Part shown: piece after piece, positions 1-12,447 of the stretch
Position numbering within the stretch: the first letter of the stretch is position 1
How the letters are laid out: each line of letters begins with the position of its first letter
UHGV virus genome: UHGV-1611333
Reading direction: 5' to 3' (one strand)
DNA length: 12,447 nucleotides
DNA from: a virus
Translations under genes and position numbers: made by a program
Notes under the pieces: generated by a model
Told to the model about the DNA's origin: nothing
Seen by the model: the letters and a program-made list of their open reading frames with translations, nothing else
The model's database searches: none

Positions 1-165
1 GAAGGACAGGCTGAAGTGTGCCGCCGTAAAGCATGGAGTGTTGGTGTATGGGTCTGGCCTGATAATAGCTCTACTACTGGATGGTTTTGTATTAATGGAT
101 ACCAGATCCGGGAAGTCGATTTATCGACGGCGGATGCAGTCGGTAATGATTGGATCGTAACTTGA
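1..165 (+). CDS. 3' end of an upstream gene entering the window (partial, product unknown)
   Basis: Frame 1 is open from the window edge to TGA at 163-165. Frame 2 is also open to TAA at 158-160, so the true frame is ambiguous. A terminator hairpin follows immediately. Confidence 0.3.
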   Translation, partial: EGQAEVCRRKAWSVGVWVWPDNSSTTGWFCINGYQIREVDLSTADAVGNDWIVT

Positions 166-174
166 AGTGTGATG

Positions 175-199
175 CCCCGGCCTGGCCGGGGCTTTTTTA
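175..199 (+). terminator. Intrinsic terminator between convergent genes
   Basis: GC-rich hairpin CCCCGG-CCTGG-CCGGGG followed by CTTTTTTAT on the + strand. It sits between the 3' end of the + strand fragment and the stop codon (197-199) of the minus-strand gene. Confidence 0.6.
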
Positions 200-682
200 T
201 GCCTCATTAGTTGAGGTTGCTGCGTCTCCGACTGGTAACAGAGCTGTATTGCGTGGTTCGCCAGCAGGCCAGCGATAGCCAGACACTCTTGATGTTGGGA
301 ATGCGCGAATATTAACAGCATCCCCCTGGTTCCCACCCAAGACAAGCAGATCGCCATTGGCGCGGCGTCCGACAACAAAGCCTACATGCCCACCGCCTGC
401 GCGAGTAAATACAACGATACATCCGTATGCCGGTGTATCTAATTTCTCGCCCCAATCCAGATAGGATTTTGCCGACTCAAATCTTGTTGAGCGGATACCT
501 ACACGTTCCAGCATTGCACCAACAAATGCAGCGCACCACGGCGTTTCATCGTCTTTTATTCCGCCGCGCTTAATATCCCGCCAGAACTGGACGATCTCAG
601 GATTGTGTTTCGCTCCTTTTATTTCGGTGACACCAATATTTTTACGGGCTTCAATAAGCCAGCGAGGTTCATTATTGATCAT
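197..682 (-). CDS. Putative peptidoglycan hydrolase, CHAP/NlpC-P60-like (TIGR02594-like) protein
   Basis: 163-codon ORF on the minus strand. It has a conserved Cys context (ETPWCAAFVGAML) and a downstream His context (GGGHVGFVVG), typical of CHAP-type cysteine peptidase folds in phage and conjugative-element proteins. The GGAG Shine-Dalgarno is only 1 nt from the first ATG (686-688) but 7 nt from the second ATG, so the start is probably 682. Confidence 0.7.
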   Translation of the reverse strand: MINNEPRWLIEARKNIGVTEIKGAKHNPEIVQFWRDIKRGGIKDDETPWCAAFVGAMLERVGIRSTRFESAKSYLDWGEKLDTPAYGCIVVFTRAGGGHVGFVVGRRANGDLLVLGGNQGDAVNIRAFPTSRVSGYRWPAGEPRNTALLPVGDAATSTNEA

Positions 683-688
683 AATCAT

Positions 689-875
689 GCTCCGAATAAA
701 AAAAGAGCAATAACTATGTTGAGAATGTGATTTCTATTACACCAAACATTATTAAACGGCATTCATCTTTAACTTTATTCAATGTATTATCTAACAGAAA
801 AGTTAAACTGCGCTAAGTTAGTGATAACATTGGTCATTGTTAGCTTGCGTTATCTATTTGAGTAAAGAGATTGTC
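689..875. promoter_or_regulatory. AT-rich divergent intergenic region, presumed to carry promoters for both flanking genes
   Basis: 187 bp AT-rich spacer between divergently oriented genes. It contains several GTTAG/CTAAC elements (about 792-797, 818-822, 839-843). No single -35/-10 pair could be assigned with confidence. Confidence 0.3.
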
Positions 876-1373
876 ATGAAAAAAGCAATATTAGCGACTA
901 TTGTTTGTGCATTTGCATTATCAGGATGTGCTCCGGTTCAGACATACAACAAGCCTCAGCAAGTAAAACAGTTTGTTAAACGCCCAGCATTCCCTGTAGA
1001 GGAATATCAGGCATTGCCGAAAAAAGGTACAGGTAAGGTTAAGGGGGAGTTATTTGGAGTAACTCGCGGAGGGGATGTGAAGATTGGTGCTGGCTCCAAT
1101 ATCATACTGCGTCCGTATACTTCATATATCAAAAATACCCCCAAAATTGATTACGACACTCAGACCTTAGAAATAATCGACGGCAGGGTTGCGGAATATG
1201 ACAGAACTGTCCTGACAGATGCTCAAGGCAAATTTGAGTTCGAAAACGTACCACCAGGCCAGTATGAAGTGATTGGTTCGTTCAGTTGGTATGCTGGAAA
1301 TTTCCCGCAAATCGTTCTTCTGAAAAAAATCATTACCGTTAAGAACGGTGATGTTATCCAGGTTCAACCATGA
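876..1373 (+). CDS. Lipoprotein with a probable beta-sandwich (carboxypeptidase-regulatory-like) domain
   Basis: N-terminus MKKAILATIVCAFALSGC has a signal peptide and lipobox L-S-G-C. AAAGAG lies 6 nt upstream of ATG 876. The C-terminal motif GKFEFENVPPGQYEV resembles carboxypeptidase-regulatory/transthyretin-like folds. The ORF track start at 837 lacks an RBS and would place hydrophobic residues before the signal peptide. Confidence 0.8.
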   Translation: MKKAILATIVCAFALSGCAPVQTYNKPQQVKQFVKRPAFPVEEYQALPKKGTGKVKGELFGVTRGGDVKIGAGSNIILRPYTSYIKNTPKIDYDTQTLEIIDGRVAEYDRTVLTDAQGKFEFENVPPGQYEVIGSFSWYAGNFPQIVLLKKIITVKNGDVIQVQP

Positions 1374-1436
1374 TCCCCTTTTGAGTAAGAATCTTCGGGG
1401 TGTGATTCTGCGAAATTAACACACTCCATACCCTCT

Positions 1437-1474
1437 CAAACCGTACCGCTTAAGGCGGATTTAACGGTTTTGAG
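1437..1474 (+). terminator. Terminator-like two-tier hairpin directly upstream of the giant gene start
   Basis: CAAACCGT-ACCGC-TTAAG-GCGG-ATTTA-ACGGTTTT: outer 7-bp stem, inner CCGC/GCGG stem, then a TTTT run. It lies after the lipoprotein stop and ends at the first possible start codon of the giant ORF. Confidence 0.4.
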
Positions 1475-1484
1475 GGGGCTTCCT

Positions 1485-4400
1485 TTGGACAAAATAATTG
1501 ATTCAATTAGCCAGGCCACCAGCATTGGGGCGCTGATTGAAATTGTTAGTCGGTTGCATAAACCGCGAGCTGTAGTGACCTTTGGCGTTAAGAAAGTTGA
1601 TGGCGTCAGTATTCAGAAAACACGCCGGGCAGCAAACAACGCCGCAGTAGATCTTCTTAATTCCCTTCCGCCCGGCTTCGATGGGGCGAAATTAACTGAC
1701 GAACAGCGCCAGATTCTTGCCGGGTATACCGGTGAAGGCGGCCTGACAGATGGTGAGGGCAGCCAATACGAATACTACACGCCACAGTTTATGGCAGAAG
1801 GTATATGGGATCTCTTCGGCGACTACGGTATTGATGGCGGTCACGTACTGGAACCATCAGCGGGCACAGGTATTTTCCAGGAGACAAAACGGCAGGGCAT
1901 GATAATGACCAGCGCCGAACTGTCTCCGATTTCCGGTCGAATAAACCAGCTTTTGCACCCGGAAGACGATGTGAATATTGGGGCGTTTGAGGCGCTGGCG
2001 GCGAAAGACGCAATGTATGACCACGCTGTTGGTAACGTACCGTTTGGTGAAGGGCGTTCCGGCGTTGCCGGGCTTGATCCGGCATATGCAAACGAGAAGA
2101 ACGTTGGCAATTACTTTGTGTTGCGCACGATCGACAAGGTTAAGCCTGGTGGACTAATTGTATTGGTGGTGCCGAATGGCATGACCGATGGTACGAAATA
2201 CAAAAAATTGCGCGATAAAGTCAGCCGTAAGGCGGAATTTTTGGGCGCGCATCGTATGCCTTCTGGTACGTTCAGCGAATCCGGTACAGATACCGTGGTG
2301 GACGTATGGGTATTGCGTAAACACCCGGAAACCTTCCTGGAGATGATCCCCGACACGGATGATGCAACGCTCAAATCGGCAAACGTCCTTTGGGATACCT
2401 TCCTCAAAGGGAAATGGTTTACAACCGAAGGGAAGCGATTTGTTTACGGCGACATGGAACGCACCAGCTTCCGCAATACCCTGGTGGTGAAAAAGGACGG
2501 TCGTGTATCCAATGAGTCGATGAAAACCGCGTTATCACGCCGCTTTGAAAGCCGTATTAATTGGGATTTGCTCGGAGTAACTACCCAGGCATGGCAGGGC
2601 GCAAAAGTAGGGGATAAGCGCCTTGTAGGCGGTATCTGGCATGAGTTTGATGGCCTGAAATGGGTTAAGGACACGACAACCAAATCCTCCGCGCTTGATG
2701 TAAGTCGATATGGTGTTTCGACGTTTGGCGATCTGCAGATCGCGTTCCAGTCAACAAACGGGATTCTGGCTTTGTCATGGGACCAGATATCGGCGATCGC
2801 GTCCGACTATCCATCGGTTGTCAGTGATGAAGTGGCAGCAATGATTCGCTTTGCTGGCAAACAGCGAGAAAAAGACAGGGAGCGCGTTATGCGCGGTGCG
2901 TTGATAGGGCAGTTGATCAACAAGGCACTTGATTTGCGTAACCTGGGGGTGAACGTTGATGACAAACTGGCAGATGCATCCCGCCTGGCGGCAGCAGAAG
3001 TTGCGAAGTATGGACCACCGCACGCGATTAAGCTGAATGGGCTTGCAGAAGCTGGAGCTAAAAACTGGATGACGTTCACTGGCAACGTGAAACAGGATGG
3101 TTCCACTTCTGACCTTCTGGCAGGGCGACTTGATGTAACGGATGGTGCTGCCGGTATTGACTTTACACGTCCGGAACAAGTGATAGCACATCTTTTCAGT
3201 GATGTAGCCCTTAATCCTATAACGCTGGGCGACTTTCGTGAGGCGTTTGCTGGTGAACTGCCAGAGGACGACGACGCGGCCCTTGAATACCTGGCGAAAT
3301 TTGATGATATCGCTATTGATGGGTATGGCTGCCTGCTGCCGATGGACCGCGCCACCAGCGGCGATATTGCAACCAAAACAGCATTGCTGATGGGCTGGCG
3401 TGATGCGTCAACAGGTGAGCAGAAATCGAACTTTGAGCGTCAGTTGGCGAAAATCGAAGAGAAACGCATTTTCACGCCACTAAATAAAGTCACCGTTAAT
3501 CTGAACGCCCGCTGGCTGGATCGCCGCTTGATAAAAGAATTCCTGGCAGAGCAGGGCTATGACGAGTTTAAGTACACTGAACCTGATCTGAAGATCGTCG
3601 ATGGCATTCTGGTATCTCCGGACGATTACGAAGGTAAGGACGGGGTATTTACCGGCTATCAGCTACGAACCGTAAACGGCAAAAACGGGAATGAGTTCAA
3701 GAAGGCCAACAATAAAGACGGCTTCCTGAACCAGTTAGAAAACTACCTGAACGGTGTTAAACCGCGTGGGCAGAACGCTAACGAGTACCTGGATAAAATT
3801 GCTCAACTGGAAGTTAGTTTTAACGACTGGTTACGCACTCACCCGCAGGCTGATCAGATAGCCCGCGAGTATAACGACGCATTCAATGGCTTCATTCCGT
3901 TCACGCACTCTAACGCACCGCTTGGCCTGGAAGGGATTAGTGGAAAGCGCATTCCTCTGACTTATCAGAATGAAGAAGTTCGTCGCTTGTCAGAAGATGG
4001 GCGCGGCATCATGGGATTTGGTACCGGGCTGGGTAAAACCACGACCGCGCTTGCGCTTGAGGCGTATAACTTCGAAACAGGTCGCACTAAACGCACGTGT
4101 ATTGTTGTTCCGAAGGCGGTTTATCAGAACTGGTATCACGAGGCACAGAGCTTCTACAGTGCTGATGCCTTCGCAAATATGATGTTTATCGGTCTGGATG
4201 AAGTTCGTGATGAAGACGGCAATATTCTGACCGCGCCGGTGCTTGATGAAAATGGCGAACCCCGCCTCGACAGTAACGGGCAGCCTCTTACCAGAAATGT
4301 TGTGAAAGAGTCCGCCAGCGCCGTTATCGTTCAGCGCATGAACATGATCCCGTCGTCAAATTGGCGAACGATCATCATGACAAAAGAACAATTCGCGTCT

Positions 4401-7400
4401 ATCCCGCTACGAGAAAAAACCATCGAGGAGAACTCACAGCAAGCTGTCTTTAATGCTGTGGAAATGGGGCGTCTTGATCTGGCGTCCGGTAAACACCGTG
4501 ATGCGCAGAAGAAGAACAAGATTAAGGATCAGGCCGCGAATACCGGTACAACGAAGAAGCAGAATATCCCGTACTTTGAGGATATGAACTTCGATAGCGT
4601 GATTGCCGACGAGGGGCATAACTACCGCAACTCCTTTAATGCCGGGCGTGAAGCGGGACAACTGGCATATTTGCCTAACCCGGCAGTATCCAAGATGGCC
4701 CGCGACATGGCTGTAAAAGCTGCGTACATGATGAAACGCAACAACGGGCGTGGTGTAGTCATGCTGACGGCAACACCGCTGGTGAACAGTCCGATTGATG
4801 CCTTCAACATGCTGTCTACTGTCATTCCGCAGGAAGAGTGGATGCGCATGGGCATCATTACGCCTGATGATTTCGTTCGTGTGTTTGGTAAAACAGCCAC
4901 AGTTCAGGTCCAGAAAATTTCCGGGGAAGTGGAAGAGAAGCAGGGGCTGGTTGGCTTCCAGAACCTTGATGGCCTGCGTGGTATTTTCCATCGCTGGACT
5001 ACTCTGAAGACTGCTGCGGACGTCGGGGCGACGGTTAAAATCCCTGATATTGTCGAGAATACCTTGCAGATCCCGATGACAGGGGAGCAGGAGGCTGCTT
5101 ATGAAGAGCTTCGTAAGCGTGCACAGGAGTTAAGTAGTAAAGATGCGCTGACGGTTGATGAAAACGGGCATATCACAAACGAAAAACCGGATGATTTCAT
5201 CTTCTCCATCATCCGCGACATGGATAAGGTTGCTATAGATCCGGATCTGTATGCCAGTGCGATTACATTCCAGTTCCCCGTTGAGCTTGCAGACAAGGTA
5301 AAAGCTATTGCTGATGCCCTGCCAAAAGTAGCTGGCGGTAAAGTGGCAGATGATGCAGACGAGGCCGAAGAAGACGGCGCTGGTGGACTGGTTAGTACGC
5401 GCACCAGTAAGGTAGTGAAGACCACCTTTAGTGAACATCCGGCGCATGTTGAAATACGCGCCAGCATTGAACTGGAAGCTGAAATACTGAGGGCCATTGC
5501 TGCCGCCGGGATTGATCTACAGCAGGTATCACACCCCATCCCGCCGAAGTATGCCGCGCTGATCGAAAACCTTCGTGAAGGTCTGAAGAACGGTAAACAA
5601 ATTGTCTTCATTGATGAAAAAGCCCAGCACCAGAAGCTGCGCCGTATTATCGCCAGTGCACTGCAAATGCCGGAGCAGGAGATAGGCATTATCAATGCGA
5701 CGACCGTTAGCCAGGCTGGCGGCATCAAGCTGAAGAAGGTGAATAAGCCGACTGAACCTACTCCGAATAAAAACGGTGAATACAAAGAAGGGGCATGGGA
5801 AACCTACTACAGCAAACTTGCCCAATATGAGGATTATCTCTCAGCTAAAAATGATGCTGGCCTTGAGGGTATGGAAGGCATTGCCGCCGACTATAACGAA
5901 GGGCGCACGCGCATCATTATCTGTAACAAGAAGGCTGAAGTAGGTATTAACCTGCATATCGGGACAACCGATATCCACCACCTGACACTACCCTGGACAC
6001 CAGCCAGTATCGACCAACGAAATGGGCGCGGTGCGCGCGTAGGCTCACCGCAAGAGAAGGTCAATGTTCACTACTACTGTGGCAAAGGCACATTTGATGA
6101 TTTCCGCCTGGATACGCTGAAACGCAAGAAAGACTGGATCAAGATGGTGATGACCTCCGACATGTCAGAGATCGCCAATGGTGATGCGGATGATGCAGAT
6201 GAACGCGCCATTATGCTGGCAGCAAACCCGGAAGAACGCCGCGCAATCATGGCTCGCCAGGCACAAGAGCGTGAAGAACGTCTGAAACTGAAAGCACAGC
6301 GCGAGGCCAACAATGCTCTCGATATCTACCTGAAAGCGGCAAACGCCGCCGGAAAAGATATCGGCATGATGGAGACAGAACTGAAAAGCGCGATGGAACA
6401 GATAGAGTATTATCAGCGCAATCTTGACGACCTGATAAAAGCGGGTACGAACAGGAATGGGCAAAAATACGCGCTTGAGCAGTTGAGTAGCTACAGAAAA
6501 CGTGCGCGGGTGCTGCGGTTTGCGATCACCAGGGCAAAAGACGCGGATACCATTATGAAACGCTCTCGTGGTGATGTGGAACGCGCTATTAAGTCTGGTG
6601 TGCTGGATATCAGCATCGATGTTATTCAGAACCCGCAAGAATATATGCGCACTGACAAGAACATTCTGTTGCATAAAGGTAGTTATTACCGTGCAGTCAT
6701 TGATGATCGCGAAACAACAGCGATTGTCCGGGTGGAAAAAATTGACGGTGAAAAAGCACAATACCTCTGCCGTATCGCCTGGCTGGATAGAGCAAGTCGT
6801 TACGCTCGAGCACCGGGGTCAATCGTTACATTGCCGTTTGACTCTGTGATTGAAGCGGTAACTTTTGAAGAGGGGGTAGCTGAATCGCGCGCAACGGCTG
6901 CGCGTGGTGTTCAGTGCCACCAGCTATCAACAATACTTACTCGCGATCAGTTCTATGATGCTATTCGCAATGGGGTAATGAATGTTATTGCTGGTAAATC
7001 TGGTAATGCATGGGGCGGTGGGTCAGCTATTAAATACTGGGCATATCGCACAGATGATGGTCAGATCGCGCTGTCATCGGCCTATGATGGCGTGATAGGC
7101 CAAAAAATCGGGCGAGCATCGGATATAGCACCTGAGCGATGGATATATCCTGATGGCAACGACGAGGCGCTGAAGCGTGAAGTGGCAAAAATACAAGCCA
7201 GTGATAACCCGCTGAATATCGTGGACGGCGAGGGATTCCTCCAGGCATTGTATGGGTATGATTACATCCAGGGAATGCAGGCATGGGGCGCACAGGCAAC
7301 GATGGATGATGTTGCCCAGGAGTTCGAAAACTGGATGGCTGGGCGTGGTCTGTCAGGTCGTTCGCTTAATAAAGTCACTTCTGAAGATATTCTTAGCTTG

Positions 7401-8321
7401 TTCCGCAAACCGTCCGGAGAAGGTCTGGAATCATTCTGGAGGACCGTGCTGGCATACCGTTTATTCCAGGGCAGGATGAAAGCCTTTAGCAATATCGATG
7501 ATATTGAACGGATGTTTAATCAGGTCAAGATAGCGAAAATTAAGACGAAGATCGAAAAAACACGTTCTGCGCTGGTGGCCTGGCGCGATGCATTGTTTGA
7601 GCAATATAAATCACTCAGTGATGCAGATGGATGGGCGGCACTGGAACAGTTGGCGAATAATGGGGTAGATGGAGCGAAACTCGCCATTGTCCAGGCTGAT
7701 AACCCCCTGGAATCACCGGCAGCACAGTGGATTAAGGTGGGGGCTGTCATCAATGCATTTGATGAAAAACACATTAGTAAGGACGATTTTGCTGATGCTG
7801 TTTCTGTTAATCGCCTGGTAGAAATGGCTACCCGCCGCGCCCGTGAGTTGAAAGACGGTGACTATGTGAATGAGTTGCCGGATGCGCTCAAATCAGCAAC
7901 GTGGCAAGACTATGTATCGCTGAAAAACGGCGGGGCCACCGAATCAGAGATCGCGGAAAGGCTTGAACAGGCTGAAAGCAAAAGAGAAGAGCAGGCGGCA
8001 GTGGCTGAAGCCAGAGCTGATGAAGCGGCGAATGATGACTATATCATTGTGGTTAATGATAAGCCGATTCGCGCTAAGGCGCGTGTTCGCGGGCGCTGGT
8101 GGAGCGTCAGCGAGGACGTCGGTGCGGTTTATCTCATTGCCGACCAACCTGGTTCCTCGACAATACGGAACGCCAAAGACGCGATTAAGAAGATTGGCGG
8201 GCGTTTCTGGAATTTTGAAGCAAACCCGGTTGCTGATGTGAACTTTGACCGTCCGGCATGGATGGTATCTACGCGTTACTCGGTAGATGAACTGCGTAAA
8301 ATAATCGCCGATGCGGCCTAA
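1485..8321 (+). CDS. Giant fused N6-adenine DNA methyltransferase / SF2 helicase protein (phage P1 DarB-like antirestriction architecture)
   Basis: 6.8-kb uninterrupted ORF. Methyltransferase motif I VLEPSAGTGIF (about nt 1848-1874) and motif IV GNVPFG (2031-2048). Helicase Walker A GFGTGLGKTT (about 4011-4040), DEGH box (4605-4619), LTATPL motif III and motif VI QRNGRGARVG (6015-6044). The C-terminal ~700 aa are coiled-coil-rich with no recognised motifs. The ORF is open from TTG 1470, but TTG 1485 has a GAGGGGG Shine-Dalgarno 6 nt upstream and is the more likely start. Confidence 0.9.
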   Translation: MDKIIDSISQATSIGALIEIVSRLHKPRAVVTFGVKKVDGVSIQKTRRAANNAAVDLLNSLPPGFDGAKLTDEQRQILAGYTGEGGLTDGEGSQYEYYTPQFMAEGIWDLFGDYGIDGGHVLEPSAGTGIFQETKRQGMIMTSAELSPISGRINQLLHPEDDVNIGAFEALAAKDAMYDHAVGNVPFGEGRSGVAGLDPAYANEKNVGNYFVLRTIDKVKPGGLIVLVVPNGMTDGTKYKKLRDKVSRKAEFLGAHRMPSGTFSESGTDTVVDVWVLRKHPETFLEMIPDTDDATLKSANVLWDTFLKGKWFTTEGKRFVYGDMERTSFRNTLVVKKDGRVSNESMKTALSRRFESRINWDLLGVTTQAWQGAKVGDKRLVGGIWHEFDGLKWVKDTTTKSSALDVSRYGVSTFGDLQIAFQSTNGILALSWDQISAIASDYPSVVSDEVAAMIRFAGKQREKDRERVMRGALIGQLINKALDLRNLGVNVDDKLADASRLAAAEVAKYGPPHAIKLNGLAEAGAKNWMTFTGNVKQDGSTSDLLAGRLDVTDGAAGIDFTRPEQVIAHLFSDVALNPITLGDFREAFAGELPEDDDAALEYLAKFDDIAIDGYGCLLPMDRATSGDIATKTALLMGWRDASTGEQKSNFERQLAKIEEKRIFTPLNKVTVNLNARWLDRRLIKEFLAEQGYDEFKYTEPDLKIVDGILVSPDDYEGKDGVFTGYQLRTVNGKNGNEFKKANNKDGFLNQLENYLNGVKPRGQNANEYLDKIAQLEVSFNDWLRTHPQADQIAREYNDAFNGFIPFTHSNAPLGLEGISGKRIPLTYQNEEVRRLSEDGRGIMGFGTGLGKTTTALALEAYNFETGRTKRTCIVVPKAVYQNWYHEAQSFYSADAFANMMFIGLDEVRDEDGNILTAPVLDENGEPRLDSNGQPLTRNVVKESASAVIVQRMNMIPSSNWRTIIMTKEQFASIPLREKTIEENSQQAVFNAVEMGRLDLASGKHRDAQKKNKIKDQAANTGTTKKQNIPYFEDMNFDSVIADEGHNYRNSFNAGREAGQLAYLPNPAVSKMARDMAVKAAYMMKRNNGRGVVMLTATPLVNSPIDAFNMLSTVIPQEEWMRMGIITPDDFVRVFGKTATVQVQKISGEVEEKQGLVGFQNLDGLRGIFHRWTTLKTAADVGATVKIPDIVENTLQIPMTGEQEAAYEELRKRAQELSSKDALTVDENGHITNEKPDDFIFSIIRDMDKVAIDPDLYASAITFQFPVELADKVKAIADALPKVAGGKVADDADEAEEDGAGGLVSTRTSKVVKTTFSEHPAHVEIRASIELEAEILRAIAAAGIDLQQVSHPIPPKYAALIENLREGLKNGKQIVFIDEKAQHQKLRRIIASALQMPEQEIGIINATTVSQAGGIKLKKVNKPTEPTPNKNGEYKEGAWETYYSKLAQYEDYLSAKNDAGLEGMEGIAADYNEGRTRIIICNKKAEVGINLHIGTTDIHHLTLPWTPASIDQRNGRGARVGSPQEKVNVHYYCGKGTFDDFRLDTLKRKKDWIKMVMTSDMSEIANGDADDADERAIMLAANPEERRAIMARQAQEREERLKLKAQREANNALDIYLKAANAAGKDIGMMETELKSAMEQIEYYQRNLDDLIKAGTNRNGQKYALEQLSSYRKRARVLRFAITRAKDADTIMKRSRGDVERAIKSGVLDISIDVIQNPQEYMRTDKNILLHKGSYYRAVIDDRETTAIVRVEKIDGEKAQYLCRIAWLDRASRYARAPGSIVTLPFDSVIEAVTFEEGVAESRATAARGVQCHQLSTILTRDQFYDAIRNGVMNVIAGKSGNAWGGGSAIKYWAYRTDDGQIALSSAYDGVIGQKIGRASDIAPERWIYPDGNDEALKREVAKIQASDNPLNIVDGEGFLQALYGYDYIQGMQAWGAQATMDDVAQEFENWMAGRGLSGRSLNKVTSEDILSLFRKPSGEGLESFWRTVLAYRLFQGRMKAFSNIDDIERMFNQVKIAKIKTKIEKTRSALVAWRDALFEQYKSLSDADGWAALEQLANNGVDGAKLAIVQADNPLESPAAQWIKVGAVINAFDEKHISKDDFADAVSVNRLVEMATRRARELKDGDYVNELPDALKSATWQDYVSLKNGGATESEIAERLEQAESKREEQAAVAEARADEAANDDYIIVVNDKPIRAKARVRGRWWSVSEDVGAVYLIADQPGSSTIRNAKDAIKKIGGRFWNFEANPVADVNFDRPAWMVSTRYSVDELRKIIADAA

Positions 8322-8357
8322 CAGATAGGGAGCGGCCCCATCCGGGGCCGAATTTGA

Positions 8358-8792
8358 ATGACGACATTAATTGACACTGTAAAACCGACGGAATCCTACC
8401 TTGAGGATATTTTGCCGCAGGCGCTCAATGGCAGGAGTGAAGAGGCGTTTCTGGATGCATATCTGGATGGTATGGTGGAAAGGCTGAAACGAGATCCACA
8501 GCTTTATCATCTTTATGGCCCGTGGTGGCCTGCGCTTAAAACGTTATTGCTGGAGCGCGGCGACATCTCATTTGGACAAGTTGTAGATAGTGATGTGGCA
8601 GAGATCTACAAAATGAGTCGCCCGGCGCTTACGGTTTTATCCGGGCATCTGTATTCGAGCGATCGCCTGGAAAATGACGCGGTATACAATCCCGTTCATG
8701 CTCTGGAAGTCGCGCCTTATGCTGATGATACAGAGCCATACGTGTACACAAGTTACGACGAGTCGATAGAGAAATATCGAATCATGGGGTAG
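8358..8792 (+). CDS. Hypothetical protein (144 aa)
   Basis: ORF starts 36 nt after the giant gene stop, in the same orientation. No recognisable motif. No obvious Shine-Dalgarno; a GC hairpin (8333-8350) sits between an upstream AGGGAG and the ATG. Confidence 0.55.
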   Translation: MTTLIDTVKPTESYLEDILPQALNGRSEEAFLDAYLDGMVERLKRDPQLYHLYGPWWPALKTLLLERGDISFGQVVDSDVAEIYKMSRPALTVLSGHLYSSDRLENDAVYNPVHALEVAPYADDTEPYVYTSYDESIEKYRIMG

Positions 8793-8794
8793 CT

Positions 8795-9055
8795 ATGCGA
8801 AAGAATCGTAGGTTTACGATCGACGACTTAAAAGCGTACTCACAAGGGAAGGGATACGCCCTTGAATACCACCGTTATAAGCGGGTATTTACCCTGCGGC
8901 ATATAAAAAACCCTTCGAAATGGGGATGGATTTATTTTCCGCACACTGACGATAAGCTGGTGGGCCTTGTTGATGATTTATCCTATGAAGGATGGATGAT
9001 CGCTATCGACAAGGCGGTTACAGAAATTAACGAACCGGATAAAATAAACCATTAA
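8795..9055 (+). CDS. Hypothetical protein (86 aa), translationally coupled to the upstream ORF
   Basis: ATG lies 2 nt after the stop of the 144-aa ORF (ATGGGGTAGCTATG), with GGGG serving as a Shine-Dalgarno. Basic N-terminus; no recognised domain. Confidence 0.5.
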   Translation: MRKNRRFTIDDLKAYSQGKGYALEYHRYKRVFTLRHIKNPSKWGWIYFPHTDDKLVGLVDDLSYEGWMIAIDKAVTEINEPDKINH

Positions 9056-9061
9056 AAATAA

Positions 9062-9097
9062 CAAGTTGGGTAAATGACATACAATTTACCCGGCTTG
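9062..9097. other. Strong hairpin after the 86-aa gene
   Basis: CAAGTTGGGTAAAT / ATTTACCCGGCTTG arms (about 14 bp with two G-U pairs) and an 8-nt loop. The flanking A/T tract lies upstream on the + strand, i.e. a U tract on the minus-strand transcript, so it could stop antisense transcription or stabilise the + strand 3' end. Confidence 0.4.
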
Positions 9098-9178
9098 TTG
9101 ACCCGCATCACCATTTACTCTAAAAACAAGTCCGACCTGTTGCATACGCCTATCTCTTTAGTAGTATCCCCCCTGATT

Positions 9179-9206
9179 TTGATAAAACTAACGCTCTTGT
9201 TATTAT
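9179..9206 (+). promoter_or_regulatory. Candidate sigma70 promoter for the VRR-NUC operon
   Basis: TTGATA (9179-9184), 16-nt spacer, TATTAT (9201-9206). A second weaker candidate is TTGACC (9098-9103), 17-nt spacer, TAAAAA (9121-9126). Confidence 0.4.
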
Positions 9207-9230
9207 CGTAATCCTGATTTCAGGAAGTTT

Positions 9231-9240
9231 GTGTTAGAAA
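9231..9240 (+). promoter_or_regulatory. Copy 1 of the recurrent GTGTTAGAAA motif
   Basis: GTGTTAGAAA sits 4 nt upstream of ATG 9245 and about 25 nt downstream of the candidate -10, i.e. an operator-like position in the 5' UTR. Confidence 0.4.
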
Positions 9241-9244
9241 TTTG

Positions 9245-9688
9245 ATGCGAAGACGCAGGCATCATAGTGCGTATTCTGAAATATCCCCGCACGCTGCTGC
9301 ACTAAGAGAGTTAGAAAGAAATCCTGACTTACTAAAAAGGAATTTCGAACATTACGAACAGGTTCGCGTTCTGGATTGGCTGTATCGCAACATGCGATAC
9401 GTGTATGAACACACACACTCAACACCGAACGGCGGCCTGAGAGGCAAAAGGACAGCCATTAAGATGGTGGCAGAAGGTCAGAAGAAGGGCTATCCGGACC
9501 TTTCTATTGACCTTGCTCGTGGTGGGTATCACGGAATGCGCATTGAGATGAAGCACGGGAGAAACCGTCTGACTCCCGAACAGCTTGTCTGGATGACCCG
9601 CCTCACGGAAGCAGGCTATTACTGCTTTGAGGCGCGCAGTGCCGATGAAGCCATAAAAGCTATCACGGAATATGTAAATCTTGATTAA
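9245..9688 (+). CDS. VRR-NUC domain nuclease (PD-(D/E)xK superfamily)
   Basis: N-terminal EQVRVLDWL element and catalytic core GYPDLSIDLARGGYHGMRIEMKHG (PD ... E-x-K) encoded at about 9487-9555. The ORF track starts at TTG 9242; ATG 9245 is used here. Confidence 0.75.
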   Translation: MRRRRHHSAYSEISPHAAALRELERNPDLLKRNFEHYEQVRVLDWLYRNMRYVYEHTHSTPNGGLRGKRTAIKMVAEGQKKGYPDLSIDLARGGYHGMRIEMKHGRNRLTPEQLVWMTRLTEAGYYCFEARSADEAIKAITEYVNLD

Positions 9689-9702
9689 ACGGAGAAATCG
9701 TT

Positions 9703-9903
9703 TTGCGTTTACTTAACGTGGCTGAACTTATCCCTGCCGGTGCTAACGTTGTTGCTCGTCGCTGCTCATGGCCTCATTCTTTCTGTATAGAGCTTAAAAA
9801 GATGGATGATGGGGCATTAGAAGCCCGAAACATAGTTACCGGCGACAAGGTATGCATTACCCCGGAAAGCGCGAAAGCCAATGATTGGGAGTTTGTTCAT
9901 TGA
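9703..9903 (+). CDS. Hypothetical small protein (66 aa)
   Basis: TTG start with GGAG 8 nt upstream (9691-9694), 14 nt after the VRR-NUC stop. No recognised motif. Confidence 0.4.
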   Translation: MRLLNVAELIPAGANVVARRCSWPHSFCIELKKMDDGALEARNIVTGDKVCITPESAKANDWEFVH

Positions 9904-9965
9904 GCAGAAAACACCACGTAAATCTGACGTTTGCTGATGACGCCGGAAGAACCAGAAGCATAACC

Positions 9966-10211
9966 ATGAAAGTTGCTTCCAGGAAAGTAACCGCTCCACT
10001 TATACGAGAGGCCGTAAGTGAACTTGAGATGAGTGAGAATGCAGCTCTGTTATCGGTAAGCTGGCTGGGGAAAATGACGGATCAGGAATACTCGGATGGT
10101 ATACCCCACGGTGAGCGGCAGATAGTAAAGCGCGCGCTTAGAATTTCAGAGGTAGTTGTCGTACTGATAGCTTTGATTTATATGGCATACATGCTACTCC
10201 AACACGTCTAA
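9966..10211 (+). CDS. Small protein with a C-terminal transmembrane helix (tail-anchored), 81 aa from ATG 9966
   Basis: The ORF is open from TTG 9885, which would overlap the upstream gene by 19 nt. The first ATG is at 9966. The C-terminus EVVVVLIALIYMAYMLLQHV is a clear hydrophobic helix. A strong terminator follows the stop. Confidence 0.4.
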   Translation: MKVASRKVTAPLIREAVSELEMSENAALLSVSWLGKMTDQEYSDGIPHGERQIVKRALRISEVVVVLIALIYMAYMLLQHV

Positions 10212-10219
10212 ACGGTCAT

Positions 10220-10246
10220 AAACCCGCCAGTTGGCGGGTTTTTTGT
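10220..10246 (+). terminator. Rho-independent terminator of the VRR-NUC operon
   Basis: AAACCCGCC-AGTT-GGCGGGTTTTTTG: 6-7 bp GC stem, 4-nt loop, U tract, beginning 9 nt after the stop at 10209-10211. Confidence 0.8.
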
Positions 10247-10285
10247 TGCCTGAGTCTTTTTATTGAAATTGCATACTAATAAAAT

Positions 10286-10304
10286 GTGTTAGAAAACTAA
10301 TTTC
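10286..10304 (+). promoter_or_regulatory. Copy 2 of the recurrent motif (GTGTTAGAAAACTAATTTC)
   Basis: Located between the terminator and the RBS (AGGGAA 10310-10315) of the 402-aa gene, 17 nt before ATG 10321. A TTGAAA element at 10264-10269 is nearby. Confidence 0.45.
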
Positions 10305-10320
10305 AAAAAAGGGAACAAAC

Positions 10321-11529
10321 ATGAGTCAGCAAGTAGAATCATCAAGCCTGGAGATCATCTCAACCGCAATTGAAACGCTGCGGACACAAATCGCGCTTAT
10401 ACAGAAACGAAATCCGGGCGATGATCTGTCAAAGCGACTGCATGAGAGCGTCATTGCCACTACAGATAACCTGGTGGCGGAAATCAACCAGCTCCTTGAT
10501 GATGGGGCAGTTGATTACAATAAGCTGGTGGATCAGTTTGAGGAATATCAGCAAGCCGTTAATGATGGCTTGATCCGTTTTTCTCAAGTCACTGGTGTAT
10601 CTGCGACAGTTGAAAGCCTGGGGGATGCTGTTAATCAATTTGCCGCGAATATGCGTAATGAGATCGGCAATCTGGAGGCGCGTCTTGAGCAGGCAAATAC
10701 ATTGCGCAAATCTGCTGAAGTCGATTTGAGTCGTTACAAAAAAGACTATCCGCCAAGCCTGACAAAACGACTGGATGTTGCGGAGAAAGATAACCGCACT
10801 CTGAAAAGAGAGCGTCGGGAACTAAAAGAGCGCTTAACCAAGCTAAATCAGCAATGCGTTGAGTATCAAGGCGAACTCGTCACACTGCGTAAAAAGTTAG
10901 CAGCGGCGCAGAGCATTATTGAAACATTGAAACGAGAGTGCTCAGAGCTTGGTAATGATCTGAATCGCGCCTGTGGCATGGGGCAAAGGCCAGAGACATT
11001 CCCGCTAATGTATGACGGAAGAGAAGCTATTGCCTATATCCATGAGTTTCCGCATGGTCTGGTCGCGGAGACTGGGCAACGTGGCGAAGCGTTGCTGACG
11101 GCAAATTACCATCAGCAAATCAGAACCAGCCGCCTGCTGACGATGGATGTGATCCCGTCAGTATGGGGAACGCCGCTTTACTACCGAATTCCTGGCTTCG
11201 AAACTGACTGGAATACCGACATAGACGAATGTCTGGCAGATAAAATTATGGCGTACCTTGAAACGGATTTTCCACGCTTGCATCGCCGGATTATGGACTC
11301 TAAGGATGCACCGATCGACGAATTGAAAATGCGTCCAGAGACGTTGGAGGCAATCAAGCAGACTGAGTTTGATACGGTGTTCAGTGTGGCCTGCATTCCA
11401 AGCAGCTTTCATGAAAGCATTCCGTTCATGCAGGGCGATCGACGTCAGGAAATAATTGATGCTTGCCGGGTATGGGCGAACGAGTGGGATAAGAAGAACG
11501 GTGGAGTTGAAAATCTTTACGGGAAATAA
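10321..11529 (+). CDS. Hypothetical coiled-coil protein (402 aa) with a C-terminal globular domain
   Basis: Long ORF with an RBS. Residues about 1-220 are heptad-rich and charged (e.g. LKRERRELKERLTKLNQQCVEYQGELVTLRKKLAAAQSIIETLKRE). The C-terminal ~180 aa are non-repetitive. No catalytic motif recognised. Confidence 0.85.
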   Translation: MSQQVESSSLEIISTAIETLRTQIALIQKRNPGDDLSKRLHESVIATTDNLVAEINQLLDDGAVDYNKLVDQFEEYQQAVNDGLIRFSQVTGVSATVESLGDAVNQFAANMRNEIGNLEARLEQANTLRKSAEVDLSRYKKDYPPSLTKRLDVAEKDNRTLKRERRELKERLTKLNQQCVEYQGELVTLRKKLAAAQSIIETLKRECSELGNDLNRACGMGQRPETFPLMYDGREAIAYIHEFPHGLVAETGQRGEALLTANYHQQIRTSRLLTMDVIPSVWGTPLYYRIPGFETDWNTDIDECLADKIMAYLETDFPRLHRRIMDSKDAPIDELKMRPETLEAIKQTEFDTVFSVACIPSSFHESIPFMQGDRRQEIIDACRVWANEWDKKNGGVENLYGK

Positions 11530-11530
11530 T

Positions 11531-11562
11531 GTGTTAGAAAACTAAAATTATCTTTCTAACAT
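11531..11562. promoter_or_regulatory. Copy 3 of the motif, arranged as an inverted repeat (TGTTAGAAA-N12-TTTCTAACA)
   Basis: GTGTTAGAAAACTAAAATTATC at 11531-11552 begins 2 nt after the 402-aa stop. Its 9-bp reverse complement TTTCTAACA lies at 11553-11561, giving a palindromic operator-like site or an AU-rich hairpin. Confidence 0.45.
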
Positions 11563-11598
11563 GTTGATTATGGAATTAACTTAACATAGAATTTTTCG

Positions 11599-11667
11599 TG
11601 CTGGTGGGGAGCTTCCCATGTCGCTTGCGGGTTTGATAGTCACTTCATTGTCTTCTCCCCACCAGCA
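11599..11667. repeat. Perfect 12-bp inverted repeat (TGCTGGTGGGGA / TCCCCACCAGCA) with a 45-nt spacer
   Basis: Arms at 11599-11610 and 11656-11667. A 25-codon ORF (ATG 11618, GGGGAG upstream) starts inside the loop. No flanking U tract, so not a classic terminator. Confidence 0.4.
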
Positions 11668-11681
11668 TCAAACAAATTTAA

Positions 11682-11700
11682 GTGTTAGAAAGTAAATTTA
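11682..11700 (+). promoter_or_regulatory. Copy 4 of the recurrent motif (GTGTTAGAAAGTAAATTTA)
   Basis: Same 10-nt core followed by a TAAATT element, at the entrance to the structured non-coding region. Confidence 0.4.
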
Positions 11701-11903
11701 AGGGTAAGGGAAAGCTCCGGCACCGTGCAAATACATGCCCGGCAGGTTTAGTGCGTAAAGTGGTTTCAGCGAGAGCATTTTACGGAGTAAACGACAGTGA
11801 CTTGAGCCACGGAAGGTCTTTTTAAGGTGTTCATTGATGATGATCTGGCAGTGAGTATGTTAAGTGGGCCAGGCTGCATCGGGTCATCATCAGTGCACAT
11901 CCT

Positions 11904-11971
11904 CAACGTTAAGGAGGCGCAGAGTTGGGTTTTCCTCTTATTTTGCTGACTCTGAGTCTCCTTAACGTTGC
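11904..11971. repeat. Long imperfect inverted repeat / RNA hairpin that sequesters a strong Shine-Dalgarno
   Basis: Left arm CAACGTTAAGGAG GCGCAGAG (11904-11924) pairs with CTCTGAGT CTCCTTAACGTTG (about 11951-11971): 13 perfect bp plus about 6 more with 2 mismatches. AAGGAGG at 11911-11917 is inside the left arm. Confidence 0.5.
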
Positions 11972-12104
11972 GGTAATGCACCTATGCGGATGTGGCCTTG
12001 CATTGTGTTTTGAAAGAATGGGGCAAGGCCGGGGATATCCCCAGGGGGAGGCACCCCCGCTGCAACGAACAGCCATAGACGGCAGTCGAGTGATGAAAAC
12101 GTGA
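11925..12104 (+). CDS. Candidate small hydrophobic peptide (59 aa, TTG start); speculative
   Basis: TTG 11925 lies 7 nt after AAGGAGG. It translates to MGFPLILLTLSLLNVAVMHLCGCGLALCFERMGQGRGYPQGEAPPLQRTAIDGSRVMKT, stop at 12102-12104. The hydrophobic N-terminal half is encoded across the hairpin. It is below the ORF-track size cutoff and may be a structured RNA rather than coding. Confidence 0.2.
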   Translation: MGFPLILLTLSLLNVAVMHLCGCGLALCFERMGQGRGYPQGEAPPLQRTAIDGSRVMKT

Positions 12105-12192
12105 AAAGACTTTAAACCTCGTTACGGCTGGCGTGGCAAACGCGACAACCGGGATAGGACGGTGACGGGCGGAGAGAGAGCCGCTTCAAGAT

Positions 12193-12259
12193 AAAAGCCG
12201 ACTATGGATTCCTTTCTGCGGGCCTTTGAAAGTGAATCTTGCTCAGGCAGTCGGCTTTT
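12193..12259. repeat. 11-bp perfect inverted repeat (AAAAGCCGACT / AGTCGGCTTTT) with a 45-nt spacer
   Basis: Arms at 12193-12203 and 12249-12259, followed by TTTTATGTTG. Either a large-loop hairpin within a structured RNA or a weak terminator. Confidence 0.4.
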
Positions 12260-12391
12260 ATGTTGATACGTAGCGATAACCGCGACAGGCGCGGCGGCAA
12301 GTATGGCGGGGTAGTGACTCCTTCCCCCTCATGACGCCGAGTTGCCAGGTTGACCATACGCCTAAGTGGCAATACCGCGAGTGGGATATTT

Positions 12392-12417
12392 GCCCATCTT
12401 CGGGTGGGCGTTTTTTT
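12392..12417 (+). terminator. Textbook intrinsic terminator with a UUCG tetraloop
   Basis: GCCCATC-TTCG-GGTGGGC (7-bp stem including one G-U pair, C(UUCG)G tetraloop) followed by GTTTTTTT at 12410-12417. A possible ATG of a downstream gene follows at 12431. Confidence 0.8.
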
Positions 12418-12447
12418 CAGGGTTTTCGTCATGGTTAGCGACTTTGC

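Follow-up and report, generated by a model that had tools for sequence, protein, structure and literature searches.

Does the giant reading frame on the plus strand of virus genome UHGV-1611333 encode an antirestriction protein, a transferred factor or part of a defence system? The stretch analysed here (the window, 12,447 nucleotides) holds a single open frame of 2283 codons at 1470-8321, which a sequence-only reading had interpreted as a methyltransferase-helicase fusion of the type of DarB from phage P1. The frame proved to be real and uninterrupted, and by arithmetic the chance of a stop-free run of this length in DNA of ~50% GC is ~(61/64)^2283, or ~1e-48.

Identity of the open reading frame

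Translation most probably begins at TTG 1485 and not at 1470, the mechanical start of the frame. A Shine-Dalgarno sequence, GAGGGGG, lies ahead of this codon at 1471-1477, the codon aligns with Met1 of P1 DarB, and the equivalent TTG is the annotated start both of orf15 of phage D6 and, by RefSeq/PGAP, of the gene in the closest plasmid (NZ_CP085065.1, 98.3% identical), giving 2278 amino acids. The encoded protein aligns without gaps to D6 orf15 (ASR76325.1, GenBank MF356679) at 97.9% amino-acid and 96.8% nucleotide identity; 48 amino-acid changes separate the two, eight of them within the first 30 residues. The GenBank annotation of orf15 reads 'defense against restriction; similar to P1 gene darB'. 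P1 DarB itself (AAQ13985.1), which the sequence-only reading had put at ~2250 amino acids and which has 2255, is colinear with the window protein at 43.3% identity over residues 1-1935 (P1 1-1924, E=0). Residues 1936-2141 fail to align, and the last ~137 residues (2142-2278 against P1 2131-2255) are weakly similar (26.6% identity, E 0.02). Family phrog_1685 covers the whole protein, and phrog_10089 ('DarB-like antirestriction') also matches.

We therefore regard it as highly probable that the frame is darB of a D6-like, P1-related Escherichia phage-plasmid and that its product, by orthology to P1, would be carried in the virion, ejected and protective in cis against type I restriction. It is an already annotated and common gene, a known gene of known kind: of 5426 complete E. 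coli genomes, 93 (~1.7%) carry a full-length darB of the D6 type, and its RefSeq name there is only 'SNF2-related protein'. A sequence search of the PDB with the whole protein returned weak matches to HsdM and INO80 and no solved DarB structure.

More distant relatives share the core of the protein. The DarB-like polyvalent proteins of Bcep22-like podophages and, from conjugative elements, methylase-SNF2 dyads (Iyer et al. 2017) have the LPD36-methyltransferase-SNF2 core in common with it (phrog_10089 match; tblastn, 25-33% identity over the methyltransferase and helicase parts); unlike the window protein, however, they measure 3700-4600 amino acids with extra effector domains and lack both the C-terminal third of the P1/D6 type and a ulx partner. 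Purifying selection acts along the entire length of darB (dN/dS against D6 of 0.08 overall and <=0.17 in each segment), and the catalytic motifs of both enzymatic domains are kept in all 15 family members compared (33-53% identity).

Table 1 Features of the darB locus in the window
Feature	Position	Strand	Basis
Predicted leader hairpin between CCCUCUCA and UGAGGGGG, the darB Shine-Dalgarno	1431..1478	+	MFE -27.4 kcal/mol, z -3.6
darB orthologue, D6 type (2278 aa + stop)	1485..8321	+	ORF, D6/P1 identity, D6 and PGAP annotations, phrog_1685
N-terminal 30 residues, corresponding in position to the capsid-targeting signal of P1 DarB	1485..1574	+	predicted helical
N-terminal helical domain, LPD36 with GYTGEGG	1485..1769	+	motif, helices in model
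Gamma-class N6-adenine DNA methyltransferase domain (predicted)	1770..2384	+	motifs, Foldseek, PDB sequence match 7eew HsdM
Middle region, ~520 aa, mixed alpha/beta, no family assignment	2385..3944	+	confident model
SNF2-type SF2 ATPase/translocase (predicted)	3945..6164	+	Pfam; Walker A K851, DEGH, TATP, motif VI
C-terminal third, residues 1561-2278, fast-evolving	6165..8318	+	family-restricted
Three long helices, residues 1582-1703, sole coiled-coil-like part (~120 aa)	6228..6593	+	DSSP of model
Small all-beta domain, residues 1720-1792	6642..6860	+	
Terminal alpha/beta domain, residues 2186-2277	8040..8315	+	weak P1 similarity; strands and helices in model
ulx homologue, 144 aa, DarB accessory gene	8358..8792	+	46% identity with P1 Ulx (E 4e-44); phrog_1629

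N-terminal region and methyltransferase domain

The order of domains is that of P1 DarB, in which LPD36, a gamma-class N6-adenine methyltransferase, a middle region of ~500 amino acids, an SNF2 ATPase and a tail of ~700 amino acids follow one another with identical catalytic motifs. In P1 the first 30 amino acids of DarB suffice to target the capsid (PMC9024508). Only 5 of the 30 corresponding residues are identical to P1 by count on the alignment (~17%); a helical pattern, S-[IV]-x-E-L-[IL], recurs across the N-termini of the family, and helices are predicted at residues 2-9 and 14-24. The LPD36 domain, described by Iyer et al. 2017 (PMC5512222), carries at residue 80 the GxGU-type motif GYTGEGG that is also found in P1 DarB.

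Counting residues from TTG 1485, the methyltransferase motifs comprise TP (99-100), motif I EPSAGTG (123-129) and motif IV NVPF (184-187). Motif IV is canonically (N/D)PP(Y/F); in this family its Asn and second Pro are invariant, P1 DarB likewise has NVPF, and four members carry NPPF/Y. The Pfam N6_Mtase score falls marginally below the cut-off (20.0 against 20.4 bits). A structural model of residues 1-830 (pLDDT 82.7) nevertheless matched type I HsdM, M.TaqI, M.BseCI and CamA in Foldseek at probability 1.0, with E values down to 2.7e-9; HsdM, M.TaqI and M.BseCI were the best matches (E 2.7e-9 to 1e-6), and the rmsd to TaqI, BseCI and PacII was 3.2-4.3 A over ~200 residues. These motifs and folds are those of gamma-class N6-adenine methyltransferases of the EcoKI/TaqI kind and predict an enzyme, in agreement with the N6-adenine methyltransferase core originally proposed for this protein. 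The domain differs from HsdM, M.TaqI and M.BseCI in being fused to an SNF2 motor and in its NVPF motif, and no target-recognition domain of the HsdS or TaqI type was detected. Downstream of the methyltransferase domain, the middle region had no Pfam match; its identity to the query ranges from ~26 to 46% across the family (60-residue bins), with a dN/dS of 0.059.

Helicase domain and the question of a defence system

The complete set of SF2 helicase motifs noted earlier was borne out by Pfam, where SNF2-rel_dom (49.3 bits against 24.9), Helicase_C (24.6 against 23.5) and ResIII all exceed their cut-offs. Walker A (GTGLGKT, 846-852), DEGH (1042-1045), TATP (1095) and the motif VI sequence QRNGRGARVG (1511-1520) place the domain in the SNF2 family of SF2 proteins, and it is predicted to be an ATPase.

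A pairing of methyltransferase and helicase is typical of restriction-modification systems (PMC5512222, also the source of the methylase-SNF2 dyad model), and the protein could be imagined as part of a host-protective system, either R-M-like or a methylase-helicase of the DISARM, Zorya or BREX kind, that the plasmid carries to exclude other phages. Weak PADLOC/NCBIfam matches of its SNF2 domain to DrmD, ZorD, DpdE and BrxHII point in that direction. The matches are limited to the generic helicase C-lobe, however, and lie far under the curated cut-offs (DrmD 44.5 bits against 610, DpdE 31.7 against 500); since these whole-protein equivalog cut-offs are not reached, membership in DISARM (DrmD), Zorya (ZorD) or Dpd (DpdE) was rejected. 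No nuclease or partner defence gene adjoins darB, which is surrounded by genes for phage morphogenesis and Dar functions, and the orthologue that has been characterised belongs to the virion (PMC9024508). Participation in a defence system, which the sequence-only reading had left standing as an alternative, thus appears very improbable, and identification as a phage-borne DarB is preferred.

Genomic context

The genes around darB agree with this identification. The ulx homologue directly downstream, whose family phrog_1629 is labelled 'Ulx-like anti-restriction', occupies the same place as in P1, and the adjacency of darB and ulx is kept in the distant relatives L005 and L006 (contigs of 88-93 kb), down to 34% DarB identity. 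In D6, ulx, orf13, pmgM, pmgR and pmgS lie downstream of darB as they do in the window. Homologues of hdf, darA, ddrA and ddrB are present in D6 and in the closest plasmid, so that the Dar partner gene set of P1 matches that of D6-type genomes; because these genes lie outside the 12.4-kb window, their presence in its own genome is predicted from the 98.3%-identical plasmid. DdrB of the D6 type (454-461 amino acids) has roughly half the size of its P1 counterpart, reported at 108.7 kDa, and the assembly of the Dar proteins may for this reason differ from that in P1.

P1 darB is divergent from prt/pro, whereas the window has a CHAP hydrolase gene and a lipoprotein gene upstream, the latter (~620 bp) being absent from D6. 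An 86-amino-acid ORF after ulx was considered as a homologue of P1 Lxc and rejected for want of similarity. Rfam and tRNA scans of the window gave no family at the gathering threshold and no tRNA, and a relaxed Rfam scan of 11500-12447 yielded chance hairpin matches only.

A factor transferred by conjugation, another option initially entertained, is at odds with the replicons that carry the gene: 576 of 599 matching plasmids were typed non-mobilizable. A conjugative-transfer role was rejected, these replicons being phage-plasmids.

Leader hairpin and Chi sites

The darB leader is predicted to fold into a hairpin that sequesters the Shine-Dalgarno sequence. D6 orf15 has the same length, TTG start and leader fold (z -3.7), and in a relative of 53% identity the Shine-Dalgarno sequence is likewise paired (z -2.5); in P1 and L006 it is not, and P1 darB differs further in starting with ATG. 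The lipoprotein gene is inserted between the leader and an upstream promoter-like element, a -22 box ATGTGATTT at 725 that resembles those of P1 late promoters. Its -10 is poor, and we therefore claim no promoter there; a sigma-70 promoter scan of 600-1600 found nothing over shuffle expectation.

Chi sites are strongly enriched in the window (10 in 12.4 kb against ~0.44 expected), six of them within darB. In P1, what had looked like an anti-EcoKI activity exerted in trans by cloned darB was found to be an effect of DNA, in which Chi and EcoKI sites trigger restriction alleviation independently of the protein, its translation and its catalytic residues; plasmid-borne darB fragments act likewise (PMC11109961). 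Restriction alleviation by the D6-type gene might then stem mainly from its Chi-rich DNA, through a response dependent on RecBCD and ClpXP. We consider this the least probable of the readings weighed here. The low dN/dS and invariant catalytic motifs show that selection acts on the protein, the sole EcoKI site of the window lies outside darB, and Chi enrichment is a genome-wide trait of P1 (PMC11109961). Moreover, the protection conferred by P1 DarB acts only in cis and from the virion (PMC12707154). The two effects are not mutually exclusive.

C-terminal third

The C-terminal third had been singled out as the unexplored part of the protein, and after our searches it remains a family-restricted region without known relatives. 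No relatives of these ~720 residues were found in Pfam, the PDB or viral structures, and profile searches with a four-sequence C-terminal alignment gave no meaningful match in Pfam or among PDB sequences. A word-indexed homologue search with the C-terminal 728 amino acids gave near-identical fragments only; an exhaustive HMMER scan, used instead, matched 37 clusters among 1.84 billion representatives.

The model of this region is well folded (pLDDT 84 for the 728-residue query). It had been described as ~700 coiled-coil-rich residues, which is true only in part: there are three long helices near its start (H32-72, H76-103 and H107-153 by DSSP in query numbering), the one coiled-coil-like stretch, and two later helices; the remainder is predicted to form globular domains. 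Among these, the small all-beta domain is probably an SH3-like or Tudor-like barrel, and the terminal alpha/beta domain contains conserved Lys 2235 and Trp 2259 (K685 and W709 of the query, invariant in alignment A4).

This third is the fastest-evolving part of DarB and cannot be aligned to P1 throughout, which raises the question whether the main role of the protein in the D6 lineage lies elsewhere. A divergent C-terminus could redirect DarB to other targets, so that it would counter BREX or another defence, or serve as an internal head or ejection (pilot) protein required to deliver the DNA. Dar has been reported to guard against BREX as well (review, PMC12707154), and DarA and Hdf take part in morphogenesis (PMC12810830). 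The closest plasmid furthermore encodes type I R-M where P1 has type III, and the landscape of conflicts it faces consequently differs from that of P1. Against such a shift stand the full Dar partner set and the adjacent ulx, both retained, as well as catalytic cores that are 50-65% conserved with P1-type proteins in the conservation profile; nor does the sequence point to any specific alternative target. A main role other than type I antirestriction is in our judgement unlikely, and we retain antirestriction of the P1 kind as the probable function of D6-type DarB.

A further reading combines both ends of the gene: the C-terminal third (~1620-2278) might be a specificity module of DarB, and the leader hairpin together with the TTG start might control its dosage at translation. 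We put this forward tentatively, as a doubtful though conceivable proposal. If true, the module would determine either the host restriction or defence complexes that DarB neutralises or the capsid partners that load it, and D6-type and P1-type DarB would shield against different sets of systems.

Proposed mechanism

P1 DarB is a head protein of ~40 copies that inhibits EcoK and EcoB (PMC9024508), and the Dar proteins of P1 assemble in order and are co-ejected (PMC12810830). Capsid loading, ejection, protection against type I enzymes and target range of D6-type DarB are extrapolated from this system. On that basis, a DarB of ~252 kDa would be made late in the lytic cycle and recruited into the procapsid by its N-terminal helical signal, loading being dependent on Hdf and DarA first and then on DdrA, DdrB and Ulx. 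Tens of copies would travel in the head and leave it together with the DNA, and the protein would then protect the entering molecule in cis from type I R-M enzymes of the EcoK/EcoB kind. The SNF2 motor would move DarB along the entering duplex, and the HsdM/TaqI-like methyltransferase would either methylate adenines before the host enzymes act or occupy the DNA to block them. The fast-evolving C-terminal third may provide lineage-specific contacts with capsid partners or host restriction complexes.

Significance

As a discovery the locus carries little weight, the darB of the D6 phage-plasmid lineage having been annotated before. It does represent a second natural, diverged DarB with intact catalytic residues and a different C-terminal third, which gives it value for comparative and domain-swap studies of DarB action against type I restriction. 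Because the N-terminal signal would allow protein cargo to be loaded, it could also aid the engineering of phagemid delivery with P1- or D6-type phages. Finally, the name under which RefSeq lists the protein would, by analogy with P1, conceal an antirestriction function on widespread plasmids.

Results

The large protein of the window is an orthologue of phage P1 DarB, in agreement with the DarB type proposed in the sequence-only reading. It is colinear with the P1 protein (AAQ13985.1, 2255 aa) at 43.3% identity over residues 1-1935, differs from it in residues 1936-2141, which are unalignable, and resembles it weakly in its final 137 residues (26.6%, E 0.02). Orf15 of phage D6 (ASR76325.1), labelled "defense against restriction; similar to P1 gene darB" in GenBank, is 97.9% identical and gap-free (48 amino-acid differences), and PHROG families phrog_1685 (full length) and phrog_10089 ("DarB-like antirestriction") are both matched. 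The window gene belongs to a well-known family and is an allele of one that a published phage genome already lists as a darB homologue. Across its full 12.4 kb the window shares 98.3% identity with E. coli plasmids of ~90-94 kb, e.g., NZ_CP085065.1 (the closest plasmid), and across 91% of its length 92.7% identity with D6 (MF356679), a P1-related plasmid prophage. Non-mobilizable typing applies to 576 of the 599 plasmids matching the window, which speaks against a conjugatively transferred antirestriction factor, and a conjugative polyvalent-protein role is at odds with such a phage-plasmid.

An ORF scan of the window found an uninterrupted plus-strand frame of 2283 codons (1470-8321), a stop-free run with a chance probability of roughly 1e-48 at about 50% GC by simple arithmetic. 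The mechanical frame opens at TTG 1470; translation almost certainly begins at TTG 1485, giving a single polypeptide of 2278 aa, close to the ~2280 aa first read from the sequence. A GAGGGGG Shine-Dalgarno sequence lies 7 nt 5' of this codon, Met1 of P1 DarB pairs with it in the alignment, and the same start is annotated for D6 in GenBank and for the closest plasmid by RefSeq/PGAP. Relative to the D6 allele darB is under purifying selection (dS 0.117, dN 0.0096, dN/dS 0.08), with dN/dS <=0.17 in each segment, the C-terminal third included. Of 5426 complete E. coli genomes, 93 carry full-length copies at 90-99% identity, plasmid-borne in almost all cases and labelled "SNF2-related protein".

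Both catalytic cores are intact. SNF2-rel_dom (49.3 bits), ResIII and Helicase_C all exceed their Pfam cut-offs, in line with the complete helicase motif set reported initially, and Walker A (K851), DEGH, TATP and QRNGRGARVG are kept in every family member compared. Matches to DISARM DrmD, Zorya ZorD, DpdE and BrxH are limited to the helicase C-lobe and lie far under curated cut-offs, so that membership of a defence system, one of the roles left open earlier, was rejected. Pfam N6_Mtase scores 20.0 bits, just under its cut-off of 20.4, and Eco57I is also sub-threshold. The proposed N6-adenine methyltransferase core nevertheless holds: judged from the motifs (TP cap, motif I EPSAGTG, motif IV NVPF) and from the AlphaFold model of residues 1-830 (pLDDT 82.7), which matches type I HsdM subunits, M.TaqI, M.BseCI, PacII and CamA (Foldseek probability 1.0), the assignment is secure. 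NVPF is a family variant of motif IV, found in 11 of 15 full-length relatives (canonical NPPF/Y in the other four), with the Asn and second Pro invariant. The GYTGEGG-bearing helical domain at the N-terminus is equivalent to LPD36, and the layout matches the "methylase-helicase dyad" of Iyer et al., of which DarB is the archetype (PMC5512222).

In the catalytic cores the protein is 50-65% identical to the family; past residue 1620 identity drops to 10-17%, except for bin 1681-1740 (28%), while overall length is kept. Profile searches of PDB sequences and Pfam found nothing for the C-terminal third, and an exhaustive HMMER scan with residues 1551-2278 recovered 37 clusters only among 1.84 billion representatives, whose full-length members are all DarB-type (2190-2302 aa). 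This region, rightly described as uncharacterised, is real, folded and selected, without recognisable relatives. Its AlphaFold model is reasonably confident (pLDDT 84.1, 19-sequence alignment), with domain packing uncertain (pTM 0.49). In this model the "coiled-coil-rich" description suits about 120 residues and fails for the rest of the roughly 720.

Features of the window, of related loci and of the modelled C-terminal third
Feature	Location	Strand	Remarks
CHAP/TIGR02594 peptidoglycan hydrolase	197-688	-	phage gene
-22-like box	725-733	+	ATGTGATTT
Predicted lipoprotein gene	876-1373	+	165 aa
darB leader hairpin	1431-1478	+
darB	1485-8321	+
Ulx-like gene	8358-8792	+	46% identical to P1 Ulx
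ORF 3' of ulx	8795-9055	+	86 aa; phrog_6844, unknown function
VRR-NUC (pmgM-like) gene	in window		phage gene
pmgR-like gene	in window		phage gene
PmgS-like head-morphogenesis gene	10321-11529		phage gene
Chi sites	5379, 7571, 8095, 8956, 10524, 11600	+
Chi sites	1516, 3352, 6917, 11659	-
Hairpin with inverted Chi arms	about 11600-11666		non-coding
Long hairpin	~11895-11980		non-coding
D6-type DdrB homologue	434-1798 of D6 locus (L003)		D6 orf25
D6-type DdrB homologue	11314-12699 of NZ_CP085065.1 locus (L004)
Three long helices	residues 1582-1703		model
Small beta domain	residues 1720-1792		model; seven strands
Mixed segment	in C-terminal third		model and alignment; invariant YPD..D..LK motif at residues ~1888-1897
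Helical domain	in C-terminal third		model
Terminal alpha/beta domain	residues 2186-2277		model; conserved K2235 and W2259

The pairing of darB with ulx is conserved: the ulx homologue begins 36 nt past the darB stop, P1 is arranged alike, and a Ulx homologue lies directly downstream of darB in two distant relatives (DarB 53% and 34% identical) on metagenomic contigs of 88-93 kb. Upstream of darB both relatives carry genes of 547-566 aa and 334-335 aa, a putative portal and prohead protease from size and position. The ORF after ulx occupies the P1 lxc position, yet was rejected as Lxc for want of similarity. D6 encodes hdf, darA, ddrA and ddrB homologues about 7 kb away; in the closest plasmid PHROG profiles identify Hdf-like and DdrA-like proteins, and its genes at the D6 darA and ddrB positions have PHROG matches without a Dar name. 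Together with darB and ulx, these homologues mean that all six known Dar components exist in the D6 lineage, hdf, darA, ddrA and ddrB being located beyond the window. The D6-type DdrB homologue has 454-461 aa, about half the size of P1 DdrB (108.7 kDa, PMC9024508), so the assembly of the Dar proteins may be different in this lineage.

In the closest plasmid a DUF3944/HTH/HicA/TnpB insertion (7722-11107 of L004) separates the ddrA-like from the ddrB-like gene, and the plasmid's own type I R-M system (hsdM, hsdS, hsdR; 42795-48443) adjoins phd/doc, whereas P1 has the type III EcoP1I system.

Upstream of darB, the window differs from D6 by the predicted lipoprotein gene, a low-GC gene with lipobox LSGC (MKKAILATIVCAFALSGC) between the CHAP hydrolase and darB. 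Its product gave sub-threshold CarboxypepD_reg/prealbumin-like matches (beta-sandwich hints), phrog_14789 and a weak Cor-like N-terminus. The D6 upstream sequence is present in the window as two blocks, 712-789 and 1411-1484, which flank an inserted cassette of about 620 bp with its ends near 790 and 1410. This cassette resembles a moron placed between a promoter-like box and the darB leader, and is probably co-transcribed with darB. The box, also present upstream of D6 darB, is similar to the P1 late-promoter -22 box (AAGTGATTT in LPlyz, AAGTGACTA in LPpro); the -10 that follows (TACACC/TATTAC) is poor, and no promoter was called. In the leader hairpin (MFE -27.4 kcal/mol, z -3.6) CCCUCUCA pairs with the Shine-Dalgarno UGAGGGGG just 5' of the TTG. 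D6 has the identical fold (z -3.7) and the 53%-identical relative an analogous one (z -2.5); folding the leaders of P1 and the 34%-identical relative gave no such pairing. The hairpin may exert translational control of DarB dosage.

Beyond the pmgS-like gene, 11530-12447 is non-coding (about 900 bp without convincing ORF, with long hairpins). No Rfam family reached its gathering threshold there, and the long hairpin drew chance miRNA-precursor matches only. The final 177 bp of the window (12271-12447) share 81-90% identity with a P1/P7 region annotated 'dicF-like region'. Within 11590-11670 an inverted Chi pair (GCTGGTGGGGA ... TCCCCACCAGC) forms the arms of another hairpin.

Discussion

P1 is reportedly rich in Chi sites, and darB DNA cloned from P1 provokes restriction alleviation that depends on Chi; the apparent in-trans activity of cloned darB was a DNA artefact in which Chi and EcoKI sites induce ClpXP-dependent alleviation (PMC11109961). 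Chi sites (GCTGGTGG) are likewise strikingly enriched in the window, with 10 where about 0.44 would be expected, and six lie within darB; EcoKI has a single site (533), EcoBI one and EcoAI two. An effect of the Chi sites instead of the DarB protein cannot, however, account for the strong protein-level constraint on DarB.

[quoted passage not shown] Dar loading is ordered, with Hdf and DarA first, and the proteins are co-ejected with DNA (PMC12810830), protecting in cis only the DNA from the same head (PMC12707154). The window protein shares 5 of 30 residues with this signal (1485-1574), and eight of its 48 differences from D6 DarB fall here, the most variable stretch of otherwise 98%-identical proteins; an S-[IV]-x-E-L-[IL] pattern and predicted helix recur family-wide. 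Such variability would fit co-evolution with cognate capsid partners, which is our conjecture.

By analogy with P1, DarB would be synthesised late, loaded into procapsids through its N-terminal signal, ejected together with the DNA and protect it in cis against type IA/IB restriction. We consider it very probable that the window encodes a functional antirestriction DarB delivered by the virion, and a different target range for D6-type DarB quite improbable. Because the methyltransferase and SNF2 motifs are invariant in a family diverged to 33% identity, both SAM-dependent methyltransferase and SNF2 ATPase activities are probably needed. The P1 mechanism "has not been defined" (PMC11109961). 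In the simplest model DNA-bound DarB would be a translocating methyltransferase, either modifying adenines on the entering duplex ahead of host type I enzymes or tracking along the DNA and obstructing them; any one specific mode is at best a tentative choice. For the mode of action and the role of the C-terminal third, which concern the whole family, D6-type DarB offers a convenient diverged comparator.

Follow-up and report, generated by a model that had tools for sequence, protein, structure and literature searches.

What do the two small open reading frames (ORFs) that directly follow a giant methyltransferase-helicase gene encode, and how is the first of them translated when its ATG has no Shine-Dalgarno (SD) sequence at a normal distance? 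Both questions were raised by a 12,447-nt stretch of virus genome UHGV-1611333 (the whole of it referred to below as the window). The first-pass annotation had taken the two ORFs for possible accessory subunits of the giant protein, co-expressed with it. The arrangement it had described was found again in all its elements: ORFs of 144 and 86 amino acids (ORF1 and ORF2) on the + strand at 8358-8792 and 8795-9055, separated from each other by 2 nt, and between the giant gene and ORF1 a gap of 36 nt that holds AGGGAG at 8327-8332 and a GC hairpin at 8333-8350 without a U tract. We consider positions 8322-9055 to be best explained as the last two genes of a conserved operon of the darB-ulx-lxc type, with Ulx encoded by ORF1, a split ribosome-binding site (RBS) in front of it and an Lxc-like protein encoded by ORF2, and we give this joint reading a probability of about 70%. 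Gene functions are transferred here from phages P1 or T4 by analogy and are worded accordingly. The three genes, as predicted, are the following:

1470..8321, + strand: DarB-like giant gene, N6-adenine methyltransferase plus SNF2-type helicase, predicted anti-restriction protein
8358..8792, + strand: predicted ulx/olxA orthologue, 144 aa, ATG 8358 to TAG 8792
8795..9055, + strand: divergent lxc-like gene, 86 aa (D6 orf13; phrog_6844), ATG 8795 to TAA 9055, putative C1 co-repressor

Judged from its sequence, the window is part of a D6-like, P1-related phage-plasmid of Escherichia. Nucleotide identity of the region to phage D6 is 90%, and plasmids of ~90 kb from E. coli and E. marmotae were matched with 95-98.5% identity for eight of them and 87-93% for the other listed ones. 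The annotation of phage D6 contains a darB-like gene, a ulx-like gene and orf13 in the same order as in the window. The giant ORF scored 3491 bits against phrog_1685 and carries the Pfam domains N6_Mtase, SNF2-rel_dom and Helicase_C; D6 orf15 is annotated as 'similar to P1 gene darB'. Its stop codon is the TAA at 8319-8321, and the true darB start is probably TTG 1485: GAGGGGG is located at 1472-1478, 6 nt upstream of this codon, D6 annotates a protein of 2278 aa, and the alignment to the PHROG profile begins at residue 7.

ORF1 is, by homology, an orthologue of Ulx/OlxA. It matched phrog_1629 ('Ulx-like anti-restriction') with an E-value of 1.9e-58 over residues 3-144 and P1 Ulx with 46% identity and an E-value of 4e-44 in BLASTP; it is 98.6% identical to D6 orf14, which is already annotated as 'similar to P1 gene ulx'. 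The reading frame is under constraint as measured by dN/dS (0.04-0.13), and a longer version of ORF1 is ruled out because of the in-frame TGA at 8355-8357. Pfam returned no match for ORF1 or ORF2. An AF2 model of ORF1/Ulx reached a pLDDT of 94.6; the best hit of this model in a fold search against the PDB had an E-value of 0.75, and the Ulx profile matched none of the PDB sequences, i.e. the fold of Ulx is predicted confidently and has no solved relative. Table 1 of PMC9024508 lists P1 Ulx, a protein of the virion head, with the entry 'aids DarB localization', and according to PMC10695390 it 'enhances incorporation of darB'. Packaging into the head and a requirement for DarB incorporation and for resistance to EcoK/EcoB are known for Ulx of P1 alone (PMC9024508, PMC10695390, PMC12810830). 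Because P1 Ulx serves DarB in this way, ORF1 probably encodes an accessory factor of the giant protein, as a putative rather than established stoichiometric subunit, and for this ORF the proposal of an accessory role stands. By homology with P1, Ulx would be made together with DarB and packaged into the head, where it would be needed for the incorporation or positioning of DarB; DarB would then protect the injected DNA from type I restriction.

The association of the two genes was followed through homologous loci. When loci were located through ORF1, the order giant gene followed by ORF1 was kept in 97/98 of them. Located via the giant gene, DarB was followed by Ulx in all 77 close loci and, within a distant DarB-like clade, in 76/77. 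In two of the loci from Burkholderiaceae and Nitrosomonas genomes, the giant ORF matched DarB with an E-value of 3e-30. This conservation of the gene neighbourhood around homologous giant genes supports the linkage and co-expression that had been suggested from position, and it characterizes DarB and Ulx, on comparative grounds, as a two-gene unit deeply conserved well beyond P1. Ulx is an obligatory partner for study alongside DarB.

The junction between darB and ulx reads TAA CAGAT AGGGAG CGGCCCC-ATCC-GGGGCCG AATTTGA ATG and contains two elements of interest:

8327..8332, + strand: distal SD element AGGGAG for ulx, core GGAG at 8329-8332, abutting the hairpin
8333..8350, + strand: conserved RNA hairpin CGGCCCC-AUCC-GGGGCCG between SD and start codon, proposed looped-out element

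The hairpin consists of a perfect 7-bp stem (8333-8339 with 8344-8350) and a 4-nt loop. The sequence after it, AATTTGA / AAUUUGAAUG, contains no U tract, and the corresponding tails of other lineages are A-rich or mixed. An intrinsic (Rho-independent) terminator at 8333-8350 was rejected because of the missing U tract, and the terminator scan did not call this hairpin either. In agreement with the first-pass annotation, the 7 nt upstream of the ulx ATG contain no SD-like motif. The Rfam search of positions 8000-9400 gave no match, and the -22 box of P1 late promoters (AAGTGACT) showed no enrichment and no occurrence near the operon. Across lineages the gap between the giant ORF and ORF1 is conserved at 30-42 nt, and a GC-rich hairpin of at least 6 bp was present in 44/45 distinct homologous junctions, compared to a chance rate of 3.8% in shuffles and 6.0% in random 45-nt windows. 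The loops found in the lineages are often GNRA or UUCG. Folding z-scores were -2.0 for a 66-nt segment of the window and between -1.1 and -3.7 for its relatives.

The position of the hairpin relative to the SD element and the start codon is constrained on both sides. In all lineages the SD element precedes the stem by 0-2 nt, and between stem and ATG a spacing of 5-10 nt is conserved. Over 42 distinct junctions, G-G-A is invariant and the final G at least 90% conserved, while the sequence of the stem varies. From the 3' end of GGAG to the ATG there are 25 nt in the window and 22-30 nt across lineages, and the spacers are free of SD motifs; with the hairpin looped out, the spacing is reduced to 7 nt in the window and 5-12 nt across lineages. 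In three hairpin-less relatives (L100, L102 and L104), the ATG is preceded at 5-8 nt by a strong SD-like motif, either GAGGA or a G-run.

Covariation was analysed in a loop-anchored 16-nt alignment, the only usable one since whole-junction MAFFT alignments were not structure-consistent. The ~11 distinct stem sequences are all 100% paired, which is partly so by construction because each sequence was anchored in the alignment at its own hairpin; independent support comes from the chance control (44/45 versus 4-6%). Double changes were observed in 5/6 stem pairs (40 cells), and the covariation score amounted to 0.84 versus 0.21 in shuffles, with 0/500 shuffles scoring as high and a collapse of the signal in slid-register controls. 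Seven cells contain G·U pairs, which are compatible only with the sense-strand RNA. The stems may have been exchanged by wholesale replacement rather than by stepwise compensation.

Based on these comparisons, the conserved hairpin most likely loops out in the RNA and in this way places a distant RBS beside the start codon, and the idea that it draws AGGGAG and the ATG together thus finds support in the comparative data. According to this split-RBS reading, ulx would be translated from the conserved GGAG located 22-30 nt upstream of its AUG: the stable GC hairpin directly downstream of GGAG would, when folded, be looped out, so that SD and AUG would effectively be 5-12 nt apart. A corresponding effect on translation is proposed by analogy with T4, in which the spacing is shortened from 22 to 5 nt for gene 38 and from 27 to 11 nt for gene 25 (PMC3014915). 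Compact and supported by covariation, the darB-ulx junction is a candidate for a split RBS, a mechanism documented so far mainly in T4.

Two other explanations of the hairpin and of ulx initiation were weighed against the split RBS. It is unlikely, in our view, that the hairpin at 8333-8350 is chiefly an intercistronic element of mRNA stability, processing or attenuation without a positive role in ulx initiation, in which case it would block 3'-exonucleases or terminate weakly, thereby protecting the long darB message and setting ulx and ORF2 at a lower level. Hairpins without U tract are known stabilisers at intercistronic sites, and the one found here is conserved in the clade, GC-rich, capped by stable tetraloops and placed 11 nt downstream of the darB stop. 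Located after a stop codon, it could equally have an effect on mRNA stability, and such a role and the split RBS are not mutually exclusive. A pure stability element, however, would not require GGAG to abut the stem, the stem-ATG distance to be conserved at 5-10 nt or other SD sequences to be absent, and the relatives that lack the hairpin have an SD at normal distance instead. The absence of a U tract and of a terminator call further argues against this explanation.

We regard it as less probable again that ulx is translated mainly by termination-reinitiation after darB, with the hairpin holding or pausing the ribosome and GGAG tethering it. The gap to be crossed is short and conserved (30-42 nt), and because the darB stop codon is located 6-13 nt before the stem, a terminating ribosome would have to melt the 5' arm of the stem. 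The minimum free energy (MFE) fold of the window, in which the SD is also paired with the last darB codons, points in the same direction, as termination would open this pairing; the SD-masking helix is, however, not predicted in P1 or in other lineages. Reinitiation over 30-40 nt is generally inefficient. Moreover, the geometry of the junction is consistent with 30S subunits binding directly, as they do at T4 gene 25 (PMC3014915), and the split RBS remains our preferred reading of the junction.

Translation of ORF2 would be coupled to that of ulx. The two genes are 2 nt apart in the window and between -4 and +15 nt apart in all lineages, and a possible initiation signal overlaps the end of ulx:

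8786..8789, + strand: weak SD-like GGGG for ORF2, inside the last ulx codons, 5 nt before ATG 8795

P1 annotates the promoters P1lxc, P2lxc and P3lxc inside ulx, whereas none was detected in the ulx of the window: a consensus promoter scan of 8358-8792 gave no sigma-70-like site at a threshold which could miss weak promoters. This counts against a role of ORF2 in lysogeny, for which it would have to be expressed in a lysogen. An ORF of 79-98 aa directly follows ulx in all lineages of the P1/D6 clade. ORF2 matched phrog_6844 with an E-value of 8.5e-47 and has a dN/dS of 0.13-0.23; a spurious ORF was rejected on dN/dS and conservation.

The relationship of this ORF to P1 Lxc emerged from profile comparisons. 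Starting from ORF2, an iterative HMM search reached P1 Lxc at an E-value of 2e-5 with no false match among 3751 ORFs, and all 52 matches correspond to the ORF right after ulx. Alignment of the ORF2 family with P1 Lxc in hhalign gave a probability of 95.3% and a P-value of 2.3e-8, was collinear over 71 columns and scored 45.6, compared to at most 19.8 for shuffled and reversed controls. The sequences bridging ORF2 and Lxc come from Serratia, Erwinia and Rosenbergiella. Lxc was missed by BLASTP of ORF2 against P1 Lxc (E-value of 5), by hhalign with a 5-sequence, D6-only ORF2 profile against P1 Lxc (probability 0.2%) and by an exhaustive HMM search with the D6-only profile (11 matches in 1.8 billion proteins, none of them Lxc), and the homology therefore rests on transitive profile evidence obtained with a small database. 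The apparent diversity in a search for the Lxc family consisted mostly of frameshifted P1 copies and was useless for building a profile. A fold model of ORF2 (pLDDT 74.6) shows a helix, three strands and a helix (alpha-beta3-alpha); searches with this model in BFVD and the PDB yielded nothing below an E-value of 0.04 and did not retrieve Lxc. On the strength of the profile evidence, ORF2 is a remote, strongly diverged and previously unrecognised homologue of Lxc.

P1 Lxc is a co-repressor of C1 (PMC8546580), and Lxc was reported as 'not detected' in D6-like plasmids (PMC6799933). Given the homology, D6-like elements would have an Lxc-type gene after all, and the published view that the lack of Lxc sets their lysogeny control apart from that of P1 would be corrected. 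By extension from P1, the ORF2 protein would most likely be a co-repressor of the element's own C1, i.e. it would stabilise C1 on its operators and not act on DarB.

A connection between ORF2 and C1 was also apparent in the distribution of their alleles. D6 orf1 is annotated as 'similar to P1 gene C1', and C1 was found in D6-like contigs at a distance of ~9-10 kb from ORF2; the window does not include the C1 gene of its own replicon. A search of the window for the P1 C1 operator consensus, with up to 3 mismatches allowed, found nothing. The allele classes of ORF2 and C1 agreed in 16/17 contigs, with L132 breaking the pattern, and the divergence of ORF2 correlated with that of C1 with r = 0.946, compared to 0.66 for the adjacent Ulx and 0.55 for DarB, values that derive from only ~4 allele classes and from non-independent contigs. 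The dS of ORF2 is 0.8-1.35 versus 0.13-0.33 for ulx, which places a mosaic (recombination) boundary exactly at the ulx/ORF2 junction. D6 orf13, annotated as hypothetical, is 72% identical to ORF2 with a dS of ~0.8 versus 0.15 for ulx, and ORF2 is therefore a different allele. The pairs of ORF2 and C1 alleles are usable for testing immunity specificity.

It is improbable that ORF2 acts instead as a third component of DarB/Ulx anti-restriction (e.g. a chaperone or packaging adaptor) and resembles Lxc by common descent without a role in repressor modulation, for although it is tightly coupled to ulx in the P1/D6 clade (76/77 loci) and no independent promoter was detected within the ulx of the window, it is absent from the distant DarB-Ulx clade (0/77 loci), a defined function with C1 is known for its P1 homologue (PMC8546580), Ulx and DarB were detected in the P1 virion proteome, in which Lxc is not mentioned (PMC9024508), and its alleles follow C1 and not ulx/darB, with a recombination boundary at the ulx/ORF2 junction. 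The accessory role that had been suggested for both small ORFs is not supported for ORF2, given its Lxc homology, its absence from the distant loci and its co-variation with C1 rather than with ulx or darB.

Downstream of ORF2, one further structure was predicted:

9059..9100, + strand: 17-bp hairpin without U tract, just after the ORF2 stop

This hairpin has an MFE of -22.4 kcal/mol (z = -5.3; 0/200 shuffles as stable) and is conserved in D6-like relatives. It probably marks the 3' end of the darB-ulx-lxc-like transcription unit or stabilises it.

Combining the observations on both junctions, we tentatively propose, at somewhat less than even odds, that the split RBS sets the DarB:Ulx ratio and that every phage-plasmid of the P1/D6 clade, those described as lacking one among them, has an Lxc-type corepressor which has hitch-hiked on the operon and whose alleles are exchanged along with those of C1, the two forming a dispersed two-part immunity cassette. 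If true, Lxc-dependent tuning of the lysis-lysogeny decision would be general to P1-/D6-like phage-plasmids and not a P1 peculiarity, and the mechanism of T4 genes 25/38 would have, in the darB-ulx junction, a second natural and phylogenetically supported instance beyond the T-even phages. Resistance genes are increasingly found on P1-/D6-like phage-plasmids, which are common in Enterobacterales; the host range of these elements depends on the Dar anti-restriction system and their carriage on the C1 immunity circuit. Most of what is described here is known biology, to which two modest new points are added. Current understanding is not overturned; the annotation is refined and testable hypotheses are supplied.

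Of the known systems, P1 provides the reference for the operon as a whole, its cluster combining the Dar anti-restriction system with the ImmT corepressor. In P1, the three genes share a strand, with 33 nt between darB and ulx and a 4-nt overlap between ulx and lxc. The window agrees with P1 in gene order and strand and nearly so in spacing, with gaps of 36 versus 33 nt and of +2 versus -4 nt. This arrangement of P1 had gone unrecognised in the first-pass annotation. Both P1 and the window have GGAG, a GC hairpin of 7-8 bp and then the ATG in front of ulx, while the stems differ (CGCCCGG in P1, CGGCCCC in the window). P1 Lxc (Bof) has 82 aa and ORF2 86 aa; both genes are located right after ulx, and the identity of their products is ~15-20%. 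The 3' neighbours differ, being the EcoP1 mod/res genes in P1 and pmgM/pmgR/pmgS-like morphogenesis genes in the window. The direct orthologous locus of the window genes is orf15-orf14-orf13 of phage D6 (GenBank MF356679; Gilcrease and Casjens 2018).

For the split RBS, the known counterparts are genes 38 and 25 of T4, of which gene 25 is likewise preceded by an intercistronic junction (PMC3014915). The ulx junction has no sequence relationship to them, and phage family and gene differ. The T4 cases were proven by mutagenesis and probing, whereas the case for the ulx junction is a comparative one throughout. Despite these differences, the T4 genes and the darB-ulx junction have the same layout, i.e. 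SD and AUG are separated by more than 20 nt, and a stable hairpin between them restores, or in the case of ulx would restore, a functional distance; in both, close relatives retain the structure and distant ones lack it (PMC3014915).

The two small ORFs behind the giant darB-like gene belong to known biology, namely the darB-ulx-lxc locus of P1 and the corresponding D6 annotation. Three modest additions appear to be new: the homology of D6 orf13 to Lxc, how deeply DarB and Ulx are paired, and a candidate split ribosome-binding site (RBS). The first-pass annotation had described the ORFs, the 36-nt gap, the AGGGAG element and the hairpin accurately in every detail of sequence. The features of the region are:

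1470-8321, + strand: giant ORF, 2283 aa as listed from TTG 1470
8327-8332, + strand: Shine-Dalgarno (SD)-like AGGGAG in the junction sequence
8333-8350, + strand: junction hairpin with a perfect 7-bp GC stem and a 4-nt loop
8358-8792, + strand: ORF1, ATG to TAG, 144 aa
8795-9055, + strand: ORF2, ATG to TAA, 86 aa
9059-9100, + strand: 17-bp hairpin directly after the ORF2 stop (-22.4 kcal/mol, z = -5.3)
9179-9206: best sigma-70-like promoter in the region (TTGATA, 16 nt, TATTAT, extended-10 TG)

Escherichia phage D6 shares 90% nucleotide identity with the region; among the ~90-kb non-mobilisable E. coli / E. marmotae plasmids matched, the figure is 95-98.5% for eight and 87-93% for the others listed. 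In D6 the first two of the three equivalent genes are named after their P1 counterparts (orf15, 'similar to P1 gene darB'; orf14, 'similar to P1 gene ulx'), and the third, orf13, is annotated as hypothetical; pmgM-, pmgR- and pmgS-like genes come next, and the downstream ORFs of the window match them. P1 shows the same one-strand arrangement of darB, 33 nt, ulx and lxc, with ulx and lxc overlapping by 4 nt. The giant protein carries N6-methyltransferase and SNF2-helicase domains and is covered end to end by the phrog_1685 match. Its start is probably TTG 1485 and not TTG 1470, because GAGGGGG (1472-1478) sits 6 nt upstream of the former, the D6 protein has 2278 and not 2283 aa, and the alignment to the PHROG profile begins at residue 7. 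The start of ORF1 is fixed by an in-frame TGA (8355-8357). Upstream of darB lie a CHAP-domain peptidoglycan hydrolase resembling D6 orf16 (197-688, - strand) and a lipoprotein-like protein with a transthyretin/CarboxypepD_reg-like domain (837-1373, + strand), the latter lacking a counterpart in the D6 annotation at the corresponding position.

Judged by sequence similarity, ORF1 is Ulx: it matches phrog_1629 ('Ulx-like anti-restriction') with E 1.9e-58, and its identity is 98.6% with D6 orf14 and 46% with both P1 Ulx and P7 OlxA. At 90% identity the family forms about 129 clusters; all source records naming an organism point to Enterobacterales, except for one partial 'Bacillus sp.' entry. Its members go under the names olxA, Ulx or 'peptide-binding protein', the last an NCBI label without evident basis. 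P1 Ulx is one of six head-located Dar proteins, listed as an aid to DarB localisation or incorporation and as required for EcoB/EcoK protection (PMC9024508 Table 1; PMC12810830; PMC10695390; PMC12707154). The AlphaFold model, of very high confidence (pLDDT 94.6, pTM 0.89), is mainly helical with a small beta hairpin, and structure and sequence searches of the PDB found no relatives (best Foldseek E 0.75, TM 0.28). The earlier proposal that both ORFs may encode accessory subunits is half right: it applies to ORF1, since Ulx is a genuine and already recognised accessory factor for the giant protein, but not to the Lxc-type ORF2.

The neighbourhood check suggested in the first-pass annotation was run on two sets of loci, and ORF1 is retained after the giant gene in both. 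Among loci found via Ulx, a long ORF ends 30-42 nt upstream in 97/98; one Rosenbergiella locus (L093) has an 88-nt gap. Among loci found via the DarB helicase motif, Ulx lies directly downstream of DarB in 77/77 assessable loci of the P1/D6 clade, with the small third ORF in 76/77. In a distant DarB-like clade, sampled from viral contigs and resembling loci of Burkholderiaceae and Nitrosomonas genomes, 76/77 loci have a Ulx-like gene, mostly ~0-30 nt from the stop, and 0/77 have the third ORF. Given the conserved order in both clades, DarB-Ulx is an old, obligate gene pair, and the third gene is an addition by the enterobacterial P1/D6 clade. In Xenorhabdus hominickii (L099) a truncated Ulx of 118 aa stands without a giant ORF upstream, probably in a decayed locus.

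On profile evidence, ORF2 is a diverged Lxc, the corepressor of P1. Its family, phrog_6844, is scarce (5 clusters by word search, 11 matches in 1.8 billion representatives), and neither BLASTP nor a narrow profile found similarity to P1 Lxc. Every lineage has an ORF of 79-98 aa directly after ulx, and these ORFs form a continuum: phmmer with the window's ORF2 as query recovered all non-P1 types, and a profile including the Serratia, Erwinia and Rosenbergiella versions reached P1 Lxc in the second round (E 2e-5) in a database of 3751 ORFs from all loci fetched, where 52/52 matches were the ORF after ulx. When the ORF2-type and Lxc-type sub-family profiles were aligned with hhalign, 71 collinear columns were obtained (Prob 95.3%, P 2.3e-8), with a score of 45.6 compared to 9.4 for the reversed control and 19.8 for the best of 30 column-shuffled controls. 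With a dN/dS of 0.13-0.23, ORF2 evolves under purifying selection; its AF2 model (helix, three strands, helix; pLDDT 74.6) gave no informative match in a fold search. This assignment would make ORF2 an Lxc-type immunity corepressor riding on the darB-ulx operon and not a DarB accessory, and it contradicts the different lysogeny mechanism inferred for D6-like plasmids, in which Lxc 'was not detected' (PMC6799933).

The D6 genome has a homologue of the repressor C1, and ORF2 and C1 allele classes agree in 16/17 D6-like contigs holding both genes, a test comprising only ~4 allele classes, non-independent contigs and one exception. Pairwise divergence of ORF2 correlates with that of C1 at r 0.946, of pmgS at 0.72, of the adjacent ulx at 0.66 and of the DarB C-terminus at 0.55; ORF2 and C1 diverge fastest of the genes compared. 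Whereas darB and ulx have dS values of 0.07-0.33, those of ORF2 are 0.8-1.35, which places a recombination boundary exactly at the ulx/ORF2 junction. This mosaic boundary, observed for the window and loci L107-L132, is sharp: relative to D6, ulx has 96.5% nucleotide identity (dS 0.15) and ORF2 77% (dS 0.8). Allele agreement and dS jump fit a C1-linked role of ORF2. Four P1-type relatives (L064, L065, L067, L094) carry TTGCTCTAATAAATTG, a sequence resembling the P1 C1 operator consensus ATTGCTCTAATAAATTT, immediately 3' of lxc; such a site was not found in the window.

The hairpin at 9059-9100, which lacks a U tract and includes two U·G pairs when read on the + strand, is kept in D6-like relatives and not in other lineages, and probably serves as 3' end or stabiliser of the operon. 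The promoter-like site at 9179-9206 precedes the VRR-NUC/pmgM-like gene (9242-9688), suggesting that this gene is transcribed separately. From this succession, darB, ulx and ORF2 are probably transcribed as one unit whose end lies near 9100.

The darB-ulx junction of the window reads TAA CAGAT AGGGAG CGGCCCC-ATCC-GGGGCCG AATTTGA ATG; no U tract follows the hairpin, and the 7 nt before the ATG contain no SD. GC-rich hairpins of 6-8 bp occur in 44/45 distinct junctions of the P1/D6 clade, compared to 3.8% of shuffled sequences and 6.0% of windows drawn at random; the AT-rich gap of L093 is the only intact junction without one. About 11 types of stem sequence can be told apart, including CGGCCCC/GGGGCCG (window), CGGCCUC/GAGGCCG, CGCCCGG/CCGGGCG (P1), GGCCCAG/CUGGGCC, GCGCUCA/UGGGCGC and UGCGCCCU/GGGGCGCA, and 19/44 loops are GNRA and 2/44 UUCG. 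When 24 distinct hairpins were aligned without gaps and anchored on the loop, pairing was kept in 144/144 cells. The anchoring inflates this percentage; the independent evidence is the chance control of 44/45 against 3.8% and 6.0%. Both sides changed in 5/6 pairs (40 cells), and the covariation score of 0.84 (0.21 in shuffles, 0/500 as high) was lost on register sliding. Read on the opposite strand, seven G·U cells become A·C mismatches, which assigns the hairpin to the sense RNA. Rfam gave no match.

We consider a split RBS the most likely function of the junction hairpin, with a probability of roughly 60% on the comparative analysis. The only SD-like motif at the junctions is an invariant GGAG 0-2 nt 5' of the stem, and looping out the hairpin would shorten its distance to the AUG from 22-30 nt to 5-12 nt (7 nt in the window), which backs the earlier suggestion that the hairpin may bring AGGGAG and ATG together. 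Loci L100, L102 and L104, without the hairpin, have a strong SD-like motif (GAGGA or G-run) 5-8 nt before the ATG. The main rival, a role in mRNA stability or attenuation, is compatible with a split RBS. A reinitiation-coupling component in ulx translation is possible: in the predicted fold of the window (8313-8333) the AGGGAG region pairs with the end of darB, its final codons and stop (GCGGCCUA), a helix which terminating ribosomes would open and which was not seen in the predicted folds of P1 and other lineages. A terminator was rejected, as the hairpin lacks a U tract and was not called in the terminator scan.

The split-RBS reading has its model in T4 genes 38 and 25, where a hairpin between SD and AUG brings the two closer, to 5 nt instead of 22 and to 11 nt instead of 27, enhances initiation and is found only among close relatives (PMC3014915). 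The window shares with these genes the hairpin between SD and AUG and, with the hairpin looped out, would share the shortened effective spacing.

Follow-up and report, generated by a model that had tools for sequence, protein, structure and literature searches.

The three genes described here form a gene set of a known kind that has been annotated before in phage D6, where orf12-orf11-orf10 (GenBank MF356679) are recorded as 'similar to P1 pmgM', 'hypothetical', and 'similar to P1 pmgR'. The same block as in D6 is found in about 118 D6-like phage-plasmids of E. coli, Salmonella, and Shigella. In phage P1 (AF234172), pmgM is dispensable for plaque formation, as seen with an in-frame deletion, and the delta-pmgM phage is unchanged in both anti-restriction and plaquing (PMC9024508). 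Likewise, CRISPRi against pmgM gave an EOP of 0.38, for which the gene was counted as dispensable (PMC10695390). P1 PmgR is essential for head completion; delta-pmgR phages produce unjoined tails and incomplete heads, a defect that is complemented in trans (PMC9024508), and PmgR is absent from the proteins resolved in the P1 virion (PMC12810830).

Stand-alone VRR-Nuc Holliday-junction resolvases of bacteria and phages have been described as psNUC, stNUC, and saNUC (PDB 4QBL, 4QBO, and 4QBN; Pennell et al., 2014, PMC4103454). The same work defined the E-PD-ExK motif of the VRR-Nuc domain, together with a family-specific Gln that contacts the Lys, and showed psNUC to be a dimeric Holliday-junction resolvase that binds junctions at sub-nM affinity and cleaves them symmetrically. 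VRR-Nuc catalytic domains are also found in the TseV/TsiV T6SS pairs, where, as in the locus described here, the domain lies beside small or medium accessory genes (PMC9635880).

Gene order and relatives of the locus

The window, which is the whole stretch of DNA analysed (12,447 nucleotides of virus genome UHGV-1611333), is a D6-like phage-plasmid of E. coli, related to P1. With pEC361_3 the region shares 99.4% identity, and its gene order matches that of phage D6: darB, ulx, orf13, pmgM-like, orf11, pmgR-like, pmgS-like. The first-pass annotation had described a promoter, a first copy of a repeated motif ('motif copy 1'), three ORFs, and a strong terminator, all of which are present where it placed them, the ORFs being tightly packed. 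Its view of the nuclease and two small ORFs as a compact unit on a mobile element also holds, in the form of a candidate transcription unit on a phage-plasmid. The features of the unit and its immediate surroundings are as follows.

9179-9206, + strand: candidate sigma-70 promoter, TTGATA-16 nt-TATTAT with an extended -10 TG
9230-9246, no strand assigned: putative C1-repressor-type operator ('motif copy 1'), about 24 nt downstream of the -10 hexamer
9245-9688, + strand: ORF1, the P1 PmgM orthologue, a VRR-NUC nuclease, 147 aa from ATG 9245, with TTG 9242 as an alternative start (148 aa)
9703-9903, + strand: ORF2, 66-aa lineage-specific small protein, predicted beta-barrel (phrog_7206), with a GGAG Shine-Dalgarno sequence 8 nt upstream
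9900-10211, + strand: ORF3, PmgR homologue, 103 aa from the most likely start, TTG 9900
10143-10199, + strand: C-terminal hydrophobic (predicted transmembrane) helix of ORF3, residues 82-100
10220-10246, + strand: intrinsic terminator, AAACCCGCC-AGTT-GGCGGGTTT followed by a T-run
10285-10301, no strand assigned: second putative operator copy, 20 nt upstream of the pmgS-like gene and outside the cassette

All three ORFs are real genes, as judged from dN/dS for the nuclease and ORF2 and from conserved columns for ORF3. No known RNA family matched positions 8700-12447 below E=0.48, and a tRNA search found none.

Compared with D6, the gene order and the positions of the promoter, operator, and terminator are alike, and the nuclease, ORF2, and ORF3 proteins are 92%, 71%, and 53% identical, respectively. 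What sets the window apart from D6 is its ORF3 allele, which is a different one, and the 23 nt that follow the -10 hexamer, which have been replaced. Similarity to P1 is more distant: the nuclease is 56% identical to P1 PmgM over residues 13-147 (tblastn), ORF3 is 29% identical to P1 PmgR over 62 aa (BLASTP, E=1e-7), and the PmgS proteins are homologous. In P1, however, pmgN, pmgO, pmgP, ppp, and pmgQ lie between pmgM and pmgR, there is no homologue of ORF2, and the pmgM...pmgR region does not adjoin darB. P1 PmgM is longer than the window protein at the N-terminus and extends beyond it at the C-terminus; P1 PmgR is shorter than its counterpart (72 aa, without a hydrophobic tail, against 103 aa with one).

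The three-gene unit is thus to the D6 lineage what the pmgM...pmgR late/early lytic region is to P1. Overall, it is read, with moderate confidence, as a repressor-controlled lytic-cycle transcription unit that combines a resolvase-type nuclease, a lineage-specific small protein, and a membrane-tailed PmgR.

The nuclease and the question of a defence or toxin module

The VRR-NUC identity proposed for ORF1 was confirmed by profile search and by alignment of its PD-(D/E)xK residues. The Pfam VRR_NUC family (PF08774) is matched over residues 71-133 at 26.1 bits (E=9.6e-6), a small margin over the cut-off of 23.8. The protein matches phrog_2363, the PmgM family, at 1.3e-48 (P1 PmgM matches the same family at 2e-131), as well as phrog_5702 ('Holliday junction resolvase') and phrog_824. 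Numbered from ATG 9245, the active site is a complete E-PD-ExK-Q set made up of E35, P84-D85, E101-x-K103, and Q113. E35, D85, E101, K103, and Q113 are invariant among P1 PmgM, D6, two distant loci, Achromobacter phage ART, and psNUC. In phage ART, the nuclease homologue comes after a primase-helicase gene. Selection on the nuclease is very strongly purifying, with dN/dS of 0.03-0.09. Many RefSeq records annotate only a 75-aa fragment of this gene, without the catalytic Glu.

The closest solved relative is psNUC (PDB 4QBL, E=1e-16), with which a GYPDL...RIExK...Q block is conserved. In common with the psNUC group, the window protein is of single-domain size, has the E-PD-ExK residues and conserved Gln, and has a psNUC-type beta1-beta2 linker (PNGG...GYPDL), which is shorter than that of psNUC itself; there is no FAN1-type helical insertion between beta1 and beta2. 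It differs in a stretch of about 35 residues, a basic N-terminal tail and a 'SPHAxAL..NPDL' helix, that lies outside the psNUC match, which starts at query residue 39. ORF1 is therefore the PmgM orthologue, a stand-alone VRR-NUC (PD-(D/E)xK) enzyme of the psNUC/PmgM resolvase clade. After induction, it would act as a homodimer, cutting branched junctions, four-way ones included, in phage concatemers that are recombining or replicating, and so permitting packaging, a role modelled on T4 endonuclease VII, T7 endonuclease I, and lambda Rap. Because pmgM is dispensable in P1, any such debranching role is either redundant or conditional.

The layout had first been likened to defence, anti-defence, and toxin-immunity modules, in which the VRR-NUC protein would be a toxic effector and one or both small proteins a sensor, immunity protein, or antitoxin. 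Such an arrangement has a precedent, since VRR-Nuc domains can be toxins checked by adjacent immunity proteins, as in TseV/TsiV, the single VRR-Nuc toxin system known (PMC9635880), and the unit stands beside the anti-restriction genes darB and ulx. Here, however, there is no PAAR-like domain, DUF3396, or T6SS context. VRR_NUC is the only Pfam family on the nuclease, its N-terminus being the basic tail of about 35 aa, and neither a PAAR-like nor any other trafficking domain was found on it; Pfam searches at E<=10 found no DUF3396 immunity protein in ORF2 (66 aa) or ORF3 (103 aa). Nor did PADLOC-DB 2.0 at E<=1 match the nuclease, ORF2, ORF3, or orf13, the only hits being coiled-coil noise in PmgS.

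The trio is conserved in every D6-like locus examined, down to 33% identity in ORF2, as a toxin-immunity module would have it, yet the nuclease occurs without ORF2 or this type of ORF3 in about 640 P1-like plasmids and in some 350 phage records. Within the D6-like group, the alleles are also reassorted: identities for nuclease, ORF2, and ORF3 are 99, 100, and 56% in L004, and 99, 73, and 53% in L005 and L009, which is unlike the expectation for cognate toxin-immunity pairs. The nuclease falls in the psNUC/PmgM resolvase clade, the putative operator points to repression of the unit in the lysogen, ORF3 has a morphogenetic factor as its homologue, and loss of pmgM from P1 has no effect on anti-restriction or plaquing. 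A defence, abortive-infection, or toxin-immunity role is therefore very unlikely; a reading of the unit as a module of this kind is not supported, and the preferred interpretation remains that of lytic-cycle genes.

The two small proteins

Neither small ORF had been assigned to a recognisable family. This proved to be wrong for both, as ORF2 belongs to phrog_7206 and ORF3 to the PmgR family (phrog_3177/9115). The ORF2 family is confined to D6-like elements, in which it directly follows the nuclease gene in every locus examined, and its dN/dS of 0.15-0.46 indicates purifying selection. The AF2 model (pLDDT 84) is a predicted beta-barrel. No match was found in NCBIfam or PADLOC, nor in Pfam, where even at E<=10 there was only noise. 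Homology to P1 PmgN was considered and rejected, the two proteins being in different PHROG families with no tblastn match.

A possible exception to this isolation is Tad2 (PF11195/DUF2829). ORF2 would in that case be a minimal, diverged Tad2-like anti-defence sponge or inhibitor, made early after induction or infection and acting independently of the nuclease. A narrow ORF2 profile aligned with the plasmid's own PF11195 protein at E=1.5e-4 and a probability of 51% (hhalign), with an ARRxSWP motif in common, but with a broader profile the hhalign probability was 7-8%, over 16-21 columns only. Similarly, two of ten ORF2 family members match PF11195 weakly (E=0.15), making it the sole Pfam family matched by more than one member, whereas ORF2 of the window itself has no Pfam match at E<=10. 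By eye, an N-terminal A..l..G..vaRR.sW pattern and a C-terminal a.DWe.v pattern resemble SptTad2. Against this, a profile search of PDB sequences yields no Tad2, Foldseek finds nothing, and ORF2 does not have the central insertion of Tad2 proteins. A Tad2-like resemblance is not supported by these sequence and structure comparisons, and the sponge or inhibitor role is improbable. Just as improbable for ORF2 is the part of a new, minimal barrel with an anti-defence or regulatory function, whether a degenerate Tad2-like sponge or a coupler between the nuclease and the membrane-anchored PmgR, with the trio working as a functional module and not merely reflecting an inherited order of genes. ORF2 would be an accessory protein, more probably linked to PmgR than to the nuclease.

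ORF2 would be translationally coupled to ORF3. The TTG 9900 start of ORF3 overlaps the ORF2 stop codon as ATTGA and has GGGAG 7 nt upstream; TTG 9885 is a less likely start. ORF3 matches phrog_9115 at 6e-50 and phrog_3177, the family of P1 PmgR, at 6.9e-10 (P1 PmgR itself matches at 4e-47). The family alignment has 26 invariant columns, and the N-terminal 64 residues are strongly conserved. In the AF2 model (pLDDT 85), predicted from an alignment that consisted of rows other than those of P1 and D6, a beta-beta-alpha-beta domain is followed by a long helix (residues 71-102). The small third protein with a C-terminal transmembrane helix suggested earlier was upheld as a prediction, residues 82-100 having a 19-residue Kyte-Doolittle mean of 2.42. 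ORF3 is therefore a PmgR homologue to which a C-terminal hydrophobic helix has been added. It would serve as a non-virion assembly factor for filled, tail-competent heads, tethered to the inner membrane by its tail in the D6-like lineage. For a head-completion factor, such an anchor is unexpected and counts against this reading.

That anchor raises the question of whether ORF3 is mainly a membrane protein, with a function in lysis timing, superinfection exclusion, or a similar envelope role, and only the N-terminal domain in common with P1 PmgR. The predicted tail-anchor helix is conserved, its hydrophobicity, though not its sequence, being kept in 12 of the 13 ORF3 homologues. ORF3 also evolves fast, with 53-58% identity between D6-like loci in which the flanking genes are 92-94% identical, and its alleles are exchanged independently of the neighbouring genes, as is typical of host-interaction genes. 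The absence of PmgR from the P1 virion is compatible with an envelope role as well. However, the strongly conserved N-terminal 64 residues are homologous to PmgR, and in P1 the loss of PmgR is a morphogenesis defect that is rescued in trans. ORF3 has also retained its place upstream of the pmgS-like gene, as in P1, with the terminator, an operator, and 109 bp in between, and in PHROGs and Pfam it resembles no holin, spanin, or known exclusion protein. An envelope role is thus improbable, and ORF3 is preferably regarded as a head-completion factor of the PmgR type.

Promoter, operator, and extent of the transcript

The candidate promoter agrees with the sigma-70 consensus at 10 of 12 positions and is the best site within 8300-11700. 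As five promoter-like sites were found in this interval against 5.2 expected from shuffles, it has the standing of a candidate and no statistical weight. Phage D6 retains the site as TTTACA-16-TATTAT, and its identity across D6-like loci is 82%; among these loci the hexamers and the TG extension have been preserved and the next 23 nt replaced. At the other end of the unit, the terminator has a 9 bp stem with six GC pairs (10220-10241) and a T-run tail, and D6 has an equivalent terminator in the same place.

The nuclease frame of D6-type sequences has a single canonical start codon, which falls within the predicted promoter; transcription may therefore also, or instead, come from upstream. In the window, the replaced 23-nt segment closes the longer D6-type frame with an in-frame TAA at 9209, so that the nuclease starts at 9242 or 9245, downstream of the promoter; ATG 9245 is preceded by a poor ribosome-binding site.

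These observations bear on whether the three genes instead lie at the far end of a longer, late and Lpa-dependent transcript that includes darB, ulx, and orf13, with the predicted promoter being fortuitous. From darB through ORF3, every gene points the same way and the gaps are short, and the hairpin behind orf13 lacks a + strand T-run and therefore would not terminate + strand transcription. The D6-type start codon inside the promoter and the chance frequency of promoter-like sites point the same way. On the other hand, the hexamers and TG extension have been kept where the adjoining 23 nt were not, the TAA at 9209 places the start downstream of the promoter in the window, and an operator copy lies directly behind the promoter, in the same downstream position as at P1 PpmgR. 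On balance, the longer transcript is rather unlikely, and transcription from the candidate promoter at 9179-9206 is preferred. A late promoter of P1 type, with a -22 element (TGACT) and a -10 hexamer, was sought in the 9056-9200 spacer on the model of the P1 LP26 and LPpac sequences; the sole candidate, AAATGACAT...TACCCG, has the wrong spacing.

Operator and promoter comparisons with P1 and D6 were based on GenBank feature tables, and the P1 C1 operator was taken as an asymmetric site of about 17 bp that is repeated at the promoters of immunity, lpa, and early lytic genes. The motif at 9230, TGTGTTAGAAA, is present in four copies in the window compared with 0.23 expected, and in eight copies in L002 compared with 0.35 expected. 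The copies in L002 include sites just upstream of lpa-like and c1-like genes, places that correspond to those of the Olpa and Oc1 operators in P1. P1 likewise has C1 operators, with sigma-70 promoters, before the pmgL/pmgM and pmgR units. The reverse complement of the motif aligns with the P1 operator ATTGCTCTAATAAATTT around a common TCTAA core, with agreement at about 11 of 17 positions in an alignment made by the author. In its enrichment, its placement, and its similarity in position and sequence, the motif is what is expected of a P1-type C1 operator, and the repressor of D6-type elements is a distant C1 homologue. 'Motif copy 1' is therefore a putative D6-group version of the P1 C1-repressor operator. 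Since copies of the motif also precede the lpa and c1 homologues, a lysogen probably does not express the unit; in the plasmid-prophage state, a C1-type repressor would hold it off.

What was suspected to be a defence or toxin cassette is thereby assigned to the routine lytic-cycle gene complement of a well-known family of phage-plasmids, and the direct impact of this is small. For the family itself, PmgM of the P1 and D6 phages can be named as a predicted resolvase-type VRR-NUC nuclease with an intact active site, and the putative C1 operator variant of the D6 group could be used for mapping the group's own immunity regulon. The predicted membrane anchor of D6-type PmgR would be a cheap clue to the site of the unexplained PmgR step in P1-type head completion.

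The element and its gene order

Region 9000-10400 of the window is 99.4 % identical to the E. coli plasmid pEC361_3 and 98 % identical to several more non-mobilizable plasmids, each of approximately 90 kb; the first two thirds of this region are 79 % identical to Escherichia phage D6. The window and the D6 GenBank record share a gene order: peptidoglycan hydrolase (minus strand), darB, ulx-like, orf13, 'similar to P1 pmgM', orf11, 'similar to P1 pmgR', and 'similar to P1 pmgS, putative scaffold'. Beyond the pmgS-like gene, the D6 record has tRNAs, lpa, pacA, and pacB, and pEC361_3 additionally carries repL, icd, a Rha-type regulator, and a phage repressor. These matches place the window in a D6-like phage-plasmid related to P1. 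The three ORFs, promoter, and terminator of the first-pass annotation were all found as described.

Features of the unit
9179-9206, candidate promoter
9230-9246, first copy of a repeated motif
9245-9688, nuclease gene (ORF1), 147 aa from the ATG
9703-9903, ORF2, 66 aa
9900-10211, pmgR-like gene (ORF3), 103 aa
10220-10241, terminator

Elsewhere in the window, approximately 740 bp (672-1411) are missing from pEC361_3 and phage D6, both of which have only approximately 90 bp there. The ORF within it (837-1373, plus strand) encodes 178 aa with a lipoprotein-like N-terminus; it matches phrog_14789, the match to the Cor superinfection-exclusion family is restricted to the first 25 aa, and prealbumin/CarboxypepD_reg-like matches are sub-threshold. 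The insert looks like a moron between the peptidoglycan hydrolase gene and darB. Outside the window, at 15637-16209 of the pEC361_3 locus (L002), a 191-aa protein has a genuine Tad2-like domain (PF11195, E=4e-10). It is named 'MW1434 family type I TA system toxin' by NCBI, and is a candidate anti-Thoeris gene of D6-like plasmids.

The nuclease and its two small neighbours

The earlier call of a VRR-NUC nuclease was right. ORF1 scores above the Pfam VRR_NUC gathering score by a narrow margin, matches phrog_2363 (1e-48; 2e-131 for P1 PmgM) and phrog_5702, 'Holliday junction resolvase', and is 56 % identical to P1 PmgM. The closest solved structure is 4QBL (E=1e-16), with the PNGG, GYPDL, YHGxRIExK, and TPxQ blocks kept. 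Loss of the PD-(D/E)xK residues was checked in an alignment of seven nucleases (the window, P1 PmgM, D6, two distant metagenomic loci, Achromobacter phage ART, and psNUC; numbering from ATG 9245), and they are retained: D85, E101, K103, and Q113 are invariant in all seven and E35 in all six that cover its column. Against diverged loci, dN/dS is 0.03-0.09. In phage ART, the homologue comes next after the primase-helicase gene. P1 PmgM and the window nuclease share an N-terminus, a basic tail followed by SPHAxAL..NPDL, and the 147-aa form is therefore the real nuclease. RefSeq/PGAP records annotate a 75-aa fragment from Met75, without the catalytic Glu35 (window 9464-9688; L002 10463-10687), the D6 GenBank entry (L001) starts the gene at a TTG within the predicted promoter (L001 9193), and the PLSDB gene table for pEC361_3 omits ORF2 and ORF3.

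The structurally characterized relative psNUC (4QBL) forms dimers, binds four-way junctions at sub-nanomolar affinity, and makes symmetric cuts in them; a role in recombination, replication, or packaging has been suggested for phage VRR-Nuc proteins, comparable to lambda Rap, T7 endonuclease I, and T4 endonuclease VII (Pennell et al., PMC4103454). In P1, deletion of pmgM leaves plaquing normal and anti-restriction unchanged (PMC9024508); CRISPRi knock-down gave an EOP of 0.38 (PMC10695390).

The partner ORFs had been thought to lack a recognizable family, yet both have one. ORF2 falls in phrog_7206, a family without assigned function. Relatives fell in five clusters in a word-indexed search across 5.8 billion proteins, and an exhaustive profile search through 1.84 billion representatives added six true relatives (33-44 % identity, all 66-76 aa). 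All three distant relatives with retrieved contigs lie in the same context of DarB, Ulx, orf13, VRR-NUC, and ORF2, followed by PmgR-like and PmgS-like genes, save one locus (L041) without the latter. AlphaFold predicts a confident small beta-barrel (pLDDT 84), and dN/dS against diverged loci is 0.15-0.46. Assignment to the Tad2-like domain (PF11195) was considered and not made, the evidence being weak and inconsistent.

ORF3 belongs to the PmgR family, matching phrog_9115 (6e-50) and phrog_3177 (6.9e-10), the latter defined by P1 PmgR (4e-47); pairwise BLASTP against P1 PmgR gives E=1e-7. Homology spans approximately 64 N-terminal residues, whereas all D6-type members add approximately 35 residues ending in a hydrophobic helix. 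The helix varies in sequence and retains hydrophobicity (mean Kyte-Doolittle 2.42 here, at least 1.75 in most homologues). The AlphaFold model has a beta-beta-alpha-beta domain (pLDDT approximately 90), then a long helix at residues 71-102. Synonymous sites are saturated, and 26 columns are invariant among 14 homologues. When P1 pmgR is deleted in frame, no infectious particles form and tails plus incomplete heads are left, a defect repaired by complementation in trans (PMC9024508); in the P1 virion as described by cryo-EM in 2026, Prt, PmgC, and gp7 are named in the connector, with no mention of PmgR (PMC12810830). This suggests that PmgR serves in assembly or packaging without being part of the virion.

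Co-occurrence and the defence question

A compact unit of a nuclease with small partners had been read as a defence, anti-defence, or toxin-immunity layout. The ulx-orf13-VRR-NUC-ORF2-ORF3-pmgS block is intact in every D6-lineage locus long enough to show it, even with ORF2 down to 37 % and PmgS down to 47 % identity. Such linkage is expected if a segment of a phage genome is inherited vertically, and it extends to genes that nobody would count as partners. Beyond the D6 lineage, the small ORFs and the nuclease come apart. P1 has five genes between pmgM and pmgR and no ORF2. Among PLSDB plasmids, 764 have a relative of the nuclease, only 118 ORF2 and 127 a D6-type ORF3; among 50,697 phage records the nuclease is present in 352, with D6-type ORF3 only in the two D6 records.

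Alleles of the three genes also recombine freely. Identities of nuclease, ORF2, and ORF3 are 99, 100, and 56 % in one D6-like locus (L004) and 99, 73, and 53 % in two others (L005 and L009), and some plasmids pair the window-type nuclease and ORF2 with a D6-type ORF3. Between window and D6 types, ORF3 is 53-58 % identical, with the flanking nuclease at 92 % and PmgS at 94 %; synonymous divergence from D6 is uneven (dS 1.5 for the nuclease, 0.54 for pmgS, 0.15 for ulx). ORF3 and the following spacer (9900-10320, compared with L001, L004, and L005) are a recombination hot spot. Such shuffling is not expected of cognate toxin-immunity or sensor-effector pairs. PADLOC gave no match for the nuclease, ORF2, or ORF3. 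TseV/TsiV, the only VRR-Nuc toxin system described, has a PAAR-like domain and DUF3396 immunity proteins as its defining parts (PMC9635880), and the window unit has neither of these. The nuclease and the compact unit thus stand, but a defence or toxin-immunity module is not supported.

Transcription, regulation, and proposed role

The strongest sigma-70 match in 8300-11700 is TTGATA-16-TATTAT, which has a TG extension; five promoter-like sites were observed in that region against 5.2 in shuffled sequence. D6 has TTTACA-16-TATTAT at the same place, and the two types share 82 % identity over the promoter segment, whereas the next 23 nt are wholly replaced; the candidate promoter is thus backed by conservation, not statistics. 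The terminator has a 9-bp stem with six GC pairs and a T-run, with a D6 equivalent at the same position. The ribosome-binding site ahead of ATG 9245 is poor. ORF2 starts at a TTG with GGAG 8 nt upstream, and TTG 9900 is most likely the ORF3 start, judging by the GGGAG ahead, the overlap with the ORF2 stop (ATTGA), and the PHROG profile.

The reading frame of the D6 type is at odds with the promoter, and the unit may therefore also, or instead, be transcribed by read-through from darB-ulx-orf13. Directly 3′ of the orf13 stop codon, a hairpin (9059-9100) has a perfect-looking 17-bp stem, its arms largely kept in D6-like loci, and the 201-nt spacer after orf13 has a folding z of -5.1. Only the minus strand has a T-run after the hairpin, which would therefore terminate antisense transcription and not the darB-ulx-orf13 transcript.

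Downstream of the candidate promoter lies the repeated motif TGTGTTAGAAA. With at most one mismatch, it has four copies in the window (0.23 expected) and eight in 21 kb of pEC361_3 (0.35 expected).

The four copies of TGTGTTAGAAA in the window, all intergenic, and one inverted copy
9230
10285
11530
11681
11551, inverted copy

In pEC361_3, the lpa-like gene is preceded by one copy at approximately 80 nt and the repressor gene by another at 20 nt; P1 has the C1 operators Olpa and Oc1 at matching places upstream of lpa and c1. Further P1 operators lie at the pmgL/pmgM and pmgR promoters, and one of these is approximately 20 nt downstream of the -10 hexamer of PpmgR, a position like that of the window motif. 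On the opposite strand, the motif TTAGTTTTCTAACACATT and the P1 operator ATTGCTCTAATAAATTT share a TCTAA core and approximately 11 of 17 positions in our own alignment. The D6-type repressor is a distant homologue of C1 (21 % identity over 241 aa, pairwise E=1e-7). From position, similarity, and distribution, we conclude that the motif is a putative D6-group C1 operator. The unit would then be repressed in the plasmid-prophage state and on in lytic growth, the opposite of what is expected for a prophage-encoded defence system.

Past pmgS, approximately 950 bp (11530-12447) contain no ORF over 76 aa, yet are 82-98 % conserved in D6-like loci. They hold three operator-like copies (11530 plus, 11551 minus, 11681 plus) and three sizeable inverted repeats (11594-11672, 11888-11986, and 12186-12266); no Rfam match or tRNA was found there. 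The stretch may serve the immunity circuit, as a regulatory region or as one for non-coding RNA.

With the homologies, catalytic residues, operator distribution, and synteny observed, the following course can be proposed. On loss of the C1-type repressor, a transcript would run from near 9213 to 10241. The PmgM-type nuclease would dimerize and clear Holliday junctions and other branches from concatemers that are recombining or replicating, keeping headful packaging unblocked; in the laboratory it could be dispensable, its task being shared with host RuvC and RusA or with other phage functions. ORF2 and the PmgR homologue would be translated as a coupled pair, with PmgR acting, as in P1, at the step giving filled, tail-competent heads, and in the D6 lineage probably from the inner membrane. 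The unit adds one more member to a kind of phage gene set that is known and already annotated; the putatively membrane-tailed PmgR and the orphan ORF2 are the curiosities left.

Follow-up and report, generated by a model that had tools for sequence, protein, structure and literature searches.

Heteroimmune lambdoid phages carry differing operator sequences at the same positions. In phage P1, the C1 repressor uses 22 dispersed, asymmetric 17-bp operators with the consensus ATTGCTCTAATAAATTT (PMC8546580). C1 operators are marked in the P1 record at ref, c4-icd-ant, kilA-repL, dmt, ban, 26/pmgL, ppp, pmgR, pmgT, and lpa, and the ban operator, which is bivalent, lies immediately before the dicF-like region. 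P1 also has late promoters that depend on Lpa, in which, according to the P1 annotation, a -22 box (AAGTNACTT) is followed after 4 bp by TAnAAT. Here, we compare with these systems a 12,447-nucleotide stretch of the virus genome UHGV-1611333 (hereafter, the window), in which an earlier note had pointed to a recurrent 10-mer, GTGTTAGAAA. Judged from sequence comparisons, the copies of this motif are probably operators of a prophage repressor that is encoded by the element itself and is distantly homologous to P1 C1.

Sequence similarity identifies the window as part of a D6-like, P1-related phage-plasmid: it shares 85% identity with phage D6 and 98.5% with the E. coli plasmid pEC361_3, and its terminal 180 bp match P1 in the 'dicF-like region'. 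D6-like phage-plasmids are frequent in E. coli, Salmonella, and Shigella, and 149 plasmid records encode a D6-type repressor. Scanning the window with Rfam and for tRNA genes gave no matches, and the product of the ORF occupying the position of lxc is not similar to P1 Lxc. The genes, motif sites, and predicted signals of the window are listed in the table.

Table. Genes, putative operator-type sites, and predicted transcription signals of the window; gene names follow the D6 annotation and protein families
Feature	Position	Strand	Remarks
darB-like gene	1470-8321		
ulx-like gene	8358-8792		
86-aa ORF	8795-9055		lxc position
Sigma-70-like promoter (predicted)	9179..9206	+	TTGATA-16-TATTAT, TG extension; 10/12 matches; upstream of site 1
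Site 1	9230..9248	+	Core 9231-9240; PWM 18.9 bits; start of VRR-NUC/pmgM-like gene
VRR-NUC/pmgM-like gene	9245-9688		
Small ORF	9703-9903		
pmgR-like gene	9885-10211		
Intrinsic terminator (predicted)	10220..10250	+	3' of pmgR-like gene; stem kept in D6 and the Shigella plasmid
Site 2	10285..10303	+	Core 10286-10295; PWM 39.5 bits, highest; ATG of pmgS-like gene 17 nt on
pmgS-like gene	10321-11529		402 aa
Conserved non-coding DNA			~900 bp, after pmgS-like gene; tRNA genes come next in D6
Site 3, left arm of inverted pair	11530..11548	+	PWM 31.7 bits; immediately 3' of pmgS stop codon
Site 3', right arm of inverted pair	11545..11563	-	Core ATGTTAGAAA, 11562 to 11553
Sigma-70-like promoter (predicted)	11564..11592	+	TTGATT-17-TAGAAT; ban-type leader/tRNA unit; abuts site 3'
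Site 4	11681..11699	+	Core 11682-11691; PWM 24 bits; leader, ~85 nt past promoter 11564..11592

The window holds exactly the four copies of GTGTTAGAAA reported previously, starting at 9231, 10286, 11531, and 11682 and all on the + strand, compared to an expectation of 0.02; none of 200 shuffled sequences reached four. Each copy is intergenic or at a gene start, and the extended site around copy 1 (9230-9248) overlaps the earliest possible starts of the VRR-NUC gene (TTG 9242, ATG 9245). The 8-mer GTTAGAAA does occur seven times in the window (0.42 expected). Two of these occurrences, at 3734 (darB) and 9310 (VRR-NUC gene), lie in coding DNA without the extended flanks and are probably due to chance. 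Copies 2 and 3 share a run of identical bases, as the earlier note had observed, and the run comprises 18 rather than 16 positions (AATGTGTTAGAAAACTAA, 10283-10300 and 11528-11545). Copy 3 has its inverted partner, TTTCTAACAT, at 11553-11562 after a gap of 12 bp. The repeated motif is real.

An alignment of the D6 sites defined the full motif as asymmetric, with ~19 informative bp, T(G/A)TGTTAGAAAAnTAAnnT, present at ~14 places in D6. Allowing at most one mismatch, the D6 genome contains 15 matches, 13 of them in intergenic DNA, which makes up 10.2% of the genome. A null expectation was derived from 500 trials of a first-order Markov model based on intergenic DNA, which gave a mean of 0.79 and a maximum of 5 sites. 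Because intergenic DNA of D6 is somewhat AT-richer (GC content of 43.6% vs 47% for the genome), recurrence by chance in AT-rich intergenic DNA was considered; the probability of this explanation is negligible given four exact copies in the window against 0.02 expected, 13 intergenic sites in D6 against the composition-matched 0.79, and the retention of sites across lineages with divergent flanks.

Scans with a PWM (at least 12 bits) found 15 sites in D6, 19 in pEC361_3, and 11 in a 41-kb portion of a Shigella plasmid, and no D6-type site in the P1 genome. The window sites are kept at corresponding loci in D6, pEC361_3, and the Shigella plasmid while the flanking sequences diverge. The earlier note had held that a motif no more frequent in intergenic than in coding DNA, or absent from homologous loci, would speak against it; the intergenic enrichment in D6 and the conservation at homologous loci show the opposite on both counts. 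Among further relatives, plasmids whose C1 is 70–80% identical to that of D6 retain the motif, and three relatives with a C1 of 28–30% identity contain no D6-type site at the threshold of 12 bits. A de novo search in one of the relatives, from Citrobacter, recovered another sequence, CCTTAGAAT, ahead of c1, lpa, rdgC, and ref, as well as on the downstream side of cre and close to VRR-NUC. In a Leclercia relative, CCTTAGAAT is found at c1, at lpa, downstream of cre, right after pmgS, and near VRR-NUC, and no clear equivalent of the motif was seen in a Pantoea relative. The motif thus follows the element and not the host, and the preservation of positions while the sequence changes is as expected for immunity operators.

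The genes next to the sites point to a particular regulator. In D6 and pEC361_3, a site lies 20 nt ahead of the c1 start codon, and such a c1 site is present in three lineages. Elsewhere in D6 and pEC361_3, sites precede lpa, repL, both icd/ant regions, hrdC(rdgC)-dmt, and ref. Further ones are found in the interval between ppp and pdcB, downstream of cre, beside the capsid gene, and at each of the four window loci, where they mark the ban-type leader, pmgS, and pmgM. Ten of the 13 D6-type loci match genes that bear operators in P1 (rough hypergeometric probability of 6e-5), showing that the gene set at the D6-type sites is essentially the set controlled by C1 in P1. Given this match and the site before c1 in three lineages, C1 is the simplest explanation of what binds the motif. 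The earlier note, which had seen some resemblance to the P1 C1 operator, was right about the system; the resemblance in sequence does not exceed chance (PWM comparison, p = 0.29), and the P1 consensus is not found in the window even when 3 mismatches are allowed. A likeness by eye at 9/17 positions was dropped on the same formal test. The link to C1 comes from regulon position and not from sequence similarity.

The c1 gene itself lies outside the window and is encoded by D6 and pEC361_3. The product of D6 orf1 is the annotated prophage repressor and has no Pfam match. Over the entire length of each protein, D6 C1 (E = 2.8e-170) and P1 C1 (E = 2.6e-140) match PHROG 1678, and a direct BLASTP comparison of the two proteins gave 21% identity (E = 2e-8), with lengths of 345 aa for the D6 type and 283 aa for P1. 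The pEC361_3 homologue, WP_086351773.1, is 80% identical to D6 C1. In the relatives compared, Lpa and other element proteins diverge along with C1, and the co-variation of motif and C1 therefore cannot single out the binder. This co-variation is still informative against a host factor. The motif might accordingly be bound by another DNA-binding protein of the element, for example a helix-turn-helix regulator or one of the two proteins of the Ant/Rha family; D6-like genomes do encode Rha/Ant-type and further regulators, all element proteins co-diverge, and the link computed here between motif and C1 is one of regulon position. We regard such a binder as unlikely in view of the match to the P1 C1 regulon, a match that includes, in three lineages, a site at 20 nt from the c1 start. 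The D6 GenBank records contain no operator features, and no paper among those searched ties the motif to D6; the D6 operators may already have been described in print.

The orientation of the sites bears on whether they act as operators or promoters, the two possibilities raised in the earlier note. Single sites at lpa (in D6), beside ref, and downstream of cre face away from the sole plausible transcription unit. The lpa site lies on opposite strands in D6 and the Shigella plasmid, and pEC361_3 has a pair at this locus. At five loci, four of them in D6, sites form inverted pairs, always with a gap of 12 bp. Placement relative to predicted promoters also varies: site 1 is downstream of one, site 2 follows a terminator, and sites 3, 3', and 4 bracket the promoter at 11564-11592. 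Occurrence in both orientations, pairs with a fixed gap, and varied placement are easier to reconcile with operators than with a directional promoter element. A set of operators for a single regulator of the element is thus favored by regulon positions, both orientations, and intergenic enrichment, and promoters read by a dedicated sigma factor or RNA polymerase are disfavored by the two orientations, by the lack of sigma or RNA polymerase domains among the window proteins searched, and by a different box at the late operons (see below).

Even so, parts of the motif look like promoter sequence. Its 3' part (TAAnnT) and the TG-T-TAGAAA core resemble -10 elements, and the core fits the extended -10 form TGnTAnnnT save for the last position; several single sites are wrongly oriented for this function. 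A directional promoter, either an extended -10 element for sigma-70 (TG-T-TAGAAA) or a box plus -10 element needing a phage activator or sigma-like factor, would account for the conserved TG and TAnnnT-like positions, for co-oriented sites located 20–35 nt ahead of start codons, and for site 2, which comes after a terminator and has no good -35/-10 promoter nearby. We nevertheless consider it quite improbable: several single sites aim away from genes, the lpa site switches strand between lineages, the pairs are inverted at fixed spacing, the sequence varies among elements with common hosts, and a search of the window's proteins found neither sigma nor polymerase domains. A more specific version, in which the motif forms a separate D6-like promoter class (a 9-bp box, 2 bp, and a TAnnnT hexamer read with an extra phage factor), is also decidedly improbable; it would imply a second, non-Lpa transcription program. 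The motif may have a dual role as operator and promoter.

Late transcription offers a further test of what the sites are. D6-like elements encode Lpa (D6 Lpa is 31% identical to that of P1; Pfam BPP1_LPA, PF25716), and P1 late promoters combine a short box with a -10 element, which is why P1-type Lpa-dependent late promoters have to be weighed. The P1-type late box is essentially absent from D6 and the window, which alone could not exclude Lpa; the decisive observation was a D6-specific box, AAATCACA, which precedes a -10-like hexamer at the D6 late operons lysozyme, prt, ddrB, R, pmgB, 23, 7, and mat, with variants at lydA, 26, and upfC. This box is probably the one recognized by D6 Lpa. Because the late operons bear AAATCACA in place of both the P1 box and the motif, and the GTGTTAGAAA sites precede lpa, c1, and other early genes in both orientations, a late-promoter function of the motif is very improbable.

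We return to the reading of the motif copies as putative repressor operators, a real and functional feature of an expected type; both the identity of C1 as the binder and repression on binding are inferred. In a lysogen, the C1 homologue would occupy the ~19-bp asymmetric sites, which are single or form inverted pairs separated by 12 bp. The sites would overlap or flank sigma-70 promoters, keeping early and immunity-controlled units silent. Within the window, site 1 would serve to repress the pmgM-like VRR-NUC operon, site 2 the pmgS-like gene, and sites 3, 3', and 4 the ban-type leader/tRNA unit. At the last of these, the upstream pair and the inverted downstream site are arranged around the promoter, and cooperative binding or a loop would be possible. 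C1-mediated looping has been reported for P1.

The individual sites differ in how well they suit this role. Site 1 is kept in D6 and pEC361_3 despite diverging flanks and appears, from its score, to be a comparatively weak operator-type site. The predicted promoter upstream of it is conserved in D6 (TTTACA...TGtTATTAT), and relative to its start point site 1 would lie at about +17 to +35. The weakness of site 1 and its position downstream of its predicted promoter count against an operator function, as does the lack of significant similarity to the P1 operator noted above. Site 2 falls within a 29-bp block, ACTAATAAAATRTGTTAGAAAAYTAAWTT, that is kept in three lineages with divergent flanks, and it heads a new transcription unit because the terminator ends the pmgR-like unit. 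Site 3 (inverted repeat I11) is kept in D6 and pEC361_3, as are site 4 and the promoter between them. Site 3' scores 22 bits in pEC361_3 and is degenerate in D6. Site 4 is opposite in orientation to site 3', with which it forms inverted repeat I4 (partner at 11542-11561).

If this assignment is correct, the promoter of the conserved leader RNA region is repressor-controlled. The operator sequence defines the gene set under repressor control and allows elements to be assigned to immunity groups (P1 type, D6 type, and Citrobacter/Leclercia type), and the D6-type repressor/operator pair should be orthogonal to P1 C1. No new kind of mechanism is revealed.

Compared to the known systems, the D6-type sites share with the C1 operators of P1/P7 their dispersed, asymmetric, and intergenic nature, their occurrence as single sites or inverted pairs, their location at homologous genes (c1, lpa, repL, immI, the dmt operon, ref, the ban leader, and pmg genes), and a C1-family protein encoded by the D6-like element. 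They differ from P1/P7 in an operator sequence without significant similarity and in a longer, distantly related repressor, and from P1 in the spacing of paired cores, which are 12 bp apart in the D6 type and ~2 bp apart in P1 Obanab (about one helical turn more), as well as in the lack of a detectable homologue of the Lxc co-repressor. The motif resembles the Lpa-dependent late promoters of P1 as a short box near a -10-like hexamer in an Lpa-encoding, P1-like element, whereas its sequence and gene set are different and D6 has its own late box. As in lambdoid immunity operators, positions are kept while sequences change (P1, D6, and Citrobacter/Leclercia types); unlike those operators, the D6-type sites are dispersed instead of being confined to one immunity region and are asymmetric instead of dyad-symmetric. 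Dispersed C1 operators were already known, and the sites described here are the D6-lineage version, with its own sequence and a pair spacing ~10 bp wider than that of P1 Obanab.

A third operator-like word, CCTTAGAAT, was found in the Citrobacter (L012) and Leclercia (L011) plasmids, where it occurs at loci equivalent to those of the D6-type sites (the ~19-bp repeats proposed as operators of a distant P1 C1 homologue), and its presence at these loci in both relatives suggests that P1-like phage-plasmids comprise at least three immunity types. An 86-aa ORF (8795-9055) occupies the same place as P1 lxc, the C1 co-repressor gene, in the P1 order darB-ulx-lxc. The ORF is of similar size to lxc, and no similarity of its product to Lxc was detectable (PHROG 6844 versus 2160).

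Downstream of the pmgS-like gene, a strong hairpin (see the table) has stems formed by an inverted Chi pair (GCTGGTGG at 11600 and CCACCAGC at 11659), with compensatory changes in the stem seen in D6. Chi (GCTGGTGG) is strongly over-represented in the window (10 copies vs 0.37 expected), is present 53 times in D6, and ranks top in the 9-mer tables for all related plasmids. Between the predicted repressor-flanked promoter and the dicF-like region lie ~600 nt of non-coding DNA (11700-12270) that are apparently better conserved with D6 than the adjoining genes and contain several long inverted repeats (11821-11906, 11888-11986, and 12186-12266). There was no Rfam match for this non-coding DNA, which probably represents one or more structured RNAs. 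Using ARAGORN, the three D6 tRNA genes (13455-14160 in the D6 sequence L001; 7145-7850 in the D6 record) were placed on the strand opposite to that in the GenBank annotation, in the same orientation as pmgS and the leader.

Features of the window and their coordinates
Feature	Coordinates	Strand	Description
Candidate D6-type late promoter	713-733	-	AAATCACA + 7 nt + CATAGT
ORF within the 672-1411 segment	837-1373		N-terminus MKKAILATIVCAFALSGC, lipoprotein-like signal
Strong hairpin	11594-11672		-32 kcal/mol, z=-4.75
dicF-like region	12271-12447		Common to the window and P1; terminator at 12391-12410

At the other end of the window, a ~740 bp segment (672-1411) is missing at this position from D6, from the E. 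coli plasmid pEC361_3, and from the Shigella plasmid, and its ORF showed weak prealbumin-fold matches. The candidate late promoter lies upstream of a CHAP-domain lysozyme-like ORF (197-688, - strand). Genome-wide in D6, the AAATCACA box precedes at least eight late operons, and it differs from the late box of P1, AAGTNACTT. A sequence at 9053-9099, AAATAACAAGTTGGGTAAAT, is similar to the variant late box that precedes D6 lydA and upfC, and it also supplies one of the two arms of an inverted repeat of 16 nt (9060-9075 / 9084-9099). This region could serve the pmgM operon as a late promoter, P1 having LPpmgL at the matching position, or it could act as a terminator.

Follow-up and report, generated by a model that had tools for sequence, protein, structure and literature searches.

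The 402-amino-acid-residue ORF analysed here is, judging from its sequence, the D6-type orthologue of P1 PmgS and a member of the catalogued PmgS family over its full length. The ORF lies in a window of 12,447 nt, which is the whole stretch of DNA analysed (UHGV virus genome UHGV-1611333). With about even confidence, we read it as a PmgS orthologue expressed as a C1-controlled early gene, whose product would be a coiled-coil accessory factor acting on DNA or nucleoprotein. The gene appears to be a fairly ordinary early phage gene, already catalogued and functionally unsolved.

The window DNA showed 98.7% identity to ~90-kb non-mobilisable E. coli plasmids and 92.7% identity to phage D6, and by sequence comparison its source is a D6-like, P1-related phage-plasmid of E. 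coli. The ORF has a ribosome-binding site, AGGGA, 6 nt upstream of its ATG, and all close homologues align with the protein from Met1 onward. The PHROG 1660 profile matched residues 1-401 (profile positions 1-404/405) with E=1e-142. D6 orf9, which the D6 record calls both 'similar to P1 pmgS' and 'putative prohead scaffolding protein', is 94% identical to the 402-residue protein. BLASTP against P1 PmgS gave 22% identity (residues 2-395 vs 7-415, E=1e-13), and this alignment is collinear over both halves of the protein. Like P1 PmgS (P1_gp093; PHROG 1660 'PmgS-like head morphogenesis'), which has 420 residues compared with 402 here, the window protein has an N-terminal coiled coil and, after it, a globular head that ends in W..W(D/E)..NGG. 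Two ORFs upstream resemble P1 PmgM (VRR-NUC; 56% identity, E=9e-48) and P1 PmgR (28% identity, E=1e-7). The order pmgM ... pmgR-pmgS is the same in the window and in P1, and the D6 annotation agrees with it. The gene is located just 3' of the DarB/Ulx antirestriction genes. Homologues were collected by a word-indexed profile search, which reached only the close clade, and by an exhaustive HMM search, which gave 86 representatives. Among P1-like phage-plasmids, pmgS is one of 21 genes reported to be extremely conserved in 77 of these elements (PMC9603915).

Table 1. Features of the pmgS-like gene and its surroundings (positions in the window).
Feature	Position	Strand	Remarks
Sigma70-like promoter TTGATA-16-TATTAT	9179-9206		At start of pmgM-like / orf / pmgR-like operon
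Motif copy 1, TGTGTTAGAAATTTGA, putative C1-type operator	9230-9245	+	Core 9232-9240; start of pmgM-like (VRR-NUC) / orf / pmgR-like operon
Intrinsic terminator	10220-10250	+	Ends upstream pmgM-orf-pmgR-like operon; hairpin 10220-10241, then TTTTGTT
-10 hexamer TAAAAT of the pmgS-like gene's own promoter	10280-10285	+	Predicted from sequence
Motif copy 2, putative C1-type operator	10285-10300	+	Core TGTTAGAAA at 10287-10295; overlaps putative transcription start of pmgS-like gene
pmgS-like CDS	10321-11529	+	ATG start, 402 aa; PHROG 1660 match; D6 orf9 94% identical; P1 PmgS 22% identical
Helical half, residues 9-217	10345-10971	+	AF2: four long helices, coiled-coil or helical hairpin; conservation lowest here
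Beta subdomain, residues 222-296	10984-11208	+	Four strands; conserved signature YIH.FP.GL ... H.QIRT ... W(G).P
(HhH)2 domain, residues ~333-395	11317-11505	+	Resembles RNAP alpha-CTD and RAD51 N-terminal domain; GhG hairpins degenerate in D6/P1 lineage
Motif copy 3 and inverted partner, 30-bp palindrome (putative divalent operator)	11530-11561	.	Just 5' of next promoter
Sigma70-like promoter TTGATT-17-TAGAAT of downstream unit	11564-11592	+	Leads toward dicF-like region
Strong hairpin	11594-11672	+	Stem is a pair of inverted Chi sequences; dG -32 kcal/mol, z -4.5
Motif copy 4, AAGTGTTAGAAAGTAAATT	11681-11699	+	Core 11683-11691; 3' of next promoter; kept in relatives

As shown in Table 1, an intrinsic terminator separates the gene from the operon upstream. 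The terminator stem has 9 bp with 6 GC pairs (10-bp perfect arms in the repeat search), and every relative, down to 46% and up to 100% protein identity, keeps the hairpin and T-run. At the promoter of the pmgS-like gene, D6-like relatives keep the block ACTAATAAAAT(R)TGTTAGAAAA, and relatives at 46-47% identity have TATAAT-tcg-TTAGAAAA at the same place as the -10 and motif. The -10 plus motif block is a phylogenetic footprint that extends down to 46% protein identity, with variable flanks. A consensus promoter scan made no call at 10280-10285, and neither a conserved -35 nor a P1-type late -22 box was found 5' of the gene. With a terminator upstream, followed by a predicted -10 and a motif copy, the pmgS-like gene forms a separate transcription unit. 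P1 pmgS, by contrast, is coupled in translation to pmgR, and the two share OpmgRa/b, annotated as C1 operators together with a sigma70 promoter; in the window the terminator and a separate promoter and putative operator lie between pmgR and pmgS. Both genes are behind prophage-repressor operators, putative in the window.

The 16-mer TGTGTTAGAAAACTAA occurs exactly at 10285-10300 and 11530-11545 and with 3 mismatches at 9230-9245. These 3 matches compare with 0.12 expected, and none of 200 shuffles attained 3. The core TGTTAGAAA was found 5 times in the window (9232+, 10287+, 11532+, 11553- and 11683+) against 0.07 expected. Copy 3 begins 1 nt past the TAA stop of the pmgS-like gene, and its arms (11532-11545 and 11548-11561) are 86% complementary and 2 nt apart. 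The first half-site is kept in relatives; the second arm is absent in D6 and most relatives, so the palindrome is lineage-specific. The promoter that follows keeps its -35, spacing and -10 in all relatives. The copies at 11530-11561 and 11683 flank this promoter and belong to the next unit, not to the pmgS-like gene. The preliminary description had claimed the 402-residue ORF, the upstream terminator and the motif copies, including a palindromic copy immediately past the stop, all of which were confirmed, with the motif far above chance. It had also proposed from the bracketing by motif copies that the gene is regulated as its own unit; this holds for the -10 and motif after the terminator, but not for copy 3, which serves the next promoter.

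Between the downstream promoter and copy 4 lies a strong hairpin, with Chi (GCTGGTGG) at 11600-11607 (+ strand) and 11659-11666 (- strand) in its stem. The stem is kept in relatives and the loop varies; in P1 the same stem is the terminator after pmgS. Rfam (at the gathering threshold and at E<=1) and ARAGORN gave no RNA gene in or after this region. The DNA is unusually Chi-rich, and if PmgS-like proteins are early effectors (see below), they may be linked to this Chi-rich DNA and to the inverted-Chi hairpin beside the gene.

In D6 the exact core TGTTAGAAA is present in 12 copies, all of them intergenic. They include copies 28 bp 5' of c1, on either side of ref, 5' of hrdC/dmt and 5' of icd/ant, with further copies at pmgM, at pmgS and at the unit 3' of pmgS; a 2-mismatch copy of the motif is found 5' of lpa. 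The consensus T(G/A)TGTTAGAAAACTAATTT describes a 16-19-bp asymmetric site, and the motif is a dispersed genome-wide regulatory site rather than a cassette bracket around the pmgS-like gene. In the two P1 stretches compared, C1 operators are annotated at c1, ban, 26/pmgL, ppp, pmgR-pmgS and pmgT, and we take P1 C1 operators to lie likewise at ref, dmt, lpa and c4/icd-ant. Because its distribution among genes mirrors the P1 C1 operator map, the motif is most likely the operator of the D6-type C1 prophage repressor. D6 orf1 is 21% identical to P1 C1 over 240 residues (E=2e-8), and a relative carries a PF27008 Phage_P7_repressor_C1 gene. Like the P1 C1 regulon, the set comprises asymmetric A/T-rich sites with an invariant core, dispersed between genes at early and regulatory promoters including that of c1; single and inverted-pair (divalent) sites both occur, and the element carries a repressor homologous to P1 C1. 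P1 C1 operators are 17-bp asymmetric sites, mono- and divalent, and the D6-type sequence differs from them (TGTGTTAGAAAACTAA here vs ATTGCTCTAATAAATTT in P1). Many P1 operators overlap the -35; the usual place of the putative D6-type site is just past the -10, across the transcription start.

An AF2 model built from a 60-sequence alignment reached a mean pLDDT of 86; it superseded an earlier run with 10 close homologues, in which pLDDT was 30-47 over residues 240-300. In this model, long helices at residues 9-217 are followed by a mixed beta/alpha C-terminal region at 222-395. The C-terminal module has two helix-hairpin-helix motifs in a five-helix bundle, that is, the (HhH)2 fold, in common with RNAP alpha-CTD, RAD51-NTD and the Brr2 Sec63 HhH module. 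Its closest structural match in Foldseek was RNAP alpha-CTD. The family C-terminal profile matched Brr2 (2.1e-6), RAD51 (7.8e-6) and RpoA (1.9e-5) in PDB, and hhalign against E. coli alpha-CTD gave E=3.5e-5 and a probability of 72%. Pfam HHH_5 was detected in 12 of 60 family members and RNA_pol_A_CTD in 8 of 60, neither of them in the window protein. Unlike in alpha-CTD and RAD51, the module belongs neither to a recombinase nor to a subunit of RNA polymerase; it is joined instead to a 220-residue coiled coil and a beta subdomain. For the beta subdomain, Foldseek searches of PDB and BFVD returned nothing significant, and XLF/XRCC4, which came up at a probability of only 0.02-0.04, was rejected. 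When the whole protein and residues 221-402 were scanned with Pfam, NCBIfam and PADLOC, there was either no match or coiled-coil noise below threshold, and a PDB sequence search with a 10-sequence full-length profile gave coiled-coil noise only.

The window protein has FMQ and E-F-D where G-h-G is expected, and the alpha-CTD DNA-contact positions R265/G296/K298 correspond to E340/Q371/D373; R265 and K298 and the hairpin glycines are thus replaced in the D6/P1-lineage module. The whole protein is acidic (segment pI values 4.7-5.5), as is the (HhH)2 domain, with a net charge of -4. Since the contact residues are replaced, the GhG hairpins lost and the domain acidic, direct DNA binding is doubtful in the D6/P1 lineage, where the partner of the module may be a protein and not DNA. 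In distant family members, such as the homologue of Vibrio phage douglas 12A4, the hairpins are still of the canonical form (KGIGxKTA), an argument that DNA binding was the ancestral role. Many residues across 310-400 are invariant within the D6-like clade.

The division of the protein into a coiled-coil half and a separate acidic C-terminal domain, as initially described from the DNA letters, is borne out by these data, and so is the location of the gene on a mobile element, a D6-like phage-plasmid. The C-terminal domain had been called unrecognised; this remains so for the beta subdomain, which lacks a significant match, but the last ~65 residues are (HhH)2 / alpha-CTD-like. Such proteins had also been said to be often unannotated. 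Database labels for this gene are indeed inconsistent ('hypothetical', 'DivIVA domain-containing', 'Morphogenetic protein', 'predicted nuclease with TOPRIM domain'), but the protein is no orphan, being a full-length member of PHROG 1660. The confident match covers both domains, but since the PmgS family to which it leads lacks a known function, it goes only halfway toward the refutation named in that description. The overall interpretation in that description is partly supported.

We propose that the gene would be transcribed from its own weak sigma70 promoter, with the -10 TAAAAT at 10280-85, and that the start region of this promoter would be covered by the asymmetric site, a putative D6-type C1 operator. 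We infer from this arrangement that C1 binding to the motif would keep the gene silent in the plasmid prophage and that it would be turned on early after induction or infection. The co-induced C1 regulon would include ref, hrdC/dmt, icd/ant, lpa, the pmgM-pmgR operon and the dicF-like/tRNA unit. The long helical coiled-coil half probably dimerises, and the globular head would consist of the small beta subdomain, two helices and the (HhH)2 module of the RNAP alpha-CTD / RAD51-NTD type. As its most likely role we propose that of a dispensable early accessory factor, working in replication, recombination, modification or host takeover on DNA or on a complex of proteins bound to DNA, and probably not that of a virion or prohead scaffold.

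It is quite unlikely that TGTTAGAAA instead belongs to promoters, whether as an extended -10 (TGnTAGAAA) or as an Lpa-type late-activator box that would make the gene late. TG-T-TAGAAA resembles an extended -10, but the hexamer is without the critical final T, and at the pmgS-like gene and in relatives a better -10 (TAAAAT or TATAAT) lies 2-3 bp 5' of the motif. In D6, 9 of the 12 copies point at the adjacent gene, and P1 pmg genes were first named for a presumed late or morphogenetic role. Among the nine is a copy 5' of the major capsid gene, which is not an early gene and counts against the operator reading. The other three copies point away from the adjacent gene and run antisense into gene 3' ends, and inverted pairs occur among the copies; these sites therefore fit an operator better than a promoter element. 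Copies are found at c1, lpa, ref, hrdC/dmt and icd/ant and at none of the tail, baseplate or lysis operons, and the motif bears no relation to the late -22 boxes of P1 (AAGTTACTT type). The RefSeq name 'DivIVA domain-containing protein' on some copies and weak Pfam DivIVA and NCBIfam SMC/Rad50 matches would suggest a DivIVA-like, SMC-like or other cytoskeletal or cell-division protein. The likelihood of this is negligible: DivIVA (PF05103) scored 18.9 bits against a 28-bit cut-off over 52 coiled-coil residues only, SMC/Rad50/JetC matched coiled-coil segments only (15-27 bits vs cut-offs of 560-1000) with no ATPase head, and dozens of unrelated coiled-coil families score equally. The sub-cut-off scores effectively refute such an identity.

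The labels in D6 ('putative prohead scaffolding protein') and PHROG (category 'head and packaging') imply that the helical coiled-coil protein would nucleate the assembly of the capsid and depart before DNA is packaged. Like the P22 gp8 and phi29 gp7 scaffolds, which are elongated helical proteins of similar size with a small helical C-terminal module, the protein has a long helical N-terminal half in its predicted model. [quoted passage not shown] P1 deletion of the neighbouring pmgR leaves unjoined heads and tails. We nevertheless consider a scaffold very unlikely. In the same study, pmgS was deleted in frame and does not belong to the five knockouts in which plaque formation was lost, and the other 24 are without a plaquing or antirestriction defect; the authors propose the N-terminal 120 residues of the capsid precursor as scaffold (PMC9024508). 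CRISPRi knockdown scored P1 pmgS as nonessential (PMC10695390). P1 pmgS is thus dispensable, the P1 protein being only 22% identical to the window protein. Unlike the P22 and phi29 scaffold genes, the gene lies outside the head cluster: in D6 it is at 9.1-10.3 kb, compared with 22.5-25.2 kb for portal and protease and 52.4-54.1 kb for the major capsid gene, and in the window, too, it is not near capsid, portal or protease genes. It has a repressor-type putative operator and sigma70-type elements without a conserved late-promoter box, an early-type regulation. Distant homologues are far from head genes, in early recombination or methylase operons: in two Vibrio phages a DNA methyltransferase is directly 3', in Aeromonas phiARM81mr the homologue comes after RecE/RecT/Int and two genes before a Dam methylase, and in Aeromonas ST4 it comes after a DUF4942-methyltransferase. 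Because P1 pmgS is dispensable and these homologues lie beside methyltransferase or RecE/RecT genes, we favour an early role on DNA or nucleoprotein, and the 'head scaffold' label is probably wrong. Rather unlikely, in our estimate, is a reading of the (HhH)2 head as a decoy that binds protein and not DNA: by mimicking alpha-CTD or NusA-AR, it would titrate a host factor that normally contacts RNAP alpha-CTD or a recombination protein, and the protein would act in host takeover or anti-defence and be dispensable in laboratory strains. Such a decoy would agree with the alpha-CTD as top structural match, with the acidic domain, with a surface very strongly conserved in the D6-like clade although the DNA-contact residues and GhG hairpins are gone, with the position next to DarB/Ulx, and with the extreme conservation of a dispensable pmgS in P1-like phage-plasmids (PMC9603915). 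Against it, the P1 pmgS deletion left antirestriction activity unchanged (PMC9024508), PADLOC and anti-defence families gave no match beyond coiled-coil noise, and the canonical hairpins of distant members favour ancestral DNA binding. We regard it as unlikely that a dimeric coiled coil presenting two (HhH)2 heads represents an unrecognised early effector class, the P1/D6 heads of which, their DNA contacts lost, would act as mimics and hijack a host partner of RNAP alpha-CTD or of the recombination machinery within minutes of derepression.

If this mimic-effector reading were true, the 'putative morphogenetic' PmgS would be a host-takeover or recombination-control factor. As a candidate operator of the D6-type immunity repressor, the consensus T(G/A)TGTTAGAAAACTAATTT offers a means of mapping the early regulon in these phage-plasmids, which are widespread in E. 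coli and Salmonella. Annotation pipelines propagate a misleading 'head morphogenesis / scaffold' label for the conserved PmgS. The (HhH)2 module, the methyltransferase and recombination neighbours and the putative repressor-type operators suggest looking for the function in early DNA transactions or host takeover rather than in the assembly of virions.

The window was closely related to Escherichia phage D6, a plasmid prophage related to P1, with 91% of the window aligning to D6 at 92.7% identity. The segment 10200-11700 showed 98.7% identity to ~90-kb non-mobilisable plasmids of E. coli and E. marmotae and ~87% identity to about 100 more E. coli and Salmonella plasmids. The D6 record has the order peptidoglycan hydrolase (opposite strand), darB, ulx, orf13, pmgM, orf11, pmgR, pmgS and then the tRNA/tciA region, and the gene order of the window is the same. 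Upstream of darB, a divergent gene pair codes for a 163-aa peptidoglycan hydrolase of the CHAP/TIGR02594 type and for a predicted 178-aa lipoprotein with a weak carboxypeptidase-regulatory-like domain; the D6 record has no annotation for the lipoprotein gene. In the relative L010 (logan ERR15987340_899), a Tn3-family transposase, a resolvase and a SIR2_2 plus DUF87 pair, the latter a candidate defence cargo, replace darB-ulx-pmgM upstream of pmgR/pmgS (115-7308).

Features of the window around the pmgS-like gene
Feature	Position	Remark
Divergent gene pair upstream of darB	197-688 (-), 837-1373 (+)	
DarB-like ORF	1470-8321	2283 aa
Ulx-like ORF	8358-8792	
Motif copy 1	9230-9245	3 mismatches; immediately precedes PmgM-like ORF
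PmgM-like ORF	9242-9688	VRR-NUC
PmgR-like ORF	9885-10211	108 aa
Motif copy 2	10285-10300	exact
pmgS-like ORF	10321-11529 (+)	402 aa
Motif copy 3	11530-11545	exact
Motif copy 4	11683	core
Chi sites	1516, 3352, 5379, 6917, 7571, 8095, 8956, 10524, 11600-11607 (+), 11659-11666 (-)	
Chi-stem hairpin	11594-11672	dG -32, z -4.5
Region past the gene	11564-12447	~0.9 kb
Similarity to P1/P7 'dicF-like region'	12271-12447	81-90% identity
Terminator	12391-12410	

The 402-aa gene is almost certainly a member of the PmgS family. Its ORF has an ATG start with an AGGGA ribosome-binding site 6 nt upstream, and the product matched PHROG 1660 ('PmgS-like head morphogenesis') over residues 1-401 (E=1e-142). It is 94% identical to the product of D6 orf9 and aligns collinearly with P1 PmgS (22% identity, E=1e-13). 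An exhaustive HMM search over 1.84 billion cluster representatives recovered only 86 relatives. Short fragments aside, most representatives have 350-470 aa and match across the greater part of their length, so the family is defined by its two-part architecture. Database names for the protein cluster disagree (hypothetical, 'Morphogenetic protein', 'DivIVA domain-containing', 'predicted nuclease with TOPRIM domain'), and the DivIVA and SMC-type labels were rejected, only sub-threshold coiled-coil matches lying behind them. The protein is a newly added member of a known family with uncharacterised function. The annotation of plasmid pMUB-MIN14-1 (NZ_CP069647.1, 12122-13331) divides the orthologue into two CDSs, one for a 'hypothetical protein' of 97 aa and one for a 'DivIVA domain-containing protein' of 292 aa, apparently owing to a frameshift or sequencing error; the split is compatible with a dispensable gene.

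The preliminary description had placed this ORF between a strong terminator and copies of a repeated, partly palindromic motif, and each of these elements was found. In the terminator, 6 of the 9 base pairs of the stem are GC, and a T-run comes after the stem. The 16-mer TGTGTTAGAAAACTAA occurs three times, counting the mismatched copy 1 (0.12 expected), and copy 3 forms with its partner a 30-bp palindrome. The 9-bp core TGTTAGAAA is present in 5 copies, all between ORFs (0.07 expected). The complete D6 genome carries 12 copies of the core, all intergenic by the annotation except for one copy inside the annotated 5' end of pmgM (orf12; 11366-11374 of the GenBank record), the equivalent of copy 1. 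Because an operator-like site falls there, the annotated orf12 start codon is probably too far upstream. One D6 site lies 28 bp ahead of c1, and an inverted near-copy is found ~85 bp farther upstream. The pmgS gene has a site in front of it and two behind it, sites also precede pmgM and icd/ant, an inverted pair precedes hrdC/dmt, and ref is flanked on either side. Others lie between the major capsid gene and orf52, between ppp and pdcB, and next to cre; a near-copy with 2 mismatches precedes lpa. Alignment of 17 sites gave the consensus T(G/A)TGTTAGAAAACTAATTT, directly preceded by an A/T-rich, often -10-like flank.

C1 operators of P1 lie, among other places, at ref, dmt, lpa and c4/icd-ant. 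In the two stretches of the P1 record that were covered, they are annotated at c1, ban, 26/pmgL, ppp, pmgR-pmgS and pmgT. The D6 sites parallel the distribution of the P1 operators, and D6 orf1 encodes a distant homologue of C1. Three D6 sites are directed away from the adjacent gene and several form inverted pairs, as would be expected of an operator rather than of a promoter element. We therefore regard the motif as a putative D6-type C1 operator, a likely assignment. The D6-type regulon would be organised like the C1 regulon of P1, with a different operator sequence.

The layout on both sides of the gene was shared by all relatives compared, whose PmgS proteins were 100%, 95%, 93%, 73% and 46-47% identical. 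Upstream come the terminator hairpin, ~35 unconserved nt, a -10/motif block, the ribosome-binding site and the ATG. The block reads ACTAATAAAAT(R)TGTTAGAAAA(Y)TAA, and for the 46-47% relatives TATAAT-tcg-TTAGAAAA. This layout gives the gene a -10 of its own, with a putative operator over the start site, in agreement with the earlier view of a separate regulatory unit. This is a real difference from P1, where pmgS lacks its own promoter and overlaps pmgR, both behind OpmgRa/b. The stop codon is followed by a TGTTAGAAA site, a conserved TTGATT-17-TA(G/C/A)AAT promoter, a hairpin and a second TGTTAGAAA site, so the supposed bracketing of the gene did not hold: copies 3 and 4 lie on either side of the next unit's promoter, and that unit extends toward the region annotated 'dicF-like' in P1. 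C1 would repress the pmgS-like gene in the plasmid prophage, and the gene would be turned on early after induction or infection.

E. coli Chi (GCTGGTGG) occurs 10 times in the 12.4 kb (0.37 expected). Two of these copies, inverted relative to each other, pair as the stem of a very stable hairpin that begins directly after the conserved downstream promoter; in relatives the stem is kept and the loop varies, and in P1 the same stem serves as terminator after pmgS. The region past the gene has its sigma70-like promoter between two putative operator copies; no convincing ORF, Rfam family or tRNA was detected in it, and it may be a non-coding early transcript. By its Pfam score (26.1 bits, cut-off 23.8 bits) the product named PmgM is a VRR-NUC nuclease and not an obvious morphogenetic protein. 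The PmgR-like ORF aligns with the essential 72-aa PmgR of P1, has an extra C-terminal hydrophobic stretch (VVVVLIALIYMAYMLLQHV) absent from P1 PmgR, and ends at the strong terminator dividing it from the pmgS-like gene.

An AF2 model from 60 family members had a mean pLDDT of 86 and agreed with the proposed coiled-coil N-terminal half and separate C-terminal region. In the model, helices at 9-30, 35-91, 100-141 and 145-217 lead into a four-stranded beta unit (226-280), after which the C-terminus is helical (299-393). Among members of the D6-like clade the coiled coil varies freely, and the invariant positions lie mostly in the C-terminal 180 residues. The latter, previously called unrecognised, proved to be so only in part. 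In Pfam scans of each of the 60 members, 12 contained HHH_5 and 8 contained RNA_pol_A_CTD, with best E values of 8e-7 and 5e-7, respectively. A profile of the C-terminal 185 residues from 30 members (alignment A3) matched, over query positions ~98-170, the Brr2 Sec63 HhH modules (2e-6), the RAD51 N-terminal domain (8e-6) and RNA polymerase alpha (2e-5). No fold could be assigned to the beta subdomain (222-296; signature YIH.FP.GL...H.QIRT...W(G).P).

PHROG 1660 names a head morphogenesis function, and a structural or scaffold role is disfavoured by results in P1. An in-frame pmgS deletion was made there; only 5 of 29 knockouts (pmgA, B, C, G and R) lost plaque formation, and the remaining 24 had no plating or antirestriction defect (PMC9024508). 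The same authors suggested the N-terminal domain of the capsid precursor as scaffold (PMC9024508), and CRISPRi knockdown scored pmgS nonessential (PMC10695390). Distant homologues lie in early operons. The pmgS-like gene comes first in the operon of Vibrio phage douglas 12A4, with a DNA methyltransferase directly next, and stands between YfdP/YfdQ (DUF2303) and a methyltransferase in Vibrio phage 1F273_PE002. In Aeromonas phiARM81mr it follows RecE, RecT and Int in a CI-proximal early operon, with a Dam methylase two genes downstream, and in Aeromonas ST4 a DUF4942-methyltransferase is directly upstream. Orphan DNA methyltransferases thus repeatedly adjoin these genes (loci L007, L008, L040 and L041), directly downstream in two phages, two genes downstream in one and directly upstream in one. 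Together with RecE/RecT, these neighbours may mean that the gene is functionally linked to DNA modification or recombination.

We consider an early DNA or nucleoprotein accessory factor, not a scaffold, about an even bet; confidence in any specific biochemical activity is low. The protein would be a dimer whose coiled-coil stalk carries an (HhH)2 head, and would act on DNA or a DNA-bound complex. The main functional rival, that the head binds protein rather than DNA in the D6/P1 lineage, is rather unlikely, and the loss of DNA-contact residues in that lineage speaks for it: the canonical KGIGxKTA hairpin, kept in distant members, is absent from the D6 and P1 lineages, R265/G296/K298 of the alpha-CTD correspond to E340/Q371/D373 in the 402-aa protein, and its module is acidic.

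The feature is real and was correctly observed, and its interpretation is mostly ordinary once the element is identified; the result would not surprise a specialist. The operator consensus may be new, yet may already be described. The (HhH)2 assignment and the consistent early-operon and methyltransferase context of the PmgS family may also be new. The value lies in an annotation correction and in a lead on a functionally uncharacterised P1/D6 gene that is very conserved.

Follow-up and report, generated by a model that had tools for sequence, protein, structure and literature searches.

A non-coding stretch of about 820 bases in a D6-like phage-plasmid appears to specify a densely structured RNA that is under repressor control and assembled from reusable modules

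Introduction

Large RNAs of the ROOL and GOLLD types are often found in phages next to tRNA genes, and the operators of the C1 repressor of phage P1 have the sequence ATTGCTCTAATAAATTT. In P1 itself, the leader of the ban operon (Pban/Op72, NC_005856) is under the control of C1. In the Qin prophage, the dicBF region is processed by RNase E and RNase III into a small RNA, with RNase E reported to produce the 5' end of DicF and RNase III cleavage its 72-nt form (PMC5069750). STnc100 is an orphan small RNA family whose role is unclear (PMC12370729; bioRxiv 10.64898/2026.05.13.724894).

Here we analyse one strand of a viral genome of 12,447 nt (UHGV-1611333; the window), in which an ORF-poor, structured region at 11530-12420 had originally been predicted to be a non-coding RNA or a long regulatory leader. 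The region is real and lacks annotation, yet it is partly assembled from known parts: judging by sequence similarity, two of its RNA modules are also found around dicF and dicB in E. coli prophages.

Results

Sequence matches identify the source genome as a D6-like phage-plasmid of the P1 family. Matches were found in 553 plasmid records (537 non-mobilizable, most of ~90 kb), phage D6 matches at 85%, and D6-like phage-plasmids, which are common in E. coli and Salmonella, occur in 101 of 5426 complete E. coli genomes as well as in hundreds of plasmid records. The region follows a pmgS-like gene (402 aa, stop at 11529). Every one of the 104 plasmid records with a query cover of 80% or more retains it, and it is still recognisable in relatives that are ~61-73% identical across it. 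Comparison with relatives showed the block to be conserved as non-coding DNA, and this conserved 0.9-kb block was without annotation in every record examined. In relatives the order downstream is a tRNA cluster, tciAB and lpa/pacAB; in the D6-like ones the tRNA genes and tciAB lie on the same strand as the region, the former ~460 nt past its 3' end (the post-terminator sequence of Table 1). The D6 genes after tciAB are orf6, orf5, lpa, pacA and pacB, and the window stops short of them.

A single promoter-like site was present in 11400-12447, and no second one turned up when 3 kb of the closest relative (L003) were examined. Both hexamers of this predicted promoter (11564-11592) are invariant in homologues down to 61-73% identity, and an invariant promoter ~820 nt upstream of the terminator goes beyond what had been claimed for the region. 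Copies of the motif RTGTTAGAAAAYTAA flank it, and GTGTTAGAAA, with at most one mismatch, occurs six times in the window against 0.64 expected. The core of the first operator-like repeat, O1, is unchanged in seven homologues, and its identical 18-mer is also found at 10282-10299, before pmgS. O1 forms a palindrome with O2 (11532-11545 / 11548-11561), the latter being limited to the lineage of the window and not conserved in D6. Since RTGTTAGAAAAYTAA also precedes c1, lpa, icd/ant and pmgS in D6, it is most likely a C1-type operator; the positions of the motif parallel those of the P1 C1 operators at pmgR/S (Op86), in the ban leader (Op72) and upstream of c1 and lpa. With putative C1-type operators around its promoter, the region would therefore be the counterpart of the C1-controlled Pban leader of P1. 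It would form the non-coding segment next to the promoter of a transcription unit that is expressed early and under repressor control, a reading to which we assign a probability of about 0.6. Because no terminator lies between pmgS and the region, part of the RNA could also be the pmgS 3' UTR.

The correspondence with P1 can be followed at the 3' end of the region, where 12271-12447 aligned with P1 68729-68912 at 81% identity and with P7 at 90.5%. The P1 segment starts ~33 nt 3' of the P1ban -10 hexamer and of Op72ab, a C1 operator, and the genes after it are trnA and trnT. The two leaders have in common a sigma-70 promoter controlled by a C1-type operator (predicted here), a homologous module C, the same UUCG terminator and the same invariant post-terminator sequence, after which tRNA genes come next and then an STnc100-type module before tciA. 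They differ in spacing, the promoter lying ~35 nt from module C in P1, whereas ~680 nt of extra RNA modules intervene here. The operator sequence of P1 is not the same as RTGTTAGAAAAYTAA, the upstream neighbour is pmgS here and dmt in P1, and the D6 operon runs on to lpa and pacAB, not to ban. A literature search for P1 transcriptome data gave nothing relevant.

Table 1 Features located or predicted in and around the non-coding region, with positions in the window.
Feature	Position	Strand	Remarks
Operator-like repeat O1 (AATGTGTTAGAAAACTAA)	11527-11545	+	Directly after the stop codon of the pmgS-like gene, 5' of the -35 hexamer
Operator-like repeat O2, inverted second copy	11546-11562 (motif 11553-11562)	-	Abuts the -35 hexamer
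Predicted sigma-70 promoter, TTGATT-17-nt spacer-TAGAAT	11564-11592	+	Predicted start ~11599
5'-terminal long hairpin H1	11594-11672	+	Begins at the predicted transcript start
Operator-like repeat O3, third copy	11678-11696 (motif 11682-11691)	+	~+83 from the predicted start; invariant GTTAGAAA
Hairpin GUUUAGUGCGUAAAGUGG / CAUUUUACGGAGUAAAC	11746-11792	+	Helices 5 and 6, 94-95% paired; G-C to G-U changes
Long hairpin H3	11821-11906	+	Candidate RNase III substrate; core UUGAUGAUGA / UCAUCAUCAG
Long near-perfect hairpin H4 (~21 bp)	11904-11971	+	Candidate RNase III substrate; last 4 nt overlap the M3 closing helix
Module M3, divergent STnc100-family element	11966-12067	+	Covariation and match to model R1
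Conserved block of unknown type	12068-12185	+	Contains the GCGG-AGAGAGAG-CCGC hairpin, 12169-12184
Hairpin H6 (AAAAGCCGACU...AGUCGGCUUUU)	12186-12266	+	Followed by a U-rich tract
Module C	12280-12379	+	Homologous to the element directly upstream of dicF (Qin, lambdoid phages) and to the P1 'dicF-like region'
Intrinsic terminator UGCCCAUC-UUCG-GGUGGGCG + U7	12391-12417	+	Sits where Qin has DicF
Invariant post-terminator sequence (CAGGGTTTTCGTCATGGTTAGCGACTTTGC)	12418-12447	+	Identical in all D6-like and P1-like homologues aligned

Module C, which no Rfam family matched, comprises three hairpins (CCGCG/CGCGG, CGGC...GCCG and GUUGCCA/UGGCAAU) that were 92.6% paired across homologues, with nine pairs changed on both sides. 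Of 5426 E. coli genomes, 4427 carry it, as do many lambdoid phages, but it is absent from D6 and from loci L004 and L007. Its counterpart in Qin (L008 2501-2598) is 81% identical, with DicF proper located downstream at 2622-2673. We therefore rejected the identity as DicF of the segment that the P1 GenBank record (NC_005856) labels 'dicF-like region', since the homology concerns the segment upstream of dicF. The DicF model (RF00039) had no match in the window, with Qin scoring 76.7 bits, and alignment at the position of DicF in Qin showed unrelated sequence in the window. RNAduplex energies against ftsZ (-80 to +60) did not surpass those of shuffled sequences (fractions of 0.95 for 12374-12417 and 0.88 for 12260-12417), by a crude test that did not single out genuine DicF (0.16).

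The Qin dicBF locus, with the order ydfC, module C, DicF, STnc100-type module and dicB, resembles that of the phage-plasmids in the order of its RNA elements: module C is followed by a short element that ends in a terminator, and an STnc100-type module comes later, ahead of a small gene. Unlike Qin, the window lacks DicF and carries its STnc100-type element upstream of module C, which here has no outer GUUGUGG/CYRCAAC closing helix, a helix that the lambdoid and L005 copies do have. A 72-nt DicF counted from the 5' end mapped in Rfam would end at L008 2693, which corresponds to the first bases of helix P1 of the Qin STnc100-type module.

The strong terminator originally noticed, which lies downstream of module C, was borne out: 12391-12410 can form eight pairs (five of them G-C) closed by a UUCG loop and followed by T7, and the structure is kept in all homologues, P1, P7 and D6-type loci among them, with a U-G to C-G change in the stem. 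Given the apparent strength of the terminator and the lack of a separate consensus promoter for the downstream tRNAs, these genes would have to rely on read-through or on weak promoters.

These features raise the possibility, which we consider unlikely, of a purely cis-acting leader that sets read-through of the terminator (12391-12417) into the tRNA, tci and lpa-pac genes, by attenuation or by antitermination resembling that of HK022 put, with no function for the free RNA. The RNA lies next to the promoter, and the genes behind the strong terminator lack a consensus promoter; module C of P1 lies directly between Pban and the same terminator; in Qin it stands ahead of the DicF terminator, and transcription can get to dicB only by passing that terminator; and its CCGCG/CGCGG/CCGCG segments can pair alternatively. 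HK022 put is likewise a promoter-proximal structured RNA placed before terminators in an early phage operon without a nearby gene for an N-like protein. However, D6, L004 and L007 keep the terminator and are without module C, which is therefore not required for read-through, and the three hairpins of module C contrast with the two long stems of put. Homology to put was rejected, since comparison with HK022 gave only chance short matches to the immunity region and none to putL or putR. No leader peptide is conserved, and an 820-nt chain of independently exchangeable domains far exceeds the needs of an attenuator. The related proposal of a riboswitch-like or attenuator leader for an ATG at 12431 did not hold: in relatives that extend further this codon opens a frame of only eight codons (ATGGTTAGCGACTTTGCGGCGGTTTAG), after which the tRNA cluster follows, and the region contained neither a match to an Rfam riboswitch family nor a conserved small leader ORF.

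The second module with relatives elsewhere, M3, has a closing helix P1 (GUUGCGGU/GCUGCAAC), a helix P2 with a conserved ~10-nt loop, a helix P3 (GGCCUUGC/GCAAGGCC), a GGGG-AUAU-CCCC hairpin and a helix P4 (GGGGG-AGGCA-CCCCC) stacked on P1. RNAalifold returned the same helices, which were 95% paired across homologues with 6 of 24 pairs changed on both sides, a score reached by none of 500 shuffles. A covariance model (R1), built from 23 sequences of the Qin, P1 and Rfam-consensus types with the window type excluded, matched 11966-12067 over the full model (positions 1-134) with 32.6 bits. The E values, 1.1e-5 for a search of 56 kb and 2.4e-6 for the window, are rough because calibration was shortened. 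STnc100-like copies of the 'c-type' were left out of the R1 alignment (MAFFT misaligned their 3' ends) and served as test cases, scoring 40-43 bits. The STnc100 model of Rfam (RF02076) had no match in 11450-12447 even at E values up to 10; with the same model the sister modules of L003 and Qin scored 40.8 and 34.4 bits, both below the gathering threshold of 47 bits.

Across the STnc100-type family pairing was 98.4%, and in 13 of the 24 pairs both sides had changed. M3 has the architecture of STnc100 (RF02076) and the related PasD prophage small RNAs. In both, the closing helix is accompanied by a short P2 hairpin whose ~10-nt loop is conserved, and the penultimate hairpin is followed by one of 5 bp, which has an AGGCA loop, abuts the 3' strand of the closing helix and stacks directly on it. 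M3 is also phage-borne, with sister copies upstream of dicB, tciA and other small phage genes. In contrast to other elements of the family, which span ~100-140 nt, M3 is the shortest variant (~100 nt) and lies inside a long non-coding chain, not just before an ORF. We noticed a pseudoknot between the linker after P2 and the penultimate loop that is absent from the Rfam annotation, with partners of 6-7 nt in four sequence types (CAGUUAA/UUAACUG, UGGUUAU/AUAACCA, AUCAGCA/UGCUGAU and CUGGUG/CACCGG); M3 differs in having no such loop-linker complementarity, only an AUAU loop without a partner. M3 occurs alone in another phage-plasmid lineage (L015, L021 and L025; 77% identity). A wider spread was not supported: when 185,579 representative genomes were scanned for an exact pattern, the one match (Pseudobdellovibrio) lacked the flanking helices and is at chance level for a 20-nt pattern.

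The inverted repeats originally noted were recovered (11594-11611/11655-11672; 11888-11925/11949-11986; 12186-12203/12249-12266), and further ones were found at 11821-11843/11884-11906 and 11746-11767/11771-11792. Short repeats could be read directly from the sequence (GGGGATATCCCC at 12031-12042, GGGGGAGGCACCCCC at 12044-12058 and GCGG-AGAGAGAG-CCGC at 12169-12184). Comparison of homologous loci, a check proposed at the outset, revealed covariation in the paired arms of M3, module C, H4 and H6. In H4, three pairs of helix 11 have changed on both sides (for example A-U/G-C and C-G/U-A), and in H6 two have (A-U/U-A and G-C/A-U); together with its U-rich tract, H6 may represent an internal weak terminator or the 3' end of a small RNA. 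Helix 1 of H1 was 97% paired, and its upper stem changes from GGGGAG/CUCCCC to GGGCG/CGCCC between lineages. H3 is predicted to form 22 pairs, which are split over two helical segments and interrupted by one bulge and an internal loop; helices 9 and 10 were 96-98% paired and contain several pairs that switch between G-U and A-U or G-C, so that pairing is kept only on the + strand. Many such transitions were seen inside helices throughout the region. Sequence variation was too low for covariation in the 12068-12185 block, which is almost invariant in the D6 lineage, and in most of the 5' half; a 71-nt piece of this block (12091-12161) is also found in Klebsiella phage Kp4865-1.

Compensatory changes in long perfect palindromes can also have a DNA-level origin, and one such event was seen here, in locus L020, where the 47-bp interior of H4 is exactly inverted.

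It is quite improbable, in our view, that the region is evolutionary debris (recombination remnants or palindromes maintained as DNA) or an array of repressor sites acting at the DNA level, with no function as RNA. Phage recombination typically leaves such a mosaic with module boundaries of this kind, the inversion in L020 reflects palindrome dynamics at the DNA level, and three operator-like repeats fall within the first 170 bp. Against this, the region is kept in all 104 plasmid records with at least 80% query cover and recognisable at ~61-73% identity, and some of its single-stranded stretches are invariant. Moreover, helices are maintained through G-U intermediates that pair only on the + strand, M3 and module C show covariation in nested helices that are short and not palindromic, and phages of unrelated background have conserved the same modules.

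RNA of the + strand from 11599 to 12420 was predicted to fold with -324 kcal/mol, compared with -280 +/- 7 for shuffled sequences (z = -6.0); the value for the - strand was -268 (z = -4.4). The predicted transcript of ~820 nt (~11599 to 12417) is best modelled as a chain of separately exchangeable RNA modules: module C is missing from D6, L004 and L007, the 12068-12185 block is absent as a unit from L005 (where the gap spans 12068-12190), and M3 stands alone in L015, L021 and L025. The ~500 nt outside M3 and module C are structured and specific to the D6 lineage. The original prediction of a structured non-coding RNA thus stands in so far as the region is non-coding, conserved as such, structured on the + strand and bounded by a terminator, but not as one discrete large RNA of a new kind, since modules are gained and lost independently among relatives and one belongs to the STnc100 family and another to the P1 'dicF-like region'.

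For the same reasons we think it very improbable that the whole ~820 nt is a single large structured RNA that functions independently, in the manner of ROOL or GOLLD (RF03087, RF01998). The region resembles these in its size, dense structure, strongly negative folding z-score and place upstream of a phage tRNA cluster, adjoining tRNA genes as a large, ornate non-coding segment. However, a covariance-model search of the whole window against Rfam gave no match at the gathering threshold, and at E values up to 10 the search of 11450-12447 gave only noise (miRNA, U12 and Ysr49; 12-20 bits), with no match to ROOL, GOLLD or any large RNA. Whereas those RNAs have one conserved fold, sub-blocks here are deleted, inserted or solitary in relatives, and one domain comes from a family whose members, of ~100-140 nt, are found singly in other places. 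A single long-range fold of the whole RNA was also rejected, as the long-range pairs of the single-sequence minimum free energy structure are absent from the consensus fold of the 5' half (11595-11985), from which one spurious helix (columns 101-106 with 409-414) was removed before pairs were counted.

In agreement with the description of the region as ORF-poor, no conserved ORF lies between the stop of the 402-aa gene (11529) and the terminator. The longest frames there are of 76 aa (- strand, 12202-12432), 71 aa (- strand, 11766-11981) and 59 aa (+ strand, TTG start, 11925-12104). None remained open across homologous loci, and most are already frameshifted in L003, which is 98% identical. 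A pseudogene, such as a remnant of dmt, can practically be dismissed: although P1 has the 2.3-kb dmt gene upstream of the shared leader and Pban, and several ORFs of 40-76 aa are present, no ORF is kept even between 98%-identical copies, the six longest had no Pfam match, distant blastn searches of phage, plasmid and E. coli genome sequences turned up no coding homologue, and indels among homologues are not multiples of three. The region had further been described as GC-rich from about 11860; GC content does rise, from 0.36 (11500-11649) to 0.51-0.56 beyond 11900, but the contrast is modest, because neighbouring coding DNA has values of 0.45-0.53.

Discussion

The region most likely specifies, we infer, a precursor or leader RNA that is made early under the control of a repressor, is partly terminated and yields small RNAs by processing. 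In a lysogen, a C1-type repressor bound to the RTGTTAGAAAAYTAA repeats around 11564-11592 would keep the promoter shut. Upon induction or infection, a transcript of ~820 nt would start near 11599 and fold co-transcriptionally into the 5' hairpin, two long hairpins, the STnc100-type element, the lineage-specific block, H6 and the 'dicF-upstream' element (module C), and most transcripts would stop at the intrinsic terminator (12391-12417). RNase III could act on the long hairpins and on the stacked P1/P4 helix of the STnc100-type module, and RNase E on the AU-rich linkers, and the precursor might thereby be cut into small stable RNAs, like the processed homologous dicF region of Qin; a trans-acting role for such RNAs is conceivable. 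Read-through of the terminator would supply the tRNA genes, further STnc100-type modules and tciAB, and then lpa and pacAB.

A more speculative idea, to which we give only limited weight, is that the STnc100-type and 'dicF-upstream' modules form a class of cis-acting 'punctuation' domains, serving as tRNA-like signals for processing by RNase III, E or P, or for resetting the elongation complex, between small RNAs, tRNAs and small genes. The leader of the D6 lineage would then be an array of domains and not a set of trans-acting small RNAs. In both modules the closing helix is typically GUUGYGG/CYRCAAC-like, and the 7+5-bp stacked helix of the STnc100 type is reminiscent of the acceptor/T-arm of tRNA.

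Through common RNA modules, this analysis links three systems that had previously been treated apart, namely the C1-controlled early leader of the P1 family, the long untranslated dicF region of lambdoid prophages, and STnc100. One of these modules, module C, is found in more than 80% of complete E. coli genomes, yet lies outside Rfam, and the motif RTGTTAGAAAAYTAA may be used for mapping the D6 repressor regulon. If the model of a processed, repressor-controlled precursor is true, derepression would release a burst of small structured RNAs and tRNAs, which would bear on host takeover, on the control of cell division (dicF/dicB, tci, icd) and on how STnc100-type elements act.

Coding potential and conservation

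The PmgS-like gene ends at 11529, and the longest ORFs beyond it (11530–12447) have merely 76, 71 and 59 aa, in agreement with the original prediction of an ORF-poor stretch, all of whose listed features, including the inverted repeats, were found in place. When every window ORF of ≥25 aa was mapped to nine homologues, 61–98% identical over the region, none stayed open across the nine, and the closest relative (L003, 98% identical) already had frameshifts in most of them. A Pfam search with the six longest translations gave no match, and distant blastn searches of phages, plasmids and all complete E. coli genomes returned only non-coding homologues (annotated feature 'none'), so the region is conserved as non-coding DNA. 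The ATG at 12431, on which a riboswitch-like leader had been thought possible, starts only an 8-codon frame in relatives, and that idea was given up. Because the ORFs are not conserved, and in view of the Pfam result, the non-coding blastn homologues and this short frame, a decayed gene is very unlikely. The noted GC contrast is real: GC content rises from 0.36 directly after the pmgS-like gene to 0.51–0.56 past 11900, but the difference from adjacent genes (0.45–0.53) is only modest.

Genomic context

The 12.4-kb window is part of a D6-like phage-plasmid of the P1 family. Matches to 11400–12447 were found in 553 plasmid records (491 Escherichia, 47 Salmonella; 537 typed non-mobilizable, mostly ~90 kb), the top one at 98.2% identity, and phage D6 (L001) matched at 85% identity across 88% of the length. 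The gene order is that of D6 (darB-like 2283-aa ORF, ulx-like, pmgM-like, pmgR-like and 402-aa PmgS-like genes). In relatives reaching past the window, this ORF-poor gap leads on the same strand to a tRNA cluster, then to tciA/tciB, a pair of small ORFs, lpa and pacAB. In the D6 RefSeq record (NC_050154; L001 5365–6070, record 7145–7850), the strand given for tRNA-Asn, tRNA-Thr and tRNA-Ser is wrong; according to ARAGORN all three share the strand of pmgS and tciA, which is also the arrangement in P1, and the record misses a fourth gene, tRNA-Met(CAT). The core of the region (11690–12275) is restricted to D6-like plasmids and present in 101 of 5426 E. coli genomes.

Coordinates of features in the window and in homologous loci
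Feature	Locus	Coordinates
RTGTTAGAAAAYTAA copies ahead of pmgM-like and pmgS-like genes	window	9231–9240, 9308–9317, 10286–10295
Terminator-like hairpin (AAACCCGCCAGTTGGCGGGTTTTTT)	window	10221–10246
Operator-like GTGTTAGAAA copies flanking promoter	window	11531 (+), 11553 (−), 11682 (+)
Predicted promoter, TTGATT and TAGAAT	window	11564–11569, 11587–11592
Long 5′ hairpin	window	11594–11672
H3	window	11821–11906
H4	window	11904–11971
M3	window	11966–12067
H6	window	12186–12266
Module C	window	12280–12379
Terminator	window	12391–12417
RTGTTAGAAAAYTAA before c1, lpa, icd/ant	D6 record	198, 4631, 21268
STnc100-type modules	L003	5809–5965, 6162–6305, 6786–6902
STnc100-type modules	L001 (D6)	5833–5980, 6177–6303, 7357–7473
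STnc100-type module before tciA	L002 (P1)	4349–4474
Weak STnc100-type match	L002 (P1)	4088–4191 (+)
DicF	L008 (K-12 Qin)	2622–2673
STnc100-type module	L008 (K-12 Qin)	2692–2821
Shared conserved block	L025, L034	5810–5875, 2655–2720
GUUGUGG...CCACAAC domain	L034	2770–2853

A putative repressor-controlled promoter and the P1 ban leader

The only sigma-70-like site in 11400–12447 has a 17-nt spacer, and both of its hexamers are invariant in seven homologues, even at loci just 61–73% identical overall. Over 3 kb of L003, covering the leader, five tRNA genes and more RNA modules, no other such site occurs. The flanking motif GTGTTAGAAA occurs 6 times in the window against 0.64 expected, and it is distributed across the genome, with seven copies of the extended form RTGTTAGAAAAYTAA in the part of D6 scanned (coordinates 1–46000, the first 46 kb): one directly before c1, one ahead of lpa, one between repL and icd/ant, one ahead of pmgS, one where the pmgM-like gene starts, and two at this promoter. 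Since C1 operators are annotated in P1 ahead of pmgR/pmgS (Op86) and at Pban (Op72), the motif is most simply read as a putative operator of a D6-type C1 repressor, and its sites would outline a candidate D6 C1 regulon. A terminator-like hairpin lies ~75 nt 5′ of the pmgS-like start codon and is followed by an operator-like copy, so pmgS seems to have its own repressor-controlled start.

The segment 12271–12447 aligns to P1 68729–68912, beginning ~33 nt 3′ of the P1ban −10 hexamer; judged by this alignment, the region is homologous in position, and partly in sequence, to the leader of the P1 ban operon. The P1 promoter nearly adjoins the shared segment, whereas the D6-like window interposes ~680 nt extra.

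Structure of the predicted transcript

The RNA of 11599–12420 folded at −324 kcal/mol on the + strand, compared with −280 ± 7 in dinucleotide shuffles (z = −6.0) and −268 (z = −4.4) for the opposite strand. The predicted transcript start falls at the base of the long 5′ hairpin, and the terminator noted beforehand is present, its stem of 8 bp (five of them G-C) being capped by a UUCG loop and followed by seven U. A consensus fold of 11595–11985 from 16 homologues had 96.5% of cells paired; variation was low, with six pairs changed on both sides, and many pairs switch between G-U and A-U or G-C, so pairing is kept on the + strand only. Together with the missing coding potential, the conservation and the covariation described below, this strand-specific structure supports the proposed non-coding RNA.

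The compensatory changes looked for in homologues were present in M3, module C and parts of H4 and H6. H4 showed A-U/G-C and C-G/U-A exchanges. In one homologue (L020, IMGVR_UViG_3300015157_000028; window 11913–11962) the 47-bp H4 interior, enclosed by inverted arms CAACATTAA and TTAATGTTG, reads exactly as the reverse complement of its D6 counterpart; it records a natural inversion or template switch of the DNA within a quasi-palindrome, and such DNA-level events can mimic compensation in long palindromes. H3 and H4 are duplexes of the 20-bp class that RNase III cuts. The last four bases of the H4 3′ arm (GTTG, 11967–11971) are also the first four of the M3 closing helix, so the two helices compete for them. 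The block 12068–12185 hardly varies in the D6 lineage and is hence uninformative for covariation; it is absent as a unit in the homologous locus L005, and a 71-nt piece of it occurs in Klebsiella phage Kp4865-1. H6 had two compensated pairs and a U-rich tail.

M3 and the STnc100-type family

M3 also turns up by itself (77% identity) in another lineage, in the three viral contigs L015, L021 and L025, whose nearest plasmid matches (~90 kb; Enterobacter, Leclercia, Serratia) are partial and leave M3 outside the matched part. Across both lineages it forms four nested helices with 95% pairing and 6 of 24 pairs changed on both sides; no shuffle attained this covariation score, slid controls dropped to 42–60% pairing, and RNAalifold recovered the same helices. 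Among the fetched loci, a descriptor of the terminal hairpin and closing helix picked out 76 distinct sequences, at least one an evident false positive (L019, without family features). In Qin, a copy of STnc100 type separates the DicF terminator from dicB; in P1 and D6 such a copy precedes tciA, and in D6-like loci one comes after the tRNA-Met gene.

Rfam STnc100 (RF02076), whose structure line has the same helices, matches sister copies at 40.8 and 34.4 bits (E ~1e-6; threshold 47 bits) and does not match M3. A covariance model of 23 STnc100-type sequences, none of the window type (98.4% of cells paired; 13 of 24 pairs changed on both sides), with filters off matched M3 over its full length at 32.6 bits (E 1.1e-5 in 56 kb, 2.4e-6 in the window). 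By this model, M3 is a divergent, minimal member of the family. In the family alignment (e.g. L040, L002, L098, L113), a 6–7 nt complementarity between the post-P2 linker and the penultimate-hairpin loop recurs in four sequence types (CAGUUAA/UUAACUG, UGGUUAU/AUAACCA, AUCAGCA/UGCUGAU, CUGGUG/CACCGG) and suggests a pseudoknot absent from the Rfam structure line; M3, unlike these types, has no such complementarity.

Three further STnc100-type modules lie in the same operon past the window in L003 and D6: one ends a few bases from the tRNA-Ser 5′ end, one lies ~30 nt 5′ of the start codon of tciA, and the third comes after tRNA-Met, past a terminator-like hairpin. The weak P1 match (14.5 bits, E 0.13) is on the operon strand and overlaps the small genes plp/upl, annotated antisense; its D6-like counterpart is an RNA module plus tRNA-Ser. 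The Qin module stops ~25 nt short of the start codon of dicB (2848).

Module C and a rival reading of the region

Module C (~100 nt) is 81% identical to the Qin DNA that precedes dicF by 23–120 nt; the DicF sequence proper (Rfam 76.7 bits in Qin) has no counterpart within the window. Of 5426 complete E. coli genomes, 4427 carry homologues of module C, up to 8 copies each, and many lambdoid and Stx phages, P1 and P7 have them too; the P1 copy bears the GenBank label 'dicF-like region'. Among 26 diverse copies a three-hairpin fold was 92.6% paired, with nine pairs changed on both sides; lambdoid and L005 copies add an outer GUUGUGG/CYRCAAC helix. In all lambdoid copies a DicF-type, terminator-ended element of variable sequence comes next, and in P1-family copies the UUCG terminator. 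For the region as a whole, the main rival reading is that it acts only in cis, as an attenuator or antiterminator; against this speaks D6, which, like the homologous loci L004 and L007, lacks module C and retains the terminator. No similarity was found between module C and HK022 putL/putR.

A conserved block, CAGCCCAGACGATATCTGAGTGGCT...AAACAGATGGGAGC.GGTGGAA, is common to long ORF-poor stretches of unrelated enterobacterial phages (L025 and L034, the latter Kp4865-1), which hold another domain closed by GUUGUGG...CCACAAC. RNA-module islands seem widespread.

Interpretation

Once C1 repression is lifted, the predicted promoter would fire, most transcripts would end at 12417, and the precursor RNA would be processed, by analogy with the homologous Qin region, where RNase E is reported to make the DicF 5′ end and RNase III the 72-nt form (PMC5069750). 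By coordinates, the 3′ end of that form (L008 2693) maps to the very start of the closing helix in the STnc100-type module of Qin. The products may act in trans, as has been proposed for STnc100/PasD (on STnc100, see PMC12370729; bioRxiv 10.64898/2026.05.13.724894), or may only serve to punctuate and stabilise the RNA of the operon. The independent presence or absence of the blocks argues for a chain of autonomous domains rather than a single large RNA fold. The finding is real, but what it describes is no riboswitch and no large RNA of a new kind: phage RNA modules, known in part, are combined here in the region that corresponds to the P1 ban leader.
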